Virus record (IMG/VR): IMGVR_UViG_3300023179_005186
Span: 124,001 to 188,000 of that record
Length of the DNA: 64,000 nucleotides
Direction: 5' to 3' (one strand)
How positions within the stretch are numbered: position 1 is the stretch's first letter; each line of letters begins with the position of its first letter. This document shows, one piece after another, positions 1 to 64,000 of the stretch. The translations under genes were made by a program, and so were the position numbers. Below the pieces are notes generated by a model. That model saw only the letters and a program-made list of their open reading frames with translations, was not told where the DNA came from and did no database searches.

Positions 1-3000
1 AATAAATTAGAAGAAATAGATATTTTAAAATATAATTTACTAAAGAAAGAATATAAAATATTAAGTTTAATATTAGCTAATTTACAAATAATAATAATAG
101 AAAATGAAAATATTTTGCTTTATTCAAAAAATCAATCAATGAAATCACTAAATGAATTAATTAAGAAACTAAATGATTTATATAATAAATCATTTTTAGA
201 TATATATAATAAAGATAATGAAAATTTATTAAATAATGAATCAATGTATTCAGAAATAGGTGATATAAAATCAGAGGAAAATAAAACTAATAAATCAGTA
301 GAATCAGTAGAATCATTAGATTCTAATAATTTAGATAAATTACAAAAAGATAATGTTATTTTATCATCTGAAATATTACAAACTGTTAATATATTGGATA
401 CTAAAAATAAATCAAGTCAAGATAATTTAATAAAAAAAAGATTAAATAATAAAGAAGATTTAGAATGTAATTTAAATTTAGAAATTTTAAATGATATTAA
501 AAATATTTATTATCAAGAAGATAAATTTAATAATTATGGAAAGTATTCATATTTAGTAAATTTGATTAAATATAATCCATTTGAAGAAATTAAAAATCAA
601 ATAATACTTTTATCAAAAATAGTTGGTTTTACTTCAATAAAAGATATAATATATTTATCTTTAAATAAAAATGACTTTGTATTTGAAAAAAAAGATAAAT
701 CATTATATGAATTATTATCATCAATATTTATACCATTAGATTTTGATATATTAGATTATACAGAAAAAATAAATATTAATATTTCAAAACTAGAGTCAAC
801 AAATACTATATTATTTAATAGTCAATGTTTAATAAATTTTACAATCAATAATAAATTGTTAAAAATTAAAGGATTTATAAAAAATGATCCACTTAATATT
901 TTTTTGAGAACTTCACAAATTTCAAATAATTTTTTATATTTAAAAAAGTGTAATTTTGAAAAAATAATAAATGAAATTGATAAAGAACCATGTGATTTAA
1001 TTATAACAAGAGATACTTATAATAAATTACAAAAGATTAATAAAGAATTTGCTATAGTATATCTCAAAAATATGACAATTTGTGAAATATTAATATTAGA
1101 TTCAACACAATTTGTTTTAAAATTATATGAAGATTATAATAAATTTAATGAATTAACAAAAATACAATTTGTTAAATTAATTAAAAATTTTACAAAAGAC
1201 TCGAATGAAAATTTATCTAATATGTATAATACTATTAGATTATTATTATTAGGTACTGAAGAAAATTGTTCAGTTGCTAGTTTGTTATTTAATTTATTAA
1301 AAGATAAAAAAAGTACAAATTCAAATGAATATATTGCAAATATAATATATAATCAACTAAGTCATATATGTCAATTAAAACTTAAAAAATCAACATTTAA
1401 TATTAAAAATGAACTTGAAAAACTAAAAAGTATAACAACATCAGATATTGATTTAAAAAAACAGGTATTATTATCAAAAAATATGCCTGATCATATAAAA
1501 AAAATATGTTTAGAAAAATTAGAAGAATTAAAAAATGCAAATAATGAAACATATAAAATAAAAATGTATGTAAATATTTTAGTACAATTTCCATGGCCAT
1601 CAGATTTAGATGATAATATTTTTAGGATTGTTGGATCTGATAAAAAGAAATCAAAAGAATTTTTAGAAAATGTTGAAAATAAATTAAATTTACAAATTTT
1701 TGGTCATAAACTTGCTAAAAATAAAACTTTACAAATATTAGCTAAATTAATATCAGTACAAGGATCTCATATATCACCAATAGCATTGTCAGGACCTCCT
1801 GGTGTTGGTAAAACAAAATTTGCTCAGGTATTAGCTGATTGTCTTGATATACCTTTTGTACAAATCACATTAGGTGGTCAAAATGATGGTGAACTTTTAC
1901 ATGGTCATGGATATACATATTCAGGAGCACAACCTGGTTTAATTGTTAAAAAAATGGTTGATGCGGGATCTGCTCGTTGTATTATGTATTTTGATGAATT
2001 AGATAAATGTGTATCAAAAAATGGTCAAGTTAATGAATTAATGAGTATTTTGATACATTTAACAGATCCAATGACAAATGGTTCATTCCAAGATAGATTT
2101 TTCCAAGAGATTACTTTTCCTCTAAATAAGGTTATTTTTATGTTTAGTTTTAACGATACAAGTAAAATTGATAAGATATTATTAGATAGAATGGAAGTAC
2201 TAGATGTTGAATCATATAGTATTAAAGAAAAAATAATTATTGCAAATGATTATTTACTTAAACAGTTATGTAAAGATGTTGGTTTTGATAATAAATCTAT
2301 AGATTTTAGTGAAGAAGTATTAACAAAAATCATTGAAGATTATACATTTGAACCAGGTGTTCGTTCTCTTAAACGTTCTTTAGAAAATATTTTATTGAAA
2401 TTAAATATTGATAAAATTTATCAAAGAGGTTTATTTGAAACAAATATTGAATATTCTATTGATAATCCTATTAAAATAACATTTAATATTGCTACAGATT
2501 TTCTTGGTGAAACAAAAGTAAATTTTAAATGTATACACAGTAAAGATATGATTGGTGTAGTAAATGGATTATATGCTACTAGTTTATGTAGTGGTGGTAT
2601 TGTTCCTATACAATTAACTGCAAATCATCTAGGTAAAAATTCTAAATTTATATTAAAATTAACAGGTAATCAAAAAAAAATTATGAAAGAATCTATTTTA
2701 TATTCTTTTACAACTGCAATAAATCTTTTAACTGATGATGGTAAAGAACAATTTTTTATAAAATATCCAAATGGTATACATATACACACACCTGAAGCAG
2801 CAACTCCTAAAGATGGACCTAGTGCTGGTGTAGCTTTTACACTAGCATTTTTATCTATTATGTTAGAATTACCTATTGATAGAACAATAGCTTTAACTGG
2901 AGAAATAGATTTATATGGTAATGTAACAAAAATAGGTGGAGTAAAATATAAAGTTCAAGGTGCATTTAAAGCTGGAGTTAAAACAGTTTTTTTACCAATT

Positions 3001-3147
3001 GAAAATAAAGAAGATCTTGAAAAAACACAAAAAGATCTTCCTGAAATATTTACCCCGGATATAAAATGCTTTTTTGTTGAACATGTTTTAGAAGTAGCTG
3101 AAAAAGCATTAATTGGTTGGGATATTAAAAAAATTTTAATTAAATGA
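1..3147 (+). CDS. lon: Lon ATP-dependent protease (5' end runs off the window)
   Basis: Frame is open from base 1. Walker A GPPGVGKT, Walker B YFDELDK, EPGVRSL, catalytic Ser motif TPKDGPSAG, and Lys in GGVKYK. Confidence 0.95.
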   Translation, partial: NKLEEIDILKYNLLKKEYKILSLILANLQIIIIENENILLYSKNQSMKSLNELIKKLNDLYNKSFLDIYNKDNENLLNNESMYSEIGDIKSEENKTNKSVESVESLDSNNLDKLQKDNVILSSEILQTVNILDTKNKSSQDNLIKKRLNNKEDLECNLNLEILNDIKNIYYQEDKFNNYGKYSYLVNLIKYNPFEEIKNQIILLSKIVGFTSIKDIIYLSLNKNDFVFEKKDKSLYELLSSIFIPLDFDILDYTEKININISKLESTNTILFNSQCLINFTINNKLLKIKGFIKNDPLNIFLRTSQISNNFLYLKKCNFEKIINEIDKEPCDLIITRDTYNKLQKINKEFAIVYLKNMTICEILILDSTQFVLKLYEDYNKFNELTKIQFVKLIKNFTKDSNENLSNMYNTIRLLLLGTEENCSVASLLFNLLKDKKSTNSNEYIANIIYNQLSHICQLKLKKSTFNIKNELEKLKSITTSDIDLKKQVLLSKNMPDHIKKICLEKLEELKNANNETYKIKMYVNILVQFPWPSDLDDNIFRIVGSDKKKSKEFLENVENKLNLQIFGHKLAKNKTLQILAKLISVQGSHISPIALSGPPGVGKTKFAQVLADCLDIPFVQITLGGQNDGELLHGHGYTYSGAQPGLIVKKMVDAGSARCIMYFDELDKCVSKNGQVNELMSILIHLTDPMTNGSFQDRFFQEITFPLNKVIFMFSFNDTSKIDKILLDRMEVLDVESYSIKEKIIIANDYLLKQLCKDVGFDNKSIDFSEEVLTKIIEDYTFEPGVRSLKRSLENILLKLNIDKIYQRGLFETNIEYSIDNPIKITFNIATDFLGETKVNFKCIHSKDMIGVVNGLYATSLCSGGIVPIQLTANHLGKNSKFILKLTGNQKKIMKESILYSFTTAINLLTDDGKEQFFIKYPNGIHIHTPEAATPKDGPSAGVAFTLAFLSIMLELPIDRTIALTGEIDLYGNVTKIGGVKYKVQGAFKAGVKTVFLPIENKEDLEKTQKDLPEIFTPDIKCFFVEHVLEVAEKALIGWDIKKILIK

Positions 3148-4410
3148 ATTAAATAATTTAGCATGTTTAATAGTAAATTTTTTTAGTTCATTTATATCAT
3201 TTGGTTTAAATGATTTTTTTTCTAAATCAAATGATATAGATCCAGGACTAGTTAAATTATAATATACTATACCGTCAAATGAATATATACCAAATAGTTC
3301 TTTTGTTAATATTATTTTATAAATATCTTCATCAAATAAAAATCTATATAATTTGTTTGAATATAAAAATATAAAAAGTTTATACATATAAAAATTTATT
3401 GAATAAGCTAACTTTTTATTTTTTCCTTGATTTAATTTTTCAATTAATTTATAATTTTTAAAAATATTATTAGTTTTCATTTTGATATCATTTTTTTCAA
3501 AAATATATTTAAATATTAAAAATATTAAATGATATTCTTCTTTTGGTACTTTATTTTTATAATGTTCAAAATAAAAAAATAAACTACTAAATGGACTCCA
3601 TTTTATTCTTACAGCCCATGGTAATTTATTTTTTATTAAATAATTTGTATAATCAACATTTAAAAAATATTCATCAAATCCATAAATAAAATTTTTATAA
3701 TTTTTATAAATTGAATCTGGTATTTTTCCACCTAAATCTTTAACTTTATTTTTATAGTTTGAAAAAACTTTAAATGGATTTTTTTCCATTTTTTTCATAA
3801 AATCAATTATTACTTTATGATCAGTTTTTTTGTAACCAGAAAAACTAGATGCAACTGAATACGGATTTATATTACCATGATTTAACATTTCTAAATCAAA
3901 AATTATATTTTTTCCTAAATTTCCTCTTTTTAACATATATATTTGATCAAAATTTTTACATTTCAATACATTACTTTTATTAATATCAAAATAATGATAA
4001 TCATCAATATCACATATTATTACTAAATTTGCATCATTATTTTCAAAATCAAATAGTGGAAAAAATCTTAACATTGTTCCAAAAAATCCATAATGAAATT
4101 CTGTATTAGGTATTTGATATTCCTTACACTTATATAAAACCAATTCTATTTTTTCAAGCGAATTTATTCTACTCATTAATTGCGAATCTTTATATACAGA
4201 TTCATCAATAAATAATCTTAACGAAAAATTCATTGGATCTGAAATAACTTTTTCATATAATTTTTCTAAACCATCAATATATAAATTAAAATCCTTATGT
4301 GTCGATATAATAGCTTTAAAAAATGATGATGATACTATATTTTTTTTAATATTTGGATTAAAATTAAATAATGGTTCTAATTTACATATATTATTTGTTA
4401 AATATTCCAT
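3136..4410 (-). CDS. Hypothetical giant-virus protein (GTMLRFFPLFD...ICDID motif, possibly glycosyltransferase-like)
   Basis: 424-aa ORF with a DxD-like motif; function not established. Confidence 0.7.
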   Translation of the reverse strand: MEYLTNNICKLEPLFNFNPNIKKNIVSSSFFKAIISTHKDFNLYIDGLEKLYEKVISDPMNFSLRLFIDESVYKDSQLMSRINSLEKIELVLYKCKEYQIPNTEFHYGFFGTMLRFFPLFDFENNDANLVIICDIDDYHYFDINKSNVLKCKNFDQIYMLKRGNLGKNIIFDLEMLNHGNINPYSVASSFSGYKKTDHKVIIDFMKKMEKNPFKVFSNYKNKVKDLGGKIPDSIYKNYKNFIYGFDEYFLNVDYTNYLIKNKLPWAVRIKWSPFSSLFFYFEHYKNKVPKEEYHLIFLIFKYIFEKNDIKMKTNNIFKNYKLIEKLNQGKNKKLAYSINFYMYKLFIFLYSNKLYRFLFDEDIYKIILTKELFGIYSFDGIVYYNLTSPGSISFDLEKKSFKPNDINELKKFTIKHAKLFNSFN

Positions 4411-4460
4411 TATATTAATTCATTATATTTTAATTAAATTCTAGTTATATAAATATAAAT

Positions 4461-5999
4461 TTATAATTGAGAATATTTAAATTTTAAGTCAGCATAAGTT
4501 TGATTTAATATGAAAAATTCATTATCAATTTCTTTATCTTTATTATTAAATTCAATATTATGTTCTACTATTAATTTATTATTAATAACTAATTCATTTG
4601 TACTATCATCTAATAAACTATATATTTTATTAGCCGATTTACCCATTGTTTTTTCAACATCAATGTTAAATCTTAAAAATTTTGGTTTTAATATTTCTAA
4701 TATTTCAATATCATCTTGGTATTTTTTTATTTCAACACTTAATTTATCACAAATCTTGTCATTTGTTAATATATTTACAAACGGTTCTATCTTTTTAAAA
4801 GCTTTTGCTATTGTTACTTGTGAAACATTAAATTTATCTGCTATAATTTTTTTTTGAATATTTAATCCATTTAAATGAATCATCATATATATAGATCCTG
4901 TAGCTAAACTTAAAGGAGTATGTACTGATGCAATCTGTAATTTTTGAACATTATTTGATATTTGTATAGCTTGTTCTATAAATTCATTTTTAATTTTTAA
5001 TTCTTCACAAAATCTTGTAATAAAATGTTCAGGCTTTGTAAAATTAAATTTATAATCAATCTTTTTTAATTTTGCTAATTTTTGAAATATTTTACATCCT
5101 TTTGTTATTTCTGTATATCTTAATCCAAATAGTTCTGCTATCTCTTTGGGAGATCTTGTTTTATTTTTTTTTCTACATGCATATAAAATACATCCAGCAA
5201 TTACACTAATTCTATTCTTTCCTCTAATAATTATTGCTTTACCACTGTTTTTACCTGATATATGTTTACAATCAGATATATTTTTATACATTATTTTTGC
5301 ATCATCTTCTATACATTTTAAAATATTACCTTCAGCACATTTAGCTTGTATTATTTTGAATACATCATTTAAACTTCTTTCTTTATAAGGCATTACTGTC
5401 CATTTATGAATTGTTTTCATGCGCGATGAACAAGATATTGCTATATTTGTAGATGTTGATGATTGAGGTAATAATGTTGATATATTATGAGAACTTCTAA
5501 TATTATCTTTTTTATTATCATCATTATACTGAGTCCATTCACCATTTGTATCCATTAATGTTGATATTACTTCACCACATTTCTTACAAACAATTATCCC
5601 TTGTGATGTATCTTCAACAACATCATCATCTTTACAACTACAACAATAAAATCTTCTTTTTTCTTGCTTTATATTTAAATCATTATTTTCATATATTAAT
5701 TCAATCAAATCATTATATTTATCAAAATCTTCAATATCAATATTAACATACTCTTTTGTAAATGTTTTTTCTTTATTTTTTAATAAATTTATAGATTTTG
5801 ATATTTTTACTGATTCATATTCAGAATCTGAATCTGATTCTGAATCATCCAATTCTTCTAATTCTTCCAAATTTATAGATTCAATTTCTTCTGATACTAA
5901 TTCTAATTCCTTCAAATCTTCATAAATATCAAATTCATCATCAATTAAATCATCAATTAAATTATCATCAATTGATTTTAATTTATTTTTTTTACTCAT
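4461..5999 (-). CDS. TFIIB: Transcription initiation factor IIB with acidic N-terminal extension
   Basis: Zn ribbon CCSC...VCKKCG followed by EW; cyclin-repeat motifs YACRK, RSPKEIA, TPLSLATG, VSQVTI. Confidence 0.93.
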   Translation of the reverse strand: MSKKNKLKSIDDNLIDDLIDDEFDIYEDLKELELVSEEIESINLEELEELDDSESDSDSEYESVKISKSINLLKNKEKTFTKEYVNIDIEDFDKYNDLIELIYENNDLNIKQEKRRFYCCSCKDDDVVEDTSQGIIVCKKCGEVISTLMDTNGEWTQYNDDNKKDNIRSSHNISTLLPQSSTSTNIAISCSSRMKTIHKWTVMPYKERSLNDVFKIIQAKCAEGNILKCIEDDAKIMYKNISDCKHISGKNSGKAIIIRGKNRISVIAGCILYACRKKNKTRSPKEIAELFGLRYTEITKGCKIFQKLAKLKKIDYKFNFTKPEHFITRFCEELKIKNEFIEQAIQISNNVQKLQIASVHTPLSLATGSIYMMIHLNGLNIQKKIIADKFNVSQVTIAKAFKKIEPFVNILTNDKICDKLSVEIKKYQDDIEILEILKPKFLRFNIDVEKTMGKSANKIYSLLDDSTNELVINNKLIVEHNIEFNNKDKEIDNEFFILNQTYADLKFKYSQL

Positions 6000-6043
6000 C
6001 TTCTATCTTTTATATATATTTATTTTTTTAAATTGAAATAAAA

Positions 6044-6067
6044 TCAATTTTTATATATAAAAATTGA
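6044..6067. promoter_or_regulatory. Back-to-back AAAATTGA early promoters for divergent TFIIB and UDG
   Basis: TCAATTTT at 6044-6051 (minus strand) and AAAATTGA at 6060-6067; this is the Mimiviridae early promoter motif. Confidence 0.8.
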
Positions 6068-6099
6068 TTTTAACTTATAATAGATATTAAGATTGTATA

Positions 6100-6864
6100 A
6101 TGAAAAAATTTAACTTGGTAATAAACAAGAATTGGATAAAAATATTTGATGAAATGGATAAAGATGTATATGAAGAGACAGAAAAAAATTACAATAAGTT
6201 ATTAGATTCAAAAATAAATATTTTTCCTATTTATAAAAATATATTTAATTTTACTAATTATTCAATACCTGATGAAATTAAAGTTGTATGTTTAGGTCAA
6301 GATCCGTATCATGGATTATTTATGAATTTAAAAACAAACTGTTTTAATCCTCAAGCAATGGGATTAGCTTTTTCTGTACCTTCAGAATGTAAAATTCCAC
6401 CTTCATTAGATAATATATATAATAATATGCTTAAATTTGGCCATATAATTAAAAAACCTACTCATGGAAATTTAGATTTTTTTGCTTATCAAGGTGTATT
6501 ATTATTAAATACTAGTTTAAGTGTTGAACAATCTAAACCAAACTCTCATCAGCAATCATGGCTTATGTTTACAGATGAACTATTAAAAATCATATCAAGT
6601 AAATATAAAAACTTAATATTTGTATTATGGGGATCAAGTGCTTATAACAAATTAAAAATTATATTAAATAAAGAATCACATAAATTTATTATTTCTTCAC
6701 ATCCATCACCTCTTTCAGCATATAAACCATTTAAAAATTACAATAGTTTTATTGAAACAGATCATTTTGGATTAATAAATAATTATATTAATGATTTTAA
6801 TGAATTAGAAGAAAATAAAATTAATAATAAATATATACAACCAATTGTGTGGAATATTTATTAA
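6100..6864 (+). CDS. ung: Uracil-DNA glycosylase (family 1)
   Basis: Motifs GQDPYH, GLAFSV, PPSL, GVLLLNT, VLWG and HPSPLS. Confidence 0.96.
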   Translation: MKKFNLVINKNWIKIFDEMDKDVYEETEKNYNKLLDSKINIFPIYKNIFNFTNYSIPDEIKVVCLGQDPYHGLFMNLKTNCFNPQAMGLAFSVPSECKIPPSLDNIYNNMLKFGHIIKKPTHGNLDFFAYQGVLLLNTSLSVEQSKPNSHQQSWLMFTDELLKIISSKYKNLIFVLWGSSAYNKLKIILNKESHKFIISSHPSPLSAYKPFKNYNSFIETDHFGLINNYINDFNELEENKINNKYIQPIVWNIY

Positions 6865-7982
6865 ATTTTATAATTCATTGTATTAAAGATTTCATTTAAT
6901 ATTGTAGTATTACATTCTATATTTGAATTATTTAAATCATTTGAAGATTCATGTACAAATTTTTTTGATATTGATCTTGAATTAATTTTAGATTTTTGTT
7001 TAGAATTATTTTTACTAAATTTTTTTTTATTATTTACATATTTTTCTTGTTTAATTAAATCATTATTTATTTTTTTATTATTATTTACCCATTTTTCATA
7101 ATCTTTTTTATTTAAAAAAATTGATCTATCTGATTCAGTATCATCATTTTTTTTAATAGTTTTAAGTTCTTCAGAAAGATCAATACATTTATTATAATTT
7201 ATTTTTGAACAAGACTTTTTAGATTTTTTATTAGATTTATCATTATCAAAAGGTTTTTTACATAATGCTGTAGTACAAATAATATTAGACTTAGATGAAT
7301 TAGATTTACATTTACTTGAACTTGAACTTGAACTTGAACTTGAACTATGACAATGTTCATGACAAATTTTTATTAGCCATTTTATAAAAATAATAATTTT
7401 TATAAACAAAAATATTACAACTATTTTAAAATATTTCCAAAATATGACTAATAATTTATATATTTCACATAATAATATTTTAAAAAATTTTATAATTAAT
7501 TTAATAATATTACAATCTGATGGACTAGGAGAATTAGATGAACTTGATGAACTAGATGATTCTGAACATTCACTAAAATTATCACAATTATCTAAATTAT
7601 CAAAATTATTATTGGATTTCTTTTTTTTTGAATTAATATTTTTCAATGCTTCTTCAATTAAAGATTTTGAAGCACTGTGAGCTACTTTAGCATTAGAAAT
7701 ATTATTTCTTCTATTATTTATAAATTTTTCAAATTCAATAGTTGTTGAAGTTTCTGATTTTTTTTTTTTTGATAAACTTTCTAATTTTTTATTTACATCA
7801 AATTTTTTAGAAGGTTTATCTATTTGATTACATTCAATATTTTCTTTATCAGAATTAGATGTTTCTGTATTTTCTGAAGATGTTGTATCAATTGTAGTTT
7901 CAGTGAAAATATAAGATTCAGAATCAGTTACATCTTTTTTAATTTTTTTTTTATTTTTTGTAAAGATTTTCTCTAATTTCAT
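6861..7982 (-). CDS. Hypothetical Lys/Ser-rich protein with a central hydrophobic segment
   Basis: 373-aa ORF; poly-Ser tracts flank a TM-like stretch. Confidence 0.7.
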   Translation of the reverse strand: MKLEKIFTKNKKKIKKDVTDSESYIFTETTIDTTSSENTETSNSDKENIECNQIDKPSKKFDVNKKLESLSKKKKSETSTTIEFEKFINNRRNNISNAKVAHSASKSLIEEALKNINSKKKKSNNNFDNLDNCDNFSECSESSSSSSSSNSPSPSDCNIIKLIIKFFKILLCEIYKLLVIFWKYFKIVVIFLFIKIIIFIKWLIKICHEHCHSSSSSSSSSSSKCKSNSSKSNIICTTALCKKPFDNDKSNKKSKKSCSKINYNKCIDLSEELKTIKKNDDTESDRSIFLNKKDYEKWVNNNKKINNDLIKQEKYVNNKKKFSKNNSKQKSKINSRSISKKFVHESSNDLNNSNIECNTTILNEIFNTMNYKI

Positions 7983-8160
7983 ATTGTTTATTTATAATAT
8001 ATATAAGAAAGTTTTTTATAATTGAATAAATAAAATATATATCTATATATTTACCTTTATTGATAAATTAATTTAGTTAGTATTGGATAAAAATTAATTA
8101 TAGAGTGATTAAAAAATTAGTTAAACAAATAGAATATATAATATAATTATATATATACTA

Positions 8161-9174
8161 ATGTTAGAATATATTGCAATATTTTATAACTACTTTAAGT
8201 TATTTATTAGTTTAAGTTTGTTTACTTATATCTTTAAATTTTGTTTTGATACTTGTAATGAAAAAATAACTATAAAAAATAAACATGGAAAAAAAAAGCA
8301 AACTATAAAATCGAGAATAGGCTTAGCTATAACATATTTATTTTTTTGTATTATGTTATATTTTAGTTTAACTCCATATGTATTTTTTACAATTTTTAGT
8401 TTAATTGGCATTGGTACACTTTATGCATTAGATAAATTTGATAAACCAACTGTTAATCAATTATGTGTTTATGATAAAAATAAGTTATTAAGAACAGTAT
8501 GGAAGATTTTGTATACTGTAATTAATATAGTTTTCTATTTATATTCACCAGTTCATAGTATTATGAGTTCTAATTTTACTAATTTATTTGCAAATGCTAA
8601 AAATAAAACAACAAATACAGTTAATAAACATTTATTTTCTGGAATGGGAGAAGGATTAGGTGGAACATTAGGTGGAACATTAGATGGATTAGGTGATATT
8701 ACAACAATGGTTAGTGCTAAAGGAAAAGATCTAGGACAAAATCTTAAAAAAGTAATTCATGAATTAACTTCTGATGATAATAATGATAATAATGATAATA
8801 CACTTTCTTCAATGGGTGATTATATAAATAAAACTGATAATGATAAATCTAAGCAAATTATTAGTCAAAATCAAAAAATGATTATTGAAGAAGAAACGTC
8901 AACTGAAAATATAAAAGAAGTAGAAGTACAGTTAACACAAAATGAAATAGAAGATTTTAATAAATTAAAAAAAATATTAAATTCTGATGTTGTTGAACAA
9001 GAAGAAGAAAATGAAGATGATCAAGACTGTAAAATTGAAAATAATGATATTGATCAAAAAGAAGAGTCAGAAAAACTTTTAAAACTGTTTAAACAAATGA
9101 ATGATATATTCAGTACTACGGAAGAGGAATCTACCATAATTGATAATGTAAATAATACTGAAAAAACAGACTAA
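8161..9174 (+). CDS. Hypothetical membrane protein with acidic C-terminus
   Basis: 337-aa ORF with N-terminal hydrophobic helices and a GGTL tandem repeat. Confidence 0.7.
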   Translation: MLEYIAIFYNYFKLFISLSLFTYIFKFCFDTCNEKITIKNKHGKKKQTIKSRIGLAITYLFFCIMLYFSLTPYVFFTIFSLIGIGTLYALDKFDKPTVNQLCVYDKNKLLRTVWKILYTVINIVFYLYSPVHSIMSSNFTNLFANAKNKTTNTVNKHLFSGMGEGLGGTLGGTLDGLGDITTMVSAKGKDLGQNLKKVIHELTSDDNNDNNDNTLSSMGDYINKTDNDKSKQIISQNQKMIIEEETSTENIKEVEVQLTQNEIEDFNKLKKILNSDVVEQEEENEDDQDCKIENNDIDQKEESEKLLKLFKQMNDIFSTTEEESTIIDNVNNTEKTD

Positions 9175-9298
9175 AACTTTATTAAATTATTAGTTAAAAC
9201 TAATAAAATTTTTTTTTTTTCTAATAGTAATAATTACTAATAATTATTAAAAAAATTGTATTAATTTAAATATAGATTATTATTTATATATATAATCC

Positions 9299-12200
9299 AT
9301 GCAGACTATTGAGCCAAAAGATTCAGAACTAACAAATAATAAAATTTTCGAGCTTTTGGATGCAAGATTTGGCCGCAGATATATTTTATATGAACATCTT
9401 CATAATTCTTACAACGAATTAATTAATCAGATTATTTATTATTTACAAACAAATGATAATATTTTTCAAGAAAACAGAATTGGAGATTTAATATACAGAT
9501 ATCGGTTCAAATATGAAAATCTATTTGTTCGTCCTCCCTTAAATGATAACGGAGATTCACTTATGTATCCTATGGATGCACGTGATAGGAATTTAACTTA
9601 TTCAATTAAAATTTTAGCAAAGATTACGCAACTACAAGAAATTTATGATTTAAATAAAAGTGAAATTATTAGTGTTAAAGTTATAGGAACTCCTGTCGAA
9701 AGAGAAACAGCTGTTATTTTACCTTGTATGGTCCGTTCCAAGTATTGTTCACTTGAAATAAATCGTGACTATAACAAGAAGGATTGTGAATATGATCCTG
9801 GAGGATATTTTATAGTTGGTGGTTCTGAAAAAATAGTTTTATCAATAGAAAGGATGGTAGAAAATAAACCACTTGTGTTTATAAAAAAAGATGCTGGTTT
9901 TATTAATTATTCAGTTAAAGTTAATTCAAGATCTTCAAATCCAAATATTATGATGCAACCAATTGAAATTAGAATAGAAAAAAATTATGATATTAAAATT
10001 AAGGTTCCAATTTTACAGGAAGTATCAGTATTTGTATTAATGAGAGCATTAGGTTTAGAAACTGATAAAGAAATTATCAAATATATTTTATACAATGATA
10101 ATGACATTGATATGTTAAATTTACTTAAAATATCTATAGATCTATCCAAGACTGAAAATAAGAAACTTATATTAACAAAAGAAGATGCTTATTTTAGTTT
10201 AACTAATAAATTACGAGTTGTTAAAAAATTTACTGATAAAGATAAAAAGCTCTTATATGATGAAAAAAAAGAGCATTTGCAACAATTATTAAGTACAGCA
10301 TTTATGCCACATATGAATAATAATCATCATGCTGATATTTTTAAAGCAAAAGCTTATTTTTTAGGTTTAATGGTAAATCGTTTATTAAATGCTTATTTAG
10401 GAAGAACTGAACCTGATGATCGTGATTCATTTGTTAATAAGCGAATCGATATGCCAGGTGAATTAATTTTTGATCTATTTAAGCAATATTATAAAAAAAT
10501 GTTAAATGATTGTAACAAGTTTTTTAATAGAAGATCTGCTTCAAATCATGATAATCCTCTAAATATTATTAATCAAATTAAGCCAACAACTATTGAACAA
10601 AATATTAAATCTGCAATGATGACGGGAAATTGGGGGAAAAAAAAAGGTGTTGCGCAAATGTATCCAAGACTAACTTTTTTACAATCATTATCTTTTCTAC
10701 GTAGAGTTGATCAATCAAGTTCAGAGGCATCTGCTAGTAAATTAACTGGTCCTAGACATTATCATCCATCTCAAGTTGGTTTTTTATGTCTAACAGGTGA
10801 TACAGAAGTGTTGATGTCAGATGGTTCGATAAAGTTAATAAAAGATATTAAAAATGGTGAATCAGTTATTTCGGTTGATAATAAAACTATGACAGAGGTA
10901 TCAACTCCAATTAAAAATTGGTTTAAACAAGATTGTGAAAAATTATTAAAGATAACAACTATTTCTGGTAGAGTTATTAAATGTACTCCAGATCATAAAT
11001 TATTAACTAAAGTTGGTGATAAATATGATTATGTAGAAGTTCAAAATTTAAAACCAAATCAAGATAGTTTAATTACTCGTCATACAGTAAAATATATTCC
11101 TCTAGATAAAACAACTGAAGTTATTATTACTGATGTATTAGAATTATACAAGATTCCATTACTTGAATTAGGATATTTAGACAAGTCTATATCACAAGAA
11201 AAATTAGAAATATTAGCAAGATTAATTGGTTTAAATATTGCAAATGGTCATATAGAAATCAAACCTGATGAAAAATACTATAATTGTGAATTTTTAGTAG
11301 CTGAAGAAAAAGATGCATTAGACTTATTAGATGATATTATGAAATTAGGTTTTGGAACTTCATCAATTAAAAGTGTAAAAAATAATCATATTAAATATAA
11401 AAATGGTAAACATACTATTTATAACACATGGAGTATTATTAAAAATGGTGTATTTGCTTATTTACTAAATTATTTGGGAGCTTTTGATAGAAAAAATCAA
11501 TTAGAATGTAAAATTCCTGATTGGATTATGAATGCAAATAAAAGAATTCAAAGAGAGTTTATAAGTGGTTTTATTGCTGGTAATGGATCTAGATTATTTA
11601 TGAATTTAAATAAAGGTATTTTTAAAATTAATTGTAGTAGATTGTGTCAAGTTTCTTCAAAAGTAAATGTAGTTGACACAATTAAATATTTAGAACAATT
11701 TATTATAATATTTAAACAGTTTAATATTGATTGTTATGTTAGTAAATTAAAAGAAACAGATGATTATGATAAAACACGTTGTGAAATTATCTTTAAACAA
11801 TCTTATGAAAATTTAAATAATTATGCTGATATAATAAACTTTAGATATTGTAATGAAAAAAGAAAAAAATCAGCTTTAACAATTGAATATATAAAATACA
11901 AAAATTATTATAGTGCAAATATTCCTAAAGATAAAAAACTTGGTACTAATCCATGTTTAAGTTATAAAGATTTTATTAAAGAAACGAATATCAATGATGA
12001 AAACTTTTTAATTAAAATAAAGTCGATTGAAGAAATCCCTACAGAACCAGTTTATGATTTTGAGACAATATATGATACACATAGTTTTGTAGCTGGTTCA
12101 CTTTACACTAGTAATTGCCCGGTAGAGTCTCCAGAGCATTCTAACATTGGTTTAGTAAAACATTTAAGTTTAGTTGGATCAATTACAGTAGGATCTCAAG

Positions 12201-15200
12201 ATCAGTCAATATTAATATATAATATGTTAAATGAAAATAAAAACTTTATACATTTAGATAATCATTCTGCGACATACTTGGCTACAATAACAAAAGTATT
12301 TTTAAATGGTGAATGGATTGGTATGACAGATAATCCAGATGATTTATATCAAGAATTACGAACTTTAAAACAGAATGGTATTATTTTAAGAACAAATGGT
12401 ATAACTCTCGATTATACAAGAGGTGAAATAAGAATTTATACAGAGTCTGGGCGTTTATACAGACCGGTATTTACTGTTAAAAATAATAAATTATTAATGA
12501 CGGATAAGATAATTGATGATATTTGCAAGGATTCAAAATTAAAAGGATTAAATAAATTTGATGCATTAATTACTAAATATCCAGAAACAATTGATTATTT
12601 AGATATGGAAGAACAGTTTTATGCATTAGTTGCAGATTATAAAGATAAAGTTTTAGAAATGAAATCTAGAGAATTAAATGTATTTGATGATACAAACGAA
12701 CCTATTATTAATCGTTATGATAAATCAATGATTATGAAATATACTCATTGTGAATTTCATCCAACTGTTATCCTTGGTATTATTGCTGGAAATATTCCTT
12801 TTGCAAATCATAATCAAGGACCAAGAAATATTTTTCAGTATGCACAAGGTAGACAAGCGATGGGTATTTATTCAAGTAATTATCGTGATAGATTGGATAT
12901 TTCATATATTCTTTATCATACACAAAAACCGTTAGTAAATACTAAGATAGCAAAATATGTCCACACAGATATTTTACCTTGTGGTGAAAATGCTGTAGTA
13001 ATGATCGGATGTTATACAGGATATAATCAGGATGATTCTATTATATTTAATCAAACATCTATAGATCGTGGATTATTTAGATCTACATCACTTAAAAAGT
13101 GGAGTTCAAAGATTGAGAAAAATCAATCTACATCACAAGATGATATATTTATGAAACCAGATATTTCAAAACTTACAGGAACAAGACATGCTGTTTATGA
13201 TAAATTAAATGACAAGGGATATGTTCCTGAAGAAACTGTTGTTGAAAATGGAGATGTAATTATTGGAAAAGTAACTCCAATACAACCAGCTCCAGGATCT
13301 AACAAATGTTTTAAAGATTCTTCTGAAATCTATAAATCTCAAGAAACTGCTATAATCGATAAAGTTTTTACGGGAATACATGATTCTGAAGGTTATGAAA
13401 TGATTAAAATTAGAACAAGATCCGAAAGAATTCCAAAGACAGGAGATAAATTTTGTTGTTTTAGCCCAGATCATGACATTTTAACAGAACGTGGTTGGAT
13501 TGGAATAAGTGAAGTAACAAATATGGATAAAGTTGCTTGTTTAAATTATGGAATATTAGAATATAATAATCCAATTCAAGTAATGAATTATGATTATGAA
13601 GGTAAAATGTACTTATTAGATGCATATCAAGTAAATTTAAAAGTAACTCCAAATCACAGAATGTATGTTAAAAAAATAAATTCTGAAAATTATAATATAG
13701 AATTAGCAGAAAATATATTTAATCAGACAAGAATATATAAAAAAAATGCAAATAATTATTTAAATAATGATAAACATCAATTATTAAGTTACTATAATGA
13801 GACTTTAAAAATTAATGTTCACTATCCAACTGGATTTATTCTTAAAAATAATGAAGATATTAATGATATTAAAATATTAGATATTAATGCATGGTTATCA
13901 TTTTTTGGAATATGGATGGCGGAAGGATTTGCTGCTAAAACAGCAAGATCTTTACAAGTAAGTTTTGCCGCTCATAAAAAACGAGTTAAAGATGAGTTAA
14001 CACGTGTTTGTAATATTCTTGGTTATGAAATTAATAAAAAAAAAGATAAATCGTACTCACTAGAAGAAGATATTTGGATAATATCTGATAAAAAGTTGAG
14101 GAAGTATATGGAACCCTTGAGTGTTGGTGCTGTGAATAAATCATTACCAGATTGGGTATGGTATTTAACAAAAGAACAATGTAATTTATTAATTGATGGT
14201 ATGATGTTAGGTGATGGTTATAAAATTAAAGGAACAACTACACGAAGATATGATACATCATCATTAAAATTAGCAAATGATTTTCAAAAACTATGTTTAC
14301 ATGCTGGAATTTGTTGTAATTTAAAACTTAAATATAAAGCTGGTAATGAAACTATTATTAAAACTCCTGGTAGAGAAGGAGAAAAAATAAAATCAACAAG
14401 AGATGCGTATAGATTAACTATTATTTCAAAATCAGAACAAACAGTAAATATTAATAAATTTAATGATTCTTATATTGATTATAAAGGTAAAGTTTATTGT
14501 TGTAGTGTTCCAGGTGAAGGAATAATTTATGTTAGAAGAAACGGGATTCCAATTTGGTGTGGAAACTCGAGACATGGGCGAGTAACTTTTACCCATAACA
14601 GGAGGCTGTGGAATCGTGAGGTTCCAATTCAAGTATTGAATTAACAATACACAGTGTTACCTTCTAGTCGGCAATATCGTCGGGCTAATATTGAATTTTT
14701 CAATATCAAGTGATGATATTGTGGTACGTCAGAGACATCTGATACCTAGGATAGTATAATCATACTATTTGAACAGGCAAGAATTGTGAAAACGGTCAAA
14801 ATCTCAAGAAAACCTTTGAGACAAGACCGTCGGTGTAGTAAAGTCGCGAGGCTTTATGATATCGCGATCGACTGGGTCACAGTTCGGTGAAGTTATAAAT
14901 TAACTTTGCTTAATGTACAGTCAGCCCCCGTGGTGATACGGTGCTACAATGATCAGGATATATTGAAAAGATATTCTAGGGAAGTTGTAGGTTAAACAAG
15001 ATATATATTTACTTGTTTAATGATTAGCGAAAAAGGTACTATCGGTCTAACTTTACATCAATCAGACATGCCCTTTACTAAAGAGGGTATTAGTCCAGAT
15101 TTAATTATTAATCCAAATGCGATCCCGAGTGAAATTCGCTCATGTGGTCTAGCAATAGATTGCAAGTCTCTTATTTATAAAATAAGAGGCAACACTTTCA

Positions 15201-16845
15201 AATTGCGGGAAAGTCGTCAATAAGTATACAAATAAAATTGTCTTAAAAATAAAAATATATTATTAAATAATAAAATGTTAAGAGTGTGCAAAATATGTAA
15301 TATTGAAAAAGATATTAATGAGTTTAGATGCAAACTTGTTAAAACTTAAAAGTAAATGATCCTGAAAAATATAAAGAAATAAAAACTAAACAATCTAATA
15401 GAGACAAAAACTACTATGATAATAATAAAGATAGAGTTAATCAAAGAAATGTTTTAACTGGACAAATATTTCACCATTATTAGCATCTGAAAACAGAAAA
15501 AAAATAATAAAATATATGATACACATATTTTAAGACAAGAATTAAGAGTATACTTATTTAAACAGATTATGGATACCGCATCTATATCTAGCGATATAGA
15601 GTAGCAGGTGGTATAATGGCCATCGGATGGTAAAAACTCCATGATACACGGTGACAATCCGCAACCAAGATTTCCAATAATGGGAATAAGGCTCAGAGAC
15701 TAGACGGAAGTGGGCTTGTTTTATTTTAATAAGACAGGCTTAAGGTATAGTCCACCCCCTAATGAAAGTTAGGGGATTAAGTGAGAATGACGATCGCACA
15801 ATTAATTGAATGTTTAATTGGAAAAGTTGCTGCAATTAAAGGTTTAGAAACAGACGGCACATCTTTTAACCAAATAGATATAGAAACAATAAAAAATGAA
15901 TTAGAAAAATTAGGTTATGAAAAAAATTGTAATGAATACTGTTATAATGGTATGACAGGTCAAAGACTTAAAATACCAATGTTTATTGGTCCTACTTATT
16001 ATCAAAGATTAAAACATCTAACCGCTGATAAAATACATTGTTTAACAGGTGATCATGATGTTTTAACAGAAAATGGATGGATAAATATTCAAAATATAAC
16101 TAAAGAAATAAAAGTTTTAACTTTAAAGTCAGATATAGAATTATATGATTATCCAAATCATGTTTATAAATATGAAGATTTAAATGAAAAAATTCTGTAT
16201 CATGTTAAAAATGAAGATATTGATACAATTATGACTGAAGAACATAGAGTTTATATTAATAATAATTTATTAATTAAAATAAATCAACTTGATCATAAAA
16301 ATAATACAATATATAAATGGTATAATAGAAGTAGTTCATTTAATGTTAATCATACTACTGATATCACTATTTATCAATCTAAAGATAATGTTTATTGTTT
16401 AAGTGTTCCAAGTGAAATATTTTATGTTAGAAGAAATGGTAAAGAGTTTTGGACTGGTAATTCTAGAGCTCGAGGACCAAATACAATGCTTACACATCAA
16501 CCACCAGAAGGTAGATCAAAAGATGGTGGATTACGTTGCGGTGAAATGGAGCGTGATTCAATTATAGCACATGGAATGAGTAAATTCTTAAAAGAAAGAT
16601 TTTTAGATGTTTCTGATGCTTACTCATGTTATGTATGTGATATTTGTGGTTTATTCGCACAGCGTGATAAAAAGAAAGATAACAAAACAGTACCACAAAA
16701 TACAGATATTTACAAATGCATTAATTGTAAGAATAAAACAAAAATTTCAAAGGTAATTATTCCTTATGCATTTAAATTACTAATTCAAGAATTAATGTCA
16801 ATGAACATTGCACCAAGAATTAGAACTAAACAATATAGTTTATAA
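9299..16845 (+). CDS. RPB2: RNA polymerase second-largest subunit; exons 9299-14579, 15030-15130 and 15784-16845; three inteins
   Basis: Motifs [56 protein letters not shown] and [11 protein letters not shown]. Joined exons give 6444 nt (2147 aa); removing 954 aa of inteins leaves 1193 aa, a normal RPB2 size. Confidence 0.95.
10787..12115 (+). mobile_element. Intein 1 in RPB2 (443 aa) with a degenerate LAGLIDADG endonuclease
   Basis: GFL|CLTGDTEV...CTPDH...VYDFET...YTSN|CPVESPE. Both LAGLIDADG-like helices have Asn at the acidic position (NIANG, IAGNG). Confidence 0.93.
13457..14566 (+). mobile_element. Intein 2 in RPB2 (370 aa) with a LAGLIDADG endonuclease
   Basis: GDKFC|CFSPDHD...VTPNH...FFGIWMAEG...[10 protein letters not shown]...WCGN|SRHG. 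Confidence 0.93.
14580..15029 (+). mobile_element. Group I intron 1 in RPB2 (450 nt, ORF-less)
   Basis: Removal restores H-G-Q-K-G-T (ggg c|aa aaa ggt) and the intron ends in G. P1 atgggc/acccat; P7-like gactg...cagtc in atcgactggg / taatgtacagtcag; acggtc/gaccgt stem. Confidence 0.88.
15131..15783 (+). mobile_element. Group I intron 2 in RPB2 (653 nt)
   Basis: Removal restores IPS|RMT. The exon ends in U paired with G15138 (gagt/gctc) and the intron ends in G. Classic P (aaattgcgggaa), Q (aatccgcaacc), R (tcagagacta) and S (aaggtatagtc) elements. Confidence 0.93.
15275..15503 (+). pseudogene. Decayed intron-encoded HNH/Zn-finger homing endonuclease
   Basis: [17 protein letters not shown]...stop (15275-15349) and, in another frame, [18 protein letters not shown] (15450-15503); the central part is missing. 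Confidence 0.7.
16039..16461 (+). mobile_element. Mini-intein 3 in RPB2 (141 aa, no endonuclease)
   Basis: DKIH|[14 protein letters not shown]...MTEEH...VYCLSVP...[11 protein letters not shown]|SRARGP. Confidence 0.93.
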
Positions 16846-16881
16846 GCTTAAATATTAAAGTATAATTTAAAAAATTTTTAT

Positions 16882-16912
16882 ATAAATAATTTATTTAATA
16901 TAAATTATTTAT
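16882..16912 (+). terminator. AT-rich 3' hairpin after RPB2
   Basis: ataaataatttat...ataaattatttat-like inverted repeat; consistent with the mimivirus hairpin polyadenylation rule. Confidence 0.55.
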
Positions 16913-16957
16913 TTAATCCACCCATTAAATAAATTTTATATAACATAATTCTATATT

Positions 16958-17272
16958 ATGACCGGTTGTTCAATTACACCTAAAACTTTTCAAATCGCTG
17001 TTAATACTGTTGCTGATGGTTTATTAGTAGATAAACTTAAAACATTTGTATTAGATATTTTAGTTAAAATTCAAGATCTAATTATATGTGTTACTGGTAT
17101 TGATATTCTTCTACTTTTACAATATTTAACTATTCTAGCTGTTATTGTATGGTTATACAACTTAATTAAAAATGTTGTTGAAACATACCTATGTTGGTTT
17201 AAGTGCAAGCCATCACATAAAAGTTCTACACATTCACATTCAGATAATGATAGTGATTGTGATTGTCATTAA
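16958..17272 (+). CDS. Small membrane protein with His/Cys/Asp-rich tail
   Basis: 104 aa; TM segment followed by CKPSHKSSTHSHSDNDSDCDCH. Confidence 0.7.
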   Translation: MTGCSITPKTFQIAVNTVADGLLVDKLKTFVLDILVKIQDLIICVTGIDILLLLQYLTILAVIVWLYNLIKNVVETYLCWFKCKPSHKSSTHSHSDNDSDCDCH

Positions 17273-17345
17273 TTAATTATTTATTTATATTAGTTCATAT
17301 TCAACTAATATTTTTTTATTTTTTTATTTTTTTATTTTAGATATA

Positions 17346-18062
17346 ATGAAAAAAATATTATCAAAAGAAATATTTTTTAATATAAATAATATTTCACATG
17401 AATATAAAAAAATTGTTAATAACTTTGATAATGTTATTCAATTAAAAGAATGTAAAATTTGTCTTAGTGAAAATTCAGAAAATCAACTAATAAGTCCTTG
17501 TTTATGTAAAGGATCTTTACAATATGTACATATAAATTGTTTAGAATATTATCATTATAAATACAAGAAAGATATTTCTAAGTGTGAAATATGTGGATAT
17601 GAATATCAACAAAAATCTAAATATAATTATCAACTAATTTACAAATTAACATATATTTATTATACAGTAATTTTTATAAATATTTTTACAACAATATTTT
17701 TATTTGACAGTGATATATTTTCTTTTATAATTATTGGATTATTTTTATATTTATTTAAGATTATATTTGAATTTAATAATTTTTATAAATACAATATAGA
17801 TGTATACTTACCAGAAAAATATAATCTAACGGAATCTGATTATAGAATTTTACTTAATATTTATAAAAATCATTTAGTTATTAGTTATATTTTAGTTATA
17901 ATATATAAAGTTTTTATACAAAATAATATAATTTATACATTATTAAATAAAAATATTTATAAAATTTATTATCTTTTAATTAGCTTATTTTTTTTGATTT
18001 ATATAAATAAATTTATAATCTCTAAATCAAAATATTTTATAATTATAGATAGAAATAATTAA
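17346..18062 (+). CDS. RING-variant (MARCH-like) membrane E3 ubiquitin ligase
   Basis: CKIC...SPCLCKGSLQYVHINCL...CEIC (C4HC3) followed by TM helices. Confidence 0.88.
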   Translation: MKKILSKEIFFNINNISHEYKKIVNNFDNVIQLKECKICLSENSENQLISPCLCKGSLQYVHINCLEYYHYKYKKDISKCEICGYEYQQKSKYNYQLIYKLTYIYYTVIFINIFTTIFLFDSDIFSFIIIGLFLYLFKIIFEFNNFYKYNIDVYLPEKYNLTESDYRILLNIYKNHLVISYILVIIYKVFIQNNIIYTLLNKNIYKIYYLLISLFFLIYINKFIISKSKYFIIIDRNN

Positions 18063-18129
18063 ATATTTTTTGTTATTAATTATTTATTACCCAGTAATAA
18101 ATTTAAAATATAATATAATTTTATATATA

Positions 18130-18462
18130 ATGTTTTTAACAGAAGTTTGGGATGGATTATCAGATCTTGCAACATTACCTACAAAAGCATTCACTTTAGC
18201 ATTACAACATGCTATAACAAAACAAGTTGCTTCCTTTTTAGGAGAGTTTCTTGGAATTTTTGGATTAGCTATTGATTGTAACATTTTATTAATTTTAGCA
18301 TTTGTTTTAATTGCTGTCATTGCTTTATGGGTAATTAATTGGGTAATTAGTTTATTTAAACATCATGACCCTTGTGATTCATGTAGTATTGTTGACTGTA
18401 ATGAATCAAGTTGTTGTGATTTCAGTGAAGAATTTGAATGCGATTCTTCTTTATTAGAATAA
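18130..18462 (+). CDS. Small membrane protein with His/Cys/acidic tail
   Basis: ATG at 18130; TM segment followed by HHDPCDSC...CCDF; resembles 16958-17272. Confidence 0.7.
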   Translation: MFLTEVWDGLSDLATLPTKAFTLALQHAITKQVASFLGEFLGIFGLAIDCNILLILAFVLIAVIALWVINWVISLFKHHDPCDSCSIVDCNESSCCDFSEEFECDSSLLE

Positions 18463-18503
18463 TTTTTTAATATCTTACTAAAATAACTATTTAATTTAGT
18501 AAA

Positions 18504-19739
18504 TCAATTTATTTTTACACATTGTGTTAATTTAGGTGGAACTAAAAATTCAAAAATATCAAAAGGTGAGTCAGATTTCTTAATTTTTTTTTCTAAATCT
18601 TTTATTGAATTTTTATCAAGTTTATCTTTTGATATATAATAATAATCTTCTATACTATAATCGTAAAATTTAACTAAAAACCATATATACATAACAGAAT
18701 GAGTTAATCCAGTATATACTATAGACTTTTTAATTTGATCTTTTTCTAATAATCTTCTTAGAAAAAAACAATCCATAAATACACTACCCATTTTTATAAT
18801 AATTAATTGTAATTTATTAGTTTCATTTAAAATATTTTCCCATTGTTTATCATATTCAAAAAAATCAATACCATAACCAATATACTTTGATTTTAATTCC
18901 AATTTATTATTTAAAACAATATCCTTAACTATTAAATCTTGTTGAATATGTGATTTATCTAATGATATATATATATCTGATACTATTTTAATTAAATCTT
19001 TAATATATAATACTAATTTTTCAGATAATTTTATGTAATTTTCTTTAAAATATTTAGTAATATTATTTTTTAATTCTTTATTAGTATATTTATTTAAAAT
19101 TTTATCTAATAATTCTGCAAAACCAAAAGTTAATATTTTATCTAAACTATAATCTTTAGAATCATTATTTTTTTTTAAAGTTATATTAATTAAATCGATT
19201 GATTCATAATTAATTTTTGAATGAAGTGTTAATTCAATATAATTATTTACTAATTCTAATATTAAATTTATTTTTTTTAGTTTTTCAATAATAAATAAAA
19301 TATTATCTAATTTATTACTTTTTAAAATTGAAATTATTTCATCAACAATATTTGTAATATCATATATATAACCATAGTCTCTTACATCTATAAAATGTAA
19401 TCGAATATTTGAATTTGGTTTAGACTGATTTTCAGCATAAATTTTTTTAAATATTTTTTTTGTTTCAGTTATATAATTATCATTTGAATAATATTTGTTC
19501 ATATTGTTAATTTCACTTGGTACTATTTCAAGAAAAAAATCTAATGGAACTTTCGTTTCTTTTAATTCATTATATATATACATGTTCACATCTTTAGCAT
19601 CATATTCTTCACATTTTTTTTGTTTATCAATTGGTACATGATAATCCATTAAAATAATCACCCTTTTATTTTTTTCTTTGTTATATATTTTTATATAATT
19701 AACAGGTCCATTAATAAATATCTCCTTATTATTACTCAT
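18504..19739 (-). CDS. Conserved-type NCLDV hypothetical protein
   Basis: INGPVNY...ILMDYH...DFFLE...DVR...YTGLTH; paralogous pattern to 20171-21238. Confidence 0.75.
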   Translation of the reverse strand: MSNNKEIFINGPVNYIKIYNKEKNKRVIILMDYHVPIDKQKKCEEYDAKDVNMYIYNELKETKVPLDFFLEIVPSEINNMNKYYSNDNYITETKKIFKKIYAENQSKPNSNIRLHFIDVRDYGYIYDITNIVDEIISILKSNKLDNILFIIEKLKKINLILELVNNYIELTLHSKINYESIDLINITLKKNNDSKDYSLDKILTFGFAELLDKILNKYTNKELKNNITKYFKENYIKLSEKLVLYIKDLIKIVSDIYISLDKSHIQQDLIVKDIVLNNKLELKSKYIGYGIDFFEYDKQWENILNETNKLQLIIIKMGSVFMDCFFLRRLLEKDQIKKSIVYTGLTHSVMYIWFLVKFYDYSIEDYYYISKDKLDKNSIKDLEKKIKKSDSPFDIFEFLVPPKLTQCVKIN

Positions 19740-19780
19740 TTTAATAATATTATTTACTATAGAATATTTTATTTAATTCT

Positions 19781-20116
19781 TTAATAATTAAATATTAGAT
19801 TTTTAAATATTATTTTTAAGGACATTACCAAAATTATTATTATTGTTGTTATTACATTAGATATTCCGTAATAATCAGTTATATTATATATGGAATTATA
19901 AAAATTATAAAGATAATCAGAATATACAATTTTATCAGTTTGTTCTTTTTTTTCATTTATATCCAAAAATTTAACTTTATTTTTGTTTAATTTTTTATTT
20001 TCTAAATTATTAATTTGAAAATCTTCTGATTTTATAGAAAACTCATTTGAATGTTCTATTAATTGATTTGTTGAGAAAAAATTTATATCTTTTAAATAAT
20101 TTATTAAACTAGTCAT
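19781..20116 (-). CDS. Hypothetical protein with C-terminal TM segment
   Basis: 111-aa ORF. Confidence 0.55.
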   Translation of the reverse strand: MTSLINYLKDINFFSTNQLIEHSNEFSIKSEDFQINNLENKKLNKNKVKFLDINEKKEQTDKIVYSDYLYNFYNSIYNITDYYGISNVITTIIIILVMSLKIIFKNLIFNY

Positions 20117-20170
20117 TTATATATTAATATATAAATATATTTTTTTATATTAGAGCATGACATATCTATA

Positions 20171-21238
20171 TTATAAATATTTATTATGTACTTCAATACA
20201 ATTTGAATATTTTATATTTGATTTTATTTTATCTATAGTTGTTACACCAATATCATAAATAATTTTATAATCATAATAGTTTGTTAAAATATATTTTATA
20301 TTCATTGCATGAAAAAAACCAGAATTTATTAAAATTATATCACTTTCCAAATAATTAGTTAAGATTATTGTATAAAATTCCATAATACTATTTATTATAT
20401 GATCAAATAAATCTAATACATTATATTCAAATATAGATGTTGAATATGGAAAACCAACATCAACAGAATATTCTAATTTTGTTAAAGTATTTATAAAATC
20501 CTTTATTAATACTTTTTTATTAGGCAATACATATTTTATTAATAATAGTTCAACTGCAGATTTTAATTTTATATAATAATCACTATTTTTAAATACATCA
20601 AAAACTTTCTTAATCCACATTATATTTGTATCAGATTCTGATAAATTTGAATAATCAATTGTTGAATTTAAATTTTTAACCAATTCATTTGATTTGTTTA
20701 ATTTATTTAATAAAGATAATTTATAAAAATCTTCTAAACTAATTAAATTAAATATAAAAAGTATATTTCTAAAATAATTAGGTGTTAAGTAATTTATACT
20801 TTCAAAATAACTATCATTATTATAATTTATAATCATTTCATCTATTGATACATCAAATAAACATAATCTAATATCAATCGGAAATGTTTTACATATTTTT
20901 GTATAATAACATTTTTTTTTAGATTCAGCATAATGTTTTCTAAATTTAATAATATGAGTTGAATCATCCCAAAGACTTAAAATTTTAGTTTCAGATGATA
21001 TTAATGGTTCCTCTAATAAAAACATAATATTTTGATATTTATTTTCTAATTTATGATAAATTTCATCTAAAAAATTTATATTTCCACTACAATATATTTT
21101 ATTAGAATGATCATCAAAAAATAAATATATTTTTTTATTCATTTTTGAATTAAATAAAATTGTTAATCCTATCGCTCCTGATATTTTAGTTATATCAGAT
21201 TTAACAATTTTATATTTTGTTAATAAATTATTATTCAT
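20171..21238 (-). CDS. Hypothetical protein, paralog of 18504-19739
   Basis: ISGAIG...LFFDDH...FLLEE...DIR...SGFFH. Confidence 0.75.
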   Translation of the reverse strand: MNNNLLTKYKIVKSDITKISGAIGLTILFNSKMNKKIYLFFDDHSNKIYCSGNINFLDEIYHKLENKYQNIMFLLEEPLISSETKILSLWDDSTHIIKFRKHYAESKKKCYYTKICKTFPIDIRLCLFDVSIDEMIINYNNDSYFESINYLTPNYFRNILFIFNLISLEDFYKLSLLNKLNKSNELVKNLNSTIDYSNLSESDTNIMWIKKVFDVFKNSDYYIKLKSAVELLLIKYVLPNKKVLIKDFINTLTKLEYSVDVGFPYSTSIFEYNVLDLFDHIINSIMEFYTIILTNYLESDIILINSGFFHAMNIKYILTNYYDYKIIYDIGVTTIDKIKSNIKYSNCIEVHNKYL

Positions 21239-21335
21239 AACTCTTAATATATAAACAATTATATTATTTTTTTATAAATAAATATAAAAAAATTTGTGTA
21301 ATTATATACTTTTATAAATTTATTTCTAATAAATT

Positions 21336-22016
21336 TTATGTTTTTGCCTTGTTATCCTTTGACTTTACAACTAAGCGATAAGCAGTATTTTCAACAGTCA
21401 TAACTGAAGGTCTAATTATTTTTACTATATCTCCTGGTTTCATATTATAATACTTTGCAACTGGATCAGTAGTTCTTATAATCATCATATCTCTTTTTTT
21501 GGCACGATATGCTTGTAAAACATTATCGGTTTCTTCCTTAGATAATACAATGTGTGTAGGTACTAAAACATGTTCTACAATATTAATCATCAAATGATTT
21601 ATTTTAAAAACTTCAGTTTGAGTATCATAACTTTCAATTATATTTTCTGATTTTTGATTTATATCTTGAACAATTAATATTTTATATTCTGTATCATATT
21701 TACTTATAAACTCACCAATTGGTGAGTTTTTATTTACTGAAGTTATTTTATAATCAAATATTTTAACATAAATTTTTTTATTTTTTATTGTTGTGTTATA
21801 ATTGGAATCATTATCTAATTCTATCATATATTCTTGATCATCATTATCATCTTTTATTATTTTTTTAATAATTTTTTCCATTGATTCTTTATTAATTAAA
21901 TATCTATTATGCAATATTTTAATTAAATTTATTTTTACTTCATTTATTTGTTGATAATGACTTTTTTCAATTGGCAATAATTCAGGAATAAATGAATTTA
22001 TATCTATATTTGACAT
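21336..22016 (-). CDS. RPB5: RNA polymerase subunit 5
   Basis: NIVEHVLVPTH...DPVAKYYNMKPGDIVKIIRPS...YRLV. Confidence 0.93.
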   Translation of the reverse strand: MSNIDINSFIPELLPIEKSHYQQINEVKINLIKILHNRYLINKESMEKIIKKIIKDDNDDQEYMIELDNDSNYNTTIKNKKIYVKIFDYKITSVNKNSPIGEFISKYDTEYKILIVQDINQKSENIIESYDTQTEVFKINHLMINIVEHVLVPTHIVLSKEETDNVLQAYRAKKRDMMIIRTTDPVAKYYNMKPGDIVKIIRPSVMTVENTAYRLVVKSKDNKAKT

Positions 22017-22058
22017 TTTATATAATACTATATGTTAAATATATTTTATATATTTAAA

Positions 22059-22101
22059 TCAATTTTTTACTTAACTAATATGACTAGCTAGTAAAAATTG
22101 A
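22059..22101. promoter_or_regulatory. Divergent AAAATTGA promoters (RPB5 and ORF 22138)
   Basis: TCAATTTT at 22059-22066; AAAATTGA at 22094-22101. Confidence 0.75.
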
Positions 22102-22137
22102 TTTTTATTTATAAAAACTAGATATAACCAAGAAATA

Positions 22138-23373
22138 ATGATCATGTTAATACATGAGTTAGAAAAATATTTAATAAAATATATTGAATCTAATGAACCA
22201 AAAATAATATATTTTGGGATCGGAAGTGAATTTTATAATTCAAATAATAAAATAAATTTTTGGAAATCAAATGAAAATCAACAATTTCCTTTATTTTTAC
22301 ATGATTTTAAAGAAAAACATATGGATATACAAATAATTATTATTTTAATTGATATTAATATGAGTTTTACACCATATTTAATAACTGAACCTAATAAATT
22401 TTATTCAAATAGTTGGACAAAAGATGAAGAATATTTAAATATTTTTAGATCTAAACATAAAATAGATGTAATAACCATAAAAGATGAAATTTATTGGGAT
22501 GAATTTGAAAAAGTAAATATTACTGAATTATATAATTTTACAAGATTAATAATTTATTTGAGTGAAATAATTTCAAAATCAGATAACTGTTTATTATTTT
22601 ATCATGAATTTACTGGAAAAAATGTTCATAAATTTGAAAATATGATTAATAATTTTTGTTATAATTTTAATTTTGAAAAAATATGTATTGATATTACAAG
22701 AGGTTCTGATTTTTCATGTTATTTTGACTTGTCAAAACCAGAATCATATCCTATAATAACATATTTTGAAAATAAATTAAAATACATAAATCCAAATATG
22801 TTAAAATTAAAACAAAAAAAAAAAATTTGTACAAAATATAACAAAAATGAATTAAATTATTCAAATATATATTATGATAATGAATTTATATTATATAAAC
22901 AAATTATTCAAGAAAATTTAATAATATTAAAATTATTAAATAATACAATTGTTCCATTTATAAGAATATGTGTAATTGAACCAACATTATTTATTACAAG
23001 AGATATGACTAAATTTATTAAAGAATTTACATATTTAGATTATATACAACAAAATAAAGAAATATCAGAATGTTTAACAAATGCTAAAAAAATTTATTAC
23101 AATATTATTAAATATATTAATAAGAATGATTTTAAATATAAATTAGAATGTAAAATTGATATTAAATTAGATGAAAATTTTAATCAATTAATTAACTGTT
23201 TTTTAGAAAATCTTTATGAAACTATTGATTTAATTATTTTTAAAATTGGTTTAAGTTTTAATATAAAAGAGAATTTAATTTATCAATTATGTTGGAATAT
23301 TAGAAATATTAATGATAAATATAAAATTTCTTCATTAATTCAAAATTATTTTTTAGAAAATAACTTGATATAA
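22138..23373 (+). CDS. Hypothetical protein
   Basis: 411-aa ORF preceded by an early promoter. Confidence 0.75.
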   Translation: MIMLIHELEKYLIKYIESNEPKIIYFGIGSEFYNSNNKINFWKSNENQQFPLFLHDFKEKHMDIQIIIILIDINMSFTPYLITEPNKFYSNSWTKDEEYLNIFRSKHKIDVITIKDEIYWDEFEKVNITELYNFTRLIIYLSEIISKSDNCLLFYHEFTGKNVHKFENMINNFCYNFNFEKICIDITRGSDFSCYFDLSKPESYPIITYFENKLKYINPNMLKLKQKKKICTKYNKNELNYSNIYYDNEFILYKQIIQENLIILKLLNNTIVPFIRICVIEPTLFITRDMTKFIKEFTYLDYIQQNKEISECLTNAKKIYYNIIKYINKNDFKYKLECKIDIKLDENFNQLINCFLENLYETIDLIIFKIGLSFNIKENLIYQLCWNIRNINDKYKISSLIQNYFLENNLI

Positions 23374-23393
23374 ATAATTTACATCTTGAAGAT

Positions 23394-23866
23394 TTAAAAA
23401 TGCCTAACTTCGTAAGCGAGTAAAGTTGCAGACAAAATCTGGCTAACCTAGCAAGCGAGTAAGGTTGCAGACAAAGTCAGGCTAACCTCGCAAGCGAGTA
23501 AAGTTGCAGACAAAGTCAGGCTACCGATTTTTATTATAAAATCTACTTAAAGAAATATTACAAATATATATATTTGTAATGAATAAACCTTTTTAGATTT
23601 GCTATTAATCGATAGCCTGACTTTGTCAGCAACCTGATAAATTAGGCAAATGGTTAGGTTATAAAAAAAAAGTTTATTTTCAATTTTTGATGAAAATGAT
23701 GAACTAAAAAAGATATTACTTATAATGAAAATGATTTACCAGAAGATTTAAGATATTTTACTGAACAAGCTGAACCAGCTAAAATTTAATTATTTACATT
23801 TTGATTATTTTTAATCGATTCATATATAACATATTTTATTTATAAATTCATTTTTATATAAATTAA
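23394..23866 (+). repeat. 473-bp direct repeat, copy 1
   Basis: Identical by eye to 25915-26387 (offset 2521); starts and ends with TTAA. Confidence 0.95.
23404..23523 (+). repeat. Three tandem 39-bp palindromic units (also at 25925-26044)
   Basis: Unit ctaacctcgcaagcgagtaaagttgcagacaaagtcagg; a partial inverted copy lies at 23613-23635. Confidence 0.92.
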
Positions 23867-24558
23867 GTGACATTGAAGCACCAATGATACAAACATTTCT
23901 TGATAGATTTTATAAAAACAGAACTGAAATCCGCATTTTACTTGAACAATATTTATCGCTTTTTGAAAATAATAATGATGAAAACTATTTTGGAATAATT
24001 AATTTAAAGAGTGAGCCTATTAAAATTATAAATAATATTATTAGCGATTTACAATTTATAATTAATCAAAATAGATTGGATATATTATTAGATGATATTA
24101 TAAAGGTGCATAATAATGTTAATATTAAAATACCATGTATGGAAAATTATCTTTATTATGTTATTTTTGAATTACTAAAAAATAGCACTCAAGCTGTTTT
24201 AGATAAAAGTAAAATTGAAAATAACTATAAACCATTTATTAATGTTAACATAAATAGTATTGATAGTAATTATATTCTCATAACAATAGAAGATAATGGT
24301 ATTGGTATAAAAGAAAAAAATATGGAAAAAATATGGTATTATAGTTTTACAACATCATTATTTGATTCTGAAAATATTATTGAAGAGAGTGATTTTAATA
24401 CAATAAGTCCTTTATCAGGTTTGGGATATGGATTACCAATATCTGAAATTTACATAAATTTTTTAAATTCATCTAAAAATAATATAAAAATAAATAGTGT
24501 TTACAAAAAAGGAACGACGGTTTATCTATATGTAAAATGTTATAATGAATATTTATAA
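23867..24558 (+). pseudogene. 5'-truncated pyruvate/branched-chain ketoacid dehydrogenase kinase-like gene (GHKL)
   Basis: IQTFLDRFY..R..IR.L..Q, FELLKNS, IEDNGIGI, YSFTT, LSGLGYGLPIS and GTTVY. The N-terminal helical domain is missing and the frame runs back to the repeat junction. Confidence 0.8.
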
Positions 24559-24582
24559 ATATATAAAGAATTTATTAAATTA

Positions 24583-25719
24583 TTATTTTTCCATCATGTC
24601 TAAATATACATTTATAAGTTCTTTATAATTATTTGCATATAATAATCTTAAAAAATATTTTTCAGGAATATCTATTTTTCTCACTGAACACCATCCAAAA
24701 TATTTTTTAAATAATATTGGATGATAATATCTGAACTCTTCATTTATTTTATATAAAATATTATAAAAATAATCATAATTATTATAAAAAGTAGCTTTAG
24801 TTATTTTTTTATCAATTATTAGTTGATCAATACTTTTACTACTTTTCCTATATTTAAATATATATTGTAAATCTTTTTTATATTCTGGATATAGTTCTCC
24901 ATATTTTTCTATTGCATTTTTGAAAAATATTTCATTTTTATTCATTAGTTTCTTCATACCATTACACCATAAATTATTATTTATCCATGGTGATATCTTT
25001 TTTTTAGATTTAATACAATCTTCTATCATTTTTTCATAACTACTTAATAAACGGTATGTGCAAATAAATATTTCAGTAAAAATATGTTTATCTTTATCTA
25101 TTGAAAACATCTTTTTGTATGGATGTCTTTTATAATTTATACCAAACTTTTCATGAGTAACTTCGCCATAATCTATTGCAACACATTGAATTCCATAAAA
25201 TGGAACTTTGTAATTATTTAATGTAAAATATTTTTTTTTAGTTTTAGTTACCATTATATTTGTACCTACATGTAAATCATTATGAGAATAACCTCCGTTA
25301 TATAATATTAAAATTATTTTTATTATTTGTAATAGTATAGACAATCTTCTTTTTTTTGAAAGATTATATTTAGACTCATATTTATCTAATGTATATTTAC
25401 CACAATAATCCATTAAATATTTAACACATAATTGTGATTTTTTTGTTTTTTCTGTTTTTAATTTATCTGTAATATTTTGATAACAGTCATTATTTATTTC
25501 AAAATTATATAAATTTACAAAAAAACTTTTATCTTCATTATTTAACTTAGATATATAATTAAACAAATCAAGTTCTCTAAATATTTTATTTTTAAAACTT
25601 TTTTTTCTTTCATTGTTTAAAATATGTTCAATTTTTAATGCATATTTTTTATCTTTATATTTTACCAAATATGTTTTACCAAAAGTACCTTCACCTAATT
25701 TTTTTATAATTTTTAACAT
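24583..25719 (-). CDS. Protein kinase-like protein
   Basis: LGEGTFGKTY, ALK, HNDLH...N and IDYG. Confidence 0.85.
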   Translation of the reverse strand: MLKIIKKLGEGTFGKTYLVKYKDKKYALKIEHILNNERKKSFKNKIFRELDLFNYISKLNNEDKSFFVNLYNFEINNDCYQNITDKLKTEKTKKSQLCVKYLMDYCGKYTLDKYESKYNLSKKRRLSILLQIIKIILILYNGGYSHNDLHVGTNIMVTKTKKKYFTLNNYKVPFYGIQCVAIDYGEVTHEKFGINYKRHPYKKMFSIDKDKHIFTEIFICTYRLLSSYEKMIEDCIKSKKKISPWINNNLWCNGMKKLMNKNEIFFKNAIEKYGELYPEYKKDLQYIFKYRKSSKSIDQLIIDKKITKATFYNNYDYFYNILYKINEEFRYYHPILFKKYFGWCSVRKIDIPEKYFLRLLYANNYKELINVYLDMMEK

Positions 25720-25796
25720 ATTATAAAATATAGTTATAATATTTTTATCAAAAAGTATATAAAATATTTTTGATTATAATATATTATAATCAAAAA

Positions 25797-25928
25797 ATGT
25801 CATTTTACCATGAAATTATAGATAATTTATATTTAGGAAGTGTTGAAGCATCAAAAGATGACGACTTTATATACAATAAAAAAATAGATGTTATTGTAAA
25901 TTGTTCAAAAGATCTTAAAAATGCCTAA
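25797..25928 (+). pseudogene. 3'-truncated dual-specificity phosphatase
   Basis: MSFYHEIIDNLYLGS...IDVIVNCSKDL, cut by repeat copy 2; no HCxxGxxR. Confidence 0.75.
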
Positions 25929-26387
25929 CTTCGTAAGCGAGTAAAGTTGCAGACAAAATCTGGCTAACCTAGCAAGCGAGTAAGGTTGCAGACAAAGTCA
26001 GGCTAACCTCGCAAGCGAGTAAAGTTGCAGACAAAGTCAGGCTACCGATTTTTATTATAAAATCTACTTAAAGAAATATTACAAATATATATATTTGTAA
26101 TGAATAAACCTTTTTAGATTTGCTATTAATCGATAGCCTGACTTTGTCAGCAACCTGATAAATTAGGCAAATGGTTAGGTTATAAAAAAAAAGTTTATTT
26201 TCAATTTTTGATGAAAATGATGAACTAAAAAAGATATTACTTATAATGAAAATGATTTACCAGAAGATTTAAGATATTTTACTGAACAAGCTGAACCAGC
26301 TAAAATTTAATTATTTACATTTTGATTATTTTTAATCGATTCATATATAACATATTTTATTTATAAATTCATTTTTATATAAATTAA
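25915..26387 (+). repeat. 473-bp direct repeat, copy 2
   Basis: Identical by eye to 23394-23866. Confidence 0.95.
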
Positions 26388-26407
26388 ATTATATTATATA
26401 AATAATT

Positions 26408-26800
26408 ATATCAGATTACAAACAAAAATATCTTAAATACAAACACAAGTACTTAACATTTAGAAATAATATGTATAAACAAAATTGAGTTTCTAAGGAT
26501 GGAATATATGTATTTTTTATTACTAATAATATAAATAATTGGAACTTATATTTTGAAAAATTTATTTATGTTCTTGTGTGATGTATTTTATGGTTGGTTC
26601 AACTTTAACAAGTATAAATATGTTAAACACTTATAAAACTATATCCAAATGAATTAAATGTTGACACCAATACTTGTAATTTAGTTGCTGTTTTTTCAAA
26701 TAATCTTCCTAGTAAAAACTATAAAGATATTACAGTAGAAAAATTGTAAAACATAAAAAAAGAAATCGAAAAATAAGAATAACCTACAAATTAAAGAAAT
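26408..26800 (+). pseudogene. Decayed tandem paralog of ORF 26938-27639
   Basis: (ATA)SDYKQKYLKYKHKYLT, KDGIYVFF, NTYKT and NTC fragments with stops and frameshifts; 3' limit is approximate. Confidence 0.75.
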
Positions 26801-26937
26801 TAATATTATATCTAATATTAAAAGGTAAAATAACAATAAAAGAACATATAAAGTAAATTAAGAGGGAAAATTATATTATCAATAAATATTTAATTATAAC
26901 AGATTTTTTTATAAAAATAATATATATATAATAAATT

Positions 26938-27639
26938 ATGCCAGATTATGAACAAAAGTATTTTAAATACAAAAATAAGTATTTAACATTAAAAAGTAAT
27001 TTAGAAGCACAAACAGGAGGTAATTATTATATGGATGGATATTATGTTTTCTTCATCTATGATCATGATTATAGTAATCCTGATAATACAGTTGTACCAA
27101 ATGATGACTATAAAAAAGATCAACATTATGGAAGAATAAGCATGGATAATTTTACATCAAAAAAAATAAATAATTGTTCCATGTTTTTTAGAATTAGTGA
27201 TGGTAAGTTAGCATTCAACCGAAATGATTCTTTTAATACTTATAATACAGTTTATCCTAATATATCTAATATATATGCTATTGCACCAAAATTTTCTTCA
27301 CAAGCTGAAAATACGTGTCCTTTTAAATCATTTAGATCATCTCAACTTCCTATTTCATCAAGCATGAATTTTAATTTAGACTTTAATATATTAAAAAGTA
27401 TTATAGATGAAATGAAAACAAATATAGCAGACAAGTCTAATAATTTTAAATCAATTTTAGTAGTTAGAAATACAAATGGTTATGTTCAAGTAAGAGCAAG
27501 GTACAAAGTAGTAGAAGGTACCGTGACACAAACACAGGAAGATAGAACTCATCAAACTACACCTTCTGAAAATACTGCACCTCCTGAAAATATTCCACCT
27601 CCTAAACCAGCAAGACATCAAAATCAAAATCAAAATTAA
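26938..27639 (+). CDS. Hypothetical protein with YxxKYxKYKxKYL..LK N-terminal motif
   Basis: MPDYEQKYFKYKNKYLTLK...QTGG, a leader common in Mimiviridae. Confidence 0.75.
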   Translation: MPDYEQKYFKYKNKYLTLKSNLEAQTGGNYYMDGYYVFFIYDHDYSNPDNTVVPNDDYKKDQHYGRISMDNFTSKKINNCSMFFRISDGKLAFNRNDSFNTYNTVYPNISNIYAIAPKFSSQAENTCPFKSFRSSQLPISSSMNFNLDFNILKSIIDEMKTNIADKSNNFKSILVVRNTNGYVQVRARYKVVEGTVTQTQEDRTHQTTPSENTAPPENIPPPKPARHQNQNQN

Positions 27640-27722
27640 AGAAAAATAAAAATCAAATATTTATTGTTCAATTATAAAAAATTAGCTTTGTACCATATTG
27701 GTGTAAAAAATAATGCTTATAC

Positions 27723-27958
27723 TTATTTATTTAAGATTGATTGAATGCCAAGTGAATAAGCATAAGGAGTATTACCATCAGGACAAGTAGAATCAATATC
27801 AGCATTCCATGTTATAACTCCCAACAAACCTTTATTAACATCAAATGTAGTTGAGTTTAGAGAATCTTCTAAAGAAAGAACTCTTGAGATGTCATCGGGA
27901 ACCAGACATAAGCCCGGAAATCATTTTTGGTTGGATCAACTTTCCAATTATTTAAATA
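27723..27958 (-). pseudogene. C-terminal remnant of a GH18 chitinase-like gene
   Basis: Frameshifted YLNNWKVDPTK / MISGLM / ...KGLLGVITWNADID...DGNTPYAYSLGI*, resembling the GH18 beta7-beta8 GxMxW motif. Confidence 0.55.
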
Positions 27959-28169
27959 ATAGAGTTTGATACAAAATGATACAAAATCATACACACGCAA
28001 ACGTGCAAATTATGATTTTGTTAAGGTGACAATCCTAACTGATTTATTGACAGTTGTCTCATTTTAAATCTTCAAGGTTGTAAAAAGGGTCTTACTCTAA
28101 ATATTTTTTTTAACAAAATTTGAAATTTACTAATAATATTTATAAGTAAATTATTATACATATATAATC

Positions 28170-30545
28170 ATGAGTAAATTATTAATAGTTGAATCTCCTG
28201 GAAAAATAAAAAAAATAACAGAATATTTAGGAAATGATTATATTGTAGCTGCATCAGTTGGACATATTATTGATTTAGATGAAAGATCAATGAGTATTGA
28301 TTTAGAAACTTTTGAACCTCAATATAGAGTTTATCCAAATAAAGTTGATGTTGTTAATAAATTAATAAAACTATCTATTAAAGTTGGAAAAGAAAATGTA
28401 TTTTTAGCTGCCGATGAAGATCGTGAAGGAGAAATGATAGCATGGTCTTGTGCTAAAGAATTAAAATTAAAAAATTCTAAAAGAATTGTTTTTAATTCTA
28501 TAACAGCAAAAGAACTTAAAAATGCTGTTGCAACTCCAAAAGAAATTGATCAAAATTTAGTAAAGGCTCAACAAGCTAGAAGAATTTTAGATAGATTAGC
28601 TGGATATCTAATTAGTCCTATTCTTAAAAAAAATGGTTTTTATGAAGCAAAATCTGCAGGAAGAGTTCAATCTGTTGTAGTAAAAATTGTTGTTGATAAA
28701 GAACGTGAAATAGAAGAATTTTATAAAAAACAAAAATCTACATACTTTTATATCAGTTGTGATATTAATATAAGTGATTATGAATTATCTACAAAATTAG
28801 TTAATAAAAATACTAAAATTGAAATATTAGATAAAGATAATGAAAATTTAGATAATTCTAATAATTTATCTGATGAAGAAACTGATAAAAAATTAAAAAA
28901 TAAAAGAGAAACTAAACAATCTTCAAAAATAAATAATGTTTCAATTAAATCGTATGTTACATTTGATAAATCTGAAGAACAAAATGTTGTTAAATTAATT
29001 AAAGCAATGATGAAAGGTGAATATTCTTTATTAAATAAAACTGAAAAAATTAGAAAAGCAAATGCTCCTCCTCCTTTTACTACTTCTACATTACAACAAT
29101 TAGCTTCACAAAGATTAAATTTAAATGCAAAAGAAACTATGAGTATTGCTCAAAAATTATATGAAGCAGGTCATATAACATATATGAGAACAGATTCAAC
29201 AGCTATATCAGATGAAGCATCAAATTTAATTAAAGATGTTATTAAATCAGAGTATGGATCAGAACATCATGAAAAACATACTTTTGTTAATAAAAAAGCG
29301 AATACTCAAGAAGCTCATGAATGTGTAAGACCAACAAAACCACAATTTGATAACATAGATGCTTCATTTAATGAAAAACGTCTATATAGTATTATTTGGA
29401 AACGTACAATTCAATCACAAATGAAAGCTGCAGAATATCAAAATATTTTGCTTGAAATTCAAATTGATGATAAAAAAAAAATGCTAGAAAATTATAAATT
29501 AGTTGGAACATTAGAGAATTTAATATATGAAGGGTATTTATTAGTTGATAATAAAAAGAAATCTAATCCATTAGATACAAAAAAACTAAAATCTATACAA
29601 TGGATTGATATTTATGGAATTGAAGATACTCAGAAACCACCTACTAGATATAATGATGCTTCATTAATAAATAAAATGGATCCAAAAAATCTTAATATTG
29701 GTAGACCATCGACTTATGCATCATTTATTGAAAAAATACAAGAAAGAAATTATGTAAAAATATGTGATATTGAAGGAAAAAAAATTCAATTAAATAGATA
29801 TAATGCAAATAAATCTGATCTAAAACAAATTAACATGGAAACTAAAGATTTGATTTTAGGAAAAGAAAAGAAAAAATTAGTTCCTACTGAACTTGGTATA
29901 AACGTGACTACATTTTTAGAAAAAAACTTTGAACTATTAATGGATTATAAATTTACAGCAAATATGGAAAAAGAATTAGATGATGTAGCAGAAGGTGAAT
30001 TAAATAATATTAAAATTATAAAAAAATTTTATGAATATATTATTAAATGTCTTAATGAAATTATACCTACTCCAGGTCAAAATCTTTTAACAAATTCTAT
30101 TATTCTAGGTAATTTTAATCAAGAAGATATTAAATTATTAAATGGAAAACATGGAAGATATATTCAATGTGGTAAATTTAATTATAATTTTCTTAAACTT
30201 TTAGAAGAACTTTGTATAAAAGAAAATGAATATGAATCTAAAACTAATTTATTATGTGATAGCATAATTCAAAAAATAAATAATCCTGGGAAACAATGGA
30301 AAATTGGAAAAAATATTTATACACTTGCTAAAGGTCAATTTGGATATTATATAAAAGAAACAAGTTCTTCTAATAAAAAAAATAAAAATTATTCTTTAAA
30401 CTTTATTATTGATAAAATTGCTAAAGAAAATAAAATAGATTTAAAAAATTCTAAATCTATTGATGTAATATTAGATATTATTAATGATCAGCATATTATT
30501 GAAATAACTGAATATTATAAAAATACTAAAAATAATAAAAAATAA
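28170..30545 (+). CDS. topA: DNA topoisomerase IA (bacterial type)
   Basis: LIVESPGK, ADEDREGE, SAGRVQS, GHITYMRTDS (catalytic Tyr), QEAHECVRPT and IGRPSTYA. Confidence 0.96.
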   Translation: MSKLLIVESPGKIKKITEYLGNDYIVAASVGHIIDLDERSMSIDLETFEPQYRVYPNKVDVVNKLIKLSIKVGKENVFLAADEDREGEMIAWSCAKELKLKNSKRIVFNSITAKELKNAVATPKEIDQNLVKAQQARRILDRLAGYLISPILKKNGFYEAKSAGRVQSVVVKIVVDKEREIEEFYKKQKSTYFYISCDINISDYELSTKLVNKNTKIEILDKDNENLDNSNNLSDEETDKKLKNKRETKQSSKINNVSIKSYVTFDKSEEQNVVKLIKAMMKGEYSLLNKTEKIRKANAPPPFTTSTLQQLASQRLNLNAKETMSIAQKLYEAGHITYMRTDSTAISDEASNLIKDVIKSEYGSEHHEKHTFVNKKANTQEAHECVRPTKPQFDNIDASFNEKRLYSIIWKRTIQSQMKAAEYQNILLEIQIDDKKKMLENYKLVGTLENLIYEGYLLVDNKKKSNPLDTKKLKSIQWIDIYGIEDTQKPPTRYNDASLINKMDPKNLNIGRPSTYASFIEKIQERNYVKICDIEGKKIQLNRYNANKSDLKQINMETKDLILGKEKKKLVPTELGINVTTFLEKNFELLMDYKFTANMEKELDDVAEGELNNIKIIKKFYEYIIKCLNEIIPTPGQNLLTNSIILGNFNQEDIKLLNGKHGRYIQCGKFNYNFLKLLEELCIKENEYESKTNLLCDSIIQKINNPGKQWKIGKNIYTLAKGQFGYYIKETSSSNKKNKNYSLNFIIDKIAKENKIDLKNSKSIDVILDIINDQHIIEITEYYKNTKNNKK

Positions 30546-30554
30546 TAAATAAAT

Positions 30555-31316
30555 CTAATTATCACTTATTTCTAATTCAGATAACTTCCATCTTTCAAAT
30601 CCAGAATTTGGAATTGGTCTTTGTATTATTAATGGTATTAATTTATTTTTTAATTCCAATAAAGCAATTTCTTTAGAAGATAAACCCTCTGTATTTTTAA
30701 TCAGTGGTTTAGCTCCATTTGCTAATTGTTTAGCTCTTGTACTTAAAATTCTAACTTTTTCATATTTAAATAATATTGGTTTTGATAATCTTTCTATTTT
30801 ATTTAATTTAAAATCATCATTCATAAATAATTCTTCTAAATCAATATCATCAGTATCTAATAATGCATATTTTGAATAACAATCTTTTTTAATTACCTCT
30901 TCATTATCATCTAACTTATCATCCTCTATATTTTTTTTTGTTTTTCTTTTCTTTTTTTTTAAATTATTTTCATCATTTTCATCATCCTCAACACTATCTA
31001 TATCAGTATCTTCGTCATTTTCTTCTTCTATTTCTTCTTCAATTTCTTCATCTATATTTGTGTCATCAACTTCTAACTCTATTTCATCTTCATCATCTTC
31101 ATTATCTTCTTCATCTTTATTATCATCATCAGCTCCTCCAGAATGAGTGGATTGTTGAGAACTATGTGAATTATTATCATCCGAATATTGATTATTTTTT
31201 TTTAATTTAGTAGTTTGTTTACCACCTCCTTTTAAATTAATATCTGGATTATCTAATAATTTATTGATATTAACATTATTTTTATTTGAATAAAGTGTTT
31301 CTTTTTTTTTAGTCAT
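30555..31316 (-). CDS. RPB6: RNA polymerase subunit 6 with acidic N-terminus
   Basis: KYEKVRILSTRAKQLANGA...IALLEL...IPLIIQRPIPN...ERW; minus-strand AAAATTGA at 31351-31358. Confidence 0.92.
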   Translation of the reverse strand: MTKKKETLYSNKNNVNINKLLDNPDINLKGGGKQTTKLKKNNQYSDDNNSHSSQQSTHSGGADDDNKDEEDNEDDEDEIELEVDDTNIDEEIEEEIEEENDEDTDIDSVEDDENDENNLKKKKRKTKKNIEDDKLDDNEEVIKKDCYSKYALLDTDDIDLEELFMNDDFKLNKIERLSKPILFKYEKVRILSTRAKQLANGAKPLIKNTEGLSSKEIALLELKNKLIPLIIQRPIPNSGFERWKLSELEISDN

Positions 31317-31381
31317 TATTATTATAATAAATAAATATTATATATTAAAATCAATTTTTATATAAAAAACGTTAATAAATT

Positions 31382-32080
31382 TTATTTTTCGATAAATGTA
31401 TTCCAAAATGAATCACATACTGAACAAATATATCTGGTAGAATAAGATCCTTTTTTTCTATAAAATATGGCATTTTTTAATTTTGGTTCTTTATGTGTTG
31501 AACACTTATCGTTAATACAAGTATATTTTTTTGTATTTGGTAAAGTAGGATCATTTTTATAATTTATAAAATTAAAATTATAAAGATCATCTTTTTTTTC
31601 ATCACCTCTTGAAAATATGAACATTTTATCAGGAATAATTTCATAATAACCACATGTCTTACAATAAAAATAACATTCTTTATTTACAACACTATCAGTT
31701 GATTTTGATATTTGACCAATTTCTTTATTTAATTTTTGATTAATTTTATTAATTAAAATAGTTTTTTCTATATTTGATAATTTATTAAAATTTGGATTTT
31801 TTGTTAATTCTTCAAAATTTATTTTTTTAATTTTTTTTTCTTTATCTTCATCATCTGATTCTTCTGAATAATCTATTTTACCACCTAAAATACTTTCAAT
31901 TAATTCATTATTTATATTCATATTTGTATTAATAGTATCAGTATCTGTTTCTTCTGTTGAATTAAAACCAGATGAATTTGAAAAACCATTAGTATCATCA
32001 TATTCATTTTCTTGTCTTTTTTCAAAAGAAATAATATTGTTTGTTATATCCATAAAATTTTGACATATCTTGCAAAACAT
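31382..32080 (-). CDS. RPB9: RNA polymerase subunit 9
   Basis: MFCKICQN...YCKTCGY...DPTLP...CINDKC...YICSVC. Confidence 0.85.
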   Translation of the reverse strand: MFCKICQNFMDITNNIISFEKRQENEYDDTNGFSNSSGFNSTEETDTDTINTNMNINNELIESILGGKIDYSEESDDEDKEKKIKKINFEELTKNPNFNKLSNIEKTILINKINQKLNKEIGQISKSTDSVVNKECYFYCKTCGYYEIIPDKMFIFSRGDEKKDDLYNFNFINYKNDPTLPNTKKYTCINDKCSTHKEPKLKNAIFYRKKGSYSTRYICSVCDSFWNTFIEK

Positions 32081-32262
32081 TTGACTTATATATATTTATA
32101 TATATTATATTATTCTAAATTCATTTTTTTATTAAATATTAAATTTTTTTATCATCTTAAATGCAGTAAAATTATTTTATTACTTTCTAATCTCTTCTTA
32201 ACCTAATTTTTATATTAAAAATTGATTTTAATATAAAATAATTATATAGTATATAGATTAAT

Positions 32263-35200
32263 ATGAGTAATAATATGTACAAAGAAGATGATAAAGACCA
32301 TAAAAAATATAATAATTTTGAAAATCATGGTCTGGAAAATAAAAAATCCGTAATACAACGTATTAACTATTTAAATTTACAAGAATATATTGAAGCGAAT
32401 AAAACTGTTGAGAAAAGTGGTTTAGAAACTCATCAACAATGGGTAGGTGATGCAGTTTCAAGAGAAAATGGAATATTTAATATAAATTTCAAAGTTAACG
32501 ATGATGATTATGAAGAATTTATAAAATTATACATAAAAGAGTGTTTAAAAAATTACGGTAGAATGAACATAATGGAAAAACCTAGAGAAATTGGACCATT
32601 AGTTTTAGATTTTGATTTAAAACAAACTACTTCTCAAAGAAAATTAACATCTAATGAGATTATGCAAGTAATTGAATGTATTAATGATACAATAATGAAA
32701 TATTTTAGTTTTAATGATAATGAGATCTTAGAATCATATATTTTAATGAAAGAAAGACCATTTTATAATAAAAAGAATACTAATTATTCAGATGGATTTC
32801 ATGTGCATTATCCAAAATTATATTTATCAATCGAAGATCGTTTTTTAATATTTGAAGAAAGTAAACAAGAAATTATTAATAAAAATCTATTTAGTGAAGT
32901 ATTTAATGTATTATGTAGTACAGATGATTTTAAAAATAAAAATAGTTCTGATAATGAAACAGAAGAGTTGATTAATGATTATAAAACTTTAGATGAAGAA
33001 AATTTTGATTATGTTAAAAATTTTTATGAACAATTAAGTGAAAAAGAAAAAAACGAAGTTCATGATAGTGTTTTTGATAGTTCACCTATTAAAAAAAATA
33101 AATGGTTCCTTTATGGATCTGGTAAAAATATTGGAGGTAAATTTAATCTTTATGAAGTTAAATATATTTTTGATTACAATGCAGAACTTATTGATGAAAT
33201 TCCAGAAAAAGAAGAATTAATTAACTTATTAGCTATTAGATGGAATTATGAAGTTAAAGTAAAACCTAGAAAAAAATCAGATTATTTAAATGTAATTGAG
33301 TATATTAGAACAAAATATATAAATAAAAATAAAATTAATATGAATCAGGCTTTTTTAAAATCAGATAAAGTTAATATTCAATCTGAAGATATTATTTCAC
33401 TAGATGAAAAATATATGAAAAGTACTAATGTTGAAAATAAATTTAATTATAAAGCTAATGAAAATGAAAATTTTAAAAAAATTAAAGATGAAATAGATAT
33501 TACTAAAAAGCTTGTTAAATTACTTTCTGCTAATAGAGCTTATAACTATAATGATTGGATTGTAGTTGGATGGGCTTTATTTAATATTGATTGTACATTA
33601 CTTAATGAATTTATAGAATTTTCAAAAAAAGCATCTACAAAGTTTAAAATAGGTGAATGTGAAAAGATTTGGAAACAATGTGAAGACCGCAGAGATATAA
33701 ATGGTGAAGGTAATGGTTACACTATTGCATCTCTATATCATTGGGCTAAAGAAGATAATTTTTCTGGATATAAAAACTTGATGTCTGAAAAAATTAATGC
33801 ATTATTAGATAATGGTAATATTAATACTGATTTTGATGTAGCATATATAATTTTTACAATGTATCAATATGAATATGTATGTAGCTCAATATGTAAAAAT
33901 ATATGGTGGCAATTTAAAGATCATAAATGGTCTAGAATTGAAGAAGCATATACACTTAGTAAAAAAATGTCTGAAGAAGTTTGTAGAAAATTTGCAGAAT
34001 TGGCAGCAGATTGTTATTCACAATCGAATAAAGAATCTATTGCTGGTTATAAATCTGATTTATTAAGACAAAAGGCACTTAATATTGGAAAATTAGTTGA
34101 AAGACTTAAAAAAAGTTCTTTTAAACAAACTATTATTAAAGAATGTTCATTGCTTTTTTATTGGGAAAACTTTGAAAAAGAAATGGATCAAAATAATTAT
34201 TTGGTAGGATTTGATGATGGTGTATTTGATTTACAATCTGGTAAGTTTAGAAATGGATATCCAGATGATCTAATCAGTAAAACTGTTGGATATAAATATA
34301 AAAATTATACAATTGATCATCCTATCATAAAAGATATTGAAAAATTTATGAAGTCTATTCAACCAGAAGAAGATATGAAACGTTTTGTACTTTGTTATTG
34401 TGCTTCATTATTTGAGGGTGGTAATAAAGATCAACGATTTATGATTTGGACGGGTTGTGGTTCAAATGGTAAAGGCACTCTTATAAATTTATTAAGTAAA
34501 ACATTGGGTAAATATTATGGTACTGTTCCACCTACATTTTTAACTCAAAAACGTGGTAATAGTTCTCAAGCAACACCAGAACTTGCTGATAAATATGGTA
34601 CAAGATTATTAACAACACAAGAACCTGAAAATACTGATTCAATACATATTGGTTTTATGAAAAATATTACTGGTGGTGATGAAATTATGGCTAGACCCTT
34701 ATATGGTGATCCATTTACTTATGTTCCACAATTTAAATTAGTTATGGCTTGTAATAGATTACCAAATATTCCAGAAGGTGGTGATGGAGGTGTTTGGAGA
34801 CGTATTCGTGTAGTTGATTTTGGACAAAAATTTGTTGATAAACCAAATGCTCCTAATGAACATCCAAAAGATAGAGATTTACCTGAAAAACTTCCTAAAT
34901 GGACGCAAGCTTTTACATGGCTATTATTAAATATTTACTATCCTATATATAAAAAATATAAAGATATAGATGAAATAACTCCAGCAATTGTATTTACTGC
35001 TACTAAGAAATATGAAATGGATACAAATGTTTATATGGAATTTATAAACGAAACCATTGAATTTGATGACTCTGAATCCATAGATAAATCTGATTTATGG
35101 GGATATTTTAAACATTGGCATAGTACTTCTTATGATGGTGTTAAGATACCACATATGAAGAAATTTTATACTTATCTTGATAATAATAATTTTAAAATAA

Positions 35201-35271
35201 AAGGGTCTATAGTTAAAGGTATTAAATTAAAAGCTCAAGAAGAACGTAAATTAGTAAATGATTTAATTTAA
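32263..35271 (+). CDS. D5-like primase-helicase
   Basis: AEP motifs LDFDL and DGFHVHY, PriCT-2 (YNDWIVVGWAL), and SF3 helicase WTGCGSNGKG...ACNRLP...VWRRIRVVDF; AAAATTGA at 32218-32225. Confidence 0.95.
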   Translation: MSNNMYKEDDKDHKKYNNFENHGLENKKSVIQRINYLNLQEYIEANKTVEKSGLETHQQWVGDAVSRENGIFNINFKVNDDDYEEFIKLYIKECLKNYGRMNIMEKPREIGPLVLDFDLKQTTSQRKLTSNEIMQVIECINDTIMKYFSFNDNEILESYILMKERPFYNKKNTNYSDGFHVHYPKLYLSIEDRFLIFEESKQEIINKNLFSEVFNVLCSTDDFKNKNSSDNETEELINDYKTLDEENFDYVKNFYEQLSEKEKNEVHDSVFDSSPIKKNKWFLYGSGKNIGGKFNLYEVKYIFDYNAELIDEIPEKEELINLLAIRWNYEVKVKPRKKSDYLNVIEYIRTKYINKNKINMNQAFLKSDKVNIQSEDIISLDEKYMKSTNVENKFNYKANENENFKKIKDEIDITKKLVKLLSANRAYNYNDWIVVGWALFNIDCTLLNEFIEFSKKASTKFKIGECEKIWKQCEDRRDINGEGNGYTIASLYHWAKEDNFSGYKNLMSEKINALLDNGNINTDFDVAYIIFTMYQYEYVCSSICKNIWWQFKDHKWSRIEEAYTLSKKMSEEVCRKFAELAADCYSQSNKESIAGYKSDLLRQKALNIGKLVERLKKSSFKQTIIKECSLLFYWENFEKEMDQNNYLVGFDDGVFDLQSGKFRNGYPDDLISKTVGYKYKNYTIDHPIIKDIEKFMKSIQPEEDMKRFVLCYCASLFEGGNKDQRFMIWTGCGSNGKGTLINLLSKTLGKYYGTVPPTFLTQKRGNSSQATPELADKYGTRLLTTQEPENTDSIHIGFMKNITGGDEIMARPLYGDPFTYVPQFKLVMACNRLPNIPEGGDGGVWRRIRVVDFGQKFVDKPNAPNEHPKDRDLPEKLPKWTQAFTWLLLNIYYPIYKKYKDIDEITPAIVFTATKKYEMDTNVYMEFINETIEFDDSESIDKSDLWGYFKHWHSTSYDGVKIPHMKKFYTYLDNNNFKIKGSIVKGIKLKAQEERKLVNDLI

Positions 35272-35357
35272 TTATAAAGTTTATATATACATATTTTTTA
35301 ATAAAAATTGAAAATAATGATATATTAAACAGTGTACATTCTTAACTATAATAACCT

Positions 35358-35825
35358 ATGACTATGAAATCTAATACTTTAGATTTAAAACCTTTAAAAC
35401 ATATTAGTAAAATAGAACAATTAGAAAAAAATAATAAAGATTTAATAAATTATGTTAACTTATATATTGATAATATTAATAAACTAATATTAAATAATTC
35501 TTATAATAATGATGATTTTTTAAGTTATCTTAATACTATAAATGTTTATCTGAATAAAACATGTGATGATAATAAACATAATTTACTTATAATTAATCAA
35601 TTTACTGAAAAAATTAATCAATTTTGTAAAAAAAGCATAGAAGATAGTTTAAAAAAATGTAAAAATTTTGATAATATAAATATTTCAAACTCATATTATA
35701 ATTCTTATGGAGAAGTAATTTCTTATGGAGAAGTACCTTATCAAAATCCTTCAGAATGTTGTAATATGTCTAGAAATTCAAATATTAATTATTGTTGTAG
35801 TCCAGATATTGGCCTTGATGGTTAA
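35358..35825 (+). CDS. Hypothetical protein
   Basis: 155-aa ORF; AAAATTGA at 35304-35311. Confidence 0.65.
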   Translation: MTMKSNTLDLKPLKHISKIEQLEKNNKDLINYVNLYIDNINKLILNNSYNNDDFLSYLNTINVYLNKTCDDNKHNLLIINQFTEKINQFCKKSIEDSLKKCKNFDNINISNSYYNSYGEVISYGEVPYQNPSECCNMSRNSNINYCCSPDIGLDG

Positions 35826-35833
35826 ATGAATTA

Positions 35834-37372
35834 TTAAAAATAACGCTCTAACTTATTTATTCTTAACATTTTTTTTATTGATTCTAATATTAAATTATTA
35901 AATTTATTATTTAAATCCAAATCTATATTTTTATCCCAATCATCATATTTTATTATTTTATAAAATCTTAAAATTTTTGATTTATTTATTAAATAATTTT
36001 TTCTTGGTGATTTTATTATTAATTTTAAAATTTTATCATGATTTAATCTTCCCATTTTTTCTATTAATAATTTAATATTTATTAAATCTTTATCATATCT
36101 ATCAATATTGGTATCTTTTTCTACATCTAGTATAACCTTGCCAAATAATAATTCATAAATACTGCATCCTAAAGACCAAATATCACATGTATAATCATAT
36201 TCTAATCCTAAAACTATTTCTGGAGCTCTATAATATCTTGTTTGAATTGTGTGATTTTTAGAACCATATTTTTCTATTAATCCAAAATCTGTTAGTTTAA
36301 TAATTGGATTTTCAAAATAATTCATTATTTCTATTAATTCATCCGATAATTTAATATTTAATTGATTAGAAGTAACACTATTTTTTTGTAATATTGTATC
36401 TTCTTTATTTAAAAAATTATTATCTTTATCCGTTTTTTTAGAAAATTGTTTTTTAGATAAATAATTTAATATATCCTCAGTATGAAATATATCTTTTACT
36501 AAATTATATTCACCTTCATCTGAATTATATGATGAACAATCTGTATCATAATCTGAATCAGAATAATATGAAATTACATCATTTGCAAATAAATTTATTC
36601 TTCTTAAATTAGAACTAGAATCAGAATCAGAACCAGAATCAGAACCAGAATCAGAATCAGAATCAGAATCAGAATTAGTATCAGTACTAGAATCAATTTC
36701 TGATTCATCCATAATATTGTCTTTTAAACCAAACTTTTTTGATAGATCTTTAAGATATTTATAAATTGGATCTGTAATTATATTATAAAAACTATCACTT
36801 TCATAACGTTTTATCTGACCTAATTTTTTTATTTTATCTTGTAATGAATATTTAATTGTCCAAGATAAAATATCATTTTGTAATTTTGTTGTACCCATTA
36901 ATAAATAATTATCTGGCTTAATATCAGTATGTGTATAACCACATTTATGAACAAATTTTAAACTAGAAATCATTGGATTTATAAATTTATAAACTATTTG
37001 TGGATCTAATTTTCTATTAAATTTTTTAAGTATATCATAAAGTGAACCAATTGCTAAATCATAAACTACAACAACATTAATTTTATCATGAATAAAATAA
37101 TCTATCGGATAGTTAATATTATCTGATTTTGTATTATTTAATAATAGAACTTCACTTATTTTTGTTTCTAAAATACCTTGATCATAACTATCATCTAAAT
37201 GTATTTTTAAAGCTCTCATTTTATAATCAAATTTTTTTTTTATTCTTGTAAAATACATTAATTTAGGTACTTCAATACAATACCATACTTCTGCATAAGA
37301 ACCTTCACCTAATTTATATATTTTTATATATAAAGTATCTTTATCAATATTGTATAATATATTTGTATCCAT
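35834..37372 (-). CDS. SRPK-like Ser/Thr kinase with acidic/Ser-Asp spacer
   Basis: LGEGSYAEVW, HTDIKPDN, long insert, DFG, IQTRYYRAPE and DIWSLGC. Confidence 0.9.
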   Translation of the reverse strand: MDTNILYNIDKDTLYIKIYKLGEGSYAEVWYCIEVPKLMYFTRIKKKFDYKMRALKIHLDDSYDQGILETKISEVLLLNNTKSDNINYPIDYFIHDKINVVVVYDLAIGSLYDILKKFNRKLDPQIVYKFINPMISSLKFVHKCGYTHTDIKPDNYLLMGTTKLQNDILSWTIKYSLQDKIKKLGQIKRYESDSFYNIITDPIYKYLKDLSKKFGLKDNIMDESEIDSSTDTNSDSDSDSDSGSDSGSDSDSSSNLRRINLFANDVISYYSDSDYDTDCSSYNSDEGEYNLVKDIFHTEDILNYLSKKQFSKKTDKDNNFLNKEDTILQKNSVTSNQLNIKLSDELIEIMNYFENPIIKLTDFGLIEKYGSKNHTIQTRYYRAPEIVLGLEYDYTCDIWSLGCSIYELLFGKVILDVEKDTNIDRYDKDLINIKLLIEKMGRLNHDKILKLIIKSPRKNYLINKSKILRFYKIIKYDDWDKNIDLDLNNKFNNLILESIKKMLRINKLERYF

Positions 37373-37422
37373 TTTAAATATAATTTAATCTTATTGTTAA
37401 AAATTTAAATATAATTAAAAAA

Positions 37423-37995
37423 CTATTTCTCTAAATTTCTAATTTTTTCTTTTAATTTTTTTATTTTACCATTTAATTCTTTAATTATTTCTTCATATTC
37501 ATCTTTAATTTCTTGAATTGACATCTTTTTATAAAATATTGTTCCCTCTACCTGAACTGACCACTCTACTCCTTCTGCATTTTTTAATATAACAAATTTT
37601 GGTAATCCAGTATTTGATTTTAAATTACCACCCATTCTAAATATCAATTCACCATCTTTTTTTGCAAAATATCTTAAATGTGTTCCTATTAACACATTAC
37701 TTATGTCGTCAACTTTTTTATAATCTTCTAATTTTTTTTCTACATCTTCTTTTGATAAATTATCTGTAAATGTTGATTTTGGTCTCAAAAATCCTTTTTT
37801 CCCTTTTACTTTATTTGAATTTTGTGAATCATTATCTACATCTGTTTTTGATTTCATTTTATTTATATAATTATTAGTTAATGTTTTAACTCCTTGATTT
37901 TTTGTTTTTTTACCTATTGACATTAATACATCATTAATTTCATTTTCATTAAGTTCTTTTGTTTTTTTAGATTTATTTTTTTTATCTTTATCCAT
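37423..37995 (-). CDS. NCLDV hypothetical protein
   Basis: GTHLRYF...FRMGG...WSVQ...IFYKK; minus-strand promoter at 38034-38041. Confidence 0.75.
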   Translation of the reverse strand: MDKDKKNKSKKTKELNENEINDVLMSIGKKTKNQGVKTLTNNYINKMKSKTDVDNDSQNSNKVKGKKGFLRPKSTFTDNLSKEDVEKKLEDYKKVDDISNVLIGTHLRYFAKKDGELIFRMGGNLKSNTGLPKFVILKNAEGVEWSVQVEGTIFYKKMSIQEIKDEYEEIIKELNGKIKKLKEKIRNLEK

Positions 37996-38132
37996 TTATA
38001 TTTTTAATATATTAATATAATATAAATTAATTTTCAATTTTATTCAATTATGTTATTTATAAACTATAATTATTTTTTTTAATAAAAAATAGTAAATTTA
38101 TATAAATATTTATGAATAGTTAATATATTATT

Positions 38133-38942
38133 ATGGAATTAGATTGGTGTTCAGATGAAGACTTAAAAAATACACAATTATTCAATGATAATTCCGTTAT
38201 ATCTTCTAAAAAAAGAAATGAAAAAGAAAAAAACTTGGATGATTTAGATATAGAAAAAGAAATATTACCTGAAGATTGTTTTAATTTAAATATTAAATGC
38301 GATACTTCTTCTCAATTACTATTAATTATGAATTATCTCTCATGTGTATCAAATCATTTAAGAACATTAATTAGAAATAAAAATATTAAAGATTCAAATA
38401 AATTAATTACTAATGAAGAACTTGAAATAATATTAAAATATCAAAAATGGTTAATTGATACAGCTGATAATATTAAAAGTTTTTTTGGTACACCACAAAG
38501 AAAAGATAATAGTTATGATCCAAATAGTATTAAACTATTTAAAACTTCTAGTTATAAGTTTTGTAATTTTAAAGAATCATGTTCTATTCATAAAAATAAA
38601 AATAGAAATTGTGATAAAAATCATTTTGTTTTTGATATGATTATTAATGATATTAAAAAATTATCTGATTCTTTAAATATCATTGGTATTGATAATTTAA
38701 ATTATATTTTAACTAATAAAAATTTAAAAGTTACATGGAATAATAATTCTTATATTATTGAAAGATATGATAATGTAATAAGTTTAGAATCACAAATTCA
38801 CAATCCAGATAATGAATTTATTATTAATAAAAATTTAATATTTAAATCTTTTGATGTTGCTTCGTATGTATTAAATAAAATGTATGAAGAATCTTTATCT
38901 TTTCTTAAATATGGTTTAAATTCATTACAAATTAATATATAA
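38133..38942 (+). CDS. Hypothetical protein (SSYKFC...C...C..H possible Zn site)
   Basis: 269-aa ORF. Confidence 0.7.
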   Translation: MELDWCSDEDLKNTQLFNDNSVISSKKRNEKEKNLDDLDIEKEILPEDCFNLNIKCDTSSQLLLIMNYLSCVSNHLRTLIRNKNIKDSNKLITNEELEIILKYQKWLIDTADNIKSFFGTPQRKDNSYDPNSIKLFKTSSYKFCNFKESCSIHKNKNRNCDKNHFVFDMIINDIKKLSDSLNIIGIDNLNYILTNKNLKVTWNNNSYIIERYDNVISLESQIHNPDNEFIINKNLIFKSFDVASYVLNKMYEESLSFLKYGLNSLQINI

Positions 38943-39890
38943 TTATTCAAATAGTGTTAAAGAACCTGATTTAGAATTTGCATTCATTTCTAAATCTAAA
39001 TAATCCCAATCATGATCAAAATTATAATGTAATTCTTTTTTTGATAGTTCATAATATTTATTACAAAAATCTATTAATTCTTTTTCTAGATTAATTGTTT
39101 CGCTTATATATAATTCATCTATATTTATTTTATTTAATACTTCAAATATATTTTTAATTTTTTCATTTTTAACTGCATTTTCAATATAATTATATTTAGC
39201 TGTAAATAAAATTGGTATTACAGGTTCTTCTCTCAATTTTAACTCTTCTTCTGACTTGAAAATATCTTCCAAAGAATCTTTATTAATAATATATTTTATT
39301 TTTTTCCATGTTTCATAATCACCTTTTGTTCTTGATATATCTGATATAATTTTTTCTCTTTTCTTCTTCTCAAGTTTTTCTAGTTTACTATCTAAAGATT
39401 TTATTTTAAACTCTATTTTTTTTATATTATTTAATTCTAAATTGTATAAATCCATAACTTGTTCACATTTTTTGATCAATTCTTGTTTTTTCTTCTCTTT
39501 TTCATCATTTTGTTTATTATCTTCTATATCTTCTTTTAAAATTATTTCTTTTTTAACTGGTAATACTTTCGAATTTTCTTCTTTAAAAGTTATTGTCATT
39601 TGTTTATTAGTATTTAAGTTACCAATTGAATTTTGTGATACAAATATATAACTTAAATCTAAATTTAAGTTTTTTTTAATACCATCATTAAATTCAAAAA
39701 AATTATTACCATCATAACTTATAATATATTCATATTTAACACCATCATATTTAACAACATATACATTTTCACAATATTCTTTATTTCTTAAATATGTCTT
39801 TTTATATAATTGTGTTAAAATATCAAAATATTCAGTTGATAATGATATTTCTGGAATTAATAGATTTTTGTCAACTAATGTATAATTCAT
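38943..39890 (-). CDS. Hypothetical coiled-coil protein
   Basis: 315-aa ORF. Confidence 0.7.
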   Translation of the reverse strand: MNYTLVDKNLLIPEISLSTEYFDILTQLYKKTYLRNKEYCENVYVVKYDGVKYEYIISYDGNNFFEFNDGIKKNLNLDLSYIFVSQNSIGNLNTNKQMTITFKEENSKVLPVKKEIILKEDIEDNKQNDEKEKKKQELIKKCEQVMDLYNLELNNIKKIEFKIKSLDSKLEKLEKKKREKIISDISRTKGDYETWKKIKYIINKDSLEDIFKSEEELKLREEPVIPILFTAKYNYIENAVKNEKIKNIFEVLNKINIDELYISETINLEKELIDFCNKYYELSKKELHYNFDHDWDYLDLEMNANSKSGSLTLFE

Positions 39891-40006
39891 TTGTTTAATA
39901 ATAAGGTATTATACACATTTTTTTAAATTATTATTTATACATTTTACTAATTTAATTTACTAATAAAATATTTTTATATGATTGTAATATAATAAATAAA
40001 TTATAA

Positions 40007-40768
40007 ATGGGTAGAATTATATCAAATATTATAAAAATATTTTTATTAATAATAATTTTAATAGTGATTTATAATTTTATTATGTCATTTGATCCAGAAA
40101 AAATAAAGCAAGGTTATAAATGTAATTTGGATAAACTTGATATAGATGATTTAGTTATTATAAATAGAAGTCCTGAATATATTAAATATATTAATAAATT
40201 AATTGATGATAAGAGTTTTCTCTTTACAGATGAACAATTAAAAGTACTTAAAAATCCAAATCAATTTTATAATGTTGATAAAGAATCAAAAAATATATCT
40301 AATATATCTAATGAATTTTATGTAACATGCCAAGATGACTTGGATACACCAGTTGGTAAAACTGTTGAATATTTTGAAGATTTAAATGATGAAAAAATAA
40401 CTTCTGAAGATATATTAGAAATTGATTCTAGTAAGGAATATAATAATATTATTAAACAATTTGAAAATAATATTAAAAATACTGTTAAACCAGATTGTGT
40501 TAATAGTTGCGTATTATCTGATCCTAAATATCTTAAAAACTATTATTTAGATTTATATGGTAATAATGTTAAATCTAATCTAATTGATTATTTTGCAGAT
40601 TATTATACTAATATTAATAATAATGAACAAAAAGAATGCATACCAGTTGAAACATTAAAAGGACAAAGTAATTTTATTATACCAGATCAATATAGTATCC
40701 AAAATTATTTTACAAATGCTTATAATGTTGATTGGAGTAGAATTGTCAATCCCAATACTATATTTTAA
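40007..40768 (+). CDS. Hypothetical protein with N-terminal TM anchor
   Basis: 253-aa ORF. Confidence 0.7.
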   Translation: MGRIISNIIKIFLLIIILIVIYNFIMSFDPEKIKQGYKCNLDKLDIDDLVIINRSPEYIKYINKLIDDKSFLFTDEQLKVLKNPNQFYNVDKESKNISNISNEFYVTCQDDLDTPVGKTVEYFEDLNDEKITSEDILEIDSSKEYNNIIKQFENNIKNTVKPDCVNSCVLSDPKYLKNYYLDLYGNNVKSNLIDYFADYYTNINNNEQKECIPVETLKGQSNFIIPDQYSIQNYFTNAYNVDWSRIVNPNTIF

Positions 40769-40833
40769 ATATTTATAAAAAGTTGAAAATAAATAATAAT
40801 AATTTAAAGTTATATATATATATTATTTTAAAA

Positions 40834-41415
40834 ATGTCATTCCCTGTAGTAAATAGCACTAAAGAAGAATTTATTAAATATATTAGTCAATCTAATCTTT
40901 CAGAATCTGATTTTGATAATATTATAAAAACTATAAATGAAAGTTACATTGAATTAGCGCAACAAATTAATTTATTACATGATAAACGAACTGATCTTTT
41001 AATTAAACTTCGTGAAACACATAATGAATATAAAAAAGTTATGGGTCACGGAGAAATTCAACAAATTATAGATGCAGAAAATGATGGTGAAGATTATGAT
41101 GTAGAAAAAATTAAAACAAATAAACGAGGTCGCAAAAAAGAAAATGTAGTTGAGGAAAATATTAACGAGAAAAAAGAAGAGTTAAAACTTGATGAATTAG
41201 AAAAACAAGTATTATCACAAGATTTACCTGAATTTAAAAGTAAAACCAAAAAAATAAAAGAAGTTGAACCAGAAAAAAAACAAGTTGAACTAGAAAAAAA
41301 AGAAGAGGTAAAACTTGAAGTTAAAATTAAAAAGAATAAAGTAAAATCAAAATCAAAAGAAGAAATTAAAGTAGTTGATACAAATGAAAAAAACATTACT
41401 AAAAAAGCAAAATAA
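40834..41415 (+). CDS. Hypothetical Lys/Glu-rich protein
   Basis: First ATG at 40834; KRGRKK motif. Confidence 0.7.
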   Translation: MSFPVVNSTKEEFIKYISQSNLSESDFDNIIKTINESYIELAQQINLLHDKRTDLLIKLRETHNEYKKVMGHGEIQQIIDAENDGEDYDVEKIKTNKRGRKKENVVEENINEKKEELKLDELEKQVLSQDLPEFKSKTKKIKEVEPEKKQVELEKKEEVKLEVKIKKNKVKSKSKEEIKVVDTNEKNITKKAK

Positions 41416-41510
41416 ACATTTTATAAATATATATAAATTTTTATAGTATAAAATTTAATTAAAAAAGTTGATTTTTAAATATTAATAAATTATATTTAAT
41501 ATTTAAATAC

Positions 41511-42149
41511 ATGTTTAATGATGATAATGATGAGAATGATAAAAATATTCGTTATAATAATTTATTAAAAAAATATGAAATTATAAAATTATCTGATGAT
41601 TATGATAATTATGTGAAAATTTATGAAGTTGGTAAGAAAAAAAAAATACATAAAAAATATTTTAAAAAATATTGGTTAAAAATGAATAAAAGATATTTTG
41701 TACCAATATCAACTGATAATAAATATATTAGTATATATAATATTAATCAAATAGAATATTATAGAGATAAACAAAATGGCATTAATATAGATCATTACAA
41801 TAGTATTCAATATCATAATGATTACAGATATCATATTTATAGAGGTTTAAAAATAAATAATGATAAATGTTTACTTTATTACACAAATACTAATTATGAT
41901 TTTTTAAAAGATAGTTATAGTAAATCATTATATACTAATTTATGTCATTCTAATTGGGAAAATAGAAGTCCTAGTGAATTATATGGTTCTACATTAGTTA
42001 ATAATTATGAAAAATATATTGGTGATTCTAAAATAATAGATTTTTTAAATAACATCCAATCTAAAAAAAAAATTAAAAATAGTTATTTTGAAACACAAGA
42101 GGATCATGATCCTTTTTATTTTTTAATTTTATTAGTTTTATACAAGTAA
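41511..42149 (+). CDS. Hypothetical protein
   Basis: 212-aa ORF. Confidence 0.65.
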   Translation: MFNDDNDENDKNIRYNNLLKKYEIIKLSDDYDNYVKIYEVGKKKKIHKKYFKKYWLKMNKRYFVPISTDNKYISIYNINQIEYYRDKQNGINIDHYNSIQYHNDYRYHIYRGLKINNDKCLLYYTNTNYDFLKDSYSKSLYTNLCHSNWENRSPSELYGSTLVNNYEKYIGDSKIIDFLNNIQSKKKIKNSYFETQEDHDPFYFLILLVLYK

Positions 42150-42210
42150 TTATTATTTATAAAAAAATTGATATATTAATATAATATAATTAATTTATTG
42201 TTATTTAAAA

Positions 42211-42507
42211 ATGATATCAGACACAGAGATAATCGATTATTTAAGAGATTTTATTGATAAATTAGAATTAAAAATAATAAATGGAAAAATTATTAATATG
42301 CTAAAATTAGATAATATTGTTATTGAAATTAAAGAAAAAATCTGTGATTATAATAATCATATGATTAGTTGGTATGATGAAGAATATAATGAAGACATTA
42401 AAAAATTTGATAAAACTTTAAATGAATTTAAATCAAAAATTTTTATTTTTAATGATTTATCTTTGGTCTCAGTAAATAATCAAACTATTAATTTAAATTT
42501 TTTATAA
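42211..42507 (+). CDS. Hypothetical protein
   Basis: 98-aa ORF; AAAATTGA at 42164-42171. Confidence 0.6.
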   Translation: MISDTEIIDYLRDFIDKLELKIINGKIINMLKLDNIVIEIKEKICDYNNHMISWYDEEYNEDIKKFDKTLNEFKSKIFIFNDLSLVSVNNQTINLNFL

Positions 42508-42519
42508 TAATAATTTTTA

Positions 42520-42819
42520 TTAAATTATTGAAATTAAATTACTATATCCTCCAATAAATTTACTATTTAAAAAAATTACTGGAAAAGTTTTGTGATTAGT
42601 ATCAAAAGCTAATTCTGGATGTTTTTCTACTAATTGATTTAATACTTTAAAAAAAATATTATAATATTTATCAATTTCATAATACTTAAATGGAATTTTT
42701 TTATCTTCTAAATATTTTATTGTTGCTTTAGAATATCCACAAAATGATAAACCAAAAATTATAAATTTATTATTTTTTTTTTTTATTTTTTTATATAATT
42801 TATCATCTATATTTTCCAT
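42520..42819 (-). CDS. Monothiol glutaredoxin
   Basis: CGYS active site, TFPVIF and IGGYS. Confidence 0.9.
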   Translation of the reverse strand: MENIDDKLYKKIKKKNNKFIIFGLSFCGYSKATIKYLEDKKIPFKYYEIDKYYNIFFKVLNQLVEKHPELAFDTNHKTFPVIFLNSKFIGGYSNLISII

Positions 42820-42869
42820 ATTAAAAAAATTTGATATATATTTATATTACATAATAAATTAATATTAAG

Positions 42870-45131
42870 ATGAATTTAATATATGTATTTGATAATTATT
42901 ATTTTAATATTACAAATACATTTGTTATTAAAAATATTAAAAGATGGATAATATATGAATTACTAAATTTAATAAATAGTAATATATATGAAAATATTAT
43001 TTTAATAAAAACAGGACCAACTATATGTTCATGTAAATTAAATTTAAAAAAAGATAACGTTATTATTAGAATTATTGAAATAATTAATAGTATAATTTAT
43101 AAAAAATATAATACTTATCCTAATATTAATTTAAAAAGAATAATTGATGAATTAAATAATTATTCTGATCAAAATAATAAAATTATTATATTTACTGCTA
43201 TTTATCAACCTGGTTTAACTCAATACAATAAAGAATATCTTAATAAAATTTTAAAAAAATTTAATTCATCTGTTGTTTTTTACAATATTTCAAAATATAA
43301 ATTTTTAAATTTGAACTTTCAAAATATAACAGAAGTATTTATTGATTTTAGAATTAAAGATATTTCAAAATTAATATTACCAATTATTTTTTCAATTGAT
43401 GAAATTGATTTTTCAGATGAATTAAAAAAAGAAACAGAAATTATACTTGTGCAAAATATTTATAATTATTTAGAATTATTAGAGTTTATAAATTATGAAT
43501 TTTTACAAAATGATAAATCTATACAAATTGATGAAAATGATCAAAGAAATCAATTAAATTATAAATTTATATTTTATTATATTTTATTATCAAATAAGTT
43601 AGAAAGAATATTAATAAAAAAAATTAATTATGATGATTTAGAAAATATCATGTTAAAATTTTTAAATATTGATTTAGATAGTTTTGAAATTAATAAAGAA
43701 ATAATTATATTATTAAAAAATTTTAAAAATGTTATAGAAAATATATTTAATAGAAATAAAGATATTTGCCCAATTATAATACCTACTAATCAATTAAATG
43801 AAGAATCATTAAATGTTATATATATATTAGAGTTTTATAAAGAAATTTATTCTAAATTTATTAATTATCATATTGATTCAAATAAAAAAAATTTTAAAAT
43901 ATTAAATGTTAAAACAACTGAAATTTTAATGAAAAATTTAAAATTAATTAATAAAATTAATACAAATGATATTTTAGATAATTCTAAACTGTATATGATG
44001 TCTAATATTACATTAAGTAATTGGTTAGATGAATTTAATGAATTTAATCCATTTGGTATTTTAATTAAATATGATATATCTAAATTTGCTTATAAAGGAT
44101 TAATAGATGAATATTCATCTATAATTTATAATTATCCAGAAATGATAATAAATTCAGTTTCTAATAATTGGGTTAGTCTATATGATTATTATCAAATGAT
44201 TTTAGCAGATGTAAATTATGAAAATGATGAAGAATGTATAAAAAAAAATCATCAATTTAATTTAAATGAATTTATTATTATTGATAATTTAAATGGAGAT
44301 TCTAATGTTATGCTACCAATTTATATTAATAAAAATCACTGGAGATTAGTTAAAAATGTTTGGTCTTATCATATGACTTTTATTAATAATTCATTTGAAT
44401 ATCAGTATAATAAAAAAATGGATAATATATATTATTTGGTTTTACTAAAATGTTTTAATAATTTAAATGATAATACTAAATCTAATAATAATTTATTCAG
44501 ATTATTCATTTGTATTTTAAGAACATGTGCACAGATTAATATTGATAATAAATATATTAATAGCGTTAAAAATGAAAAAGATAAATATTTTAACAAAATA
44601 GTAAATTTTATAAAAATAGAATCAGACAATAAATATTTTAAATTTAAACATGTTTTTATTGATTATTTAATTAGAACTATTCAATTAATTGTTTCTTTTA
44701 ATTCAGATATTCTTACATTAAAAAAAGAACTAGTGTATATTAGAAATATAAAAATTTCTATGTTTATAGAATATAATTTTTCTTCTGACTACTGGAAAAA
44801 TATTAACAATATTTTTAATGATGATAAAGAAAATGAAATTTTAATTTTTAAAAATAAATGTATTGAAAATAATATATCATGGTTTAATTTAGAAAATGAC
44901 ATTATCTCATTGTGTGAATTTGTAAATTTAATATATAAAATAAAAAATTTTAATCAATTTTTAAAATATGTTGACTCTGTAAATGGATGTATACCTGTAG
45001 ATATAGAAGGTTTAATTAATTGTGAAATAATTAAAAATATTTATAATAAATTAGAAAATAATAAAGAATTTAATATAGATTTTTATTTGAAAGAAATTGA
45101 TTTTAATAATTTAATACCTATAGATAATTAA
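42870..45131 (+). CDS. Hypothetical protein
   Basis: 753-aa ORF. Confidence 0.75.
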   Translation: MNLIYVFDNYYFNITNTFVIKNIKRWIIYELLNLINSNIYENIILIKTGPTICSCKLNLKKDNVIIRIIEIINSIIYKKYNTYPNINLKRIIDELNNYSDQNNKIIIFTAIYQPGLTQYNKEYLNKILKKFNSSVVFYNISKYKFLNLNFQNITEVFIDFRIKDISKLILPIIFSIDEIDFSDELKKETEIILVQNIYNYLELLEFINYEFLQNDKSIQIDENDQRNQLNYKFIFYYILLSNKLERILIKKINYDDLENIMLKFLNIDLDSFEINKEIIILLKNFKNVIENIFNRNKDICPIIIPTNQLNEESLNVIYILEFYKEIYSKFINYHIDSNKKNFKILNVKTTEILMKNLKLINKINTNDILDNSKLYMMSNITLSNWLDEFNEFNPFGILIKYDISKFAYKGLIDEYSSIIYNYPEMIINSVSNNWVSLYDYYQMILADVNYENDEECIKKNHQFNLNEFIIIDNLNGDSNVMLPIYINKNHWRLVKNVWSYHMTFINNSFEYQYNKKMDNIYYLVLLKCFNNLNDNTKSNNNLFRLFICILRTCAQINIDNKYINSVKNEKDKYFNKIVNFIKIESDNKYFKFKHVFIDYLIRTIQLIVSFNSDILTLKKELVYIRNIKISMFIEYNFSSDYWKNINNIFNDDKENEILIFKNKCIENNISWFNLENDIISLCEFVNLIYKIKNFNQFLKYVDSVNGCIPVDIEGLINCEIIKNIYNKLENNKEFNIDFYLKEIDFNNLIPIDN

Positions 45132-45179
45132 TCTACCTAAAAAATTGAATAAATAATTAAATATTTAAAATTATAAATT

Positions 45180-47126
45180 ATGAAAATTAAAGATATAATT
45201 ACACAACTAAAAAATGATCCAGAAAATATTATTAATTCTTTGGATCAAACAAATTTAAAAAAATTAATTGATTATCTTCTTGATAAATATCATAATGAAA
45301 ATATATCATTAGTTTCAGATCAATTATTTGATTTTATTAAAGATTATTATGACAAAAAATTTGGAAAAATTAAACAAGTTGGTGCTCCTCTTAAATCAGA
45401 AAATAATAAAATAAAATTACCTTATTATATGGGTAGTTTAGATAAAATTAAACCATCGACCGGAACATTTAATAAATGGATTAATAATTATCCAGGACCA
45501 TATGTAATTTCATATAAATTAGATGGTATCTCAGCATTATTATATAAATCTAATGGTAAAATTCAATTATTTACAAGAGGTAATGGTATCGAAGGTAAAG
45601 ATATTAGTCACTGTATTAATTTAATTGGAATTAATGTATCAAAATTAATTGATGGAGATGCAATACGTGGTGAGTTAATTATAAGCAAAGAAAATTTTAA
45701 AAAAATTGCAGATAAGATGGCAAATGCAAGAAATGCTGTATCAGGTATTATAAATACTAAAAAACCAAATCCTGAAATGTTAAAATTAATTGATTTTGTT
45801 TCATACTGGGTTCTTAATCCAGAATTTAAATGCTCTGATCAACTTAAATATATTGAAAAAAAAGAATTTGTTCCAAGAACAGTTTATTATGAAAATAAAG
45901 AAAAAATAACTATTGATTTATTATCTGAAATGTTAATTAATTCAAGAAAATCTTATAAATATGAAATTGATGGAATTGTTGTTATTGATAATTCAAAATT
46001 TTATGGTCAAGAAATTGGTTCTAATCCAGACTGGGGATTTGCTTTCAAACAAGTTTTAACAGATCAAATTACAGAATCAACAGTTGTAGATGTTATTTGG
46101 GAAATTTCTAAAGATAGATATATTAAACCTAAAATTAAAATTGATACAATTGAACTACTAGGATCTGAAATAACTTTTGCAACAGCTTTTAATGCAAAAT
46201 ATATTGTTGATAATGTGATTGGTCCAGGTGCAATTGTTAAGATAATAAAATCTGGAGATGTTATACCATATATTCAAGAAATTATTAAATCAGCTGATAC
46301 TGGTAAACCAAAAATGCCTAATATGAAATATGAATGGAATGATACAAATGTTGATATTATAGCTGTTGATTTAGATGAAAAAAATATGAATAAAATTATT
46401 GTAAAAAAATTAACATATTTTTTTTCTGAACTTGATATTAGATTTATGGCAGAAGGTACAATTGAAAAATTTGTTAATAATGGATATAATGATTTACCAA
46501 AAATTCTTAAAGCAAAAAAAAATGATTTATACAAAATTGATGGCCTTGGTACAAAATCTATAGATAAAATTTATGAAAGTATTGATTTAGGCTTAACTGG
46601 TAGAAAAATTTATGAAATTATGGCTGCTAGTCAAATTTTTGGAAGAGGTATTGGAACTAAAAAATTTAAACTAATTATTGATGATTATTCTAATATTCTA
46701 GAAATTTATAAAGAAAATGGAAAAGAACATGTTACAAAGTTAATTAATACTATTAACGGATTTGATACAAAAACTACTAATAAAATTGTTGATAATCTAG
46801 ATGCATTTATTGCTTTTTTAAATAATTTAATAAAAATAAAACCTAATTTATTAATTCAAACAAATTCTAAATCTGAACCAACGTTAGCTGATAAAAATAT
46901 ATTAAATCAATTTCAAAATAAAACAATTGTTTTTACTGGTTTTAGAGATAAAGATATCGAAAAAAAATTAGAAAATATTGGTGTTAAAATTACTACTTCA
47001 GTTAGTAATAATACTAATTTTGTTATTGCTTTAGATCCAAATGAAGAATCATCTAAAATTCTTAAAGCTAAAGAATTAAAAATAGAAATTATTTCAAAAG
47101 ATAAATTCTATGAAATTATTAAATAA
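45180..47126 (+). CDS. ligA: NAD-dependent DNA ligase
   Basis: MGSLDK, KLDG adenylation motif, TRGNG, RGE, EIDGIV, AFK, SGDVIP, HhH and C-terminal BRCT (VFTGFR); AAAATTGA at 45141-45148. Confidence 0.95.
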   Translation: MKIKDIITQLKNDPENIINSLDQTNLKKLIDYLLDKYHNENISLVSDQLFDFIKDYYDKKFGKIKQVGAPLKSENNKIKLPYYMGSLDKIKPSTGTFNKWINNYPGPYVISYKLDGISALLYKSNGKIQLFTRGNGIEGKDISHCINLIGINVSKLIDGDAIRGELIISKENFKKIADKMANARNAVSGIINTKKPNPEMLKLIDFVSYWVLNPEFKCSDQLKYIEKKEFVPRTVYYENKEKITIDLLSEMLINSRKSYKYEIDGIVVIDNSKFYGQEIGSNPDWGFAFKQVLTDQITESTVVDVIWEISKDRYIKPKIKIDTIELLGSEITFATAFNAKYIVDNVIGPGAIVKIIKSGDVIPYIQEIIKSADTGKPKMPNMKYEWNDTNVDIIAVDLDEKNMNKIIVKKLTYFFSELDIRFMAEGTIEKFVNNGYNDLPKILKAKKNDLYKIDGLGTKSIDKIYESIDLGLTGRKIYEIMAASQIFGRGIGTKKFKLIIDDYSNILEIYKENGKEHVTKLINTINGFDTKTTNKIVDNLDAFIAFLNNLIKIKPNLLIQTNSKSEPTLADKNILNQFQNKTIVFTGFRDKDIEKKLENIGVKITTSVSNNTNFVIALDPNEESSKILKAKELKIEIISKDKFYEIIK

Positions 47127-47132
47127 AAATTT

Positions 47133-48494
47133 TTATATTGACTTTATTATTTTAATTATATCAGTTGTTGAAATTTCATTAAATCTAGATATGTATTTAT
47201 AATTATTTAATTCGAATGCTCCTGGATACCATTCCTTGTCTTTATTTCCTTTATATTCTTCACCTATGATTACTACATCATATTCACCTTTTTCTATTAA
47301 ATCTTTTGTTATTACTAACGGATAATTTTCTACTATTTCATCTACATATTTACATAATTCGACAGTTTTATATCTAATTTTTTCATTAATAATTGGTTTT
47401 CTTTTATAATTTGCACATACATCATCTCCATGAACTCCAACTATTAATTTTATTGGAACATTAAATGACTCATAAATTTTTTTAAATAATATCATATGTC
47501 CTAAATGACACATATCAAATACTCCACAACAAAATACTCTTAATTTAGTTTCTTTTACTATAAACAGATTTATTTTTAATTCATTTGCAATCCTATTCAT
47601 AATGTTTATAACATAGTTTATTATTATTGGTGTTAGTAATATTGGATTTAATGTAAAAATACAAGGAAAAATACATAATAAATTACTTGATCTTTTTTTA
47701 AAAATTTTAAATGTTATTAATTCTAATAATAAAATTGAATCAACTATGGTTATTGTCCATATAAATTTTGTTGGATATATTATAATTGAAATATACTTTA
47801 TTAAATACCAAACACCTATAAAAAAACCTAATTTAATATTACTAGAATTTGCATTTTTTTCATATATTAATTTTAATAATTTACAAATATTTAATAATAA
47901 TATTCCACCTATAAATAAAAATAAAATATTGTTATTTATTAATATTTTTGGTAATTTTAATCCACATAAAAATACTAGTGATGTTGTTGTTAGAATTAAA
48001 GATACATCTGTTAAACCTTCAAATATAATTTTTCCTTTAATAATTGCCTCATAATGTGGTATCATAAAATGAAAACTTCCTGCTGTTAATAAATAATTTG
48101 ATATATTTTGATCAACTTCAAAATGATACATTAAACAATCGAAAATAATTCCAGCATTTACTAAATCAATTATATGATCTAAATATTCTCCAATTATTGA
48201 TGTATTTTTTATATTTCTAGCATGTATACCATCTATAGCATCAAAATTCATATATAAAAAAACACATATACCCATTATCATATTTGAAGAATAATTTTTA
48301 AAAATATTATAACCAAAAATTACTGATATTAATCCTAATAATGTAATTATATTTGGATGAATATATTTTGGTATCATTTTTTGTACTAATTCCCAAAAAA
48401 ATCTATATCTTTTTGTTAAAAATGTATTGTCTACAGATACATATTTATATTTTTTATAAAAATCTAAATTTTCAATTGATAAATATTTTTTCAT
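47133..48494 (-). CDS. Fusion of choline/ethanolamine phosphotransferase (CDP-alcohol phosphotransferase) and cytidylyltransferase
   Basis: YKYVSVD...PNIITLLG and DAIDGIHAR...SIIGEYLDHIID; C-terminal GVFDMCHLGH, LIVGVH.D, KYVDE and RFNEISTTDII. Confidence 0.9.
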   Translation of the reverse strand: MKKYLSIENLDFYKKYKYVSVDNTFLTKRYRFFWELVQKMIPKYIHPNIITLLGLISVIFGYNIFKNYSSNMIMGICVFLYMNFDAIDGIHARNIKNTSIIGEYLDHIIDLVNAGIIFDCLMYHFEVDQNISNYLLTAGSFHFMIPHYEAIIKGKIIFEGLTDVSLILTTTSLVFLCGLKLPKILINNNILFLFIGGILLLNICKLLKLIYEKNANSSNIKLGFFIGVWYLIKYISIIIYPTKFIWTITIVDSILLLELITFKIFKKRSSNLLCIFPCIFTLNPILLTPIIINYVINIMNRIANELKINLFIVKETKLRVFCCGVFDMCHLGHMILFKKIYESFNVPIKLIVGVHGDDVCANYKRKPIINEKIRYKTVELCKYVDEIVENYPLVITKDLIEKGEYDVVIIGEEYKGNKDKEWYPGAFELNNYKYISRFNEISTTDIIKIIKSI

Positions 48495-48589
48495 TAATAT
48501 TATAACTTTGAAAAAATTTAAATTATTTATATTTATTAAAAAAAAAATATATATAAAATCAAAATAGATATCATTATTTATAATATTGA

Positions 48590-49870
48590 ATGCAAATAGA
48601 TAGTAAAAAACTTACTAATAATTTTAAAAGTTGTATTTTATTAAATGAAAATACAAATAATAATAAATCAGATTTGCAAAATAATAAAGAAAAAAAAAGA
48701 AATGAAAAAAATAAGTTTGATGAATCAAAAGATATTTTAGATCAATCTGAACGAATGCCTGCAAAAAAAATTAAATTTTTTCTTAAAAATTCACAGAATA
48801 TTGATGATGAATCAGAATATACTAATACTCCTAAGGCAAAATTTCATTGTGATAATATATTATGTGATCATAAAAAATATTTTCCTAAATGGTATGAATT
48901 AAATAAAATAAATTTAACAAAAATTAATACATTAGATGATCTTATGAAATTAGCAGAGTATTATCATTGTAGAATGAGAAGAAATTATAATGGTATTGAT
49001 CTTAAAATATTATTTGAAATTACTAATTATCTAAAAGAATTAAATTCAATGATTGGATTAAATATTCTAAAAGAAGAAATTGTTAATATGATTATTTATT
49101 TAATGATTATTAAAAATTCAGATAAAGGTTTAACTCCTGATATGCTTCATGCTGTTGTTACTGGAAGTCCTGGTTGTGGTAAAACAACTTTTATTGAAAT
49201 TGTTGCAAAGATTTATACAAAACTTGGTGTTTTAAAAAAAGGTCATATTGTTAAAGCAAAACGTTCAGAATTAATTGGAAAATATCTAGGTCATACTGCT
49301 GTACAAACTCAACAAAAAATTAATGAGGCAAAAGGTGGAATTTTATTAATTGATGAAGCGTATTCTTTAGGTAATCCCGAAGGTAGAGATTCTTTTTCAA
49401 AAGAATGTATTGATACCTTAAATCAAGCACTTTCTGAAAACAAAGATGACTTTATTTGTATTATTGCTGGATATAAAAATGCATTAGATAGTTCTTTTTT
49501 TAATTATAATGAAGGATTAAGACGAAGATTTCCATTTAGATTTGATATCAAAACTTATACTGCTGAAGAATTAACATTAATATTTATGAAAAAAATTACT
49601 GAACACAATTATTGGATAATTGAATTTAAGAATGAAGAAGTAGAAGAAATAATAAAAAAAAATTTTAAATTATTTGAAAATCAAGGTGGTGATATTGAAT
49701 CACTTTTTTTAAATTTAAAAATTGTTCATAATAAAAGGGTATTTTTATTACCTATTATTGAAAAAAAAAAATTATTAATTATTGATGTAAAAGAATCTAT
49801 TGAAAAATTTATTAAATTAAAAGGTGATTATATCAATAAATATGAAACACCATTTGGATTATACGTTTAA
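48590..49870 (+). CDS. AAA+ ATPase (CbbX/SpoVK-like)
   Basis: GSPGCGKTT, LIGKYLGHT, ILLIDEAYSL, IIAGY and NEGLRRRF. Confidence 0.9.
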   Translation: MQIDSKKLTNNFKSCILLNENTNNNKSDLQNNKEKKRNEKNKFDESKDILDQSERMPAKKIKFFLKNSQNIDDESEYTNTPKAKFHCDNILCDHKKYFPKWYELNKINLTKINTLDDLMKLAEYYHCRMRRNYNGIDLKILFEITNYLKELNSMIGLNILKEEIVNMIIYLMIIKNSDKGLTPDMLHAVVTGSPGCGKTTFIEIVAKIYTKLGVLKKGHIVKAKRSELIGKYLGHTAVQTQQKINEAKGGILLIDEAYSLGNPEGRDSFSKECIDTLNQALSENKDDFICIIAGYKNALDSSFFNYNEGLRRRFPFRFDIKTYTAEELTLIFMKKITEHNYWIIEFKNEEVEEIIKKNFKLFENQGGDIESLFLNLKIVHNKRVFLLPIIEKKKLLIIDVKESIEKFIKLKGDYINKYETPFGLYV

Positions 49871-49899
49871 AAAATTTTTATATAAATAATAAATATAAA

Positions 49900-50282
49900 T
49901 TTGTTCAAAAACTTTCTTTTTACTTTAACTCTAAAGATTCTGAATTTATTGTTAATACACAAAATATTAGTACAAAGCTAAATAATTTAATTCAACAAGT
50001 TATTATTAGAACTCCTATTTATAATAAATGTGGAAAAAAATTGAATATAAAGCTAATAAGTTTCTTCTACAGAAATGCTTGTTAGAATTTATAATACATA
50101 CTTTATTGAAGGAAAAGGAACAATTAATTGGAAATACTCATTTATCAACGATAAACCTAATTTTTTATATCCTGTAGGTGTAATGGCTGAATCAAATATA
50201 GTGTTAGGCACTGGTATTTTTTTAATTTGAAAGGTAGTTACATTATATCCTACTCATGATTTATTAAAAAATGTAAAAATAT
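49900..50282 (+). pseudogene. Degraded ORF abutting element B
   Basis: Frameshifted coding-like segments TPIYNKCGKK and YNTYFIEGKGTINWKYSF...VLGTGIF; limits are approximate. Confidence 0.45.
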
Positions 50283-50284
50283 TA

Positions 50285-50548
50285 CACCCATTTACAAAAA
50301 AATGGGACAGTTTTATTTATGTTTTTTTAAAAATTCATTTGCTCTTAAAAAAGAAAGACCTTTAAAATATAAAAGGAATTATGATTTAGAAAAAGGAGAG
50401 ATAATAAAAGAAATAAAACAAAAGGTGATAACCCCTAACAAAAATGACACTACAAATCAGGGGGTCAAGTATCAACCAAGCCTATAATAGGTGCAATTAT
50501 GCCTTTAATTTACAAATTAAGAGTGTCCCACTTTTTTGTAAATGGGTG
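50285..50548. mobile_element. Element B: 264-bp MITE-like element with TA duplication
   Basis: TA|CACCCATTTACAAAAAAATGGGACA ... TGTCCCACTTTTTTGTAAATGGGTG|TA; TIRs match at 24 of 25 positions. Confidence 0.88.
50424..50523 (+). ncRNA. Candidate structured RNA (omega-RNA-like) abutting the right TIR of element B
   Basis: Stems ggtgata/tatcaacc, acccct/gggggt, gccta/taggt and ttaatt/aattaa. Confidence 0.4.
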
Positions 50549-50614
50549 TAATAAATAATATAAAATTAATATTTTTTAACAAAAAAATTTTTATATAACC
50601 CTTATATATATAAA

Positions 50615-50707
50615 ATGTCAGAATTAGCTAAAAATATATTAATTGGTATCGCTATCTTTTTTGCTATTATTTTTTTATTATATATTATATTAGTGGCAGA
50701 TAAATAA
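50615..50707 (+). CDS. 30-aa single-TM micropeptide (below the ORF-track cutoff)
   Basis: MSELAKNILIGIAIFFAIIFLLYIILVADK*. Confidence 0.5.
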   Translation: MSELAKNILIGIAIFFAIIFLLYIILVADK

Positions 50708-50774
50708 AAAATTTTTTTTAAAATAAAAAATTTTAATAATTTATTTAAATTTTTAATATATATTTTAAATTATA

Positions 50775-51608
50775 ATGTCTAATCCTACAAATAGTTCATC
50801 TAATATTAGTAATAAAAGATGTATAAGTAAATTTTATTTTGGTACAAAAGATTCAAATCCTTTTGTTTACCATAATAAAGATACTGAAAAAAAAAAATCT
50901 ATTAATAAAAAAAGAAAACATAAAAATGATGAATCTGATAATGAAGATGAAGATGAAGAAAGTGATGATCCTTTTACAATAAACAAAATATTTTATGAAA
51001 ATAAAATATTTCTTAAGGAAAATCATTTGTATTTTCATACTAATGTAAATCAAAAATCTTGTGAACTAGTTAAACAATTAATGAGAACTTATAGTTCTAA
51101 ATTTAATAAATTACAAAAAACTCATACTTGTGTTAAATTTGAATGTAAGCCATTGTATATACATATATATTCTCCAGGAGGAGATGTTTATGCAGGTCTT
51201 GCTCTTTATGATTTTATAATACAATATCGTGAACATATTCCTATCTATACAATTGTAGAAGGAATTGCTGCTAGTGCAGCAACATTTATTTCTGTTGCTG
51301 GAACAAAGAGATTTATTACACCAAGTTCATATATGTTAATTCATCAACTTTCCACATTTATGTATGGAAACTTTGAACAATTAAAAGACGAATTTGATAA
51401 TTCAAAAAAACTTATGGATAAAATTATGAATATTTATTCAGAACATACTACTATTACAAAAAAACGTATTCCTAAAATACTTAAGCATGATTTAATTTGG
51501 GATGCTGAAGAATGTGTTCAAAATGGACTTGTTGATAAAATTAAATTAGTCGACTTGTTTAATGATGAAGATAAAGATGATGATCAAGAAGAAAATAATG
51601 AAGAATAA
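50775..51608 (+). CDS. clpP: ClpP-like serine protease
   Basis: IYSPGGDV, GIAASAA (Ser), MLIHQ (His) and HDLIWDAEEC..GLVD (Asp). Confidence 0.9.
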   Translation: MSNPTNSSSNISNKRCISKFYFGTKDSNPFVYHNKDTEKKKSINKKRKHKNDESDNEDEDEESDDPFTINKIFYENKIFLKENHLYFHTNVNQKSCELVKQLMRTYSSKFNKLQKTHTCVKFECKPLYIHIYSPGGDVYAGLALYDFIIQYREHIPIYTIVEGIAASAATFISVAGTKRFITPSSYMLIHQLSTFMYGNFEQLKDEFDNSKKLMDKIMNIYSEHTTITKKRIPKILKHDLIWDAEECVQNGLVDKIKLVDLFNDEDKDDDQEENNEE

Positions 51609-51666
51609 AATTTATTTTTACTTAATATATTAAATATTACATTAAATATAATATATGTTTAATTTA

Positions 51667-51693
51667 GAGCGGTGCGTATTTTAAATGCCGATT
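51667..51693 (+). mobile_element. Solo TIR-like end (element D)
   Basis: TA|GAGCGGTGCGT-ATTTTAAATGCCGATT; same 11-nt spacing to ATTTNAAAYG as the ends of A and C; no partner seen. Confidence 0.5.
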
Positions 51694-51836
51694 TTAATGA
51701 CAAAAAAAATATTTATAACTAGATGAATTTAAGATCATTAATAACATAAAATAGTTTATTATCTATACAGATGATAAATATTTATTAACATATTTTATTT
51801 TAGATGTTAAATAGATGTAATAAATATACTAAATAA

Positions 51837-51886
51837 TCTGGTCTTAAGACCATAAAATTTTAAAAATATTCATAGTTTAAGATGAT
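51837..51886 (+). repeat. 50-bp unit; intact copy of the site interrupted by element C
   Basis: 45/50 identical to 51919-51945 joined to 52505-52527. Confidence 0.85.
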
Positions 51887-51945
51887 ATTTAAGAGGATTT
51901 AGAATTTTTATTTAGATTTCTGGTCTTGAGATGATAAAGTTTTTA

Positions 51946-52502
51946 CACCTTTTCTCATTTGAAACGCCCATTTATAATAAAAAAAATTGAAACACTTTTA
52001 TTATATTGTACTATTATTACATAAAACACATTTATCTGTAAAATGTATGCCGTTGTTAGATATAACGATTATCGTAAAGAACAAGATTTTGAAATCATTG
52101 CAACTACTACTGATGTAGAATATGCTAAAAAAATAGCATTTAATAAAATCAAAGAAAACATACAAAACATGCCTGAATGTAAAAATGACGATGAACTTTA
52201 TAAAATAGAAACATATATTGAAACAGAATATTTCCAACCAATAAATAAAGAAATAATATCTTATAGAATTATCAAAGTAAAAAAGTGTAAAAACAAATTC
52301 AAAAAAATATATCATTATACAACTAAATATGCTGTTGTTGAATTTGCAGTAGGAAATTCTGAAAATTTAGAAGAAATAGATACTTCTCTCATATGTGATG
52401 ATTATATTATTGATGACGATGAATAAAAAGCAAATAAAAATGGAGGGAAACCTCTTTTTTTATTTACTCCCATAATGTGGGCGTTTTAAATGAGAAAATG
52501 TG
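51946..52502. mobile_element. Element C: 557-bp TIR element carrying one cargo gene
   Basis: TA|CACCTTTTCTCATTTGAAACGCCCA ... TGGGCGTTTTAAATGAGAAAATGTG|TA; TIRs match at 23 of 25 positions. Confidence 0.9.
52043..52426 (+). CDS. Hypothetical cargo protein of element C
   Basis: 127 aa; own AAAATTGA at 51983-51990 and a 3' hairpin gagg-gaaa-cctc. Confidence 0.8.
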   Translation: MYAVVRYNDYRKEQDFEIIATTTDVEYAKKIAFNKIKENIQNMPECKNDDELYKIETYIETEYFQPINKEIISYRIIKVKKCKNKFKKIYHYTTKYAVVEFAVGNSENLEEIDTSLICDDYIIDDDE

Positions 52503-52586
52503 TAAAATATTCATAGTTTAAGATGATTTTAATAAGTATAAATTTTTTTTTTAATATAATAAGAATATACAAATATATATAGTATA

Positions 52587-53390
52587 ATGTCTTTTAACAA
52601 TGTACAATCGTTAAATGGTGTAATTAAGCCTCATCGTATAGTAAATGTTAATTCTAATATAAGCAGTAATCCTAATTCTCAACTTGATTATTACAACCAA
52701 CAAATAAATTCAATTGAAACGGATGGATACAAACCTTCAAGTTCTAATGTAGACAAAACATCATTAGAATTAGCATTAAATATATTAGGTATAGAACATA
52801 ATATATTTGAAGGAATGTCTAAACATGAATTTATGCATTATTATGATAATTTTAAAAAACAAAATTCAAATTTAAATCGTTCATTAGCTGCACAAATAGC
52901 TTTAAAATATAAATTAAATAATGTAGTTGAAGTAAATTCAGGTTTATTTCAAAAAAATAATAATTTACAAACCAATAATAATTTTTATCAGCCTGAAAAT
53001 TATCATAACCAAAATATTAATAATTATTTTGTTCAACCAACAAATAATAATTTAAAAAATCAATCAAATGTTTTCCAATATCAAGTACAATCTCAAGAAA
53101 ACGATAAAAATTCTAATACAAATAAAACATTTTTACAACAAACTAATAATAATATTAAAAAAATAACACCAAATTATGAAAGTATGGAATTAAAATCAAA
53201 CTTTAAACCTGTTCAGGTAGGTTTATCTGATACTAATAAATATTTAATTTCTTCGAATACCCCACCGGTTATAGATCAATATTCTAGAGATTTTGATTTA
53301 AATAGTATTATTAATAATTATTCTAATCAAAAAAATATTGGAGTAAAAAAAAATATTGATATTTCATTCAATATTCCAAGAAGAAACTAA
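52587..53390 (+). CDS. Hypothetical Asn/Gln-rich protein
   Basis: 267-aa ORF. Confidence 0.7.
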   Translation: MSFNNVQSLNGVIKPHRIVNVNSNISSNPNSQLDYYNQQINSIETDGYKPSSSNVDKTSLELALNILGIEHNIFEGMSKHEFMHYYDNFKKQNSNLNRSLAAQIALKYKLNNVVEVNSGLFQKNNNLQTNNNFYQPENYHNQNINNYFVQPTNNNLKNQSNVFQYQVQSQENDKNSNTNKTFLQQTNNNIKKITPNYESMELKSNFKPVQVGLSDTNKYLISSNTPPVIDQYSRDFDLNSIINNYSNQKNIGVKKNIDISFNIPRRN

Positions 53391-53453
53391 TAAATATACT
53401 TAATTAAATATTCTAAATAATTTTATAATATAATTTTAATATATAAAAACAAT

Positions 53454-53993
53454 ATGGATTTAAATTTTTCAGTAGGAAGAATTATATTATTAACATATAT
53501 TATAATAGCAAGTGGTTATTGTACAAATTTATTTTCAAATGGATTAAAGAATGCTATTCAAAATAATAAATATGCACAACATATAATTTTAATATTATTA
53601 ATTATGGCTCTAATGATATGTTTTGGTAATCCATTTGGAGTAGAAATAACATCAAATCAGCAAGTTAATATAGTAATAATGAGTTTATTAGTTTATGTAT
53701 GGTTTATAATGACAACTAAATTAGATTTAGCATGGAATATAGGGATTTTAATATTATTAACAATATATTTCTTATATGAAAGTAAACAAATATCTGATTA
53801 TAAAGCAATATCATTAGATCCACAATTAGATTTAAATAAGAAAAAAAATATTTTAGATACTTACATTTCTACTCAAAAATATATTTTGGTAGCAATATTT
53901 GGAGTAACAATTGTTGGTACATTAGTATATGCTAATGAAAAACAAGAACAGTATGGAGGAGGATTTTCAATTAATAAATTTATTTTTAGTTAG
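53454..53993 (+). CDS. Multi-pass membrane protein
   Basis: 179 aa with several TM segments. Confidence 0.75.
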   Translation: MDLNFSVGRIILLTYIIIASGYCTNLFSNGLKNAIQNNKYAQHIILILLIMALMICFGNPFGVEITSNQQVNIVIMSLLVYVWFIMTTKLDLAWNIGILILLTIYFLYESKQISDYKAISLDPQLDLNKKKNILDTYISTQKYILVAIFGVTIVGTLVYANEKQEQYGGGFSINKFIFS

Positions 53994-53996
53994 AAA

Positions 53997-54022
53997 TAAT
54001 TAATTTAATATTAAATTAATTA
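53997..54022. terminator. Perfect 26-bp palindrome between convergent genes
   Basis: taattaatttaatattaaattaatta; fits a shared hairpin polyadenylation signal. Confidence 0.7.
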
Positions 54023-54033
54023 AGTTTATAAAA

Positions 54034-55179
54034 TTACATACCAACATAACCTGCATATTTTGAACTCATTGAAGAAAAAGATTCAACTGGTTGTAATTCT
54101 TGACTTAGATAATCTGTTGCTTTATAATAATATGCATTTTGAGGTGAATTTAAATAATCATCCTGATTAGTATGATTTAAATCATTACAATCAGAAGACA
54201 TCGAATGAGCAAATCCAACAAAATTAGGAGAATAAGGTGCACTATGTGTAGAATTAATTCTAGTAGCGATTGATTCTCTATCCACAGAATCAGATAGTGA
54301 TTTTGATGAAGGACCATCTGATAAATTTGGTATACCAGAAATTTTAGTATTTTCAATATTAAAATTCATTGGTTCATTCAATTGTTTACTTATTTTTTCA
54401 GACATAATTTGATCTAAATATTTTTTTGATTTTTTAACTTTTTTATCTTTTTTAGTTTTTGTTATGCTTGAATTAGATTGTTCAGATTCTGTTGAATTTT
54501 CATCCATATTTTGTTCATCATATGTTTTTAATTTATTATAATAATTAATTATTTTTGGAATATCTTCATGTTTTAAATTAAACTCTGATTTAACAGTAGG
54601 ATAATATTCTAAATCAGGATTAGTATCATCACATGATTCAATGTCACTATGAAATTTACCAATTAAAAATAATATAAGATGTGAATATTTAGAATTATAT
54701 GGATCTTGACTAATTTTAGTACTATTTGCTATATTATCATAAAAAACTTCTAAATTATCAGAAGAATTATATATCATAGCAAAATATTCTACCATTTCTT
54801 TAATTTGAATTTCAGAATAAGTTGTTGGAACATATGATAATACTTTTAAAACACTATCAATAACTTTTATTTTATTAGGATCAGTTAAAAATGGAATTGA
54901 ATAGGTAGAAATAGTTTTAGGAGGAGTAAGATCTTTTGTCATATCAAATCCTTCAAAATAATCATTATCTAATAAATTACTAAAAGTTTCTTTAAAAACA
55001 ACAGTTTCTGATTTATTAAGTTCAGCTCTTTCTTCAGGAGATAATTCTCTTTTAGTAACAAATACAGGTTTACATAATGGTTCATTTTTAGGTACAACAT
55101 ATACATCGTAATTATAAATAAACACAAAAATTATTATTATTATTAAAATTAGTACTATATGTTTATTGGTGAAAATCAT
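54034..55179 (-). CDS. Hypothetical protein with N-terminal TM anchor
   Basis: 381-aa ORF. Confidence 0.7.
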   Translation of the reverse strand: MIFTNKHIVLILIIIIIFVFIYNYDVYVVPKNEPLCKPVFVTKRELSPEERAELNKSETVVFKETFSNLLDNDYFEGFDMTKDLTPPKTISTYSIPFLTDPNKIKVIDSVLKVLSYVPTTYSEIQIKEMVEYFAMIYNSSDNLEVFYDNIANSTKISQDPYNSKYSHLILFLIGKFHSDIESCDDTNPDLEYYPTVKSEFNLKHEDIPKIINYYNKLKTYDEQNMDENSTESEQSNSSITKTKKDKKVKKSKKYLDQIMSEKISKQLNEPMNFNIENTKISGIPNLSDGPSSKSLSDSVDRESIATRINSTHSAPYSPNFVGFAHSMSSDCNDLNHTNQDDYLNSPQNAYYYKATDYLSQELQPVESFSSMSSKYAGYVGM

Positions 55180-55329
55180 TAATTATATAAATGTTATATA
55201 TAAAATTTATAAAAAAACAAAATATTACTATATGAATTTGATAAATAATTGATAATTTTTAGTTTGAAATATAAAATAATTTAAAATTGTTTATAAATTA
55301 TTTTTTTATTGTTTATTAGTATTAATATA

Positions 55330-55752
55330 ATGGATTCTAAAAGTATTATAATAATACTACTTTTAATTTTAATATTTTTAAATATTTGGGATATATACAA
55401 TCGTGATGGTTTTAGTAATATTGGAAGTCAGTATTTTAATGTTGATTATAACACAAGAAAAGTTATGTGTGATGATTTAACAGGAACAAATCCATGTATT
55501 GTTCAAACAGTAAAACCAAATAGAAAAGAAGTATGTACAAAAAAATTAAATTTTATTTCACCAAATGAAAGAATTGGAATGCCAAGTCCTACTCTATCAA
55601 ACAGAAGATTTAAAGATCAGATTTCAATTGATAATGGAATGAGTTTAGATCAAATGGATGATATAGAAGATGAAATGTATAGTGTTGATAATCAACTTTA
55701 TAAAACAGAAAATGAAAATACATTAAGTGATGTTGATGAACAATTATTATAA
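55330..55752 (+). CDS. Hypothetical protein with N-terminal TM anchor
   Basis: ATG at 55330; TM segment followed by DGFS. Confidence 0.65.
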   Translation: MDSKSIIIILLLILIFLNIWDIYNRDGFSNIGSQYFNVDYNTRKVMCDDLTGTNPCIVQTVKPNRKEVCTKKLNFISPNERIGMPSPTLSNRRFKDQISIDNGMSLDQMDDIEDEMYSVDNQLYKTENENTLSDVDEQLL

Positions 55753-55864
55753 AATGTTTAATTTATATAAAAAAAATTTTGCGTTTATTAAAAATATATA
55801 TATAATAATAATTTTTAATATCACCAATAAAAAAATTTTATTATTAAATATATATATATAAATA

Positions 55865-56713
55865 ATGCCTGCAAAAAATTATAGTTGTGAAAACTCAGAA
55901 TCATGCTCATTAATGTCTGTTACTAATTTAAATACTAGTTCTCATTTGAGTTCTGGCTCTGTATGTCCTGATTCAGAATCTGTACATCAACAATCTGCTT
56001 CTGTATGTCCTGATCCTAGTTCAACATGTAATAATTCAAGTTCCTTATGTCCTGACTCAAGTTCTTTATGTCCTGACTCTTGTTCATCTGTAAATAGTTC
56101 TTGTGTTACTTATTCAGATAAAACTTCCTGTTCAATAACTGTTGATGAATCCATTTGTAATAAACCATATACAAATACTTGTAAGAAAATCGATGAATGT
56201 GAAATTGTTGATATTAAAGCATGTGATAAACTTGTTCAGAAATATAATTGTTCAAGAGAAGAATTATTGGCTATTGCTGACATTATCGTTTTATTAAATT
56301 TTATTAAGAGTAAATTAATTGCTGTTAAACCAAATGTTATTTTGAGAAGAACAGAAAATTATACTGTAGATGTTAATATCGCTTGGCTAGAAAGTTTTAT
56401 TGATACATTATTTTGTGTTTTAAGAAAGAATGAAGCATATAAAGTAATAAATGTTAAAGTATGTAAATTAAAGAATGATAGTGATGAAGTTATTTCAAAC
56501 AGAACTTATTTATTAAAAGTAAAGTTTAGTACTAAAAAAGGATGTATTGTTAAAAATATTCCAATTACATTTTATTGGAGTCAATTAACAAATAACTTAT
56601 CAACAGCTTATAACAGTGTTTTAGATATTACAATTAGAAATATTACAAGTGAAATTACTGTTTTAGATGCAGCATCAGTTCGTCCTTTTTTACAAGAAAA
56701 CCCTAAACACTAA
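55865..56713 (+). CDS. Cys/Ser-rich protein with S(V/L)CPD repeats
   Basis: Four S(V/L)CPD units in the N-terminal third. Confidence 0.7.
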   Translation: MPAKNYSCENSESCSLMSVTNLNTSSHLSSGSVCPDSESVHQQSASVCPDPSSTCNNSSSLCPDSSSLCPDSCSSVNSSCVTYSDKTSCSITVDESICNKPYTNTCKKIDECEIVDIKACDKLVQKYNCSREELLAIADIIVLLNFIKSKLIAVKPNVILRRTENYTVDVNIAWLESFIDTLFCVLRKNEAYKVINVKVCKLKNDSDEVISNRTYLLKVKFSTKKGCIVKNIPITFYWSQLTNNLSTAYNSVLDITIRNITSEITVLDAASVRPFLQENPKH

Positions 56714-56795
56714 ATTAATTTTTGAATACTAACTAAATAATTTTAATTATTTAATTAATCTCAATTTAAAAAGAAGTTAATATATAATTAATATA

Positions 56796-57485
56796 ATGAG
56801 TCGAATTTTAAATGGATTGAATATGTCAGAATATGTTGTATTATCACAATTAAAGAAAAAAATGAAAAATTACTTGATTGATATTAATTGTGATAATTTT
56901 AAGCAAAGTAATTTTTCAAAAGGTTTAGTATTAAGTTTAGTGATGATTTTAGAAGAGTTATTAAATGATTCATTAAAACATGTGGTTAAGAATGAAATAA
57001 ATGGATTATATAAAATTAGTCCATTAGTTATTAATACAACAATAAATGAGTATTCCAAATATAATTTTATTTATAAATATTTAAAATCATATAATCAAAT
57101 TGTAAAGTATCATGATTCTGTTTTTTTTAATATTAAAAAAGTTTTAGATAATTTAGAATCAAAACATGGATCAAAATTAATGGTTGAAACTGAAAGTAAA
57201 AATATTTTAAGTTATATAATTTTATCTATTCAGTATGATTTAATAAATTTGACAGTAAATATGGTAAAATATTCCAAAAAGAGAACATTAAGTTCGGTTC
57301 CATTATTATTTAGTATAAAATTTTTAATTCATGAAGATATAAGTTCAAAAATAGAGTTAAAATTAGATAGTATGGAAGATAAGAATATCGAAGTTGAAGA
57401 AGATAAAGAAAAAGATACAGAAGATGAAGAAGTAGTAGAAATAGAGGAAGACGTTGACGTTGATGATGAATTAGAGGAAGATTAA
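56796..57485 (+). CDS. Putative divergent H2A-H2B histone-fold doublet with acidic tail
   Basis: H2A-like SRILNGLNMS..LKKKMKNY, MILEEL and KISP; H2B-like IKKVL and MVKYSKKRTLSS..LLFSIKFLI. Confidence 0.55.
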   Translation: MSRILNGLNMSEYVVLSQLKKKMKNYLIDINCDNFKQSNFSKGLVLSLVMILEELLNDSLKHVVKNEINGLYKISPLVINTTINEYSKYNFIYKYLKSYNQIVKYHDSVFFNIKKVLDNLESKHGSKLMVETESKNILSYIILSIQYDLINLTVNMVKYSKKRTLSSVPLLFSIKFLIHEDISSKIELKLDSMEDKNIEVEEDKEKDTEDEEVVEIEEDVDVDDELEED

Positions 57486-57507
57486 AAATATAATTTAATA
57501 ATTTAGT

Positions 57508-57533
57508 TTAGATATATAATAATATATATCTAA
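57508..57533 (+). terminator. 3' hairpin after ORF 56796
   Basis: ttagatatata-ataa-tatatatctaa. Confidence 0.6.
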
Positions 57534-57539
57534 TTAATA

Positions 57540-59474
57540 ATGAAAAAATTAAAAAAAATAAAAAAAGAGAGTAAACTCAAGACAATAGATAAGAATAAAT
57601 TTTATAGTGCAACAAGTTTAGTAAATTTCATAAGATCAGATTGTATAGTTGATTTAATTGAAACATTAAATAAAAATAATTATATAATAGATTTTGAAGA
57701 TGAATTAAGAATAAAAAAAAGAAATTTAGAAGAGTCATCAAATTCTAATTCTAATTTAAGTAATAACTGTTCTGATCTAATTACAAAAAGAAGAAGAACA
57801 TCATCATTTGATTATATTGTAGATGATGGATATAAATTTGAAGCGAATATAATAATTAAAATAAAAGAAAAATTAATAGAGAATAATGAATTATCAAAAT
57901 TAATAGAATTAAGTGATATTGATATTAATATTAGATATGAAAGAACTTTAAAATTACTTTTAAGTAAATCATATGATATATTATTGGGTAGTATATTAAT
58001 TAATGAATCAAATAAAACATATGGCTATCCAGATTTAATAGTTTCAGGTTATTGGATAAAAAAATATATAATTAATAGTCCAATAAATATAATAGGTGAT
58101 AGAAGCAAATACTATATTATTGATATAAAATCATCATCAATAAATTTGATTGGAGGTGGTGAATATGTGTCATCAGGTTTATTATATGATGGTTATAAAG
58201 CACAAATTTATATATACATACAAGCATTAAATAAAATATTAAAATCAAATATATCAATTGGATTTATATTAGGAAAAAATTATCAATATAGTACAGGTGG
58301 AAATAAAATTAGAATAGATGATCCATTTGATAAACTTGGATTAATAGATTATTCTTATGAAAAAAAGAATGGAAGAGATTTTGAAGATAAAATAATACAA
58401 GCACTTAAATGGAAAGATGATTTAAAAAAAAATTATAATAATTATTCTTTATTGCCGATTGAAAATAATTTATTATTTCCAAATATGAAAAATCCCTATG
58501 ATAAAAATTATAAAAAGATTAAAAAAACTATAGCATTAGCTAATAAAGAAATAACATTATTATGGAATTGTGGATTAAAGAATAGAGAACTAGCATGGTT
58601 AAAAGGAATAAAAAATTATGATAATGAAAATTTATCACCAGATATATTAGGATTTACAAAAAAATCATCAAGATATAATATATTATATTCAATGTTAAAA
58701 ATAAATAGGGAATCAAATGATTTGATAATATTTAACCCAATAAATAATATAAATGAATGGCAAAATAGTGTTTCAAATGAATTTTTTGTAGATTTTGAGA
58801 CATATTCAAATGAGAGGGTGTATGGTGAAGATATATATATGATTGATATTAATACTCAAATAATATATATGATTGGTGTAAATTATTCAAGTAAATTCAA
58901 GTGTTTTATATTAAAATTTAATTATCATGAAGGAATAAAAAATAAAATTAAAATAAAAAAAAATTTAAAATGTAATTATGAATCATATGTATTTTGTGAT
59001 AATGAAAAAGATTTAATAATGCAATTTGTAAAATTTATAAATTCTTTTAATATAAAAAATGATTTATCTATTTACTATAAAAATACAAGATTAATACATT
59101 GGTCAAAAGCTGAACCAATAATATTTAATAAAAAATTAAGAGAATATAAGTTAAACGAATTAATGTATAATTTACCATGGTATGATTTATTAGATATATT
59201 TAAAAATGAGAAATATCCAATTATAATAAAAGGTTGTTTTGGTTTTGGTTTAAAAGAAATAATAAGTAAATTAAATCAGTATGATTTTATAAAATTAAGT
59301 TGGCCAGAATTAGATGATGGTTTATTATCAAGTTTTAAGGCAAGAGATATATACACAGATAAAGTAGAATCTGAAAATAAGGCAATTACAATGATAGATA
59401 TAGTTGAATATAATTATATTGATTGTATAGCTTTAGATATGATATTAAAATGGATTCGTGGTCTTATTGTATAA
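57540..59474 (+). CDS. RecB/PD-(D/E)XK plus RNase H-like (YprB-type) nuclease
   Basis: GYPDLIV...IIDIK...Q...Y, FVDFET, DLL..F..K, FGLKEI and EYNYIDC. Confidence 0.75.
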   Translation: MKKLKKIKKESKLKTIDKNKFYSATSLVNFIRSDCIVDLIETLNKNNYIIDFEDELRIKKRNLEESSNSNSNLSNNCSDLITKRRRTSSFDYIVDDGYKFEANIIIKIKEKLIENNELSKLIELSDIDINIRYERTLKLLLSKSYDILLGSILINESNKTYGYPDLIVSGYWIKKYIINSPINIIGDRSKYYIIDIKSSSINLIGGGEYVSSGLLYDGYKAQIYIYIQALNKILKSNISIGFILGKNYQYSTGGNKIRIDDPFDKLGLIDYSYEKKNGRDFEDKIIQALKWKDDLKKNYNNYSLLPIENNLLFPNMKNPYDKNYKKIKKTIALANKEITLLWNCGLKNRELAWLKGIKNYDNENLSPDILGFTKKSSRYNILYSMLKINRESNDLIIFNPINNINEWQNSVSNEFFVDFETYSNERVYGEDIYMIDINTQIIYMIGVNYSSKFKCFILKFNYHEGIKNKIKIKKNLKCNYESYVFCDNEKDLIMQFVKFINSFNIKNDLSIYYKNTRLIHWSKAEPIIFNKKLREYKLNELMYNLPWYDLLDIFKNEKYPIIIKGCFGFGLKEIISKLNQYDFIKLSWPELDDGLLSSFKARDIYTDKVESENKAITMIDIVEYNYIDCIALDMILKWIRGLIV

Positions 59475-59531
59475 AATAAAAAATTGATTTTTATTTATTA
59501 TAAAATTATTAGTGGAAAATTTACTATAAGA

Positions 59532-61586
59532 ATGATTTCAAATTACAATATATTAACAGAAAATGATGAACAAATTATTCAACCAAAAAATGTAAAGGTT
59601 GAATTAATGAGTCATCAAAAAACGATGGTCTGTAAAATGTTAAAAATAGAAGATTCAGGAGAAATACATATAAATAAATTAATTCTATTAAATGGAAAAT
59701 CTATTACAAAATTTATAATAAAAACAAATTTTGCAGTTTTAGGTGATAAAGTAGGTGCAGGAAAAACATTAATGATATCATCTTTAATAAGTATTAGAAA
59801 AAAAGTTAAAGATCGTGATTTAGATTATGGAGTAAATTCAAATATTGTTTTAAAAATAAATAATAAATTTGAAAAACTAGATACGAATCTAATAGTTGTA
59901 CCACATAAACTTGTACCTCAATGGTCAGAAAATTTTGAAAAAAATATAAGTAATTTAAGCGTTTTAACAATTACAACTAACAAAGATATAGATTCTTTGA
60001 TTAAAACAATAATTGTAAATGATAAAAATATAAAAGAAGTTAATTGTTTTTTTCAATATGAAGAAATAATTCCAGAAAGGATTAATATTTACGATGTAGT
60101 AATAATAGGTGAGACAATGTATAGAAGATTTTATAAATTATGTCAAAATTTTAAATTTAATAGATTAATTATTGATGAAATAGATTCAATAAAATTACCA
60201 AAATTTATGTTATGTAATTTTAATTTTATGTGGTTAATTACTGGTACTCCAACTGGTTTATCAAATCCAAAATCAAATTATTTAACTAATTTTTTCCCAA
60301 GTATATATAATTCAAATTCAGTTTTAAATAATTTTTTTGTTTTTAAAAATGATGATAAATTTATTGAACAATCTATTGTTTTACCTAATCCTAAACGTTT
60401 AAAAATAAAATGTCTTACTCCAAAAGAATTAAATATAATTAAAAATTTAATACCAAGTTCAGTACTCCAGATGATAAATGCGGGTAATTCTGAAGAGGCA
60501 ATAAAAGCTTTAAATTGTAATGTTGATACAAATGATAATATATTACAAGTAATAACAAAAAATATTTTAGATAATATTAAATACAAAGAAATAGAATTAG
60601 AGATTGAAAATAAAAAAGTCTACGATTTGTGTCAGAAAAAAGAACACGAGTCGAAAGTAAAATTAATAGAAAATCAAATATTAAAGTTAGAAGAAAAATA
60701 TGAAGATATTAAAAAGAAGATTTATGAAATAAATGATTCTCATTGTCCTGTATGTATGGGAGAATTAATATCACCAATAATTACAGAATGTTGTAAAAGT
60801 TGTTTTTGTTTTGATTGTTTAGCAGTATCATTAGGTGAATTAAACACAAATAAATGTCTAAATTGTAGACAAATTATTACTAATTCAGATATTCATGTAA
60901 TTTCTGAATATAAAGAAGATTCTAAAATAATAACAAAAAAGTATGATCTAAAAGATAAATTAGATGTTTTAATAGATCTAGTTCAAAATAAACCAGATGG
61001 TAGTTTTATAGTATTTGCAAATTATGTAGAAACATTTGTAAAAATTGAGAAAAAATTAAAAGAATTTGGAATATCTTATCATATTTTAAAAGGACAAGCA
61101 TCAGTAGTTAAAAAAAATATTGATGATTTTAAAGAAAAAAAAGTAAAAGTATTAATGTTAAATGCAGAATACTTTGGAGCAGGTATGAATTTACAAATGA
61201 CAACTGATTTAGTAATGTTTCATAGATTTAGATATGAGATGGAAGAACAAATTATTGGTAGAGCTCAACGTTTAGGACGCACAACACAATTAAATGTTTA
61301 TTATTTATTACATGATAATGAATCAGAAAATATTGATTATAACTTTAATTTTGAAGATCAAGGATCAATTCATTATATAGATTGGCTTAAAAATGATAAA
61401 TTAAATACAAATAATATGACTGATTTAAATGAAGATTATTTAAAAGTTAAAAATAATGAAGAAGAATATTTAATTTATAAAGTACCAGATGATAATGATA
61501 AAGAAATAGATGAAGATTTAGATATTTTTAAAGAAAATATCAAACAATTTAATTTAAATTTTGAAGAATTCGAAATAATAAATTAG
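59532..61586 (+). CDS. SNF2-family helicase with RING finger (RAD5/16-like)
   Basis: LGDKVGAGKT, IIDE, TGTP, RING CPVC..CC..FC..C..CLNCR, GAGMNL and QIIGRAQRLG; ATG at 59532 follows AAAATTGA at 59480-59487. Confidence 0.85.
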   Translation: MISNYNILTENDEQIIQPKNVKVELMSHQKTMVCKMLKIEDSGEIHINKLILLNGKSITKFIIKTNFAVLGDKVGAGKTLMISSLISIRKKVKDRDLDYGVNSNIVLKINNKFEKLDTNLIVVPHKLVPQWSENFEKNISNLSVLTITTNKDIDSLIKTIIVNDKNIKEVNCFFQYEEIIPERINIYDVVIIGETMYRRFYKLCQNFKFNRLIIDEIDSIKLPKFMLCNFNFMWLITGTPTGLSNPKSNYLTNFFPSIYNSNSVLNNFFVFKNDDKFIEQSIVLPNPKRLKIKCLTPKELNIIKNLIPSSVLQMINAGNSEEAIKALNCNVDTNDNILQVITKNILDNIKYKEIELEIENKKVYDLCQKKEHESKVKLIENQILKLEEKYEDIKKKIYEINDSHCPVCMGELISPIITECCKSCFCFDCLAVSLGELNTNKCLNCRQIITNSDIHVISEYKEDSKIITKKYDLKDKLDVLIDLVQNKPDGSFIVFANYVETFVKIEKKLKEFGISYHILKGQASVVKKNIDDFKEKKVKVLMLNAEYFGAGMNLQMTTDLVMFHRFRYEMEEQIIGRAQRLGRTTQLNVYYLLHDNESENIDYNFNFEDQGSIHYIDWLKNDKLNTNNMTDLNEDYLKVKNNEEEYLIYKVPDDNDKEIDEDLDIFKENIKQFNLNFEEFEIIN

Positions 61587-62422
61587 TTCTTATTATCATT
61601 AATAATTTTAGTACTAATCCAATAGATAATAGTTAATTTATTAAATTTGCAAAATAATTCATAATTTGATAATATTTTAGGATCAGATAAATCAAGTTTA
61701 TTAAAAAATATATTTTTAATTTGATTTTTATTTATATTTGATGAAAATGTATCACCAATACATATATAAAATTTATTTTTTTCATAAAATAAAAATATTT
61801 TGTCTTTATTAATAATTTTAGATAATAAATTATAATCTTCGGTTTTATTTATTTTAATTAGTGTATTTTTTTTCATATATATATATTTTTCATTAGAAAA
61901 GTCATCATTTAATTTAAGAACGATATTATAACCATTAAAATCATTAGAAATTATATTTTTATAATTTGAAATAAAATTATCAATACTATTAATAATTAGT
62001 TCTCCTTGTGAATTAATAAATAATTTAGTAAAAATAATTTTTGAATTTAAAAAAGAGCATACAATATTATATATATCAAAATCACCAATATTTATATTTT
62101 TTTGTAATTTTTGGATTAATTTTACAGGTACAGTTTCTAATTGAATATTCGAAGATAAACAATTATTAGGAATTGGTATAACATCTATTTTTGGTATAAT
62201 TTTTTTATTAATAATTTTAGTAGGAATTTCTGAATTATTAACAATTTTAGTATGAAGTTTATATGAAGTTTCTGTTGATTTAATATTAAATTTTTTTTTA
62301 AGTGAATTAACTTTTTTTGCATTAATTGGAATATTGTATTTATTTTTTTTTTTATAAAAAAATAAGTAATAAGATATTCCTATTATTATAATACTGAATA
62401 TTGTATAAAAAAGATTAAACAT
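61583..62422 (-). CDS. Hypothetical protein with N-terminal TM anchor
   Basis: 279-aa ORF. Confidence 0.65.
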   Translation of the reverse strand: MFNLFYTIFSIIIIGISYYLFFYKKKNKYNIPINAKKVNSLKKKFNIKSTETSYKLHTKIVNNSEIPTKIINKKIIPKIDVIPIPNNCLSSNIQLETVPVKLIQKLQKNINIGDFDIYNIVCSFLNSKIIFTKLFINSQGELIINSIDNFISNYKNIISNDFNGYNIVLKLNDDFSNEKYIYMKKNTLIKINKTEDYNLLSKIINKDKIFLFYEKNKFYICIGDTFSSNINKNQIKNIFFNKLDLSDPKILSNYELFCKFNKLTIIYWISTKIINDNKN

Positions 62423-62467
62423 ATATAATTAGATTATATATTTTATTAAGTATAAAAAAAATTAATA

Positions 62468-63184
62468 TTATTCATCAATTGTTAATTTAAAAATACTTTG
62501 CTCATTATTAATTAAAACAAAAGTATCCATAATTGGTTTTACTTCAATAATTTTATTTTGATAATAAATAAAATATGTAAGTAAAAATGAGTTAATTTCT
62601 ATTTTATTATAAGTAAATTTTTTATTAACAGGTATAATTGACTGTGTAAACATATTTGTTGGATTAAAAAATTTAATTGAAGAAATATTTTGACTATTAC
62701 ATATTTTTGTATTTTCTAAAATATTTTTTAATAAAAATTTATATGTATTAAAAGACATTGAATCATTTGTTATTATTAAATTTGTAAAAGTTAAATCTTC
62801 TAAATCTAAAATAAAAGGATTAGGCATAAATATATCTTTGTTTAAAAATACATTATTTTTAACAAATAATTTACTTTCTATATTAACATTATTTTCAAAT
62901 GTAGACTCATTATTAATATGTAAAACTTTAGAAGAATTTAGATGATCTATTTCATTAGTTTTATTAATAATTTTATCTTGTTCATATCCAATAAATACTG
63001 ATCCACCTAAATAAACATTATCTTTTACAGCTAATTCAATTTCTGAATTATTTAAATCATTAACAATATTATAATCTGAATCTTTAAATCCAATAAAATT
63101 TTTTTCATTAAGATTAATATCCGATTTTAAAACTTTAAAGATACCAACGTTACAATCTAAATTTTTAATATTATTCTTACTCAT
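62468..63184 (-). CDS. Hypothetical protein
   Basis: 238-aa ORF. Confidence 0.65.
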   Translation of the reverse strand: MSKNNIKNLDCNVGIFKVLKSDINLNEKNFIGFKDSDYNIVNDLNNSEIELAVKDNVYLGGSVFIGYEQDKIINKTNEIDHLNSSKVLHINNESTFENNVNIESKLFVKNNVFLNKDIFMPNPFILDLEDLTFTNLIITNDSMSFNTYKFLLKNILENTKICNSQNISSIKFFNPTNMFTQSIIPVNKKFTYNKIEINSFLLTYFIYYQNKIIEVKPIMDTFVLINNEQSIFKLTIDE

Positions 63185-63279
63185 CTATTTTAATTTATAT
63201 TCTATTATACAATTCTAAATTATAAATTAAATTTTAATTAAGTATTTTTTATATTATATAATATTATAATAACAGTTGA

Positions 63280-64000
63280 ATGCCTAAAAAAAATTCCAAA
63301 AAATTAAGTAAAAATAATAAAAAGGATTCTAAAAAGAATTCTAAAAAAGATTCTAAAAAGAGTTCAAAAAAAAGTTTAAAAAAAGATTCTAAAAAAGTGA
63401 AATCAATTATAATACCAGCAAAAAAAATATTATCAGAGGAAAAAATAACTTGGAAAGAAGAAGATATTACAAGAAATATTTATTCTGACTTAGAATATAA
63501 ATTGGATCCAATTAAACTAATATACAAATATAAAAATAATAATAGAAAAAATCAATATATTACATATATTTATGTTGGAGAACTAGCTAAAAAATATGAA
63601 AATATTTTAAAAAAAATAGAAAATTTAAATTTGTATGATACCTTAATAATATTAACAAGAGATGAAGAATTAAAATTAATGAATGGTTTTGGTGATTTAT
63701 GGATGACAAAATTTTTTAATATTTATCATATAAGTGCTTTTGTAAATAATTTAGAGTTAAAATCTGTAATGAAAAAAGAATTATTAAAAAAATATGATGA
63801 AGAATGGATAAGAAAATTTATAATAAATTTTAAAAATGAAATAATTTTTAAAAAAATAAATTATTCTTATTCTGATTTAATTAAATTTCAATATAAGATT
63901 AAAATGGGTAAAAAATTAGAAAAAGTTATGTTAGAAAAAGAAGATATTGAAGATATTTCTTTTATTACAAAAGAAAAAGTTATTAATAATAATAATATAT
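63280..64000 (+). CDS. Partial large ORF, possibly early transcription factor large subunit; N-terminal SKK(D/N) repeats
   Basis: Open to the window end. DPIKLIYKYKNNNRKNQYITYIYVG resembles, from memory, the start of the Mimiviridae VETF-L-like protein. Confidence 0.55.
   Translation, partial: MPKKNSKKLSKNNKKDSKKNSKKDSKKSSKKSLKKDSKKVKSIIIPAKKILSEEKITWKEEDITRNIYSDLEYKLDPIKLIYKYKNNNRKNQYITYIYVGELAKKYENILKKIENLNLYDTLIILTRDEELKLMNGFGDLWMTKFFNIYHISAFVNNLELKSVMKKELLKKYDEEWIRKFIINFKNEIIFKKINYSYSDLIKFQYKIKMGKKLEKVMLEKEDIEDISFITKEKVINNNNI

What the first reader, a model, noticed from the sequence alone, without database searches (positions are those of the whole stretch)
47133..48494. Two Kennedy-pathway steps fused in one viral protein
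Seen: a eukaryote-type CEPT/EPT membrane domain with the full CDP-alcohol motif is joined in frame to an HxGH cytidylyltransferase domain. Established: in yeast and animals these consecutive PC/PE synthesis steps are separate enzymes. Inference: channelled phospholipid (or phosphonolipid) synthesis for the virion inner membrane.
Basis: partly seen in the sequence, partly recalled or inferred. Interest (0 to 1): 0.6.

Follow-up and report, generated by a model that had tools for sequence, protein, structure and literature searches.

The report
Fused two-step phospholipid headgroup enzyme
A lake-water giant virus encodes one intact membrane protein joining a CTP-dependent headgroup activator to the enzyme that puts that headgroup on diacylglycerol; the fusion is real and conserved, but it also occurs in many other giant viruses and several protist lineages.

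Summary
Window 47133-48494 (-) is one uninterrupted 453-aa ORF. Residues 1-306 form a eukaryote-type choline/ethanolamine phosphotransferase domain with the full CDP-alcohol motif. An 11-residue linker follows, then an HxGH cytidylyltransferase domain (318-453).

Contigs from two other studies cross the domain junction with no differences.

About 100 clusters at 50% identity share this architecture, with both catalytic residue sets nearly invariant. Members lie in giant-virus contigs. Members are also labelled Cyanophora, Bangiopsis, Pteridomonas and Amoebophrya; related Atlas clusters are labelled diatoms and rotifers. So the fusion is neither virus-specific nor unique.

Most likely it is a dimeric ER-type enzyme that makes a CDP-amino-alcohol and transfers it to diacylglycerol beside the same membrane. 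It lacks the regulatory membrane-binding domain of cellular CCT.

The headgroup is unresolved:
- The transferase carries the Trp/Ala pair of choline-accepting enzymes.
- The cytidylyltransferase pocket lacks the Asp/Trp/His of CCT and the Asp/His of ECT.
- Its closest relative outside the fusion is fused to a HisC/CobD-like PLP enzyme, which points to an amino-alcohol phosphate.

Channelling and a virion-membrane role are untested inferences. I found no published description. I rate it a new variant of a known kind, of moderate interest.

The parts
47133..48494 (-). Whole gene: 453-aa ORF plus stop codon, encoding the fused phosphotransferase-cytidylyltransferase
   Evidence: The identical protein is on record from other contigs. 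Independent contigs match with 0 differences.
47577..48494 (-). aa 1-306: eukaryote-type CDP-choline/ethanolamine:diacylglycerol phosphotransferase domain. It has N-terminal helix-strand-helix elements, 10 transmembrane helices and a second strand between TM4 and TM5.
   Evidence: PF01066. PDB sequence matches to CPT1, CEPT1 and CHPT1. AlphaFold2 model with pLDDT 92.3 and its secondary structure. Foldseek matches to 8gyw, 9uet, 8ero and 8ul9. Architecture of xlCHPT1 from PMC10182977.
48165..48242 (-). aa 85-110: CDP-alcohol phosphotransferase signature D-x2-DG-x2-AR-x8-G-x3-D-x3-D. It includes E103 (hCEPT1 Glu151) and H107 (yCPT1 His118, hCEPT1 His155).
   Evidence: D85, D88, G89, A92, R93, G102, E103, D106, H107 and D110 are kept in at least 104 of 106 family members.
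48393..48395 (-). W34 in the juxtamembrane helix, equivalent to yCPT1 Trp35, which faces the headgroup
   Evidence: Alignment to 8ul9. Role from PMC11696302. Trp in 91 of 106 members.
48237..48239 (-). A86, the first x of DxxDG, equivalent to yCPT1 Ala97. Ala goes with choline-accepting enzymes and Gly with ethanolamine-preferring ones.
   Evidence: In the family: Ala 62, Gly 30, Ser 7. Among the full-length members listed, Gly is confined to the window's own clade.
48054..48056 (-). H147, equivalent to hCEPT1 His197, the second candidate general base near the glycerol backbone
   Evidence: Alignment to 8gyw. Role from PMC10156783. His in 103 of 106 members.
47544..47576 (-). aa 307-317: short linker between the last transmembrane helix and the first strand of the cytidylyltransferase domain
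   Evidence: The span from aa 306 to 320 holds 11-19 residues in all 106 members.
47136..47543 (-). aa 318-453: single HxGH-class cytidylyltransferase domain (CCT/ECT/GCT fold). The protein ends right after the last helix, with no amphipathic membrane-binding or regulatory tail.
   Evidence: PF01467. PDB matches to human ECT 3elb and to rat and Plasmodium CCT. Foldseek TM up to 0.87 by target. C-terminal alignment.
47496..47507 (-). aa 330-333: HLGH, the CTP-binding HxGH motif
   Evidence: H330 and H333 are kept in 106 of 106 members.
47400..47405 (-). K364-R365. K364 aligns with the catalytic Lys122 of rat CCT. The adjacent Arg is a hallmark of this family.
   Evidence: Alignment to 3hl4. Lys in 105 of 106 and Arg in 90 of 106 members.
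47163..47186 (-). aa 437-444: RFNEISTT, the counterpart of the RTEGISTS motif of CCT and ECT
48495..48589 (.). 95-bp AT-rich intergenic region shared with the divergently oriented AAA-ATPase gene (48590-49870, +). It presumably holds the promoter. No AAAATTGA motif lies in it.

Best explanation
The gene encodes a bifunctional, membrane-anchored enzyme that carries out the last two steps of a Kennedy-type phospholipid pathway.

The C-terminal domain (aa 318-453) joins CTP to a small amino-alcohol phosphate to give the CDP-alcohol. Phosphoethanolamine is the most likely substrate and phosphocholine is possible.

The N-terminal 10-helix domain (aa 1-306) transfers the phospho-alcohol from that CDP-alcohol to diacylglycerol, giving phosphatidylethanolamine and/or phosphatidylcholine and releasing CMP.

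Both ends of the membrane domain, and its substrate opening, face the cytosol. The cytidylyltransferase is tethered by about 11 residues, so it sits beside that opening.

Two copies probably pair through the cytidylyltransferase domains, as in CCT and GCT.

The domain is permanently at the membrane and lacks the amphipathic regulatory segment of cellular CCT. The virus would therefore bypass the host's regulated, rate-limiting step and raise local phospholipid output during infection.

Shown here: the ORF, the domains, the motifs, their conservation, the fold and the distribution. Inferred: both activities, the headgroup, proximity channelling, the dimer and the role in infection.
For: - Both domains score above Pfam's cut-offs.
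- Every functional residue named in the CPT1, CEPT1 and CHPT1 structure papers is present. W34 and A86 match yCPT1 Trp35 and Ala97. N48, E103, H107 and H147 match hCEPT1 Asn86, Glu151, His155 and His197. All four motif aspartates are present.
- Those residues are kept in at least 103 of 106 family members, apart from W34 (91 of 106) and the variable position 86.
- The cytidylyltransferase keeps HxGH, the catalytic Lys and the R-x3-ISTT motif in nearly all members.
- The AlphaFold2 model (pLDDT 92.3, pTM 0.81) shows 10 transmembrane helices with a short TM9. It also shows the eukaryote-specific strand pair (b1 at 20-23, b2 at 156-159), as described for xlCHPT1. In xlCHPT1 both termini and the substrate opening are cytosolic.
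- Foldseek matches CEPT1 and CHPT1 (E 8e-12 to 7e-10) and CCT, ECT and GCT (TM by target up to 0.87).
- The linker is always short, with 11-19 residues between aa 306 and 320.
- The protein ends right after the last cytidylyltransferase helix.
- Homodimer test: ipSAE 0.49 against a best control of 0.00. 20 of 30 solved homo-pairs and 1 of 23 single chains reach that mark. The runs share at least 54% of contacts and pLDDT is 81. The confident contacts are aa 328-338, 368-384 and 440-451, all in the cytidylyltransferase domain and including the KYVDE segment.
- A cytidylyltransferase domain nested inside the window's own clade (99% SH-aLRT) is fused to a HisC/CobD-like PLP enzyme (P0059). It has the same pocket signature. 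That enzyme class makes amino-alcohol phosphates.
- The same viral record holds a PlsC-type acyltransferase with the NHxxxxD and FPEGT motifs and a second, short CDP-alcohol transferase.
- The sequence is found in an RNA library from lake water.
Against: - No activity has been measured.
- The headgroup pocket of the cytidylyltransferase is not canonical. The positions of rat CCT Asp82, Trp151 and His168 are Cys323, Leu393 and Ile410. Eukaryotic ECT N-domains have Asp, Tyr and His there. The substrate therefore cannot be read from homology.
- Per domain, ECT-N (57.6 bits) and CCT (56.1 bits) are equally close.
- No choline or ethanolamine kinase, APH-type kinase, PF00155 enzyme or PAP2 phosphatase was found in the 315-kb record. 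Headgroup phosphate and diacylglycerol must come from the host or from the unsampled part of the genome, since the record is estimated at 28% complete.
- PF01467 domains elsewhere serve phosphonate and glycan pathways.
- The dimer test found no confident contact between the membrane domains, and a pass may reflect memory of solved CCT and GCT dimers.
- Presence in an RNA library does not prove transcription.
Confidence: 0.65

Rival explanations
1. Phosphonolipid synthase. The cytidylyltransferase domain activates 2-aminoethylphosphonate to CMP-AEP, and the membrane domain transfers it to diacylglycerol, giving a C-P headgroup lipid that resists phospholipases.
For: PF01467-type cytidylyltransferases fused to PEP mutase were recovered as relatives of the domain (P0093 and P0097, 39-41% identity). 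A viral contig carries PEP mutase, a TPP decarboxylase, a methyltransferase and a standalone PF01467 gene that is 39% identical to this domain (L011). PMC8942020 reports PF01467 PntC fusions and an NCLDV genome with an AEP core. The non-canonical pocket (no Asp, Trp or His) leaves room for a different substrate.
Against: No PEP mutase lies in the 315-kb record. In the cytidylyltransferase-domain tree, the PEP-mutase-fused domains fall outside the clade of all fusion proteins. The membrane domain keeps the Trp/Ala pair of choline and ethanolamine enzymes. L011's gene content looks like a phosphonate cluster unrelated to this family's membrane domain.
Confidence: 0.08
2. Same two-step logic but a different product. 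One option is another amino-alcohol or polyol headgroup, such as serinol, aminopropanol, N-methylethanolamine or glycerol. Another is another acceptor, such as ceramide giving ceramide phosphoethanolamine, or alkyl-acylglycerol giving ether lipids.
For: The pocket residues differ from both CCT and ECT. The nested relative P0059 is fused to a HisC-like aminotransferase (TIGR01141 228 bits, CobD model 135 bits). From my own knowledge, such enzymes can make serinol phosphate or aminopropanol phosphate as well as ethanolamine phosphate. Position 86 varies among Ala, Gly, Ser, Cys and Asn across the family, which suggests headgroup size is not fixed. From my own knowledge, a CDP-alcohol phosphotransferase in insects uses ceramide as acceptor.
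Against: The membrane domain's closest solved relatives by sequence and fold are all diacylglycerol choline or ethanolamine phosphotransferases. The two histidines near the glycerol backbone are conserved. Nothing here points positively to ceramide or to a polyol.
Confidence: 0.14
3. Only the membrane transferase is catalytic. The C-terminal domain is a degenerate cytidylyltransferase fold that serves as a dimerisation or CDP-alcohol/CTP-sensing module, like the weakly active second domain of ECT.
For: The pocket has lost Asp, Trp and His. The confident dimer contacts are all in this domain. Standalone versions of the membrane domain exist in other giant-virus contigs (P0216 in L019).
Against: HxGH is kept in 106 of 106 members, the catalytic Lys in 105 of 106, and the R-x3-ISTT motif and Asp327 are kept in nearly all. 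That pattern indicates selection on catalysis. The domain resembles the N-terminal ECT domain (57.6 bits) more than the C-terminal one (39.4 bits).
Confidence: 0.06
4. Artefact: two adjacent genes joined by a sequencing or assembly error, or a chimeric contig.
For: The window is a metagenome assembly. All laid runs were contigs, not raw reads.
Against: Contigs from two other studies cross the junction with 0 differences. About 100 diverged clusters have the same continuous architecture with a conserved short linker.
Confidence: 0.01

Closest known systems
Eukaryotic choline/ethanolamine phosphotransferases: human CEPT1 (8gyw), human and Xenopus CHPT1 (9uet, 8ero), yeast CPT1 (8ul9)
   Same: The signature motif is complete. 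The domain has 10 transmembrane helices with a short TM9, the N-terminal helix-strand-helix elements and the b1/b2 sheet. The equivalents of Trp35/Ala97, Asn86, Glu151, His155 and His197 are all present. The termini and substrate opening are cytosolic.
   Different: Identity is only about 18% in the structural alignment. The domain is about 306 aa, shorter than the 380-400 aa enzymes. It is fused at its C-terminus to a cytidylyltransferase. The Gln of DGKQAR is His here, as in yeast CPT1. No confident membrane-domain dimer contact was predicted.
CTP:phosphoethanolamine cytidylyltransferase (ECT/PCYT2, 3elb and 4xsv) and CTP:phosphocholine cytidylyltransferase (CCT/PCYT1A, 3hl4 and 4mvc; PfCCT)
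   Same: The HxGH motif, catalytic Lys, KYVDE dimer segment and R-x3-ISTT motif are present. The fold matches, with TM up to 0.87 by target. The Tyr that aligns with CCT Tyr173 is kept.
   Different: There is a single domain, not the tandem pair of ECT. There is no amphipathic membrane-binding or regulatory segment as in CCT. Asp82, Trp151 and His168 of CCT are Cys, Leu and Ile. The family has its own Lys-Arg and Glu-Tyr signatures. The fusion's domains form a clade apart from the ECT N- and C-domains.
Bifunctional IPCT/DIPPS of hyperthermophiles (NCBIfam NF041135), which joins a cytidylyltransferase to a CDP-alcohol phosphotransferase
   Same: It joins a CTP-dependent activating enzyme and the CDP-alcohol phosphotransferase that uses its product in one polypeptide. 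It is the known precedent for this logic.
   Different: The window protein scores 23 bits against a cut-off of 580. From my own knowledge, the domain order is reversed, the cytidylyltransferase has a different (NTP-transferase) fold, the membrane domain has 6 helices, and the product is a soluble solute rather than a lipid.
Cytidylyltransferase fusions of phosphonate tailoring pathways (PntC fused to PEP mutase; PMC6697681, PMC8942020)
   Same: A PF01467 or related cytidylyltransferase is fused to the enzyme of a neighbouring pathway step. CDP-alcohol transferase genes lie in some of those clusters.
   Different: The fusion partner there is PEP mutase, not the transferase. Those domains fall outside this family's clade. 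No PEP mutase lies in this record.

Membership tests
CDP-alcohol phosphotransferase, eukaryotic CPT/EPT/CEPT type (PF01066) | Signature D-x2-DG-x2-AR-x7-8-G-x3-D-x3-D | tested here: met
   aa 85-110. The motif definition is from PMC11696302. It is conserved in at least 104 of 106 members.
CDP-alcohol phosphotransferase, eukaryotic CPT/EPT/CEPT type (PF01066) | Profile score above Pfam's gathering threshold | tested here: met
   41 bits against 22
CDP-alcohol phosphotransferase, eukaryotic CPT/EPT/CEPT type (PF01066) | Ten transmembrane helices plus the eukaryote-specific N-terminal helix-strand-helix elements and the b1/b2 sheet over the cytosolic opening | tested here: met
   AlphaFold2 secondary structure compared with the description of xlCHPT1. 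Foldseek matches to 8gyw, 9uet, 8ero and 8ul9. This is a predicted model, not a solved structure.
CDP-alcohol phosphotransferase, eukaryotic CPT/EPT/CEPT type (PF01066) | Cytidine-binding Asn and Glu and the two candidate catalytic His (hCEPT1 Asn86, Glu151, His155, His197) | tested here: met
   N48, E103, H107 and H147. They are kept in 106, 104, 104 and 103 of 106 members.
CDP-alcohol phosphotransferase, eukaryotic CPT/EPT/CEPT type (PF01066) | Headgroup selectivity pair (yCPT1 Trp35 with Ala97 for choline, or Gly for ethanolamine) | tested here: inconclusive
   W34 and A86 are present, which predicts that choline is accepted. The paper's authors call this a tendency, not a rule. The family varies at this position: Ala 62, Gly 30, Ser 7.
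CDP-alcohol phosphotransferase, eukaryotic CPT/EPT/CEPT type (PF01066) | Transfers phosphocholine or phosphoethanolamine from the CDP-alcohol to diacylglycerol | not testable with these tools
   Needs an enzyme assay or complementation.
HxGH cytidylyltransferases of the CCT/ECT/GCT class (PF01467) | Profile score above threshold, HxGH, catalytic Lys, R-x3-ISTT motif, (R/K)YVDE segment | tested here: met
   63 bits against 21. HLGH at 330-333, K364, RFNEISTT at 437-444 and KYVDE at 382-386.
CTP:phosphocholine cytidylyltransferase (CCT) | Choline pocket: Asp82, Trp151, His168, Tyr173 (rat); D623, W692, H709, Y714 (PfCCT) | tested here: not met
   C323, L393, I410 and Y414. Only the Tyr is kept.
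CTP:phosphocholine cytidylyltransferase (CCT) | Amphipathic membrane-binding, auto-inhibitory segment after the catalytic domain | tested here: not met
   The protein ends about 10 residues after the ISTT motif.
CTP:phosphoethanolamine cytidylyltransferase (ECT/PCYT2) | Two tandem cytidylyltransferase domains; the N-domain has Asp before the Gly of strand 1 and a His-Gly-(Asp/Asn)-Asp segment | tested here: not met
   There is a single domain. It has Cys323 and Ile-Gly-Glu-Glu in place of those residues. The domain falls outside the ECT N- and C-domain clades.
Bifunctional IPCT/DIPPS (NF041135) | Score above NCBIfam's cut-off over both domains | tested here: not met
   23.2 bits against 580, and only the transferase part matches.
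The CEPT-like + cytidylyltransferase fusion family itself (unnamed; JGI label 'cytidyltransferase-like protein') | Full-length collinear match, both motifs, short linker | tested here: met
   88% to 25% identity to about 60 proteins. About 100 full-length clusters. The window sits in a 100%-supported clade of 41 AT-rich sequences.

The most novel reading that the evidence does not exclude
The family's cytidylyltransferase has lost the Asp/Trp/His headgroup pocket of CCT and the Asp/His of ECT, and gained its own Lys-Arg and Glu-Tyr signature. It may have done so because it activates a headgroup that host enzymes do not, such as an unusual amino-alcohol phosphate or a phosphonate. If so, giant viruses and some protists would use this fused enzyme to write a distinct, possibly lipase-resistant, headgroup into membranes during infection. 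The host's regulated step in phospholipid synthesis would have no control over that output.
Probability: 0.15. Interest if true: 0.75.

Novelty: new variant of a known kind. Interest (0 to 1): 0.45.

Why it matters
Cells control phosphatidylcholine and phosphatidylethanolamine synthesis mainly at the cytidylyltransferase step. This protein lacks the regulatory segment and is permanently tethered next to the final transferase. That is a simple way for a virus to force membrane lipid output when it builds its factory and internal membranes.

The family is large: about 100 clusters at 50% identity in giant viruses and in glaucophyte, red-algal, stramenopile and alveolate proteins. Related Atlas clusters are labelled diatoms and rotifers. 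In the literature I could search it is undescribed.

It offers three things:
- a compact, testable model for substrate handover between a soluble-type and a membrane enzyme;
- a marker for virus-driven lipid remodelling in lakes and oceans;
- a natural single-gene route from phospho-headgroup to phospholipid for synthetic-cell work.

Tried and rejected
1. Kinase search. No PF01633 (choline/ethanolamine kinase) or PF01636 (APH) match lies in the 315-kb record. This is uninformative because CheckV puts completeness at 28%.

2. PEP mutase, PF00155 and PAP2 searches of the record found nothing.

3. Searching related viral records for kinase or PEP mutase. Only one of five handles was held. The one hit, L011, is a phosphonate cluster with only a cytidylyltransferase-domain relative. 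It does not carry the fusion.

4. The Mimivirus-type early promoter word AAAATTGA is not upstream of the gene and is not enriched in the window (33 found, 34.9 expected). I make no statement on expression timing.

5. Deciding ECT versus CCT by homology. The per-domain bit scores are equal (57.6 against 56.1). No named CCT or GCT sequences could be fetched for the tree; the third word-index search returned only family members. The domain tree therefore has ECT but no CCT or GCT references.

6. Measuring the distance and orientation between the two active sites.

7. Literature. Nine searches found no description of this fusion. Absence from the held library is not proof that it is unpublished.

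8. The Atlas fold search added nothing beyond the sequence-feature search.

9. The two "joints" in the read-laying output have 21-letter sides in AT-rich sequence, with one contig each. I took them as chance matches.

10. Membrane-domain dimerisation was not supported by confident contacts, so I make no claim about it.

No alternative genetic code was used. No spliced model was involved. The large representative search was used because the question of whether the fusion is virus-specific rests on absence of relatives.
Full report
**What is there.** Window 47133-48494 on the minus strand is a single 453-aa ORF with no internal stop.
- Pfam places a CDP-alcohol phosphotransferase domain at aa 45-121 (PF01066, E 3.4e-10, 41 bits against a cut-off of 22).
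- Pfam places a cytidylyltransferase domain at aa 321-448 (PF01467, E 4.4e-17, 63 bits against 21).
- The complete D-x2-DG-x2-AR-x8-G-x3-D-x3-D signature lies at aa 85-110, HLGH at 330-333 and RFNEISTT at 437-444.

The window belongs to a giant virus. It encodes an intein-bearing RNA polymerase subunit 2, a D5-type primase-helicase, topoisomerase IA, an NAD-dependent DNA ligase, an SNF2 helicase and a ClpP-like protease. Its G+C content is about 20%. It lies in a 315,722-bp IMG/VR record estimated to be 28% complete. Runs that hold the sequence are lake and freshwater metagenomes.

**The joint is real.**
- The identical protein is on record from two contigs, the longest 524,495 bp.
- Logan contigs from two other studies cover 47399-47858 and 47100-47721 with zero differences. 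They cross the domain junction at about 47540-47580.
- A word-index search found about 60 proteins of about 455 aa with both domains, at 88% to 25% identity.
- The exhaustive profile search found 609 proteins at E below 1e-30. About 100 clusters at 50% identity match over the full length, at 450-733 aa.

**The membrane domain.** By sequence it matches only eukaryotic choline/ethanolamine phosphotransferases strongly: yeast CPT1, human CEPT1 and Xenopus CHPT1, at E 2e-13 to 6e-12. The match includes the N-terminal juxtamembrane segment that prokaryotic relatives lack.

An AlphaFold2 model built on 54 family members is confident (pLDDT 92.3, pTM 0.81). It shows helix 7-15, strand 20-23, helix 25-38, ten transmembrane helices with a short ninth, and a second strand at 156-159 between TM4 and TM5. 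The xlCHPT1 paper describes this architecture, eukaryote-specific strand pair included. It also places both termini and the substrate opening on the cytosolic side (PMC10182977). Foldseek puts CEPT1 and CHPT1 first (E 8e-12 to 7e-10, TM 0.66-0.67 by target).

Every residue those structure papers single out is present:

| Window residue | Equivalent | Source |
|---|---|---|
| W34 | yCPT1 Trp35 | |
| A86 | yCPT1 Ala97 | |
| N48 | hCEPT1 Asn86 | |
| E103 | hCEPT1 Glu151 | |
| H107 | hCEPT1 His155 | |
| H147 | hCEPT1 His197 | |

These are kept in at least 103 of 106 members, apart from W34 (91 of 106) and position 86. Position 86 is Ala in 62, Gly in 30 and Ser in 7. Among the full-length members listed, Gly occurs only in the window's own clade. 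By the yeast rule, Ala goes with choline-accepting enzymes and Gly with ethanolamine-preferring ones. The window protein has Ala. The authors themselves call this a tendency.

**The cytidylyltransferase domain.** It matches human ECT (N-domain 57.6 bits, C-domain 39.4 bits) and rat CCT (56.1 bits) about equally per domain. By fold it matches CCT, ECT and GCT with TM up to 0.87 by target. HxGH, the catalytic Lys, Asp327 and the R-x3-ISTT motif are almost invariant.

The headgroup pocket is not canonical. The choline-site residues named for PfCCT (D623, W692, H709, Y714) correspond, by my own mapping onto the rat CCT alignment, to Asp82, Trp151, His168 and Tyr173. Those positions are Cys323, Leu393, Ile410 and Tyr414 in the window protein. 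Eukaryotic ECT N-domains have Asp, Tyr and His at the first three. The eukaryote-labelled fusion proteins keep the Asp, and some keep the His. The loss is therefore derived in the viral clade.

The family has its own Lys-Arg (364-365) and Glu-Tyr (413-414) signatures. The protein ends right after the last helix, so there is no CCT-type amphipathic regulatory segment.

**A clue to the substrate.** In a tree of cytidylyltransferase domains, all fusion proteins group together. They are separate from the ECT N- and C-domains and from domains fused to PEP mutase, methyltransferase, LicD or a dehydrogenase.

One non-fusion protein, P0059, nests inside the window's own clade (99% SH-aLRT). It has the same pocket signature. 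Its other half is a HisC/CobD-like PLP enzyme (TIGR01141 228 bits, CobD model 135 bits). From my own knowledge, that class makes amino-alcohol phosphates. This favours a primary amino-alcohol phosphate such as phosphoethanolamine. It argues against a specific link to phosphonates.

**How it probably works.** CTP and the headgroup phosphate are joined on the cytosolic domain. The CDP-alcohol then has only to reach the cytosolic opening of the membrane domain, which is tethered 11-19 residues away in every member. There diacylglycerol attacks it, giving the phospholipid and CMP.

A homodimer test passed, with ipSAE 0.49 against a best control of 0.00.
- That mark is reached by 20 of 30 solved homo-pairs and 1 of 23 single chains.
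- The runs share at least 54% of contacts, and pLDDT is 81.
- All confident contacts are in the cytidylyltransferase domain (328-338, 368-384, 440-451).
- From my own knowledge, this is the surface used by CCT and GCT dimers, so the pass may reflect memory of those structures.

Proximity channelling, the dimer and the escape from host regulation are inferences.

The same record also encodes a PlsC-type acyltransferase with NHxxxxD and FPEGT motifs, and a second 194-aa CDP-alcohol transferase. This fits a dispersed viral glycerolipid gene set.

**Distribution and novelty.** Members lie in compact, ORFan-rich, intron-free contigs typical of giant viruses, including GVMAG assemblies.

| Label | Protein |
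|---|---|
| Cyanophora paradoxa | P0145 |
| Amoebophrya sp. | P0257 |
| Pteridomonas danica | P0135 |
| Bangiopsis sp. | P0150 |
| Diatoms, rotifers | Atlas clusters |

In the full-length tree the window sits in a 100%-supported clade of 41 AT-rich sequences. The eukaryote-named proteins sit in the other half. The tree is unrooted, so the direction of transfer is open.

Unfused membrane domains also exist in giant-virus contigs (P0216). One member carries a third, UMP-kinase-like domain (P0119).

Nine literature searches found no description of the fusion. The known precedent for the logic is the archaeal and bacterial IPCT/DIPPS enzyme. The window protein scores 23 bits against that model's cut-off of 580, so it is not a member.

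**Verdict.** Two Kennedy-type steps in one protein is the best reading (0.65). The fusion is not virus-specific, the headgroup is unresolved, and channelling and a virion-membrane role are untested. It is a new variant of a known kind and of moderate interest.

**Limits.**
- All laid runs were contigs, so transcription is not shown.
- The record is incomplete, so absences in it are weak.
- No named CCT or GCT references were available for the tree.
- Model coordinates could not be measured.

Noticed in passing
window 9299-14644 (+): The RNA polymerase second-largest subunit gene is 1781 aa. It carries an intein (Intein_splicing and Hint, aa 496-933) and a further LAGLIDADG match at aa 1630-1713, which may be a second intein or homing endonuclease. 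The region is also the most G+C-rich part of the window (0.27-0.31 against about 0.20).
   Followed up: no
G000:C1:286030-286614 (L003:1309-1893, -), outside the window: A second, short (194 aa) CDP-alcohol phosphotransferase with a full motif lies in the same viral record. Its closest matches are phosphatidylserine, PGP and PI(P) synthases, that is the CDP-diacylglycerol-using type (Pfam 72 bits; PDB E about 1e-4).
   Followed up: partly
G000:C1 about 232191-232880 (L018:1192-1881, -) and L018:1897-3012 (+), outside the window: A PlsC-type glycerolipid acyltransferase (NHVSEFD and FPEGT motifs) lies next to a 371-aa ORF with a cytochrome-P450-like heme-binding motif (FGSGVRKCAG). The P450 reading rests on the motif alone.
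   Followed up: partly
P0119 (733 aa, JGI contig of 10,144 bp): One family member is a triple fusion: CEPT-like domain, cytidylyltransferase and a C-terminal archaeal-type UMP-kinase-like domain (TIGR02076, E 1.4e-40, below the cut-off). This suggests recycling of the CMP released by the transferase. That reading is speculative.
   Followed up: no
P0059 in L006:914-2389: A HisC/CobD-like PLP enzyme is fused to a cytidylyltransferase that nests inside the window's viral clade. Two NAD-dependent sugar epimerase/dehydratase genes and a DUF3431 gene flank it. It probably makes a CDP-amino-alcohol for glycan decoration.
   Followed up: partly
L011:3880-12585 (IMG/VR contig of 23,268 bp): A viral-catalogue contig carries a phosphonate cluster. 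It holds PEP mutase, a split TPP decarboxylase, a methyltransferase, a RuBisCO-like protein, a PhyH dioxygenase, an NTP-transferase, a standalone PF01467 cytidylyltransferase and a glycosyltransferase.
   Followed up: partly
window 50775-51608 (+): A ClpP-like protease (PF00574, E 7e-29) has a low-complexity acidic N-terminal region and an acidic C-terminal tail.
   Followed up: no
window 42870-45131 (+) and 57540-59474 (+): Two large ORFs (753 and 644 aa) have no Pfam match at E 0.001. Seven further ORFs of 210-381 aa around the gene also have none.
   Followed up: no
L002:1351-2163 (-), G000:C1 about 243725-244537, outside the window: A 270-aa ORF has a weak PF01467 match in the genome scan (18.8 bits, below the cut-off) and an H-x-G-H-like PPHKGH motif. 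Pfam gives no hit at E 0.001. It may be a divergent nucleotidyltransferase.
   Followed up: partly
window 45141-45148, 32218-32225, 22094-22101, 6060-6067 (+): The word AAAATTGA is not enriched overall. It does sit 30-45 bp upstream of several start codons (ligase, primase-helicase and others), as early promoters do in mimivirus relatives. It is absent upstream of the fusion gene.
   Followed up: partly

What the first reader, a model, noticed from the sequence alone, without database searches (positions are those of the whole stretch)
50285..50570. Element B may be a mini-element reduced to a Fanzor/TnpB tail plus its omega-RNA
Seen: the 264-bp interior encodes ERPLKYKR (50353-50376), followed by ~100 nt of GC-richer nested stems (50424-50523) that run straight into the right TIR. 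Established: TnpB/Fanzor guide-RNA scaffolds overlap the nuclease 3' end and stop at the element end, and the guide is read from flanking DNA; some Fanzors ride in Tc1/mariner-type elements. Inference: RPxx(Y/F)xR recalls the extreme C-terminus of viral Fanzor proteins. This would be a nuclease-less guide-RNA cassette, gaining a new guide (here taataaataatataaaatt...) at each insertion and usable in trans.
Basis: inference. Interest (0 to 1): 0.8.

Follow-up and report, generated by a model that had tools for sequence, protein, structure and literature searches.

The report
Nuclease-less Fanzor guide-RNA mini-transposon in giant virus
A 264-bp mini-transposon in a giant-virus genome is the cut-down remnant of a 4.1-kb mobile element, present elsewhere in the same genome, that carries an RNA-guided nuclease (Fanzor); the remnant has lost the nuclease but keeps its complete guide-RNA scaffold, a kind of 'ghost' locus already known from fungi and algae but, in the literature searched here, not from a virus.

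Summary
Window 50285-50548 is a TA-flanked element with 25-nt terminal inverted repeats (TIRs). Longer copies with the same TIRs carry a DDE (IS630/Tc1-mariner) transposase, a C2H2 zinc-finger protein and a 720-730-aa Fanzor1 homologue (E 1e-19 to 1e-26 against solved Fanzor1 structures). One complete 4,085-bp master copy lies about 105 kb away on the same 315.7-kb viral contig. The mini-element is an internal deletion across a TAAAAA microhomology. It keeps the left TIR with the last 12 transposase codons (antisense), the last 46 Fanzor codons (KKERPLKYKR...) and the right TIR. The last ~125 nt (50424-50548) fold into four helices that are conserved across about 40 distinct copies, with many compensatory changes (91-97% of cells paired, against 33-50% when partners are slid). 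Their position is that of a Fanzor guide RNA (ωRNA). All 25 consensus pairs are intact in the window copy. Three things are not shown: transcription, loading by the master's Fanzor, and cleavage. Any central deletion of this element would keep the scaffold, so its retention does not prove selection. Fanzor-less 'ghost' ωRNA loci and Mariner elements carrying Fanzor1 in giant viruses are both published, so this is a new member of a known kind.

The parts
50283..50284 (.). Left copy of the presumed TA target-site duplication. The flank reads ATTA, as at all 16 distinct ends in the viral contigs.
50285..50309 (+). Left terminal inverted repeat (TIR), CACCCATTTACAAAAAAATGGGACA
   Evidence: identical to the left TIR of the master copy L016:2152-2176
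50313..50351 (-). Remnant of the DDE transposase gene: its last 12 codons (FLRANEFLKKHK) plus the stop codon. Window 50280-50351 is 100% identical to the master copy (L016:2147-2218).
   Evidence: Pfam DDE_3 7e-19 and HTH_Tnp_IS630 for the full protein
50346..50351 (.). Deletion junction: TAAAAA microhomology shared by the left-arm and right-arm alignments to the master copy
   Evidence: query positions 77-82 fall in both alignments
50347..50487 (+). Remnant of the Fanzor1 gene: its last 46 codons (KKERPLKYKRNYDLEKGE...GVKYQPSL) plus the stop codon, homologous to residues ~684-729 of the master's 729-aa Fanzor. The catalytic domains are absent.
50424..50548 (+). Predicted ωRNA scaffold. P1 is 50424-30 with 50470-77. 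P2 is 50431-36 with 50460-65. The invariant GUCAAGU motif is at 50464-70 (its CAAG, 50466-69, unpaired). P3 is 50480-84 with 50488-92, with the stop codon in its loop. The near-invariant single-stranded GCAATTA box is at 50493-99. P4 is 50509-16 with 50535-42, inside the TIR.
   Evidence: covariance-model hit 50417-50548, 142.5 bits, the only credible hit in the window
50524..50548 (-). Right TIR, with one mismatch to the left TIR. The CCCAC variant is shared with the L001/L069 lineage.
50549..50569 (+). Right TA and flanking DNA that would be read as the guide (TAATAAATAATATAAAATTAA). The length is assumed by analogy with published 14-21-nt guides.
   Evidence: inference from position; published guide lengths in PMC10432273 and PMC10530073
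50036..50230 (+). Context: an AAAAATTGA early-promoter motif (50036-44) and a 51-codon ORF (50075-50230) on the same strand, ending 55 nt before the element. This is a possible read-through source of the transcript.
   Evidence: metatranscriptome contig 49981-50351

Best explanation
Element B is a non-autonomous, internally deleted copy (a 'ghost') of a giant-virus Tc1/mariner-IS630-type transposon. The full form is TIR - DDE transposase(-) - C2H2 zinc-finger protein(-) - Fanzor1(+) - TIR.

Shown:
- Homology of both arms to full-length elements.
- A complete 4,085-bp master copy on the same viral contig, whose Fanzor keeps the RuvC Asp/Glu/Asp residues.
- A deletion junction lying in a 6-nt microhomology.
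- A ~125-nt structure at the Fanzor 3' end, specific to the right end and supported by covariation, that runs into the right TIR. It is fully intact in the window copy.

Inferred:
- The structure is the family's ωRNA scaffold.
- In the mini-element it is transcribed, most simply by read-through from the early-promoter gene just upstream on the same strand. It is then trimmed and bound in trans by the master's Fanzor.
- The 3' flank (from 50549) serves as the guide, directing cleavage of genomes that lack the insertion. The cleaved site would sit next to the ...ATTA left flank, acting as the target-adjacent motif (TAM), so that repair copies the element in (homing).
- The master's transposase can move the mini-element, since both TIRs are intact.

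My confidence by step: origin as a deletion derivative of a Fanzor transposon 0.97; the structure being the ωRNA 0.8; the mini-element's RNA actually being made and used in trans about 0.45.
For: TIR scan and ORFs of longer copies. Gene order from tblastn. Master copy on the same contig, with arm identities of 100% over 72 nt and 84% over 208 nt. Fanzor1 identity by phmmer against the PDB: PpFz1 3e-26, SpuFz1 2e-25 and GtFz1 9e-6 for the L010 protein, and 6e-19, 1e-17 and 2e-12 for the master's protein. Catalytic D/E/D conserved in all 14 family-1 proteins. Transposase hits Pfam DDE_3 and HTH_Tnp_IS630.

Structure. RNAalifold on a plain MAFFT alignment of 17 copies predicts 25 pairs, 10 of them with compensatory changes. 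96.9% of cells are paired against 33-50% when partners are slid, and 0 of 500 shuffles reach this. A second subfamily of 11 copies independently gives P1-P3 with 6 compensatory pairs. Across 43 copies aligned to the covariance model, 91.3% are paired against 33-46%, and 20 of 25 pairs change on both sides against 7-11. The window differs from its own genome's master by 3 fully compensated pairs and breaks none. The AACAAAAGG just 5' of P1 is conserved in two different reading frames, so the constraint is on nucleotides, not protein. The helix that uses the TIR (P4) has its partner only at the right end.

Published Fanzor ωRNAs lie at the ORF 3' end, span the right inverted repeat and read the flank. 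TA/TTA TAMs match insertion sites. Ghost ωRNAs work with SpuFz1 (PMC10432273, PMC10530073).
Against: There is no direct evidence of transcription, processing, binding or cleavage. The only RNA library that holds the element may contain DNA, and its contigs have no strand. No promoter lies inside the element; AAAAATTCA at 50330-38 is one mismatch from the viral early motif.

Only one mini-copy was found on the contig and in IMG/VR, so it is not an amplified MITE family. Both genes end at the element's termini, so any central deletion keeps the scaffold, and retention says nothing about selection. No empty site was recovered, so the TA duplication and the ATTA 'TAM' are inferred.

The right arm is only 84-87% identical to the master while the left arm is 100% identical, so cross-recognition by the resident Fanzor is assumed. 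The family's Fanzor has lost most cysteines of the C4 zinc ribbon, and its activity is untested.
Confidence: 0.6

Rival explanations
1. Inert debris. The element is only a dead deletion product of abortive gap repair after excision. Its RNA scaffold is intact because it lies within 125 nt of the terminus and the copy is young. It is neither expressed nor used.
For: It is a single copy. The geometry argument holds, and several other deletion derivatives of varied size exist, including a decayed one (L063b). The microhomology junction is typical of miniaturisation of Tc1/mariner elements (PMC3814204 listed). There is no internal promoter.
Against: All 25 consensus pairs and every conserved single-stranded motif are intact. 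A catalytically intact-looking Fanzor and a transposase with matching TIRs sit in the same genome. A same-strand promoter-bearing gene lies 55 nt upstream, and a metatranscriptome contig joins that gene to the element. Ghost ωRNAs of SpuFz1 are functional.
Confidence: 0.3
2. The conserved 3' structure is not a guide-RNA scaffold. It is a cis element for something else: 3'-end formation of the Fanzor mRNA (the hairpin-type termination known in mimiviruses), or a subterminal DNA structure bound by the transposase.
For: P4 is a long terminal hairpin that includes the TIR. Giant viruses of this group end transcripts at hairpins (my own knowledge, not tested here).
Against: There are three further helices with compensatory changes, an invariant GUCAAGU motif and an invariant GCAATTA box inside the coding tail, which is far more than a terminator needs. 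The structure exists only at the Fanzor end, whereas transposase sites should be symmetric. Position and layout match published Fanzor and TnpB ωRNAs.
Confidence: 0.08
3. Chance inverted repeat and chance peptide match in AT-rich DNA.
For: The genome is about 20% G+C and full of weak inverted repeats. The single-sequence fold has z of only -1.8.
Against: 0 TIR matches are expected in shuffles. There are dozens of homologous copies in other contigs with the same ends. The arms are 100% and 84% identical to a full element.
Confidence: 0.01

Closest known systems
Ghost Spu-1 elements of Spizellomyces punctatus (Saito et al. 2023, PMC10432273), and the ~20 stand-alone fRNA copies in Chlamydomonas (Jiang et al. 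2023, PMC10530073)
   Same: Bounded by inverted repeats, lacks the Fanzor ORF, and keeps the ωRNA-like region at the right end. Full Fanzor copies are present elsewhere in the same genome. Published ghost ωRNAs support SpuFz1 editing in trans.
   Different: Here the host is a giant-virus genome, not a eukaryote. There is one copy, not 134. The origin is traceable base by base to a transposase-plus-Fanzor master, whereas no transposase was found for Spu-1. The scaffold is ~125 nt and overlaps the coding tail, whereas the SpuFz1 scaffold is 75 nt and downstream of the stop codon.
PGv-1, a Mariner element with transposase, GIY-YIG nuclease and Fanzor1 in Phaeocystis globosa virus 12T (Bao & Jurka 2013, PMC3627910)
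   Same: A Tc1/mariner-type element with TIRs and TA duplication, resident in a giant virus and carrying a DDE transposase plus Fanzor1 plus a third gene.
   Different: The third gene here is a C2H2 zinc-finger protein, not GIY-YIG. Sequence relatedness to PGv-1 was not tested. PGv-1 was described as a single full-length copy; no mini-derivative or RNA was described.
Stowaway-like MITEs born by microhomology-mediated miniaturisation of Tc1/mariner elements (PMC3814204), and submariner MITEs of Pandoravirus salinus (PMC4495683)
   Same: A small TA-flanked TIR element derived from a Tc1/mariner parent by internal deletion at a short microhomology. The Pandoravirus case shows such elements in giant viruses.
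   Different: Those MITEs are multicopy and carry no known RNA-guided-nuclease component. This one is single-copy and carries a complete ωRNA-like scaffold.
TnpB ωRNA of IS200/IS605 (for example ISDra2)
   Same: The guide-RNA scaffold overlaps the nuclease 3' end, stops at the transposon's right end, and takes its guide from the flank. The TAM equals the insertion-site motif.
   Different: The transposition chemistry differs (a DDE cut-and-paste element with TIRs, against the HUH single-strand mechanism), and there is no sequence similarity of the RNA (no Rfam hit).

Membership tests
Tc1/mariner-IS630 superfamily transposon (the family as a whole) | DDE/D transposase with an N-terminal helix-turn-helix domain | tested here: met
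   The master's 302-aa protein hits Pfam DDE_3 (7e-19), HTH_28, HTH_23 and HTH_Tnp_IS630. Only its last 12 codons remain in the window.
Tc1/mariner-IS630 superfamily transposon (the family as a whole) | Terminal inverted repeats and TA target-site duplication | tested here: inconclusive
   The TIRs are clear. TA is present at all 16 distinct ends in the viral contigs and in the 42 right ends, but always as ATTA/TAAT. No empty site was found. A split host gene in L010 is in frame under both readings.
MITE (miniature inverted-repeat transposable element) | Small size, TIRs, no transposase, derived from an autonomous element | tested here: met
   264 bp; both arms homologous to the 4,085-bp master.
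MITE (miniature inverted-repeat transposable element) | Amplified to many copies | tested here: not met
   One copy with this junction was found on the contig, in IMG/VR and in the metagenome scan. The two right-flank variants seen in reads look like strain variants of one locus.
Fanzor1 (the protein of the full-length element) | Sequence homology to experimentally characterised Fanzor1 | tested here: met
   phmmer against the PDB: PpFz1 3e-26, SpuFz1 2e-25 and GtFz1 9e-6 for the L010 protein; 6e-19, 1e-17 and 2e-12 for the master's protein.
Fanzor1 (the protein of the full-length element) | RuvC catalytic Asp...Glu...Asp (D-x-[TS][TS]...RD motif) | tested here: met
   D(P/I)G, DEFRTSK and NRDENAVNNM are conserved in all 14 family-1 proteins and align to SpuFz1 IDPN and LDEYKTS and to PpFz1 NRD. 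None of this is present in the window remnant.
Fanzor1 (the protein of the full-length element) | C4 zinc ribbon between RuvC-II and RuvC-III | tested here: not met
   Family-1 proteins keep only two of the cysteines. The second viral family in the same loci keeps more. No Pfam hit for family 1; the family-2 protein of L010 scores Cas12f1-like_TNB at 24.9 bits, below the 26.3 cut-off.
Fanzor/TnpB ωRNA | Conserved structured RNA at the nuclease 3' end that reaches the transposon's right end | tested here: met
   Four helices with covariation across about 40 copies, ending at the TIR tip.
Fanzor/TnpB ωRNA | Transcribed, with a 3' extension into flanking DNA, and bound by the nuclease | tested here: inconclusive
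   Metatranscriptome contigs cover 49981-50559, but they carry no strand information and DNA carry-over is possible. Binding is not testable with these tools.
Fanzor/TnpB ωRNA | TAM next to the target that matches the insertion-site motif | not testable with these tools
   The invariant ATTA on the left flank is compatible with the published TA/TTA/TTTA TAMs of Fanzors. A cleavage assay is needed.
Ghost ωRNA locus (sensu Saito et al. 2023) | Bounded by inverted repeats, no Fanzor ORF, ωRNA region retained, Fanzor encoded elsewhere in the genome | tested here: met

The most novel reading that the evidence does not exclude
The transposase-Fanzor master and its ghost form an RNA-guided homing or gene-drive system that acts between co-infecting giant-virus genomes. 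Each insertion, ghosts included, adds a guide against the uninserted allele of rival strains. The element would then spread, or rivals would be cut, during mixed infections. That would be the first natural role shown for a Fanzor, in a compact system where transposase, nuclease, guide and target are all identified.
Probability: 0.2. Interest if true: 0.8.

Novelty: new member of a known kind. Interest (0 to 1): 0.5.

Why it matters
The natural function of Fanzors is still open: both 2023 papers say the role in transposition is unknown. This 316-kb viral genome holds a full set of parts with traceable relationships. It has a DDE transposase and a Fanzor1 inside one pair of TIRs, a covariation-defined ωRNA, and a nuclease-less derivative whose origin can be read base by base.

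The case shows how ghost ωRNA loci can arise: microhomology deletion of an element whose two genes both end at the termini. It also offers a small, synthesisable test system (729-aa protein, ~150-nt RNA, candidate ATTA TAM) for trans-loading and homing. The compact, very AT-rich scaffold and a Fanzor1 without a zinc ribbon may also interest people who engineer these nucleases.

Tried and rejected
- Pfam on the Fanzor proteins and on the 61-aa ORF gave nothing for family 1. The PDB sequence search was needed to identify them.
- RNAalifold on a MAFFT alignment of all 37 ends gave no structure, because helix registers differ between subfamilies. This was solved by folding the subfamilies separately and then aligning to a covariance model.
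- Rfam found nothing at the element even at E<=1, and nothing at gathering score over the whole window.
- Searching for a syntenic relative without the insertion, using the neighbouring AAA-ATPase, found only the same contig. Reads from four runs showed no empty-site joint.
- A second TIR type (CAGTGAAAAAGGTG) was searched for in the window and is absent.
- The longest other inverted repeat in the window that might have been 'Element A' (31323-31369 with 32207-32253) is a pair of divergent early promoters, not a transposon.
- An internal promoter was considered and not claimed: AAAAATTCA at 50330-38 is one mismatch from the motif.
- Selection for retaining the scaffold was considered and rejected as not inferable, for two reasons: the geometry of the element, and the fact that my 3'-end search pattern selects for copies that keep the scaffold.

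Full report
**Context.** The window is about 20% G+C and densely coding on both strands. It encodes giant-virus core genes: RNA polymerase subunit 2 split by inteins and an intron, a D5-type primase-helicase, topoisomerase IA and an NAD-dependent ligase. The Mimiviridae-type early promoter AAAAATTGA is about 9-fold enriched 39-54 nt upstream of its genes. The window equals positions 124,001-188,000 of the 315,722-bp contig IMGVR_UViG_3300023179_005186 (also Ga0214923_10000006), which comes from lake-water metagenomes.

**The observation.** Window 50285-50548 is bounded by 25-nt inverted repeats with one mismatch, where shuffles expect none. It has TA on each side. ERPLKYKR is encoded at 50353-50376 as stated, but inside a 61-codon ORF (50302-50487) that continues 37 codons beyond it. 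The region 50424-50548 is 36% G+C and folds into nested stems. On its own it is only modestly better than shuffles (z = -1.8).

**Relatives.**
- An exact-match scan for the TIR in viral contigs returned 12 loci. Longer elements with the same ends carry a 720-730-aa ORF ending ...GCINRDENAVNNMIKIVNH..K(K/Y)KERPLKYRRDYDL... This is the same tail as the window ORF.
- That protein matches the solved Fanzor1 structures: Parasitella 3e-26, Spizellomyces 2e-25, Guillardia 9e-6. The KERPLKYRRD motif aligns to the last residues of Parasitella Fanzor1.
- tblastn across loci gives the full gene order: TIR - DDE transposase(-) - C2H2 zinc-finger protein(-) - Fanzor(+) - TIR.
- The transposase hits Pfam DDE_3 and HTH_Tnp_IS630.
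- A complete 4,085-bp copy (L016:2152-6236, contig ~279,917-284,001) lies about 105 kb from the mini-element on the same contig. Its 729-aa Fanzor matches SpuFz1 at 6e-19.
- The RuvC Asp/Glu/Asp residues are conserved in all 14 family members examined. Most cysteines of the C4 zinc ribbon have been lost in this family.

**Anatomy of the mini-element.**
- Window 50280-50351 is 100% identical to the master's left end: the TIR plus the last 12 transposase codons, read on the minus strand.
- Window 50346-50553 is 84% identical (174 of 208) to the master's right end: the last 46 Fanzor codons, the 3' untranslated stretch and the TIR.
- The two alignments overlap in TAAAAA, so the deletion junction lies in a microhomology. 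This is the known route from Tc1/mariner elements to MITEs (PMC3814204, listed).
- The right arm is closer to copies from other metagenomes (L069 93%; L001 and L049 92%) than to the resident master (87% over the scaffold). The element is therefore either a recombinant or derived from a master no longer on this contig. This mosaic is unexplained.

**The RNA.**
- A pattern built from conserved 3'-end blocks retrieved 43 unique sequence windows (42 usable 3' ends, one spurious hit) from viral and metagenome contigs.
- Folded one by one, they share one architecture. There is a two-part helix (P1/P2) interrupted by a GUCAAGU motif that is invariant in the alignment, capped by a large variable loop. 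Then comes a short hairpin (P3) whose loop holds the Fanzor stop codon, then the single-stranded GCAATTA box, then a terminal helix (P4) whose 3' strand is the inner half of the right TIR.
- On a plain MAFFT alignment of 17 copies, RNAalifold predicts 25 pairs, 10 of them with compensatory changes. 96.9% of cells pair, against 33-50% with slid partners. Ten pairs have double changes, against 0-1 for slid partners, and no shuffle of 500 reaches this.
- A second subfamily of 11 copies, with quite different helix sequences (GUUCCA/UGGAAC in place of GUGAUA/UAUCAAC), independently gives P1-P3 with six compensatory pairs.
- A covariance model built from the first set aligns 43 copies. 91.3% are paired, against 33-46% for slid partners. 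20 of 25 pairs change on both sides, against 7-11. The covariation score is 0.40, against 0.09 or less. That alignment is fitted to the model, so it leans toward the structure.
- The protein tail over this region is not conserved between subfamilies, and AACAAAAGG just 5' of P1 is conserved in two different reading frames. The constraint is therefore on RNA or DNA, not on protein.
- The TIR-pairing partner of P4 exists only at the Fanzor end, which argues against a symmetric transposase site.
- The window copy has all 25 pairs intact. It differs from the master by three fully compensated pairs. It is the only credible model hit in the 64-kb window (142.5 bits). No Rfam family matches.

**Comparison with the literature.**
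- Fanzor ωRNAs are transcribed from the ORF 3' end across the right inverted repeat, with a 14-21-nt guide taken from the flank. SpuFz1 uses a 75-nt scaffold and a CATA TAM, and other Fanzors use TA, TTA or TTTA (PMC10432273, PMC10530073).
- Here every one of 16 distinct ends in the viral contigs has ATTA outside CACCC, and all 42 right flanks begin TAAT. That fits a TA duplication within an ATTAAT target and a TA/TTA-type TAM. Without an empty site I cannot exclude that the AT belongs to the element.
- Fanzor-less 'ghost' loci that keep the ωRNA were described in S. punctatus (134 loci) and other eukaryotes, and ghost ωRNAs supported editing by SpuFz1. Chlamydomonas has about 20 stand-alone fRNA copies.
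- Mariner elements carrying a transposase plus Fanzor1 in a giant virus (PGv-1) were described in 2013.
- My two literature searches found no description of a ghost locus in a virus. That is an absence in a limited library, not proof.

**Expression.** A freshwater metatranscriptome run (X2) holds two contigs with 0-2 differences: 49981-50351, and 50322-50559 continuing into a different right flank. The same flank variant occurs in the DNA runs X1 and X3, so it is a strain variant of the locus rather than a second insertion. The contigs have no strand and the library may contain DNA. This is compatible with read-through from the early-promoter gene at 50036-50230 but does not show it.

**Limits.**
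- Other deletion derivatives have the same layout, with a transposase C-terminal remnant abutting a Fanzor C-terminal remnant and the scaffold: L077 at 804 bp, L063 at 1,527 bp, L003, and a decayed copy in L063. L071 (415 bp) keeps only the scaffold, beside unrelated DNA.
- Both genes end at the termini, so any central deletion keeps the scaffold. My search pattern also required the scaffold. Retention therefore cannot be read as selection.
- The mini-element is single-copy.
- Trans-loading by a Fanzor whose own scaffold is 13% different is assumed.

**Verdict.** The reading 'Fanzor tail plus ωRNA in a nuclease-less mini-element' is supported by homology and covariation. Use in trans is plausible and has precedent, but is untested. 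This is a new member of a known kind and moderately interesting, mainly as a compact natural system for testing what Fanzors do.

Noticed in passing
window 9299-16845: The RNA polymerase subunit 2 gene is split. Pfam finds intein/Hint and LAGLIDADG segments inside the first 1,781-aa ORF. A G+C-richer non-coding gap (14645-15780) separates it from the C-terminal exon. Rfam scores a group I intron at 15533-15774 (58.1 bits, E 9e-14) in the focused search, although the whole-window gathering search missed it. The stretch 14645-15530 also looks structured and may be a second intron.
   Followed up: partly
L016:3505-3855 (-); L010:3479-3823 (-): The ~115-aa C2H2 zinc-finger protein that travels with Fanzor in most copies hits zf-C2H2_jaz, a double-stranded-RNA-binding zinc finger, among several C2H2 models (the L010 copy scores just below the curated cut-off). 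It is retained in copies that have lost the transposase (the 2.7-2.8-kb forms). It may be an accessory factor for the ωRNA or the nuclease.
   Followed up: no
L010:6547-10204; L019-L030: A second, diverged family sits next to the first in L010 and in many other giant-virus contigs. It has a Fanzor of ~650-690 aa (32-37% identity), a zinc-finger protein and a transposase 37% identical to the first family's. Its Fanzor ends right after GKRPE(V/K)(F/Y)CR and keeps more zinc-ribbon cysteines. The RNA model does not detect its 3' end.
   Followed up: partly
L001:483-5067: A 4.6-kb copy in which the Fanzor gene is split by an inserted HNH/NUMOD4 homing-endonuclease ORF (437 aa) and a second zinc-finger gene. 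This is a mobile element nested inside a mobile element.
   Followed up: no
window 50280-50351 compared with 50346-50553: The mini-element is a mosaic: its left arm is 100% identical to the resident master, its right arm only 84%. The right arm (including the CCCAC TIR variant) is nearest to copies from other metagenomes (L069, L001, L049). Whether this reflects recombination, gene conversion or template switching is unresolved.
   Followed up: partly
window 50560-50737: In runs X1-X3 a second variant of the locus replaces the sequence from 50560 onward with more than 600 nt of different DNA directly after the mini-element, and carries C>T at 50529. In X2, coverage of the window's sequence resumes near 50738. 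This is strain-level rearrangement immediately beside the element's guide-side flank.
   Followed up: no
L016:3089-3504: Between the transposase and the zinc-finger gene the master carries an AAAAAATTGA early-promoter motif, followed 58 nt later by a small coiled-coil-like ORF interrupted at an A-run. This may be a fourth passenger gene driven by a virus-type promoter.
   Followed up: no
window 31323-31369 and 32207-32253: The 47-nt, 83% inverted repeat flanking ORF 31382-32080 consists of two copies of the early promoter context (TATATAAAAATTGATTTTAATAT) driving divergent genes. It is not a transposon.
   Followed up: partly

What the first reader, a model, noticed from the sequence alone, without database searches (positions are those of the whole stretch)
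51837..52527. Element C: a self-contained one-gene cassette whose empty target site is preserved next door
Seen: removing 51946-52502 plus one TA rebuilds a 50-bp unit that is exactly the length of, and 45/50 identical to, the intact unit at 51837-51886. This internal control fixes the insertion boundaries and is consistent with a TA duplication. Between the TIRs lie an AAAATTGA early promoter (51983), a 127-aa unknown ORF and a 3' hairpin (aaataaaaa..gagg-gaaa-cctc..tttttattt), i.e. a complete viral expression unit. Inference: this is a portable cassette, and the cargo may be host-interaction or defence related.
Basis: partly seen in the sequence, partly recalled or inferred. Interest (0 to 1): 0.78.

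Follow-up and report, generated by a model that had tools for sequence, protein, structure and literature searches.

The report
One-gene transposon cassette, giant virus
A 557-base mobile element in an uncultivated lake giant virus has the inverted-repeat ends of a known mariner-type virus transposon but carries one complete small gene of unknown function in place of a transposase, and many sister elements carry other single genes, so these viruses may pass whole genes around this way.

Summary
Window 51946-52502 is a 557-bp element with 25-bp terminal inverted repeats (23/25), flanked by TA on both sides. It splits a 50-bp unit whose intact paralogue (45/50) lies 82 bp upstream.

It is a non-autonomous member of the Tc1/mariner family that Bao & Jurka (2013) described in Phaeocystis globosa virus (PGv-1: transposase plus Fanzor1). 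Autonomous copies with the same ends occur in other giant-virus contigs. A diverged 6-kb autonomous relative lies in this genome, outside the window.

Seventeen near-identical copies (82-98% aa) sit in other contigs. Similarity ends exactly at the repeats, the flanks differ, and most copies keep the repeats.

The cargo is a real, conserved 127-aa gene with an AAAATTGA promoter at -60 and a 3' hairpin. No sequence or fold search gave it a function.

The pattern is general. Of 60 paired elements elsewhere, about 30 hold one unrelated ORF each (methyltransferases, DUF3431, orphan ORFs). One holds a tRNA, and some are bare 44-bp repeat pairs.

The closest analogue is the bacterial mobile insertion cassette. 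I rate it a new variant of a known kind. Transposition and expression are inferred, not shown.

The parts
51946..52502 (+). Element C: a 557-bp non-autonomous mariner-type cassette (repeat, promoter, ORF, hairpin, repeat)
   Evidence: Similarity to 17 other contigs begins and ends at these boundaries.
51946..51970 (+). Left terminal inverted repeat, 25 bp, one mismatch to the family consensus CACCTTTTCTCATTTAAAACGCCCA
52478..52502 (-). Right terminal inverted repeat, 25 bp, one mismatch to the consensus
51944..51945 (.). TA, left copy of the presumed target-site duplication
   Evidence: T-A at the two flank positions next to the repeat in 113 and 112 of 114 family ends.
52503..52504 (.). TA, right copy of the presumed target-site duplication
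51983..51990 (+). AAAATTGA promoter-like octamer, 60 nt before the ATG. It is conserved in all aligned copies.
   Evidence: In this genome the motif peaks at -60 to -41 of ORFs.
52043..52426 (+). Cargo gene: a 127-aa conserved alpha/beta protein with an acidic tail, function unknown
52429..52468 (+). 3' hairpin directly after the stop codon, presumably a 3'-end formation signal
   Evidence: Conserved in copies.
51837..51886 (.). Intact paralogous copy of the 50-bp target unit (the 'empty site next door')
   Evidence: 45/50; families D1, D6
51919..51945 (.). Left half of the interrupted target unit
52503..52527 (.). Right half of the interrupted target unit
50285..50548 (.). Sister element of a second repeat family (CACCCATTTACAAAAAAATGGGACA). 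It is a 264-bp internal-deletion derivative of a 4.1-kb transposase plus Fanzor1 element at genome 279917-284001.

Best explanation
Element C is a non-autonomous, cargo-carrying member of the PGv-1-type Tc1/mariner (DD34E, Pfam DDE_3) transposon family of giant viruses.

Its two 25-bp terminal inverted repeats are presumably the binding and cleavage sites of the family's 338-aa transposase, supplied in trans. The source could be an autonomous copy elsewhere in the genome or in a co-infecting virus inside the same virus factory. The enzyme would cut the element out and paste it into a T-rich TTTAAA-like site, duplicating the central TA.

Between the repeats lies a complete viral transcription unit: an AAAATTGA promoter, a 127-aa ORF and a hairpin. 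Wherever the element lands, the gene should be expressed on the virus's own schedule. The protein belongs to a small family of stand-alone proteins found only in metagenomic sequences, some on contigs of giant-virus size. Its function is unknown.

Shown: the anatomy, the shared ends with autonomous elements, different insertion sites in different viruses, conservation of the ORF, and the generality of one-gene cassettes. Inferred: trans-mobilisation by the transposase, TA duplication as the mechanism, transcription, and how the cargo was captured.
For: Anatomy and internal empty-site control.

Same-family ends in this genome: E1 at 130-727, E3 at 223110-223598, and the 6-kb E4 at 290429-296492. 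E4 has an intact 338-aa DDE_3 transposase and a 664-aa Fanzor1.

Autonomous elements L030 (3761 bp) and L090 (4460 bp) have perfect consensus repeats. They encode a transposase 70-72% identical to E4's, with invariant D157, D238 and E272.

Their Fanzor matches PGv-1 of Phaeocystis globosa virus almost residue for residue over the part shown (PMC3627910). PGv-1 is 4442 bp with a 29-bp repeat and a TA duplication.

Seventeen copies of element C lie in other contigs. Similarity is confined to 175944-176513 of the genome, and the flanks diverge exactly at TTA|CACC and GGTG|TAA.

Flanks of 114 family ends: A at the position next to the repeat in 112, T at the next position out in 113, T at the third position out in 110.

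An orthologous empty site with a single dinucleotide exists for the sister 4.1-kb element in L014-L017.

The ORF is intact in 12 of 13 full copies, all indels are in frame, and dN/dS is about 0.42-0.47. There are 130 homologue clusters at 90% identity and 92 at 50%. The structure model is confident, pLDDT 87.

Lake metagenome contigs confirm both junctions. Element depth is 5-100 times flank depth, so it is multi-copy in the community.
Against: No autonomous copy with exactly C-type repeats lies in the 316-kb contig (CheckV estimates 28% completeness). E4's left repeat differs from element C's left repeat at 6 of 25 positions, so cross-mobilisation by E4 is uncertain.

No empty-site allele of this locus was seen among the listed read joints. 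No orthologous locus was found in IMG/VR. The only empty-site evidence for this insertion is therefore the neighbouring paralogue.

Transposition has not been observed. dN/dS is only moderately below 1. Transcription is not shown: the metatranscriptome signal cannot be separated from DNA carry-over.
Confidence: 0.85

Rival explanations
1. The gene moves by homologous recombination or nuclease-triggered homing, not by transposase cut-and-paste. The repeats, present at many sites, would act as portable homology, or Fanzor1 cuts at empty sites would drive copying.
For: Repeats and 44-bp repeat-only mini-elements are abundant and could provide homology. Fanzor1 genes with invariant D-E-D residues travel in the same family. 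Giant-virus factories are recombination-rich (general knowledge).
Against: The duplicated TA and the T-T-TA-A-A target pattern at 110-113 of 114 ends are the signature of DDE mariner integration, not of recombination. Element C keeps only the 25-bp repeats and none of the Fanzor-side subterminal sequence that would encode a guide RNA. Its insertion sites share no homology beyond TA.
Confidence: 0.07
2. Ordinary deletion-derivative MITE: the interior is decayed transposon sequence and the 127-aa ORF is a chance or remnant frame.
For: The sister element at window 50285-50548 is exactly that kind of derivative. Three short elements elsewhere hold truncated transposase ORFs.
Against: The interior of element C has no similarity to E4, to the 4.1-kb element, or to E1 and E3 beyond 40-60 bp at the ends. 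The ORF is conserved with in-frame indels and dN/dS below 1. Homologues at 45-54% identity exist as genes without repeats in other contigs up to 116 kb. AlphaFold gives a confident fold.
Confidence: 0.02
3. Resident gene with regulatory palindromes: the inverted repeats are shared promoter or terminator structures, and the apparent insertion is a local rearrangement of a tandem repeat.
For: The locus is a tandem ~82-bp duplication rich in palindromes. Hairpins are common 3' signals in such viruses (general knowledge).
Against: The same repeats bound transposase- and Fanzor-encoding elements. Copies sit in unrelated contexts. Repeat-only 44-bp units flanked by TA exist.
Confidence: 0.02
4. Assembly artefact: the left and right flanks were joined through a repeated element and do not belong together.
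For: Short-read contigs break at the repeats and none spans the whole element. The element is multi-copy in the sample.
Against: The two flanks are the two halves of one 50-bp unit that matches the neighbouring unit at 45/50, which a chimeric join would not produce. Both junctions recur in independent runs.
Confidence: 0.03

Closest known systems
[quoted passage not shown]
   Same: TA duplication, ~25-29-bp terminal repeats and a Mariner-type transposase. The Fanzor1 of the repeat-sharing autonomous elements matches PGv-1's over the part shown, and E4's Fanzor matches the HMa-1 fragment. That paper already noted that these elements share ends and transposase but differ in the other genes they carry.
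   Different: Those are autonomous, 4-kb-class, single-copy elements. Element C has no transposase and no Fanzor, is 557 bp, and carries one unrelated gene. I could not compare PGv-1's repeat sequence directly, because its DNA was not in the held supplement.
Bacterial mobile insertion cassettes (MIC231 of Bacillus cereus and others; PMC3913671, PMC3129680)
   Same: Inverted repeats of an insertion-sequence family bracket passenger genes. There is no transposase, a target duplication is present, and mobilisation is in trans by the cognate transposase. Functionally this is the best analogue.
   Different: Different transposase family (IS4/IS231 versus Tc1/mariner) and a bacterial host. Trans-mobilisation is shown experimentally for MIC231 and not here. 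Here the cassette brings a eukaryotic-virus promoter and hairpin.
Submariner MITEs of Pandoravirus salinus and other viral MITEs (PMC4495683, PMC6004678)
   Same: Non-autonomous Tc1/mariner derivatives with TA duplication inside a giant-virus genome.
   Different: Those MITEs are 116-422 bp and are defined as lacking coding capacity, and the putative autonomous partners reported for Submariner lie in Acanthamoeba genomes. Element C carries a complete gene, and its partners are virus-borne.
Pack-MULEs and other Pack-type repeat-bounded elements of plants (general knowledge)
   Same: Non-autonomous elements whose interior was replaced by captured host sequence.
   Different: Pack elements usually carry gene fragments or chimeras. 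Here the cargo is a whole gene with its own signals, and one cargo is a tRNA.
Integron gene cassettes (general knowledge)
   Same: One-gene mobile units drawn from a very diverse, mostly unknown gene pool.
   Different: Integron cassettes are promoterless, end in attC, and are moved by a tyrosine recombinase into one attI site. Here movement is presumably by a DDE transposase into many TA sites.

Membership tests
Tc1/mariner (IS630-Tc1-mariner) superfamily, non-autonomous member | TA target-site duplication | tested here: met
   TA on both sides, and one TA in the paralogous empty unit. TA at 112-113 of 114 family ends. An orthologous empty site with one dinucleotide exists for the sister element. 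The sequence alone cannot exclude insertion without duplication between T and A.
Tc1/mariner (IS630-Tc1-mariner) superfamily, non-autonomous member | Terminal inverted repeats shared with an autonomous element that encodes the transposase | tested here: met
   L030 and L090 have the consensus repeat, which differs by 1 nt from each end of element C, and encode a 338-aa DDE_3 protein.
Tc1/mariner (IS630-Tc1-mariner) superfamily, non-autonomous member | Partner transposase with HTH DNA-binding domains and a DD(E/D) triad | tested here: met
   Pfam DDE_3 at 2e-15 and 7e-19, plus HTH_28, HTH_32 and HTH_Tnp_IS630. D157, D238 and E272 are invariant, with 34 residues from the second D to E.
Tc1/mariner (IS630-Tc1-mariner) superfamily, non-autonomous member | Actual excision and integration by that transposase | not testable with these tools
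   Supported only indirectly, by different insertion sites in different contigs.
MITE in the strict sense | No coding capacity | tested here: not met
   The 127-aa ORF is conserved and intact. Element C should therefore not be filed as a MITE. The definition is quoted in PMC6004678.
MITE in the strict sense | Small size, terminal repeats, target duplication, no transposase | tested here: met
   557 bp, 25-bp repeats, TA, no transposase.
Mobile insertion cassette (functional class) | Inverted repeats bracket passenger gene(s), no transposase gene inside, target duplication present | tested here: met
   Definition in PMC3913671.
Mobile insertion cassette (functional class) | Mobilised in trans by the cognate transposase | not testable with these tools
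   Needs a transposition assay.
Fanzor1 (for the partner elements, not for element C) | Homology to solved Fanzor1 and a conserved RuvC D-E-D triad | tested here: met
   The profile of 12 proteins hits Spizellomyces Fanzor1 (8gkh) at E = 6e-62. D407, E578 and D634 are invariant.
Fanzor1 (for the partner elements, not for element C) | Guide RNA encoded at the element end | not tested
   Not examined. Element C lacks the Fanzor-side subterminal sequence.

The most novel reading that the evidence does not exclude
The PGv-1-type mariner repeat pair serves giant viruses as a general gene-cassette vehicle. Almost any single, promoter-equipped gene (orphan ORFs, methyltransferases, even a tRNA) can sit between two 25-bp repeats. 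The cassette is moved in trans among loci and among co-infecting viruses, and some cassettes later lose their repeats and become resident genes. This would be a eukaryotic-virus counterpart of bacterial mobile insertion cassettes or integron cassettes, and a concrete route for the spread of orphan genes in giant-virus pangenomes.
Probability: 0.5. Interest if true: 0.78.

Novelty: new variant of a known kind. Interest (0 to 1): 0.62.

Why it matters
Giant-virus genomes are full of orphan genes with patchy distribution, and how these genes move is largely unexplained. Transposons in these viruses have been described as rare, low-copy autonomous elements or as non-coding MITEs.

Here a described mariner/Fanzor1 family shows a large set of derivatives, each carrying one complete, self-expressing gene. 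The same cassette is found in unrelated genomic contexts in many lake viruses. Older copies appear to have lost their repeats and settled.

If trans-mobilisation is confirmed, this is a simple, testable mechanism for gene exchange and gene fixation between giant viruses. A 25-bp repeat pair plus a 338-aa transposase could also become a tool for inserting genes into giant-virus genomes in culture.

Tried and rejected
Function of the cargo. All searches gave nothing usable:
- Pfam.
- Foldseek against PDB (best TM 0.2).
- AlphaFold DB clusters (best an uncharacterised protein, TM 0.51).
- BFVD (uncharacterised klosneuvirus proteins, E about 1e-3).
- VIA-align wide (best Z 4.9).
- ESM Atlas (scores below 0.9).
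- Profile search of 1.84 billion representatives: only small stand-alone relatives, never fused to a known domain.

Orthologous empty site for this locus. The downstream 267-aa gene has no relative in IMG/VR. The ClpP-like gene has relatives only at 43% identity or less. The records behind L011-L021 are not held for whole-record search.

Population polymorphism. Contig-level read laying showed both junctions but no joint from 51945 to 52503 among those listed. Contigs drop rare variants, so this is not evidence of absence.

Transcription. In metatranscriptome X1, body depth is about 85-100 times flank depth, against 20-26 times in DNA run X3 from the same study. Intergenic flanks are also covered in X1, so DNA carry-over cannot be excluded. 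I treat this as a hint only.

tRNA cassette. ARAGORN missed it. Rfam found it at 50.2 bits.

An error-tolerant regex for the boundaries timed out and was replaced by BLAST plus MAFFT.

How the cargo was captured is unresolved. Copies of the L009 type have a complete ~67-bp mini-element followed by TA in front of the promoter. That fits capture of a gene lying between two mini-element insertions. A nested insertion followed by deletion would give the same picture, and so would template switching during gap repair.

Literature searches found no description of gene-carrying non-autonomous elements in giant viruses. The library is incomplete, so this is not proof of novelty.

Full report
**Setting.** The window is bases 124001-188000 of a 315,722-bp IMG/VR virus record. 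The record is 20% G+C and CheckV estimates it as 28% complete. The octamer AAAATTGA lies 41-60 nt upstream of 28 ORFs of at least 150 aa, where chance expects about 3% of ORFs to have it anywhere within 150 nt. This is the positional promoter signal known from Mimiviridae (general knowledge). The runs that hold the sequence are lake and freshwater metagenomes.

**1. The observation**

- The element is 51946-52502, 557 bp.
- Its ends are 25-bp inverted repeats matching at 23/25, with TA outside each end.
- Deleting the element and one TA rebuilds a 50-bp unit that matches 51837-51886 at 45/50. The binomial chance is about 1e-16.
- AAAATTGA starts at 51983, 60 nt before the ATG of a 127-aa ORF (52043-52426).
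- A hairpin follows the stop codon directly (-14.1 kcal/mol, z = -4.1).

Two cautions apply. In such AT-rich DNA a 23/25 inverted repeat is not by itself striking (1 of 100 shuffles); its weight comes from its recurrence. The sequence also cannot distinguish a TA duplication from an insertion between T and A without duplication.

**2. What it is**

*Same family in the same genome.* The repeat recurs in the contig:
- E1, genome 130-727, 598 bp.
- E3, genome 223110-223598, 489 bp.
- E4, genome 290429-296492, 6064 bp, with a variant repeat CACCTTTGCACATTTAAAAYGCYGA.

All are flanked by TA. E4 encodes three things:
- an intact 338-aa protein with Pfam DDE_3 and HTH domains;
- a 664-aa protein that is a Fanzor1;
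- an N-terminally truncated eIF2-gamma-like ORF.

The Fanzor1 assignment rests on a profile of 12 such proteins. It hits the solved Spizellomyces Fanzor1 at E = 6e-62, and the RuvC D, E and D residues are invariant.

*A second family.* A second family has the repeat CACCCATTTACAAAAAAATGGGACA.
- Its long copy is 4.1 kb (genome 279917-284001). It carries a transposase 35% identical to E4's and a Fanzor 30-33% identical to E4's.
- Its short copy is 264 bp and lies inside the window at 50285-50548. This copy is a plain internal-deletion derivative of the long one.

*Element C is different.* Its interior shares nothing with any of these elements beyond 40-60 bp at the ends.

*Same family in other viruses.* An exact 21-nt repeat pattern hits more than 118 stretches of giant-virus contigs in IMG/VR. 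Pairing the ends gives 60 elements, nearly all flanked by TTA...TAA. By content they fall into classes:
- 3.7-4.5 kb: 338-aa transposase plus a 624-661-aa Fanzor1 (L030, L090). The repeats are perfect consensus. The transposases are 70-72% identical to E4's, with invariant D157, D238 and E272, which is a DD34E arrangement.
- 2.2-2.4 kb: Fanzor1 plus an ~85-97-aa ORF (10 elements), or Fanzor1 alone (1 element), without a transposase.
- About 30 elements of 325-1612 bp, each holding one ORF that nearly fills it. The ORFs fall into at least 25 BLASTP-unrelated groups.
- A 202-bp cassette holding a tRNA, anticodon UUU (Rfam 50.2 bits, E = 4e-10).
- Non-coding elements of 88-295 bp, and 44-bp units that are just the two repeats back to back, still flanked by TA.

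I scanned 20 of these ORFs with Pfam. Matches were an FkbM methyltransferase, a Methyltransf_24 protein, DUF3431, and a CoiA_N-like protein that also occurs as the middle gene of L090. Most had no match. Three short elements hold truncated transposase ORFs and are ordinary deletion derivatives.

*Target preference.* Across 114 ends, counting outward from the repeat:

| Flank position | Base | Ends |
|---|---|---|
| 1st | A | 112 of 114 |
| 2nd | T | 113 of 114 |
| 3rd | T | 110 of 114 |
| 4th and 5th | T | about 75% |

T makes up only 35% of the sequence. The preferred target is therefore T-T-T-[TA]-A-A-A.

*Link to the literature.* Bao & Jurka (2013, PMC3627910) described PGv-1 in Phaeocystis globosa virus 12T:
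- 4442 bp, a 29-bp repeat and a TA duplication;
- a Mariner transposase, a GIY-YIG nuclease and a 625-aa Fanzor1.

[quoted passage not shown] The autonomous family is therefore known, and that paper already noted that its members share ends and transposase but differ in their other genes.

**3. Does element C move?**

It fails.
- The 127-aa protein has 17 loci in IMG/VR at 82-98% identity.
- BLASTN of those loci against the whole 316-kb contig matches only 175944-176513, which is the element.
- In the multiple alignment the flanks diverge exactly at TTA|CACC and GGTG|TAA, and I count at least nine different contexts.
- Most copies keep both or one repeat.
- In L014-L017 the copy lies beside the orthologue of genome 278904-279909, about 100 kb from its position here. 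In L019 it lies beside the orthologue of 219834-220412.
- The flanks of the other loci tested have no orthologue above 43% aa identity anywhere in the contig, although the elements are 86-97% identical in DNA.

The L014-L017 loci also carry the orthologous empty site of the 4.1-kb sister element, with a single dinucleotide where this genome has TA-element-TA.

Lake metagenome contigs give three further points:
- They reproduce both junctions of element C (X1 record 4, X2 records 11 and 16, X3 record 18).
- Element depth is 5-100 times that of the flanks, and depth in the bin that holds the left repeat is 200-5000, so the element is multi-copy in the community.
- No empty allele of this locus appeared among the listed joints.

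**4. Is the cargo a gene?**

- The ORF is intact in 12 of 13 full-length copies. One lineage has an 11-codon duplication and an early stop.
- All indels are multiples of three.
- Pairwise dN/dS has a median of 0.42.
- The promoter octamer and the hairpin are conserved in every copy.
- The family has 130 clusters at 90% identity, down to 41% identity, and 92 clusters at 50% identity. All are 201 aa or shorter and none is fused to a known domain.
- AlphaFold2 on a 37-sequence alignment gives a confident model (pLDDT 87). The strand and helix order is beta-beta-alpha-beta-beta-beta, followed by an acidic tail.
- No fold or sequence search gives a function.

More distant homologues show progressive loss of the ends:
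- L154 (74-76% identical) keeps subterminal sequence but no repeat.
- L145, L155 and L156 (51-58%) have eroded repeats.
- L146 and L159 (45-54%) have none and sit tightly among ordinary virus genes.

Either cassettes settle and lose their ends, or these are the resident ancestors from which the cargo was captured. I cannot tell which.

**5. How it most likely works**

The most likely mechanism is trans-mobilisation by the family's DD34E transposase, acting on the 25-bp repeats, with cut-and-paste into T-rich TA sites. This rests on:
- the shared ends with autonomous elements;
- the TA signature;
- the multiple insertion sites.

It is an inference. I give it 0.85.

The transposase source is open. 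E4's left repeat differs from element C's left repeat at 6 of 25 positions. No C-type autonomous copy lies in the sequenced 28% of the genome. A co-infecting virus could also supply the enzyme.

The cassette brings its own promoter at the standard distance and its own hairpin. AAAATTGA occurs inside the element upstream of the cargo in 10 of 32 cassettes, where about 0.6 would be expected by chance.

How cargo enters is unresolved. L009-type copies carry a complete ~67-bp mini-element plus TA in front of the promoter. That fits capture of a gene lying between two mini-elements, but other histories give the same structure.

**6. Comparison and novelty**

Element C meets the tested features of a non-autonomous Tc1/mariner element. 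It fails the 'no coding capacity' criterion of a MITE. Functionally it matches the bacterial mobile insertion cassette.

Already known:
- the autonomous family (2013);
- Fanzor1-Mariner association (PMC10530073);
- non-coding mariner MITEs in Pandoravirus (PMC4495683, PMC6004678).

I found no description of the numerous gene-carrying, transposase-less derivatives, including a tRNA cassette and bare repeat pairs. The library searched is incomplete.

**Caveats of the survey.**
- Loci were selected by an exact 21-nt repeat match, which biases towards intact ends.
- Ends were paired by proximity.
- ORFs are simple ATG-to-stop calls.
- Some loci may be the same region from related assemblies (for example L137 and L139).

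**Verdict.** The finding is real and the 'portable cassette' inference is right. The element is a new variant (a mobile-insertion-cassette-like, one-gene derivative) of a known giant-virus mariner/Fanzor1 family. The cargo's function is unknown.

Noticed in passing
window 50285-50548: A 264-bp element of a second repeat family (CACCCATTTACAAAAAAATGGGACA, TA-flanked). It is an internal-deletion derivative of a 4.1-kb transposase + zinc-finger + Fanzor1 element at genome 279917-284001. Its 61-aa ORF is the C-terminal remnant of that Fanzor.
   Followed up: yes
L007:2001-8064 (genome 290429-296492, outside the window): A 6-kb autonomous mariner/Fanzor1 element (E4) that also carries an eIF2-gamma/EF-Tu-like ORF. 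That ORF lacks the P-loop and has stop codons upstream, so a translation-factor pseudogene is riding in a transposon.
   Followed up: partly
L137:1424-1625 and L139:11772-11973: A 202-bp cassette with the same repeats whose only content is a tRNA gene, anticodon UUU (Rfam 50.2 bits). ARAGORN did not call it. It lies next to a 427-bp cassette holding a 107-aa ORF.
   Followed up: partly
L091:2201-2244, L124:2119-2162, L142:6160-6203: 44-bp 'empty' elements: the two repeats back to back form a palindrome, still flanked by TA. Contig joints 51972>52478 and 51973>52484 in run X2 look like the same kind of unit.
   Followed up: partly
L014-L017, around position 1901-1908 of each locus: The orthologous empty site of the 4.1-kb sister element. 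Sequences flanking genome 279916 and 284002 are contiguous in four related contigs, with one dinucleotide where this genome has TA-element-TA.
   Followed up: yes
window 23394-23693 and 25915-26214: A 300-nt perfect direct repeat flanks a 2.2-kb segment. The segment holds a PDK/BCKDK-like HATPase ORF (23884-24558) and a protein-kinase-like ORF (24583-25719, minus strand). It could be a recent duplication, another mobile unit or an assembly effect.
   Followed up: no
window 51837-52557: The target of element C is itself an ~82-bp tandem duplication in the ClpP-like/267-aa intergenic region. Each copy starts with the palindrome GGTCTTAAGACC or a diverged form of it.
   Followed up: no
L003:110-673 (genome 110-673, contig start): In element E1 the 187-aa cargo ORF reads through the degenerate left repeat (5 mismatches) and ends 20 nt outside the element. 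The contig itself starts 130 nt before this element, which suggests the assembly broke at the repeat.
   Followed up: no
L009:2869-2940, L021:2867-2940: In some copies of element C the left end is a complete ~67-bp mini-element (repeat ... inverted repeat at 15/18) followed by TA and then the promoter. This hints that the gene became mobile by lying between two mini-elements.
   Followed up: partly
window 51922-52297, run X1: In a lake metatranscriptome the 5' half of the cargo region has 85-100 times the depth of the flanks. A DNA run of the same study shows 20-26 times. This is a possible sign of transcription, but DNA carry-over is not excluded.
   Followed up: partly

What the first reader, a model, noticed from the sequence alone, without database searches (positions are those of the whole stretch)
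56796..57485. Unannotated-looking H2A-H2B histone doublet with an acidic tail
Seen by manual alignment: SRILNGLNMS..LKKKMKNY ~ H2A SRAGLQFP..LRKGNY; IKKVL ~ H2B IYKVL; MVKYSKKRTLSS..LLFSIKFLI ~ LAHYNKRSTITS..IQTAVRLLL; then ~30 D/E-rich residues. Established: viral histone doublets exist, and Marseilleviridae use the H2B-H2A order. Inference: an H2A-H2B-order doublet with few DNA-contact Arg and an acidic tail may act as a histone mimic or chaperone rather than in nucleosomes.
Basis: inference. Interest (0 to 1): 0.6.

Follow-up and report, generated by a model that had tools for sequence, protein, structure and literature searches.

The report
Cryptic reversed-order H2A-H2B histone doublet
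This giant-virus gene encodes two fused histone folds in H2A-then-H2B order plus an acidic tail; databases list the family only as "hypothetical", it is conserved across klosneuvirus-type giant viruses, and it nearly always sits beside a DNA-remodelling SNF2-RING enzyme gene.

Summary
Window 56796-57485 (+) is a real 229-aa gene. AlphaFold2 (core pLDDT above 90) gives two histone folds in an intramolecular handshake, followed by a disordered tail with 62% D/E.

Pfam and PDB sequence searches on the protein itself find nothing. Homology is shown by a chain instead. Its family matches a broader tier of giant-virus proteins (hhalign E 2e-28). That tier's profile hits H2A with its first half (E 6e-5) and H2B with its second half (E 2e-6). 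The H2A-then-H2B order is therefore correct.

The family has 195 cluster representatives, is single-copy in this contig, and is annotated "hypothetical" in Gaeavirus and in cultured Fadolivirus. It is distinct from the two BLAST-detectable reversed doublets already published for Klosneuvirus and Indivirus.

Three new points:
- The scarcity of Arg is largely compositional; conserved Lys occupy the DNA-loop positions.
- A dimer of doublets through an H2B-type four-helix bundle is predicted (0.67 versus 0.00 for controls).
- An orthologous Rad5/HLTF-like SNF2-RING gene lies just downstream in 8 of 11 informative loci.

No H3/H4 partner was found. The most likely role is a non-nucleosomal DNA-bound partner or substrate of that ATPase. 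This is a new variant of a known kind.

The parts
56796..57485 (+). CDS of the 229-aa histone-fold doublet (stop codon included)
   Evidence: ORF; conserved family; AF2 model with pLDDT 80 overall and above 90 in the core
56796..57110 (+). H2A-like histone fold, aa 1-105: short alphaN (10-12), alpha1 16-29, alpha2 40-62, alpha3 76-85, alphaC 87-97; no docking domain
   Evidence: Secondary structure. The superfamily profile aligns this half to H2A/H2A.Z (8qz0_L E 5.8e-5; domain E 7e-3). Structure alone does not resolve the class
57111..57383 (+). H2B-like histone fold with alphaC, aa 106-196: alpha1 113-123, alpha2 132-159, L2 'KKRT' 161-164, alpha3 167-177, alphaC 180-196
   Evidence: VIA-align: residues 107-200 on H2B chains, Z 7.1-7.3, rmsd 2.1-2.2 A over about 90 aa. 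Profile versus H2B, E 2.4e-6 to 1e-4. K162 is basic in 99% of 76 superfamily members
57384..57482 (+). Disordered acidic C-terminal tail, aa 197-229
   Evidence: pLDDT about 30; 62% D/E and net -18; the tail is acidic in all 36 close relatives and in 50 of 66 distant relatives
57045..57089 (+). Predicted self-association surface, part 1 (aa 84-98, alphaC of the H2A-like half)
   Evidence: complex prediction interface list
57246..57323 (+). Predicted self-association surface, part 2 (aa 151-176, C-terminal end of alpha2 plus alpha3 of the H2B-like fold, i.e. the four-helix-bundle surface)
   Evidence: complex prediction: ipSAE 0.67 (runs 0.69/0.67/0.63) against a best control of 0.00. These residues are not more conserved than the rest of the core
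57508..57533 (+). Perfect 11-bp stem / 4-nt loop hairpin, 23 nt after the stop and before the next ATG; a likely transcript 3'-end signal
   Evidence: the repeat finder I6. Hairpins with different sequences sit at the same place in orthologous loci L001 (11/4) and L002 (15/4). The link to the Mimiviridae 'hairpin rule' comes from my own knowledge
55865..56713 (+). Upstream 282-aa Cys/Ser-rich ORF, a conserved neighbour in the ORF's own clade; function unknown
   Evidence: No Pfam hit; orthologues directly upstream in L001, L002, L004 and L005
57540..59474 (+). 644-aa putative nuclease gene, inserted between the doublet and the SNF2 gene only in this clade
   Evidence: Orthologues in L001, L002, L004 and L005. 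The counterpart in the P0062 contig carries PF13482 RNase_H_2. No Pfam hit for the window copy itself
59484..61586 (+). SNF2 - RING - Helicase_C ATPase (Rad5/Rad8/HLTF-type architecture); starts at TTG 59484 or ATG 59532; the conserved linked partner gene
   Evidence: Pfam SNF2-rel_dom 2.4e-13, Helicase_C 8e-10, RING 2e-4 below the cut-off. The closest solved relative is Rad8. Orthologues lie downstream of the doublet in 8 of 11 informative loci

Best explanation
The ORF encodes a highly diverged histone pseudodimer: an H2A-derived fold fused to an H2B-derived fold with its alphaC helix, followed by a disordered acidic tail. It is the single-copy orthologue of a family found across Klosneuvirinae-type giant viruses. 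Shown: the fold, the order of the two halves, the breadth of the family, and the gene linkage. Inferred: it does not build canonical nucleosomes. Instead it sits on DNA as an H2A-H2B-like module, contacting DNA through conserved Lys and the H2B L2 'KKRT' loop. It can pair into a dimer of doublets through an H2B-type four-helix bundle. It works together with the neighbouring Rad5/HLTF-like SNF2-RING ATPase, either as its DNA-anchoring cofactor or as the substrate it moves or ubiquitinates. Precedents are MHF with FANCM, CHRAC-14/16 with ISWI, Dpb3-Dpb4 with Pol epsilon, and NC2 with Mot1. The acidic tail would then tune DNA binding or recruit basic partners.
For: Fold: AF2 pLDDT 80 overall and above 90 in the core, with two helix-loop-long helix-loop-helix units. 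Foldseek top hits are single-chain H2A(.Z)-H2B constructs, E 5e-5 and probability 1.00. VIA gives Z 12.2 to a Melbournevirus doublet, 10.9 to the SOS histone domain and 10.1 to the M. kandleri doublet, and residues 107-200 match H2B chains at Z 7.3, rmsd 2.1-2.2 A. The ESM Atlas's own model also lands on histone doublets. Homology and order: hhalign of A1 against the distant tier A4 gives probability 99.8 and E 2.1e-28 over residues 17-194. The A4 HMM hits this ORF at E 5e-26. The A4 profile against PDB aligns positions 9-113 to H2A.Z (E 5.8e-5) and positions 137-224 to H2B (E 2.4e-6); the combined profile A3 confirms this. Five of 76 members touch Pfam Histone, best E 5e-5. Breadth: 195 representatives, including Gaeavirus AYV80257.1 and Fadolivirus QKF94160.1, both annotated hypothetical, and BFVD hits in nine Klosneuvirinae. 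DNA-contact positions: K20, K24, K65, K162 and R163 are conserved across the superfamily, and K22, K24, K36, K65, K115 and K127 are invariant in the close family. Self-pairing: ipSAE 0.67 against 0.00 for the controls, with a symmetric alpha2/alpha3 interface. Linkage: the orthologous SNF2-RING gene (phmmer E about 1e-150) lies immediately downstream in L003 (Fadolivirus), L007, L008, L009 and L012, and one gene further on in the window, L001 and L005, while the other flanking genes differ between the tiers. Non-nucleosomal reading: no histone-fold gene was found in the contig with PF00125, PF00808, or the A1 and A4 profiles apart from this ORF itself, and core K+R is 13.3% against 13.1% for the proteome.
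Against: The ORF's own family profile does not hit any histone in PDB or Pfam, so the H2A and H2B assignment rests on transitive homology plus structure. The N-terminal half folded alone cannot be assigned to H2A by structure (Z 5-6.3 for many classes, rmsd 6-9 A). The functional link to SNF2-RING rests on gene order only. The predicted interface residues are not better conserved than the rest of the core (0.60 versus 0.70), and a four-helix-bundle pass may be the model's memory of histones. DNA binding is untested, and the whole protein has net charge -12. The contig is only about 28% complete, so absence of H3/H4 is weak evidence.
Confidence: 0.45

Rival explanations
1. Genome-packaging viral histone. 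Dimers, or longer stacks, of the doublet joined through H2B-H2B four-helix bundles wrap viral DNA into tetrasome-like or hypernucleosome-like particles in the factory or virion, without any H3/H4.
For: Homodimer predicted through the canonical four-helix-bundle surface. The H2B L2 'KKRT' loop and alpha1 Lys are conserved. The gene is single-copy and conserved across the group. It lacks the early-promoter octamer AAAATTGA, which sits upstream of 37 of 238 genes, so it is probably not an early gene. Many distant-tier members carry Lys-rich N-terminal tails like true histones.
Against: Core K+R content only equals the proteome mean, and the whole protein is acidic (net -12). A long acidic tail is atypical for packaging histones. 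There are no virion proteomics data. The interface is not specially conserved.
Confidence: 0.2
2. Host-directed histone mimic or chaperone (the first reader's idea, and also Talbert et al.'s suggestion for the other klosneuvirus doublets). The H2A-H2B look-alike competes with host H2A-H2B, or its acidic tail captures host basic proteins, helping to dismantle host chromatin.
For: Acidic tail conserved throughout the family. No viral H3/H4 found. By manual alignment, part of the H2A acidic-patch positions stay acidic (E53, E54 and D58 invariant or nearly so). Klosneuvirinae, unlike other Imitervirales, degrade the host nucleus (PMC11814242). Talbert et al. 2022 proposed nucleosome destabilisation for the related doublets.
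Against: There is no H2A docking domain to engage H3-H4. The conserved pairing with a viral SNF2-RING gene suggests a viral DNA transaction instead. No nuclear-targeting evidence exists, and nothing was tested against host proteins.
Confidence: 0.2
3. Not a functional histone-like gene: either a chance ORF in AT-rich DNA or a generic helical protein that only superficially resembles histones.
For: No direct Pfam or PDB sequence hit for the ORF or its close family. Helical folds give middling Z-scores easily (note).
Against: 195 conserved relatives with invariant residues. hhalign E 2e-28 to a tier whose profile hits H2A and H2B in the correct halves. Doublet-specific structural matches at Z 10-12 covering the whole core. 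Present at 100% identity in several independent lake metagenomes and in metatranscriptome contigs.
Confidence: 0.02

Closest known systems
Klosneuvirus KNV1 and Indivirus H2A-H2B-like doublets (ARF11920.1, ARF09917.1; Talbert, Armache and Henikoff 2022, PMC9145170)
   Same: Same virus group, same reversed H2A-then-H2B order, and no H3/H4 partner detected in the genomes.
   Different: Those proteins are BLAST-detectable against eukaryotic H2A (25-33% identity) and keep motifs such as 'AGLQFSV' and 'LKQVHPE'. They lack tails and are 8-13 residues short in H2B alpha2-L2-alpha3. This ORF gives no Pfam or PDB sequence hit, has a full-length 28-residue alpha2, and has an acidic tail. In BFVD the Indivirus doublet ranks well below the nine 'uncharacterized' Klosneuvirinae orthologues, which include a separate 341-aa KNV1 protein.
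Marseilleviridae H2B-H2A doublets (PDB 7n8n, 7lv8; mini variant 9cvt)
   Same: A fused pair of H2A-class and H2B-class histone folds in a giant virus; structural match at Z 11.5-12.2.
   Different: Opposite domain order. Those pair with an H4-H3 doublet to form nucleosome-like particles and are abundant in virions (PMC11814242). No partner was found here, the core is not especially basic, and there is an acidic tail.
Eukaryotic H2A-H2B dimer
   Same: Each half aligns to the corresponding histone by profile. The H2B alphaC helix and the L2 'K-R/K-S/T' loop are retained.
   Different: A single chain, with no H2A docking domain or C-terminal tail. The Arg at the L1 and L2 minor-groove positions are replaced by Lys or lost (manual mapping). 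Self-pairing through the H2B four-helix-bundle surface is predicted, which free H2A-H2B is not known to do (the comparison is from my own knowledge).
Non-histone H2A/H2B-like fold pairs that serve DNA enzymes: CHRAC-14/16 with ISWI (2byk), Dpb3-Dpb4 with Pol epsilon (5y27, 6wjv), NC2 with Mot1 (1jfi, 4wzs), MHF1-MHF2 with FANCM (4drb)
   Same: Structural and profile matches (Z 5.3-6.3; NC2beta E 4e-5; Dpb4 E 2.4e-4). They act as non-nucleosomal DNA-binding accessory modules of SF2 ATPases or polymerases, and several carry acidic tails (own knowledge). Here the gene is linked to an SNF2-RING ATPase gene.
   Different: Those are two separate polypeptides of cellular origin. The matches are weaker than those to H2B. 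No physical interaction has been shown here.
Self-pairing double histone folds of prokaryotes (Methanopyrus kandleri HMk 1f1e; Thermus 1wwi; Aquifex 1r4v)
   Same: Single-chain pseudodimers, Z 8-10; a dimer of doublets is predicted here as well.
   Different: There is no H2A or H2B class signal in those proteins, and they come from different lineages.

Membership tests
Histone fold superfamily (double histone fold / pseudodimer) | Two alpha1-L1-alpha2-L2-alpha3 units in one chain, packed in an antiparallel handshake | tested here: met
   AF2 helices 16-29/40-62/76-85 and 113-123/132-159/167-177. Whole-core superposition on solved doublets at Z 10-12. Foldseek probability 1.00.
Histone fold superfamily (double histone fold / pseudodimer) | Sequence match to Pfam Histone (PF00125) above the gathering score | tested here: not met
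   No Pfam hit for the ORF at E<=1. Only 5 of 76 superfamily members touch PF00125, best E 5e-5.
Histone fold superfamily (double histone fold / pseudodimer) | Statistically supported profile-level homology to core histones | tested here: met
   Transitive: A1 to A4 by hhalign, E 2.1e-28; A4 to H2A at 5.8e-5 and to H2B at 2.4e-6; the combined profile A3 hits H2B at 4e-6. The direct A1 profile against PDB gave nothing.
H2A class (N-terminal half) | 'AGLQFPV' alphaN/alpha1 signature and profile alignment to H2A | tested here: inconclusive
   Clear in the distant tier ('KAGL-FNVN') but degenerate in this ORF ('NGLNMSEYV'). Structure of the half folded alone does not discriminate the class.
H2A class (N-terminal half) | C-terminal docking domain that binds H3-H4 | tested here: not met
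   After alphaC (87-97), only a linker of about 15 residues leads into the second fold.
H2B class (C-terminal half) | Long alphaC helix after alpha3 and an H2B-specific structural match | tested here: met
   Helix 180-196. Residues 107-200 superpose on seven different H2B chains at Z 7.1-7.3, rmsd 2.1-2.2 A, above NF-YB (6.1) and Dpb4 (5.9).
H2B class (C-terminal half) | L2 DNA-binding loop 'Y-N-K-R/K-S-T' | tested here: met
   'YSKKRT' at 159-164. K162 is basic in 99% and R163 in 76% of 76 superfamily members, and the loop aligns to H2B 'YNKKST'.
Nucleosome-forming viral histone doublets (Marseilleviridae type) | H2B-H2A order together with a co-encoded H4-H3 partner | tested here: not met
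   The order is reversed. There is no PF00125 or PF00808 match and no paralogue in the 316-kb contig. Caveat: the contig is about 28% complete.
Nucleosome-forming viral histone doublets (Marseilleviridae type) | Abundant in virions; wraps DNA into nucleosome-like particles | not testable with these tools
   Needs virion proteomics and reconstitution.
Published klosneuvirus reversed doublets (Talbert 2022) | H2A-then-H2B order in a Klosneuvirinae genome | tested here: met
   nearest named relatives are Gaeavirus and Fadolivirus.
Published klosneuvirus reversed doublets (Talbert 2022) | BLAST-level identity to eukaryotic H2A (25-33%) and a shortened H2B alpha2-L2-alpha3 | tested here: not met
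   No sequence-level hit. alpha2 is a full 28 residues. I did not align those two proteins directly, because that would have meant typing their sequences.
Histone-fold cofactors of SF2 ATPases (CHRAC, MHF, NC2 type) | Physical complex with the ATPase | not tested
   Only gene linkage was shown (8 of 11 loci).

The most novel reading that the evidence does not exclude
Klosneuvirus-type giant viruses carry a minimal, self-contained chromatin module. An H2A-H2B-only doublet assembles by an H2B-H2B four-helix bundle into tetrasome-like particles on viral DNA without any H3/H4. A dedicated, co-inherited Rad5/HLTF-like SNF2-RING enzyme slides, evicts or ubiquitinates it, for example on the invariant alphaC lysines K185 and K189, which lie near the position of H2B K120.
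Probability: 0.15. Interest if true: 0.8.

Novelty: new variant of a known kind. Interest (0 to 1): 0.6.

Why it matters
Viral histone doublets are central to current debates on how nucleosomes arose. So far the well-studied cases are H2B-H2A and H4-H3 pairs of Marseilleviridae and their relatives.

This finding shows that a whole subfamily of Mimiviridae, including the cultured Fadolivirus, carries a single conserved doublet in the opposite order that sequence-based surveys have missed. It also shows that the gene is co-inherited with an SNF2-RING ATPase gene.

That gives a concrete, testable pair for two questions. Can an H2A-H2B-type module organise DNA without H3-H4? Do viruses encode their own histone-remodeller or histone-E3 systems?

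It also illustrates that annotation by Pfam alone under-counts viral histones in extremely AT-rich genomes.

Tried and rejected
- Pfam on the ORF, phmmer against PDB and the close-family profile against PDB gave nothing. The only hit was haemoglobin at E 1.1, which is spurious.
- Folding the N-terminal half alone and searching it confirmed a histone fold but could not assign a class: Z was 5-6.3 for Dpb3, CHRAC, H2B, NF-YB and H2A alike, with rmsd 6-9 A.
- Foldseek's colinear alignments to engineered H2B-H2A single chains cannot decide domain order, because the pseudodimer is nearly symmetric. Order was settled by the sequence profiles.
- Two Pfam scans of guessed members did not locate the five PF00125-positive members. 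Only P0120 appeared, at E 0.16, on its second fold.
- The search for related loci with the diverse alignment A4 failed because no stretch was conserved enough. The tighter alignments returned only 1-2 loci each.
- The complete Fadolivirus and L008 records could not be searched for H3/H4 because they are not held.
- Expression: a metatranscriptome holds contigs identical to 57101-57507 and to both neighbouring genes. These are contigs from an RNA library that may contain DNA, so transcription is not shown. The contig ends near the hairpin are also seen in DNA assemblies, so they say nothing about transcript ends.
- The interleaved inverted repeats inside the CDS are not conserved in orthologues, so I dropped them as a functional element.
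- The interface-conservation test did not support the predicted dimer.
Only the standard code was used.

Full report
**What is there.** The window is part of a 315,722-bp IMG/VR giant-virus contig (CheckV completeness about 28%) with roughly 20% G+C. At 56796-57485 on the + strand there is an ATG-to-stop ORF of 229 aa. Residues 1-195 form a conserved core. Residues 196-229 are 62% Asp/Glu with net charge -18, the most acidic C-terminus among the 238 genes I called in the contig. The start at Met1 is supported by a conserved N-terminus in 34 of 36 aligned relatives, although database copies start at Met10. A perfect 11-bp hairpin lies 23 nt after the stop (57508-57533). Hairpins of different sequence occupy the same position in two orthologous loci, as expected for mimivirid transcript ends; that last link is from my own knowledge. 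The mimivirid early-promoter octamer AAAATTGA lies upstream of 37 of 238 genes, against 10 in the downstream control, but not upstream of this gene.

**Is it a histone doublet?** Sequence searches on the protein itself are blank: Pfam at E<=1, phmmer against PDB and the close-family profile against PDB. Structure is clear. AlphaFold2 with a 36-sequence alignment gives pLDDT 80 overall and above 90 over the core, with pTM 0.77. The model has two helix-loop-long helix-loop-helix units (16-29/40-62/76-85 plus helix 87-97, and 113-123/132-159/167-177 plus helix 180-196) and a disordered tail. Foldseek's best PDB hits are single-chain H2A(.Z)-H2B constructs (E 5e-5, probability 1.00), followed by Melbournevirus doublets, the M. 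kandleri doublet and the SOS histone domain. VIA-align, which does not depend on Foldseek, gives Z 12.2 (rmsd 3.2 A over 158 aa) to a Melbournevirus doublet, with other solved doublets at Z 10-12. The ESM Atlas's own model of the protein also lands on histone doublets.

**Which half is which?** Residues 107-200 superpose on seven different H2B chains at Z 7.1-7.3 and rmsd 2.1-2.2 A over about 90 residues, including the H2B-specific alphaC. That is above NF-YB (6.1), Dpb4 (5.9) and CHRAC (5.7). The N-terminal half folded alone is a histone fold, but its class cannot be resolved by structure. Sequence profiles settle the question.

An exhaustive profile search found 195 cluster representatives at E<=1e-3. 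These split into a close tier (36 representatives at E<1e-30) and a distant tier of 250-440-aa proteins that match across both folds. The two tiers are homologous beyond doubt: hhalign gives probability 99.8 and E 2.1e-28 over residues 17-194, and the distant-tier HMM hits this ORF at E 5e-26.

The distant-tier profile then hits solved histones. Positions 9-113 align to H2A.Z (E 5.8e-5), with the motif 'KAGL-FNVN--K--LK-Y' over 'RAGLQFPVGRIKRYLKRH'. Positions 137-224 align to H2B (E 2.4e-6 to 1e-4), with 'YAKKKSLD' over 'YNKKSTIS'. A combined profile that includes the ORF's own clade gives the same result. Five of 76 members also touch Pfam Histone, best E 5e-5. Foldseek's colinear alignment to engineered H2B-H2A chains only reflects the pseudo-symmetry of the dimer.

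**Who has it, and is it known?**
- The best viral structural matches are 'uncharacterized' proteins of Gaeavirus (47% identity), Catovirus, Fadolivirus, Hyperionvirus, Terrestrivirus, Klosneuvirus, Edafosvirus, Yasminevirus and Hokovirus. All rank above the Marseillevirus histones.
- P0066 is Gaeavirus AYV80257.1 and P0136 is Fadolivirus QKF94160.1 (gp0702). Both are annotated hypothetical.
- The Fadolivirus genome paper does not mention histones.
- Talbert et al. 2022 already reported reversed H2A-H2B-like doublets in Klosneuvirus KNV1 and Indivirus and found no H3/H4 in those genomes. Those proteins are BLAST-detectable, keep motifs such as 'LKQVHPE', lack tails and have a shortened H2B part. 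In BFVD the Indivirus doublet ranks far below the orthologues of this family, and KNV1 contributes a separate 341-aa uncharacterized protein.
- Irwin and Richards 2024, a 2025 metagenomic survey and a 2026 review of double histone folds do not mention klosneuviruses or Imitervirales.

I conclude that this is an undescribed, much more diverged lineage of a known kind. I could not align it directly to the two published proteins.

**Clues to function.**
1. *Charge.* The proteome has K 10.9% and R 2.2%. The core's K/(K+R) ratio is 0.92, and its K+R content (13.3%) equals the proteome mean (13.1%). The lack of Arg is therefore largely compositional, but the core is also not histone-like in basicity.
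2. *Conserved basic positions.* K20, K24, K65, K162 and R163 are conserved across the superfamily. K22, K24, K36, K65, K115 and K127 are invariant in the close family. By manual mapping these fall on alpha1, L1 and L2, including the H2B L2 loop.
3. *No docking domain.* The H2A-like half ends in a short linker, with no docking domain.
4. *No partner histone.* No other histone-fold gene is detectable in the contig with PF00125, PF00808 or the family profiles. The contig is incomplete, so this is weak evidence.
5. *Tails.* The acidic tail is a superfamily trait, with median D/E of 33% and at least 25% in 50 of 66 distant members. Many distant members add a Lys-rich N-terminal tail and a Lys-rich C-terminal end.
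6. *Self-pairing.* Two copies of residues 1-200 are predicted to pair, with ipSAE 0.67 (runs 0.69/0.67/0.63) against 0.00 for the best of three controls, identical contacts in all runs, and partner pLDDT of at least 85. That mark was reached by 20 of 30 solved homomers and 1 of 23 solved monomers. The symmetric interface uses residues 151-160 and 168-176 (end of alpha2 plus alpha3 of the H2B-like fold, the classic four-helix-bundle surface) and residues 84-98. Two caveats apply: the pass may reflect the model's memory of histone tetramers, and these residues are not better conserved than the rest of the core.
7. *Gene linkage.* An SNF2 - RING - Helicase_C gene (window 59484/59532-61586) has Rad8, the Rad5/HLTF orthologue, as its closest solved relative. 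Its orthologue (phmmer E about 1e-150) lies immediately downstream on the same strand in Fadolivirus (L003), L007, L008, L009 and L012. It lies one gene further on in the window, L001 and L005, where a 644-aa putative nuclease gene is inserted. It is absent within reach in L002, L010 and the P0062 contig. That is 8 of 11 informative loci. Between the two tiers the other flanking genes differ, so only this pair has been kept across about 16-20% protein identity.

**Interpretation.** The identification as a reversed H2A-H2B histone-fold doublet is secure; I put it at about 0.95. For function I commit to a non-nucleosomal, DNA-bound H2A-H2B-like module that acts with, or is acted on by, the linked SNF2-RING ATPase. 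It is possibly a dimer of doublets, with the acidic tail modulating DNA binding or partner binding. This follows the precedent of MHF-FANCM, CHRAC-ISWI, Dpb3/4-Pol epsilon and NC2-Mot1. My confidence in this mechanism is 0.45, and it rests on inference from linkage, conserved loops and prediction. The rivals are a packaging histone forming H3/H4-free particles (0.2) and a host-directed mimic or chaperone (0.2). A non-functional ORF is excluded.

**Ecology and expression.** Near-identical DNA occurs in lake and freshwater metagenomes from nine studies. Contigs identical to part of the gene (57101-57507) and to both neighbours occur in one metatranscriptome. This is compatible with transcription but does not prove it.

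**Verdict.** This is a new variant of a known kind, with interest 0.6.

Noticed in passing
window 56840-56918: Two perfect inverted-repeat pairs lie inside the CDS, interleaved, each with 30 nt between its arms: 14 nt at 56840-56853/56884-56897 and 13 nt at 56863-56875/56906-56918. My rough chance expectation is about 0.01 per pair. They are not present in the orthologous genes of L001 and L002, so they are probably strain-specific or accidental.
   Followed up: partly
window 57540-59474: A 644-aa ORF with no Pfam hit. By eye it has a PD-(D/E)XK-like motif ('GYPDLIV...YYIIDIKSS') in the N-terminal half and DEDD-exonuclease-like motifs ('FVDFETYS', 'YNYIDC') in the C-terminal half. Its counterpart in a relative's contig carries PF13482 RNase_H_2. 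It sits between the doublet and the SNF2 gene only in this clade.
   Followed up: partly
window 55865-56713: A 282-aa ORF with a Cys/Ser-rich repetitive N-terminus ('SLCPDSSSLCPDS') and a conserved C-terminal domain. It has no Pfam hit and is always directly upstream of the doublet in the close clade (L001, L002, L004, L005).
   Followed up: partly
whole contig G000: The Mimiviridae early-promoter octamer AAAATTGA occurs within 80 nt upstream of 37 of 238 called genes, against 10 in downstream control regions. This supports a mimivirid transcription system in this lake virus.
   Followed up: partly
L003 14027-16225; L009 4185-6095; L012 14603-16750: A UvrD/PIF1-type (AAA_30, UvrD_C_2) helicase gene recurs within a few kb of the doublet-SNF2 pair in three distant loci, hinting at a DNA-repair or replication neighbourhood.
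   Followed up: no
window 50775-51608: A ClpP-like protease gene (PF00574, E 7e-29); a ClpP-like gene also lies upstream of the doublet in L002.
   Followed up: no
window 63280 onward (runs off the window; 2033 aa in the contig): A very large ORF with no Pfam hit in its first 240 residues; a 2048-aa counterpart occupies the same position in L001.
   Followed up: no
alignment A1, members P0046-P0060: Long-tailed family members (tails of about 60-125 aa) end in a Lys-rich patch ('KKSKSKSK') after the acidic stretch. This acidic-then-basic tail architecture is also seen in the distant tier.
   Followed up: partly
window 56732-56735: One-base insertions (C) in the intergenic spacer upstream of the doublet gene occur in contigs from other samples of the same lake study. 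This is minor strain variation.
   Followed up: no
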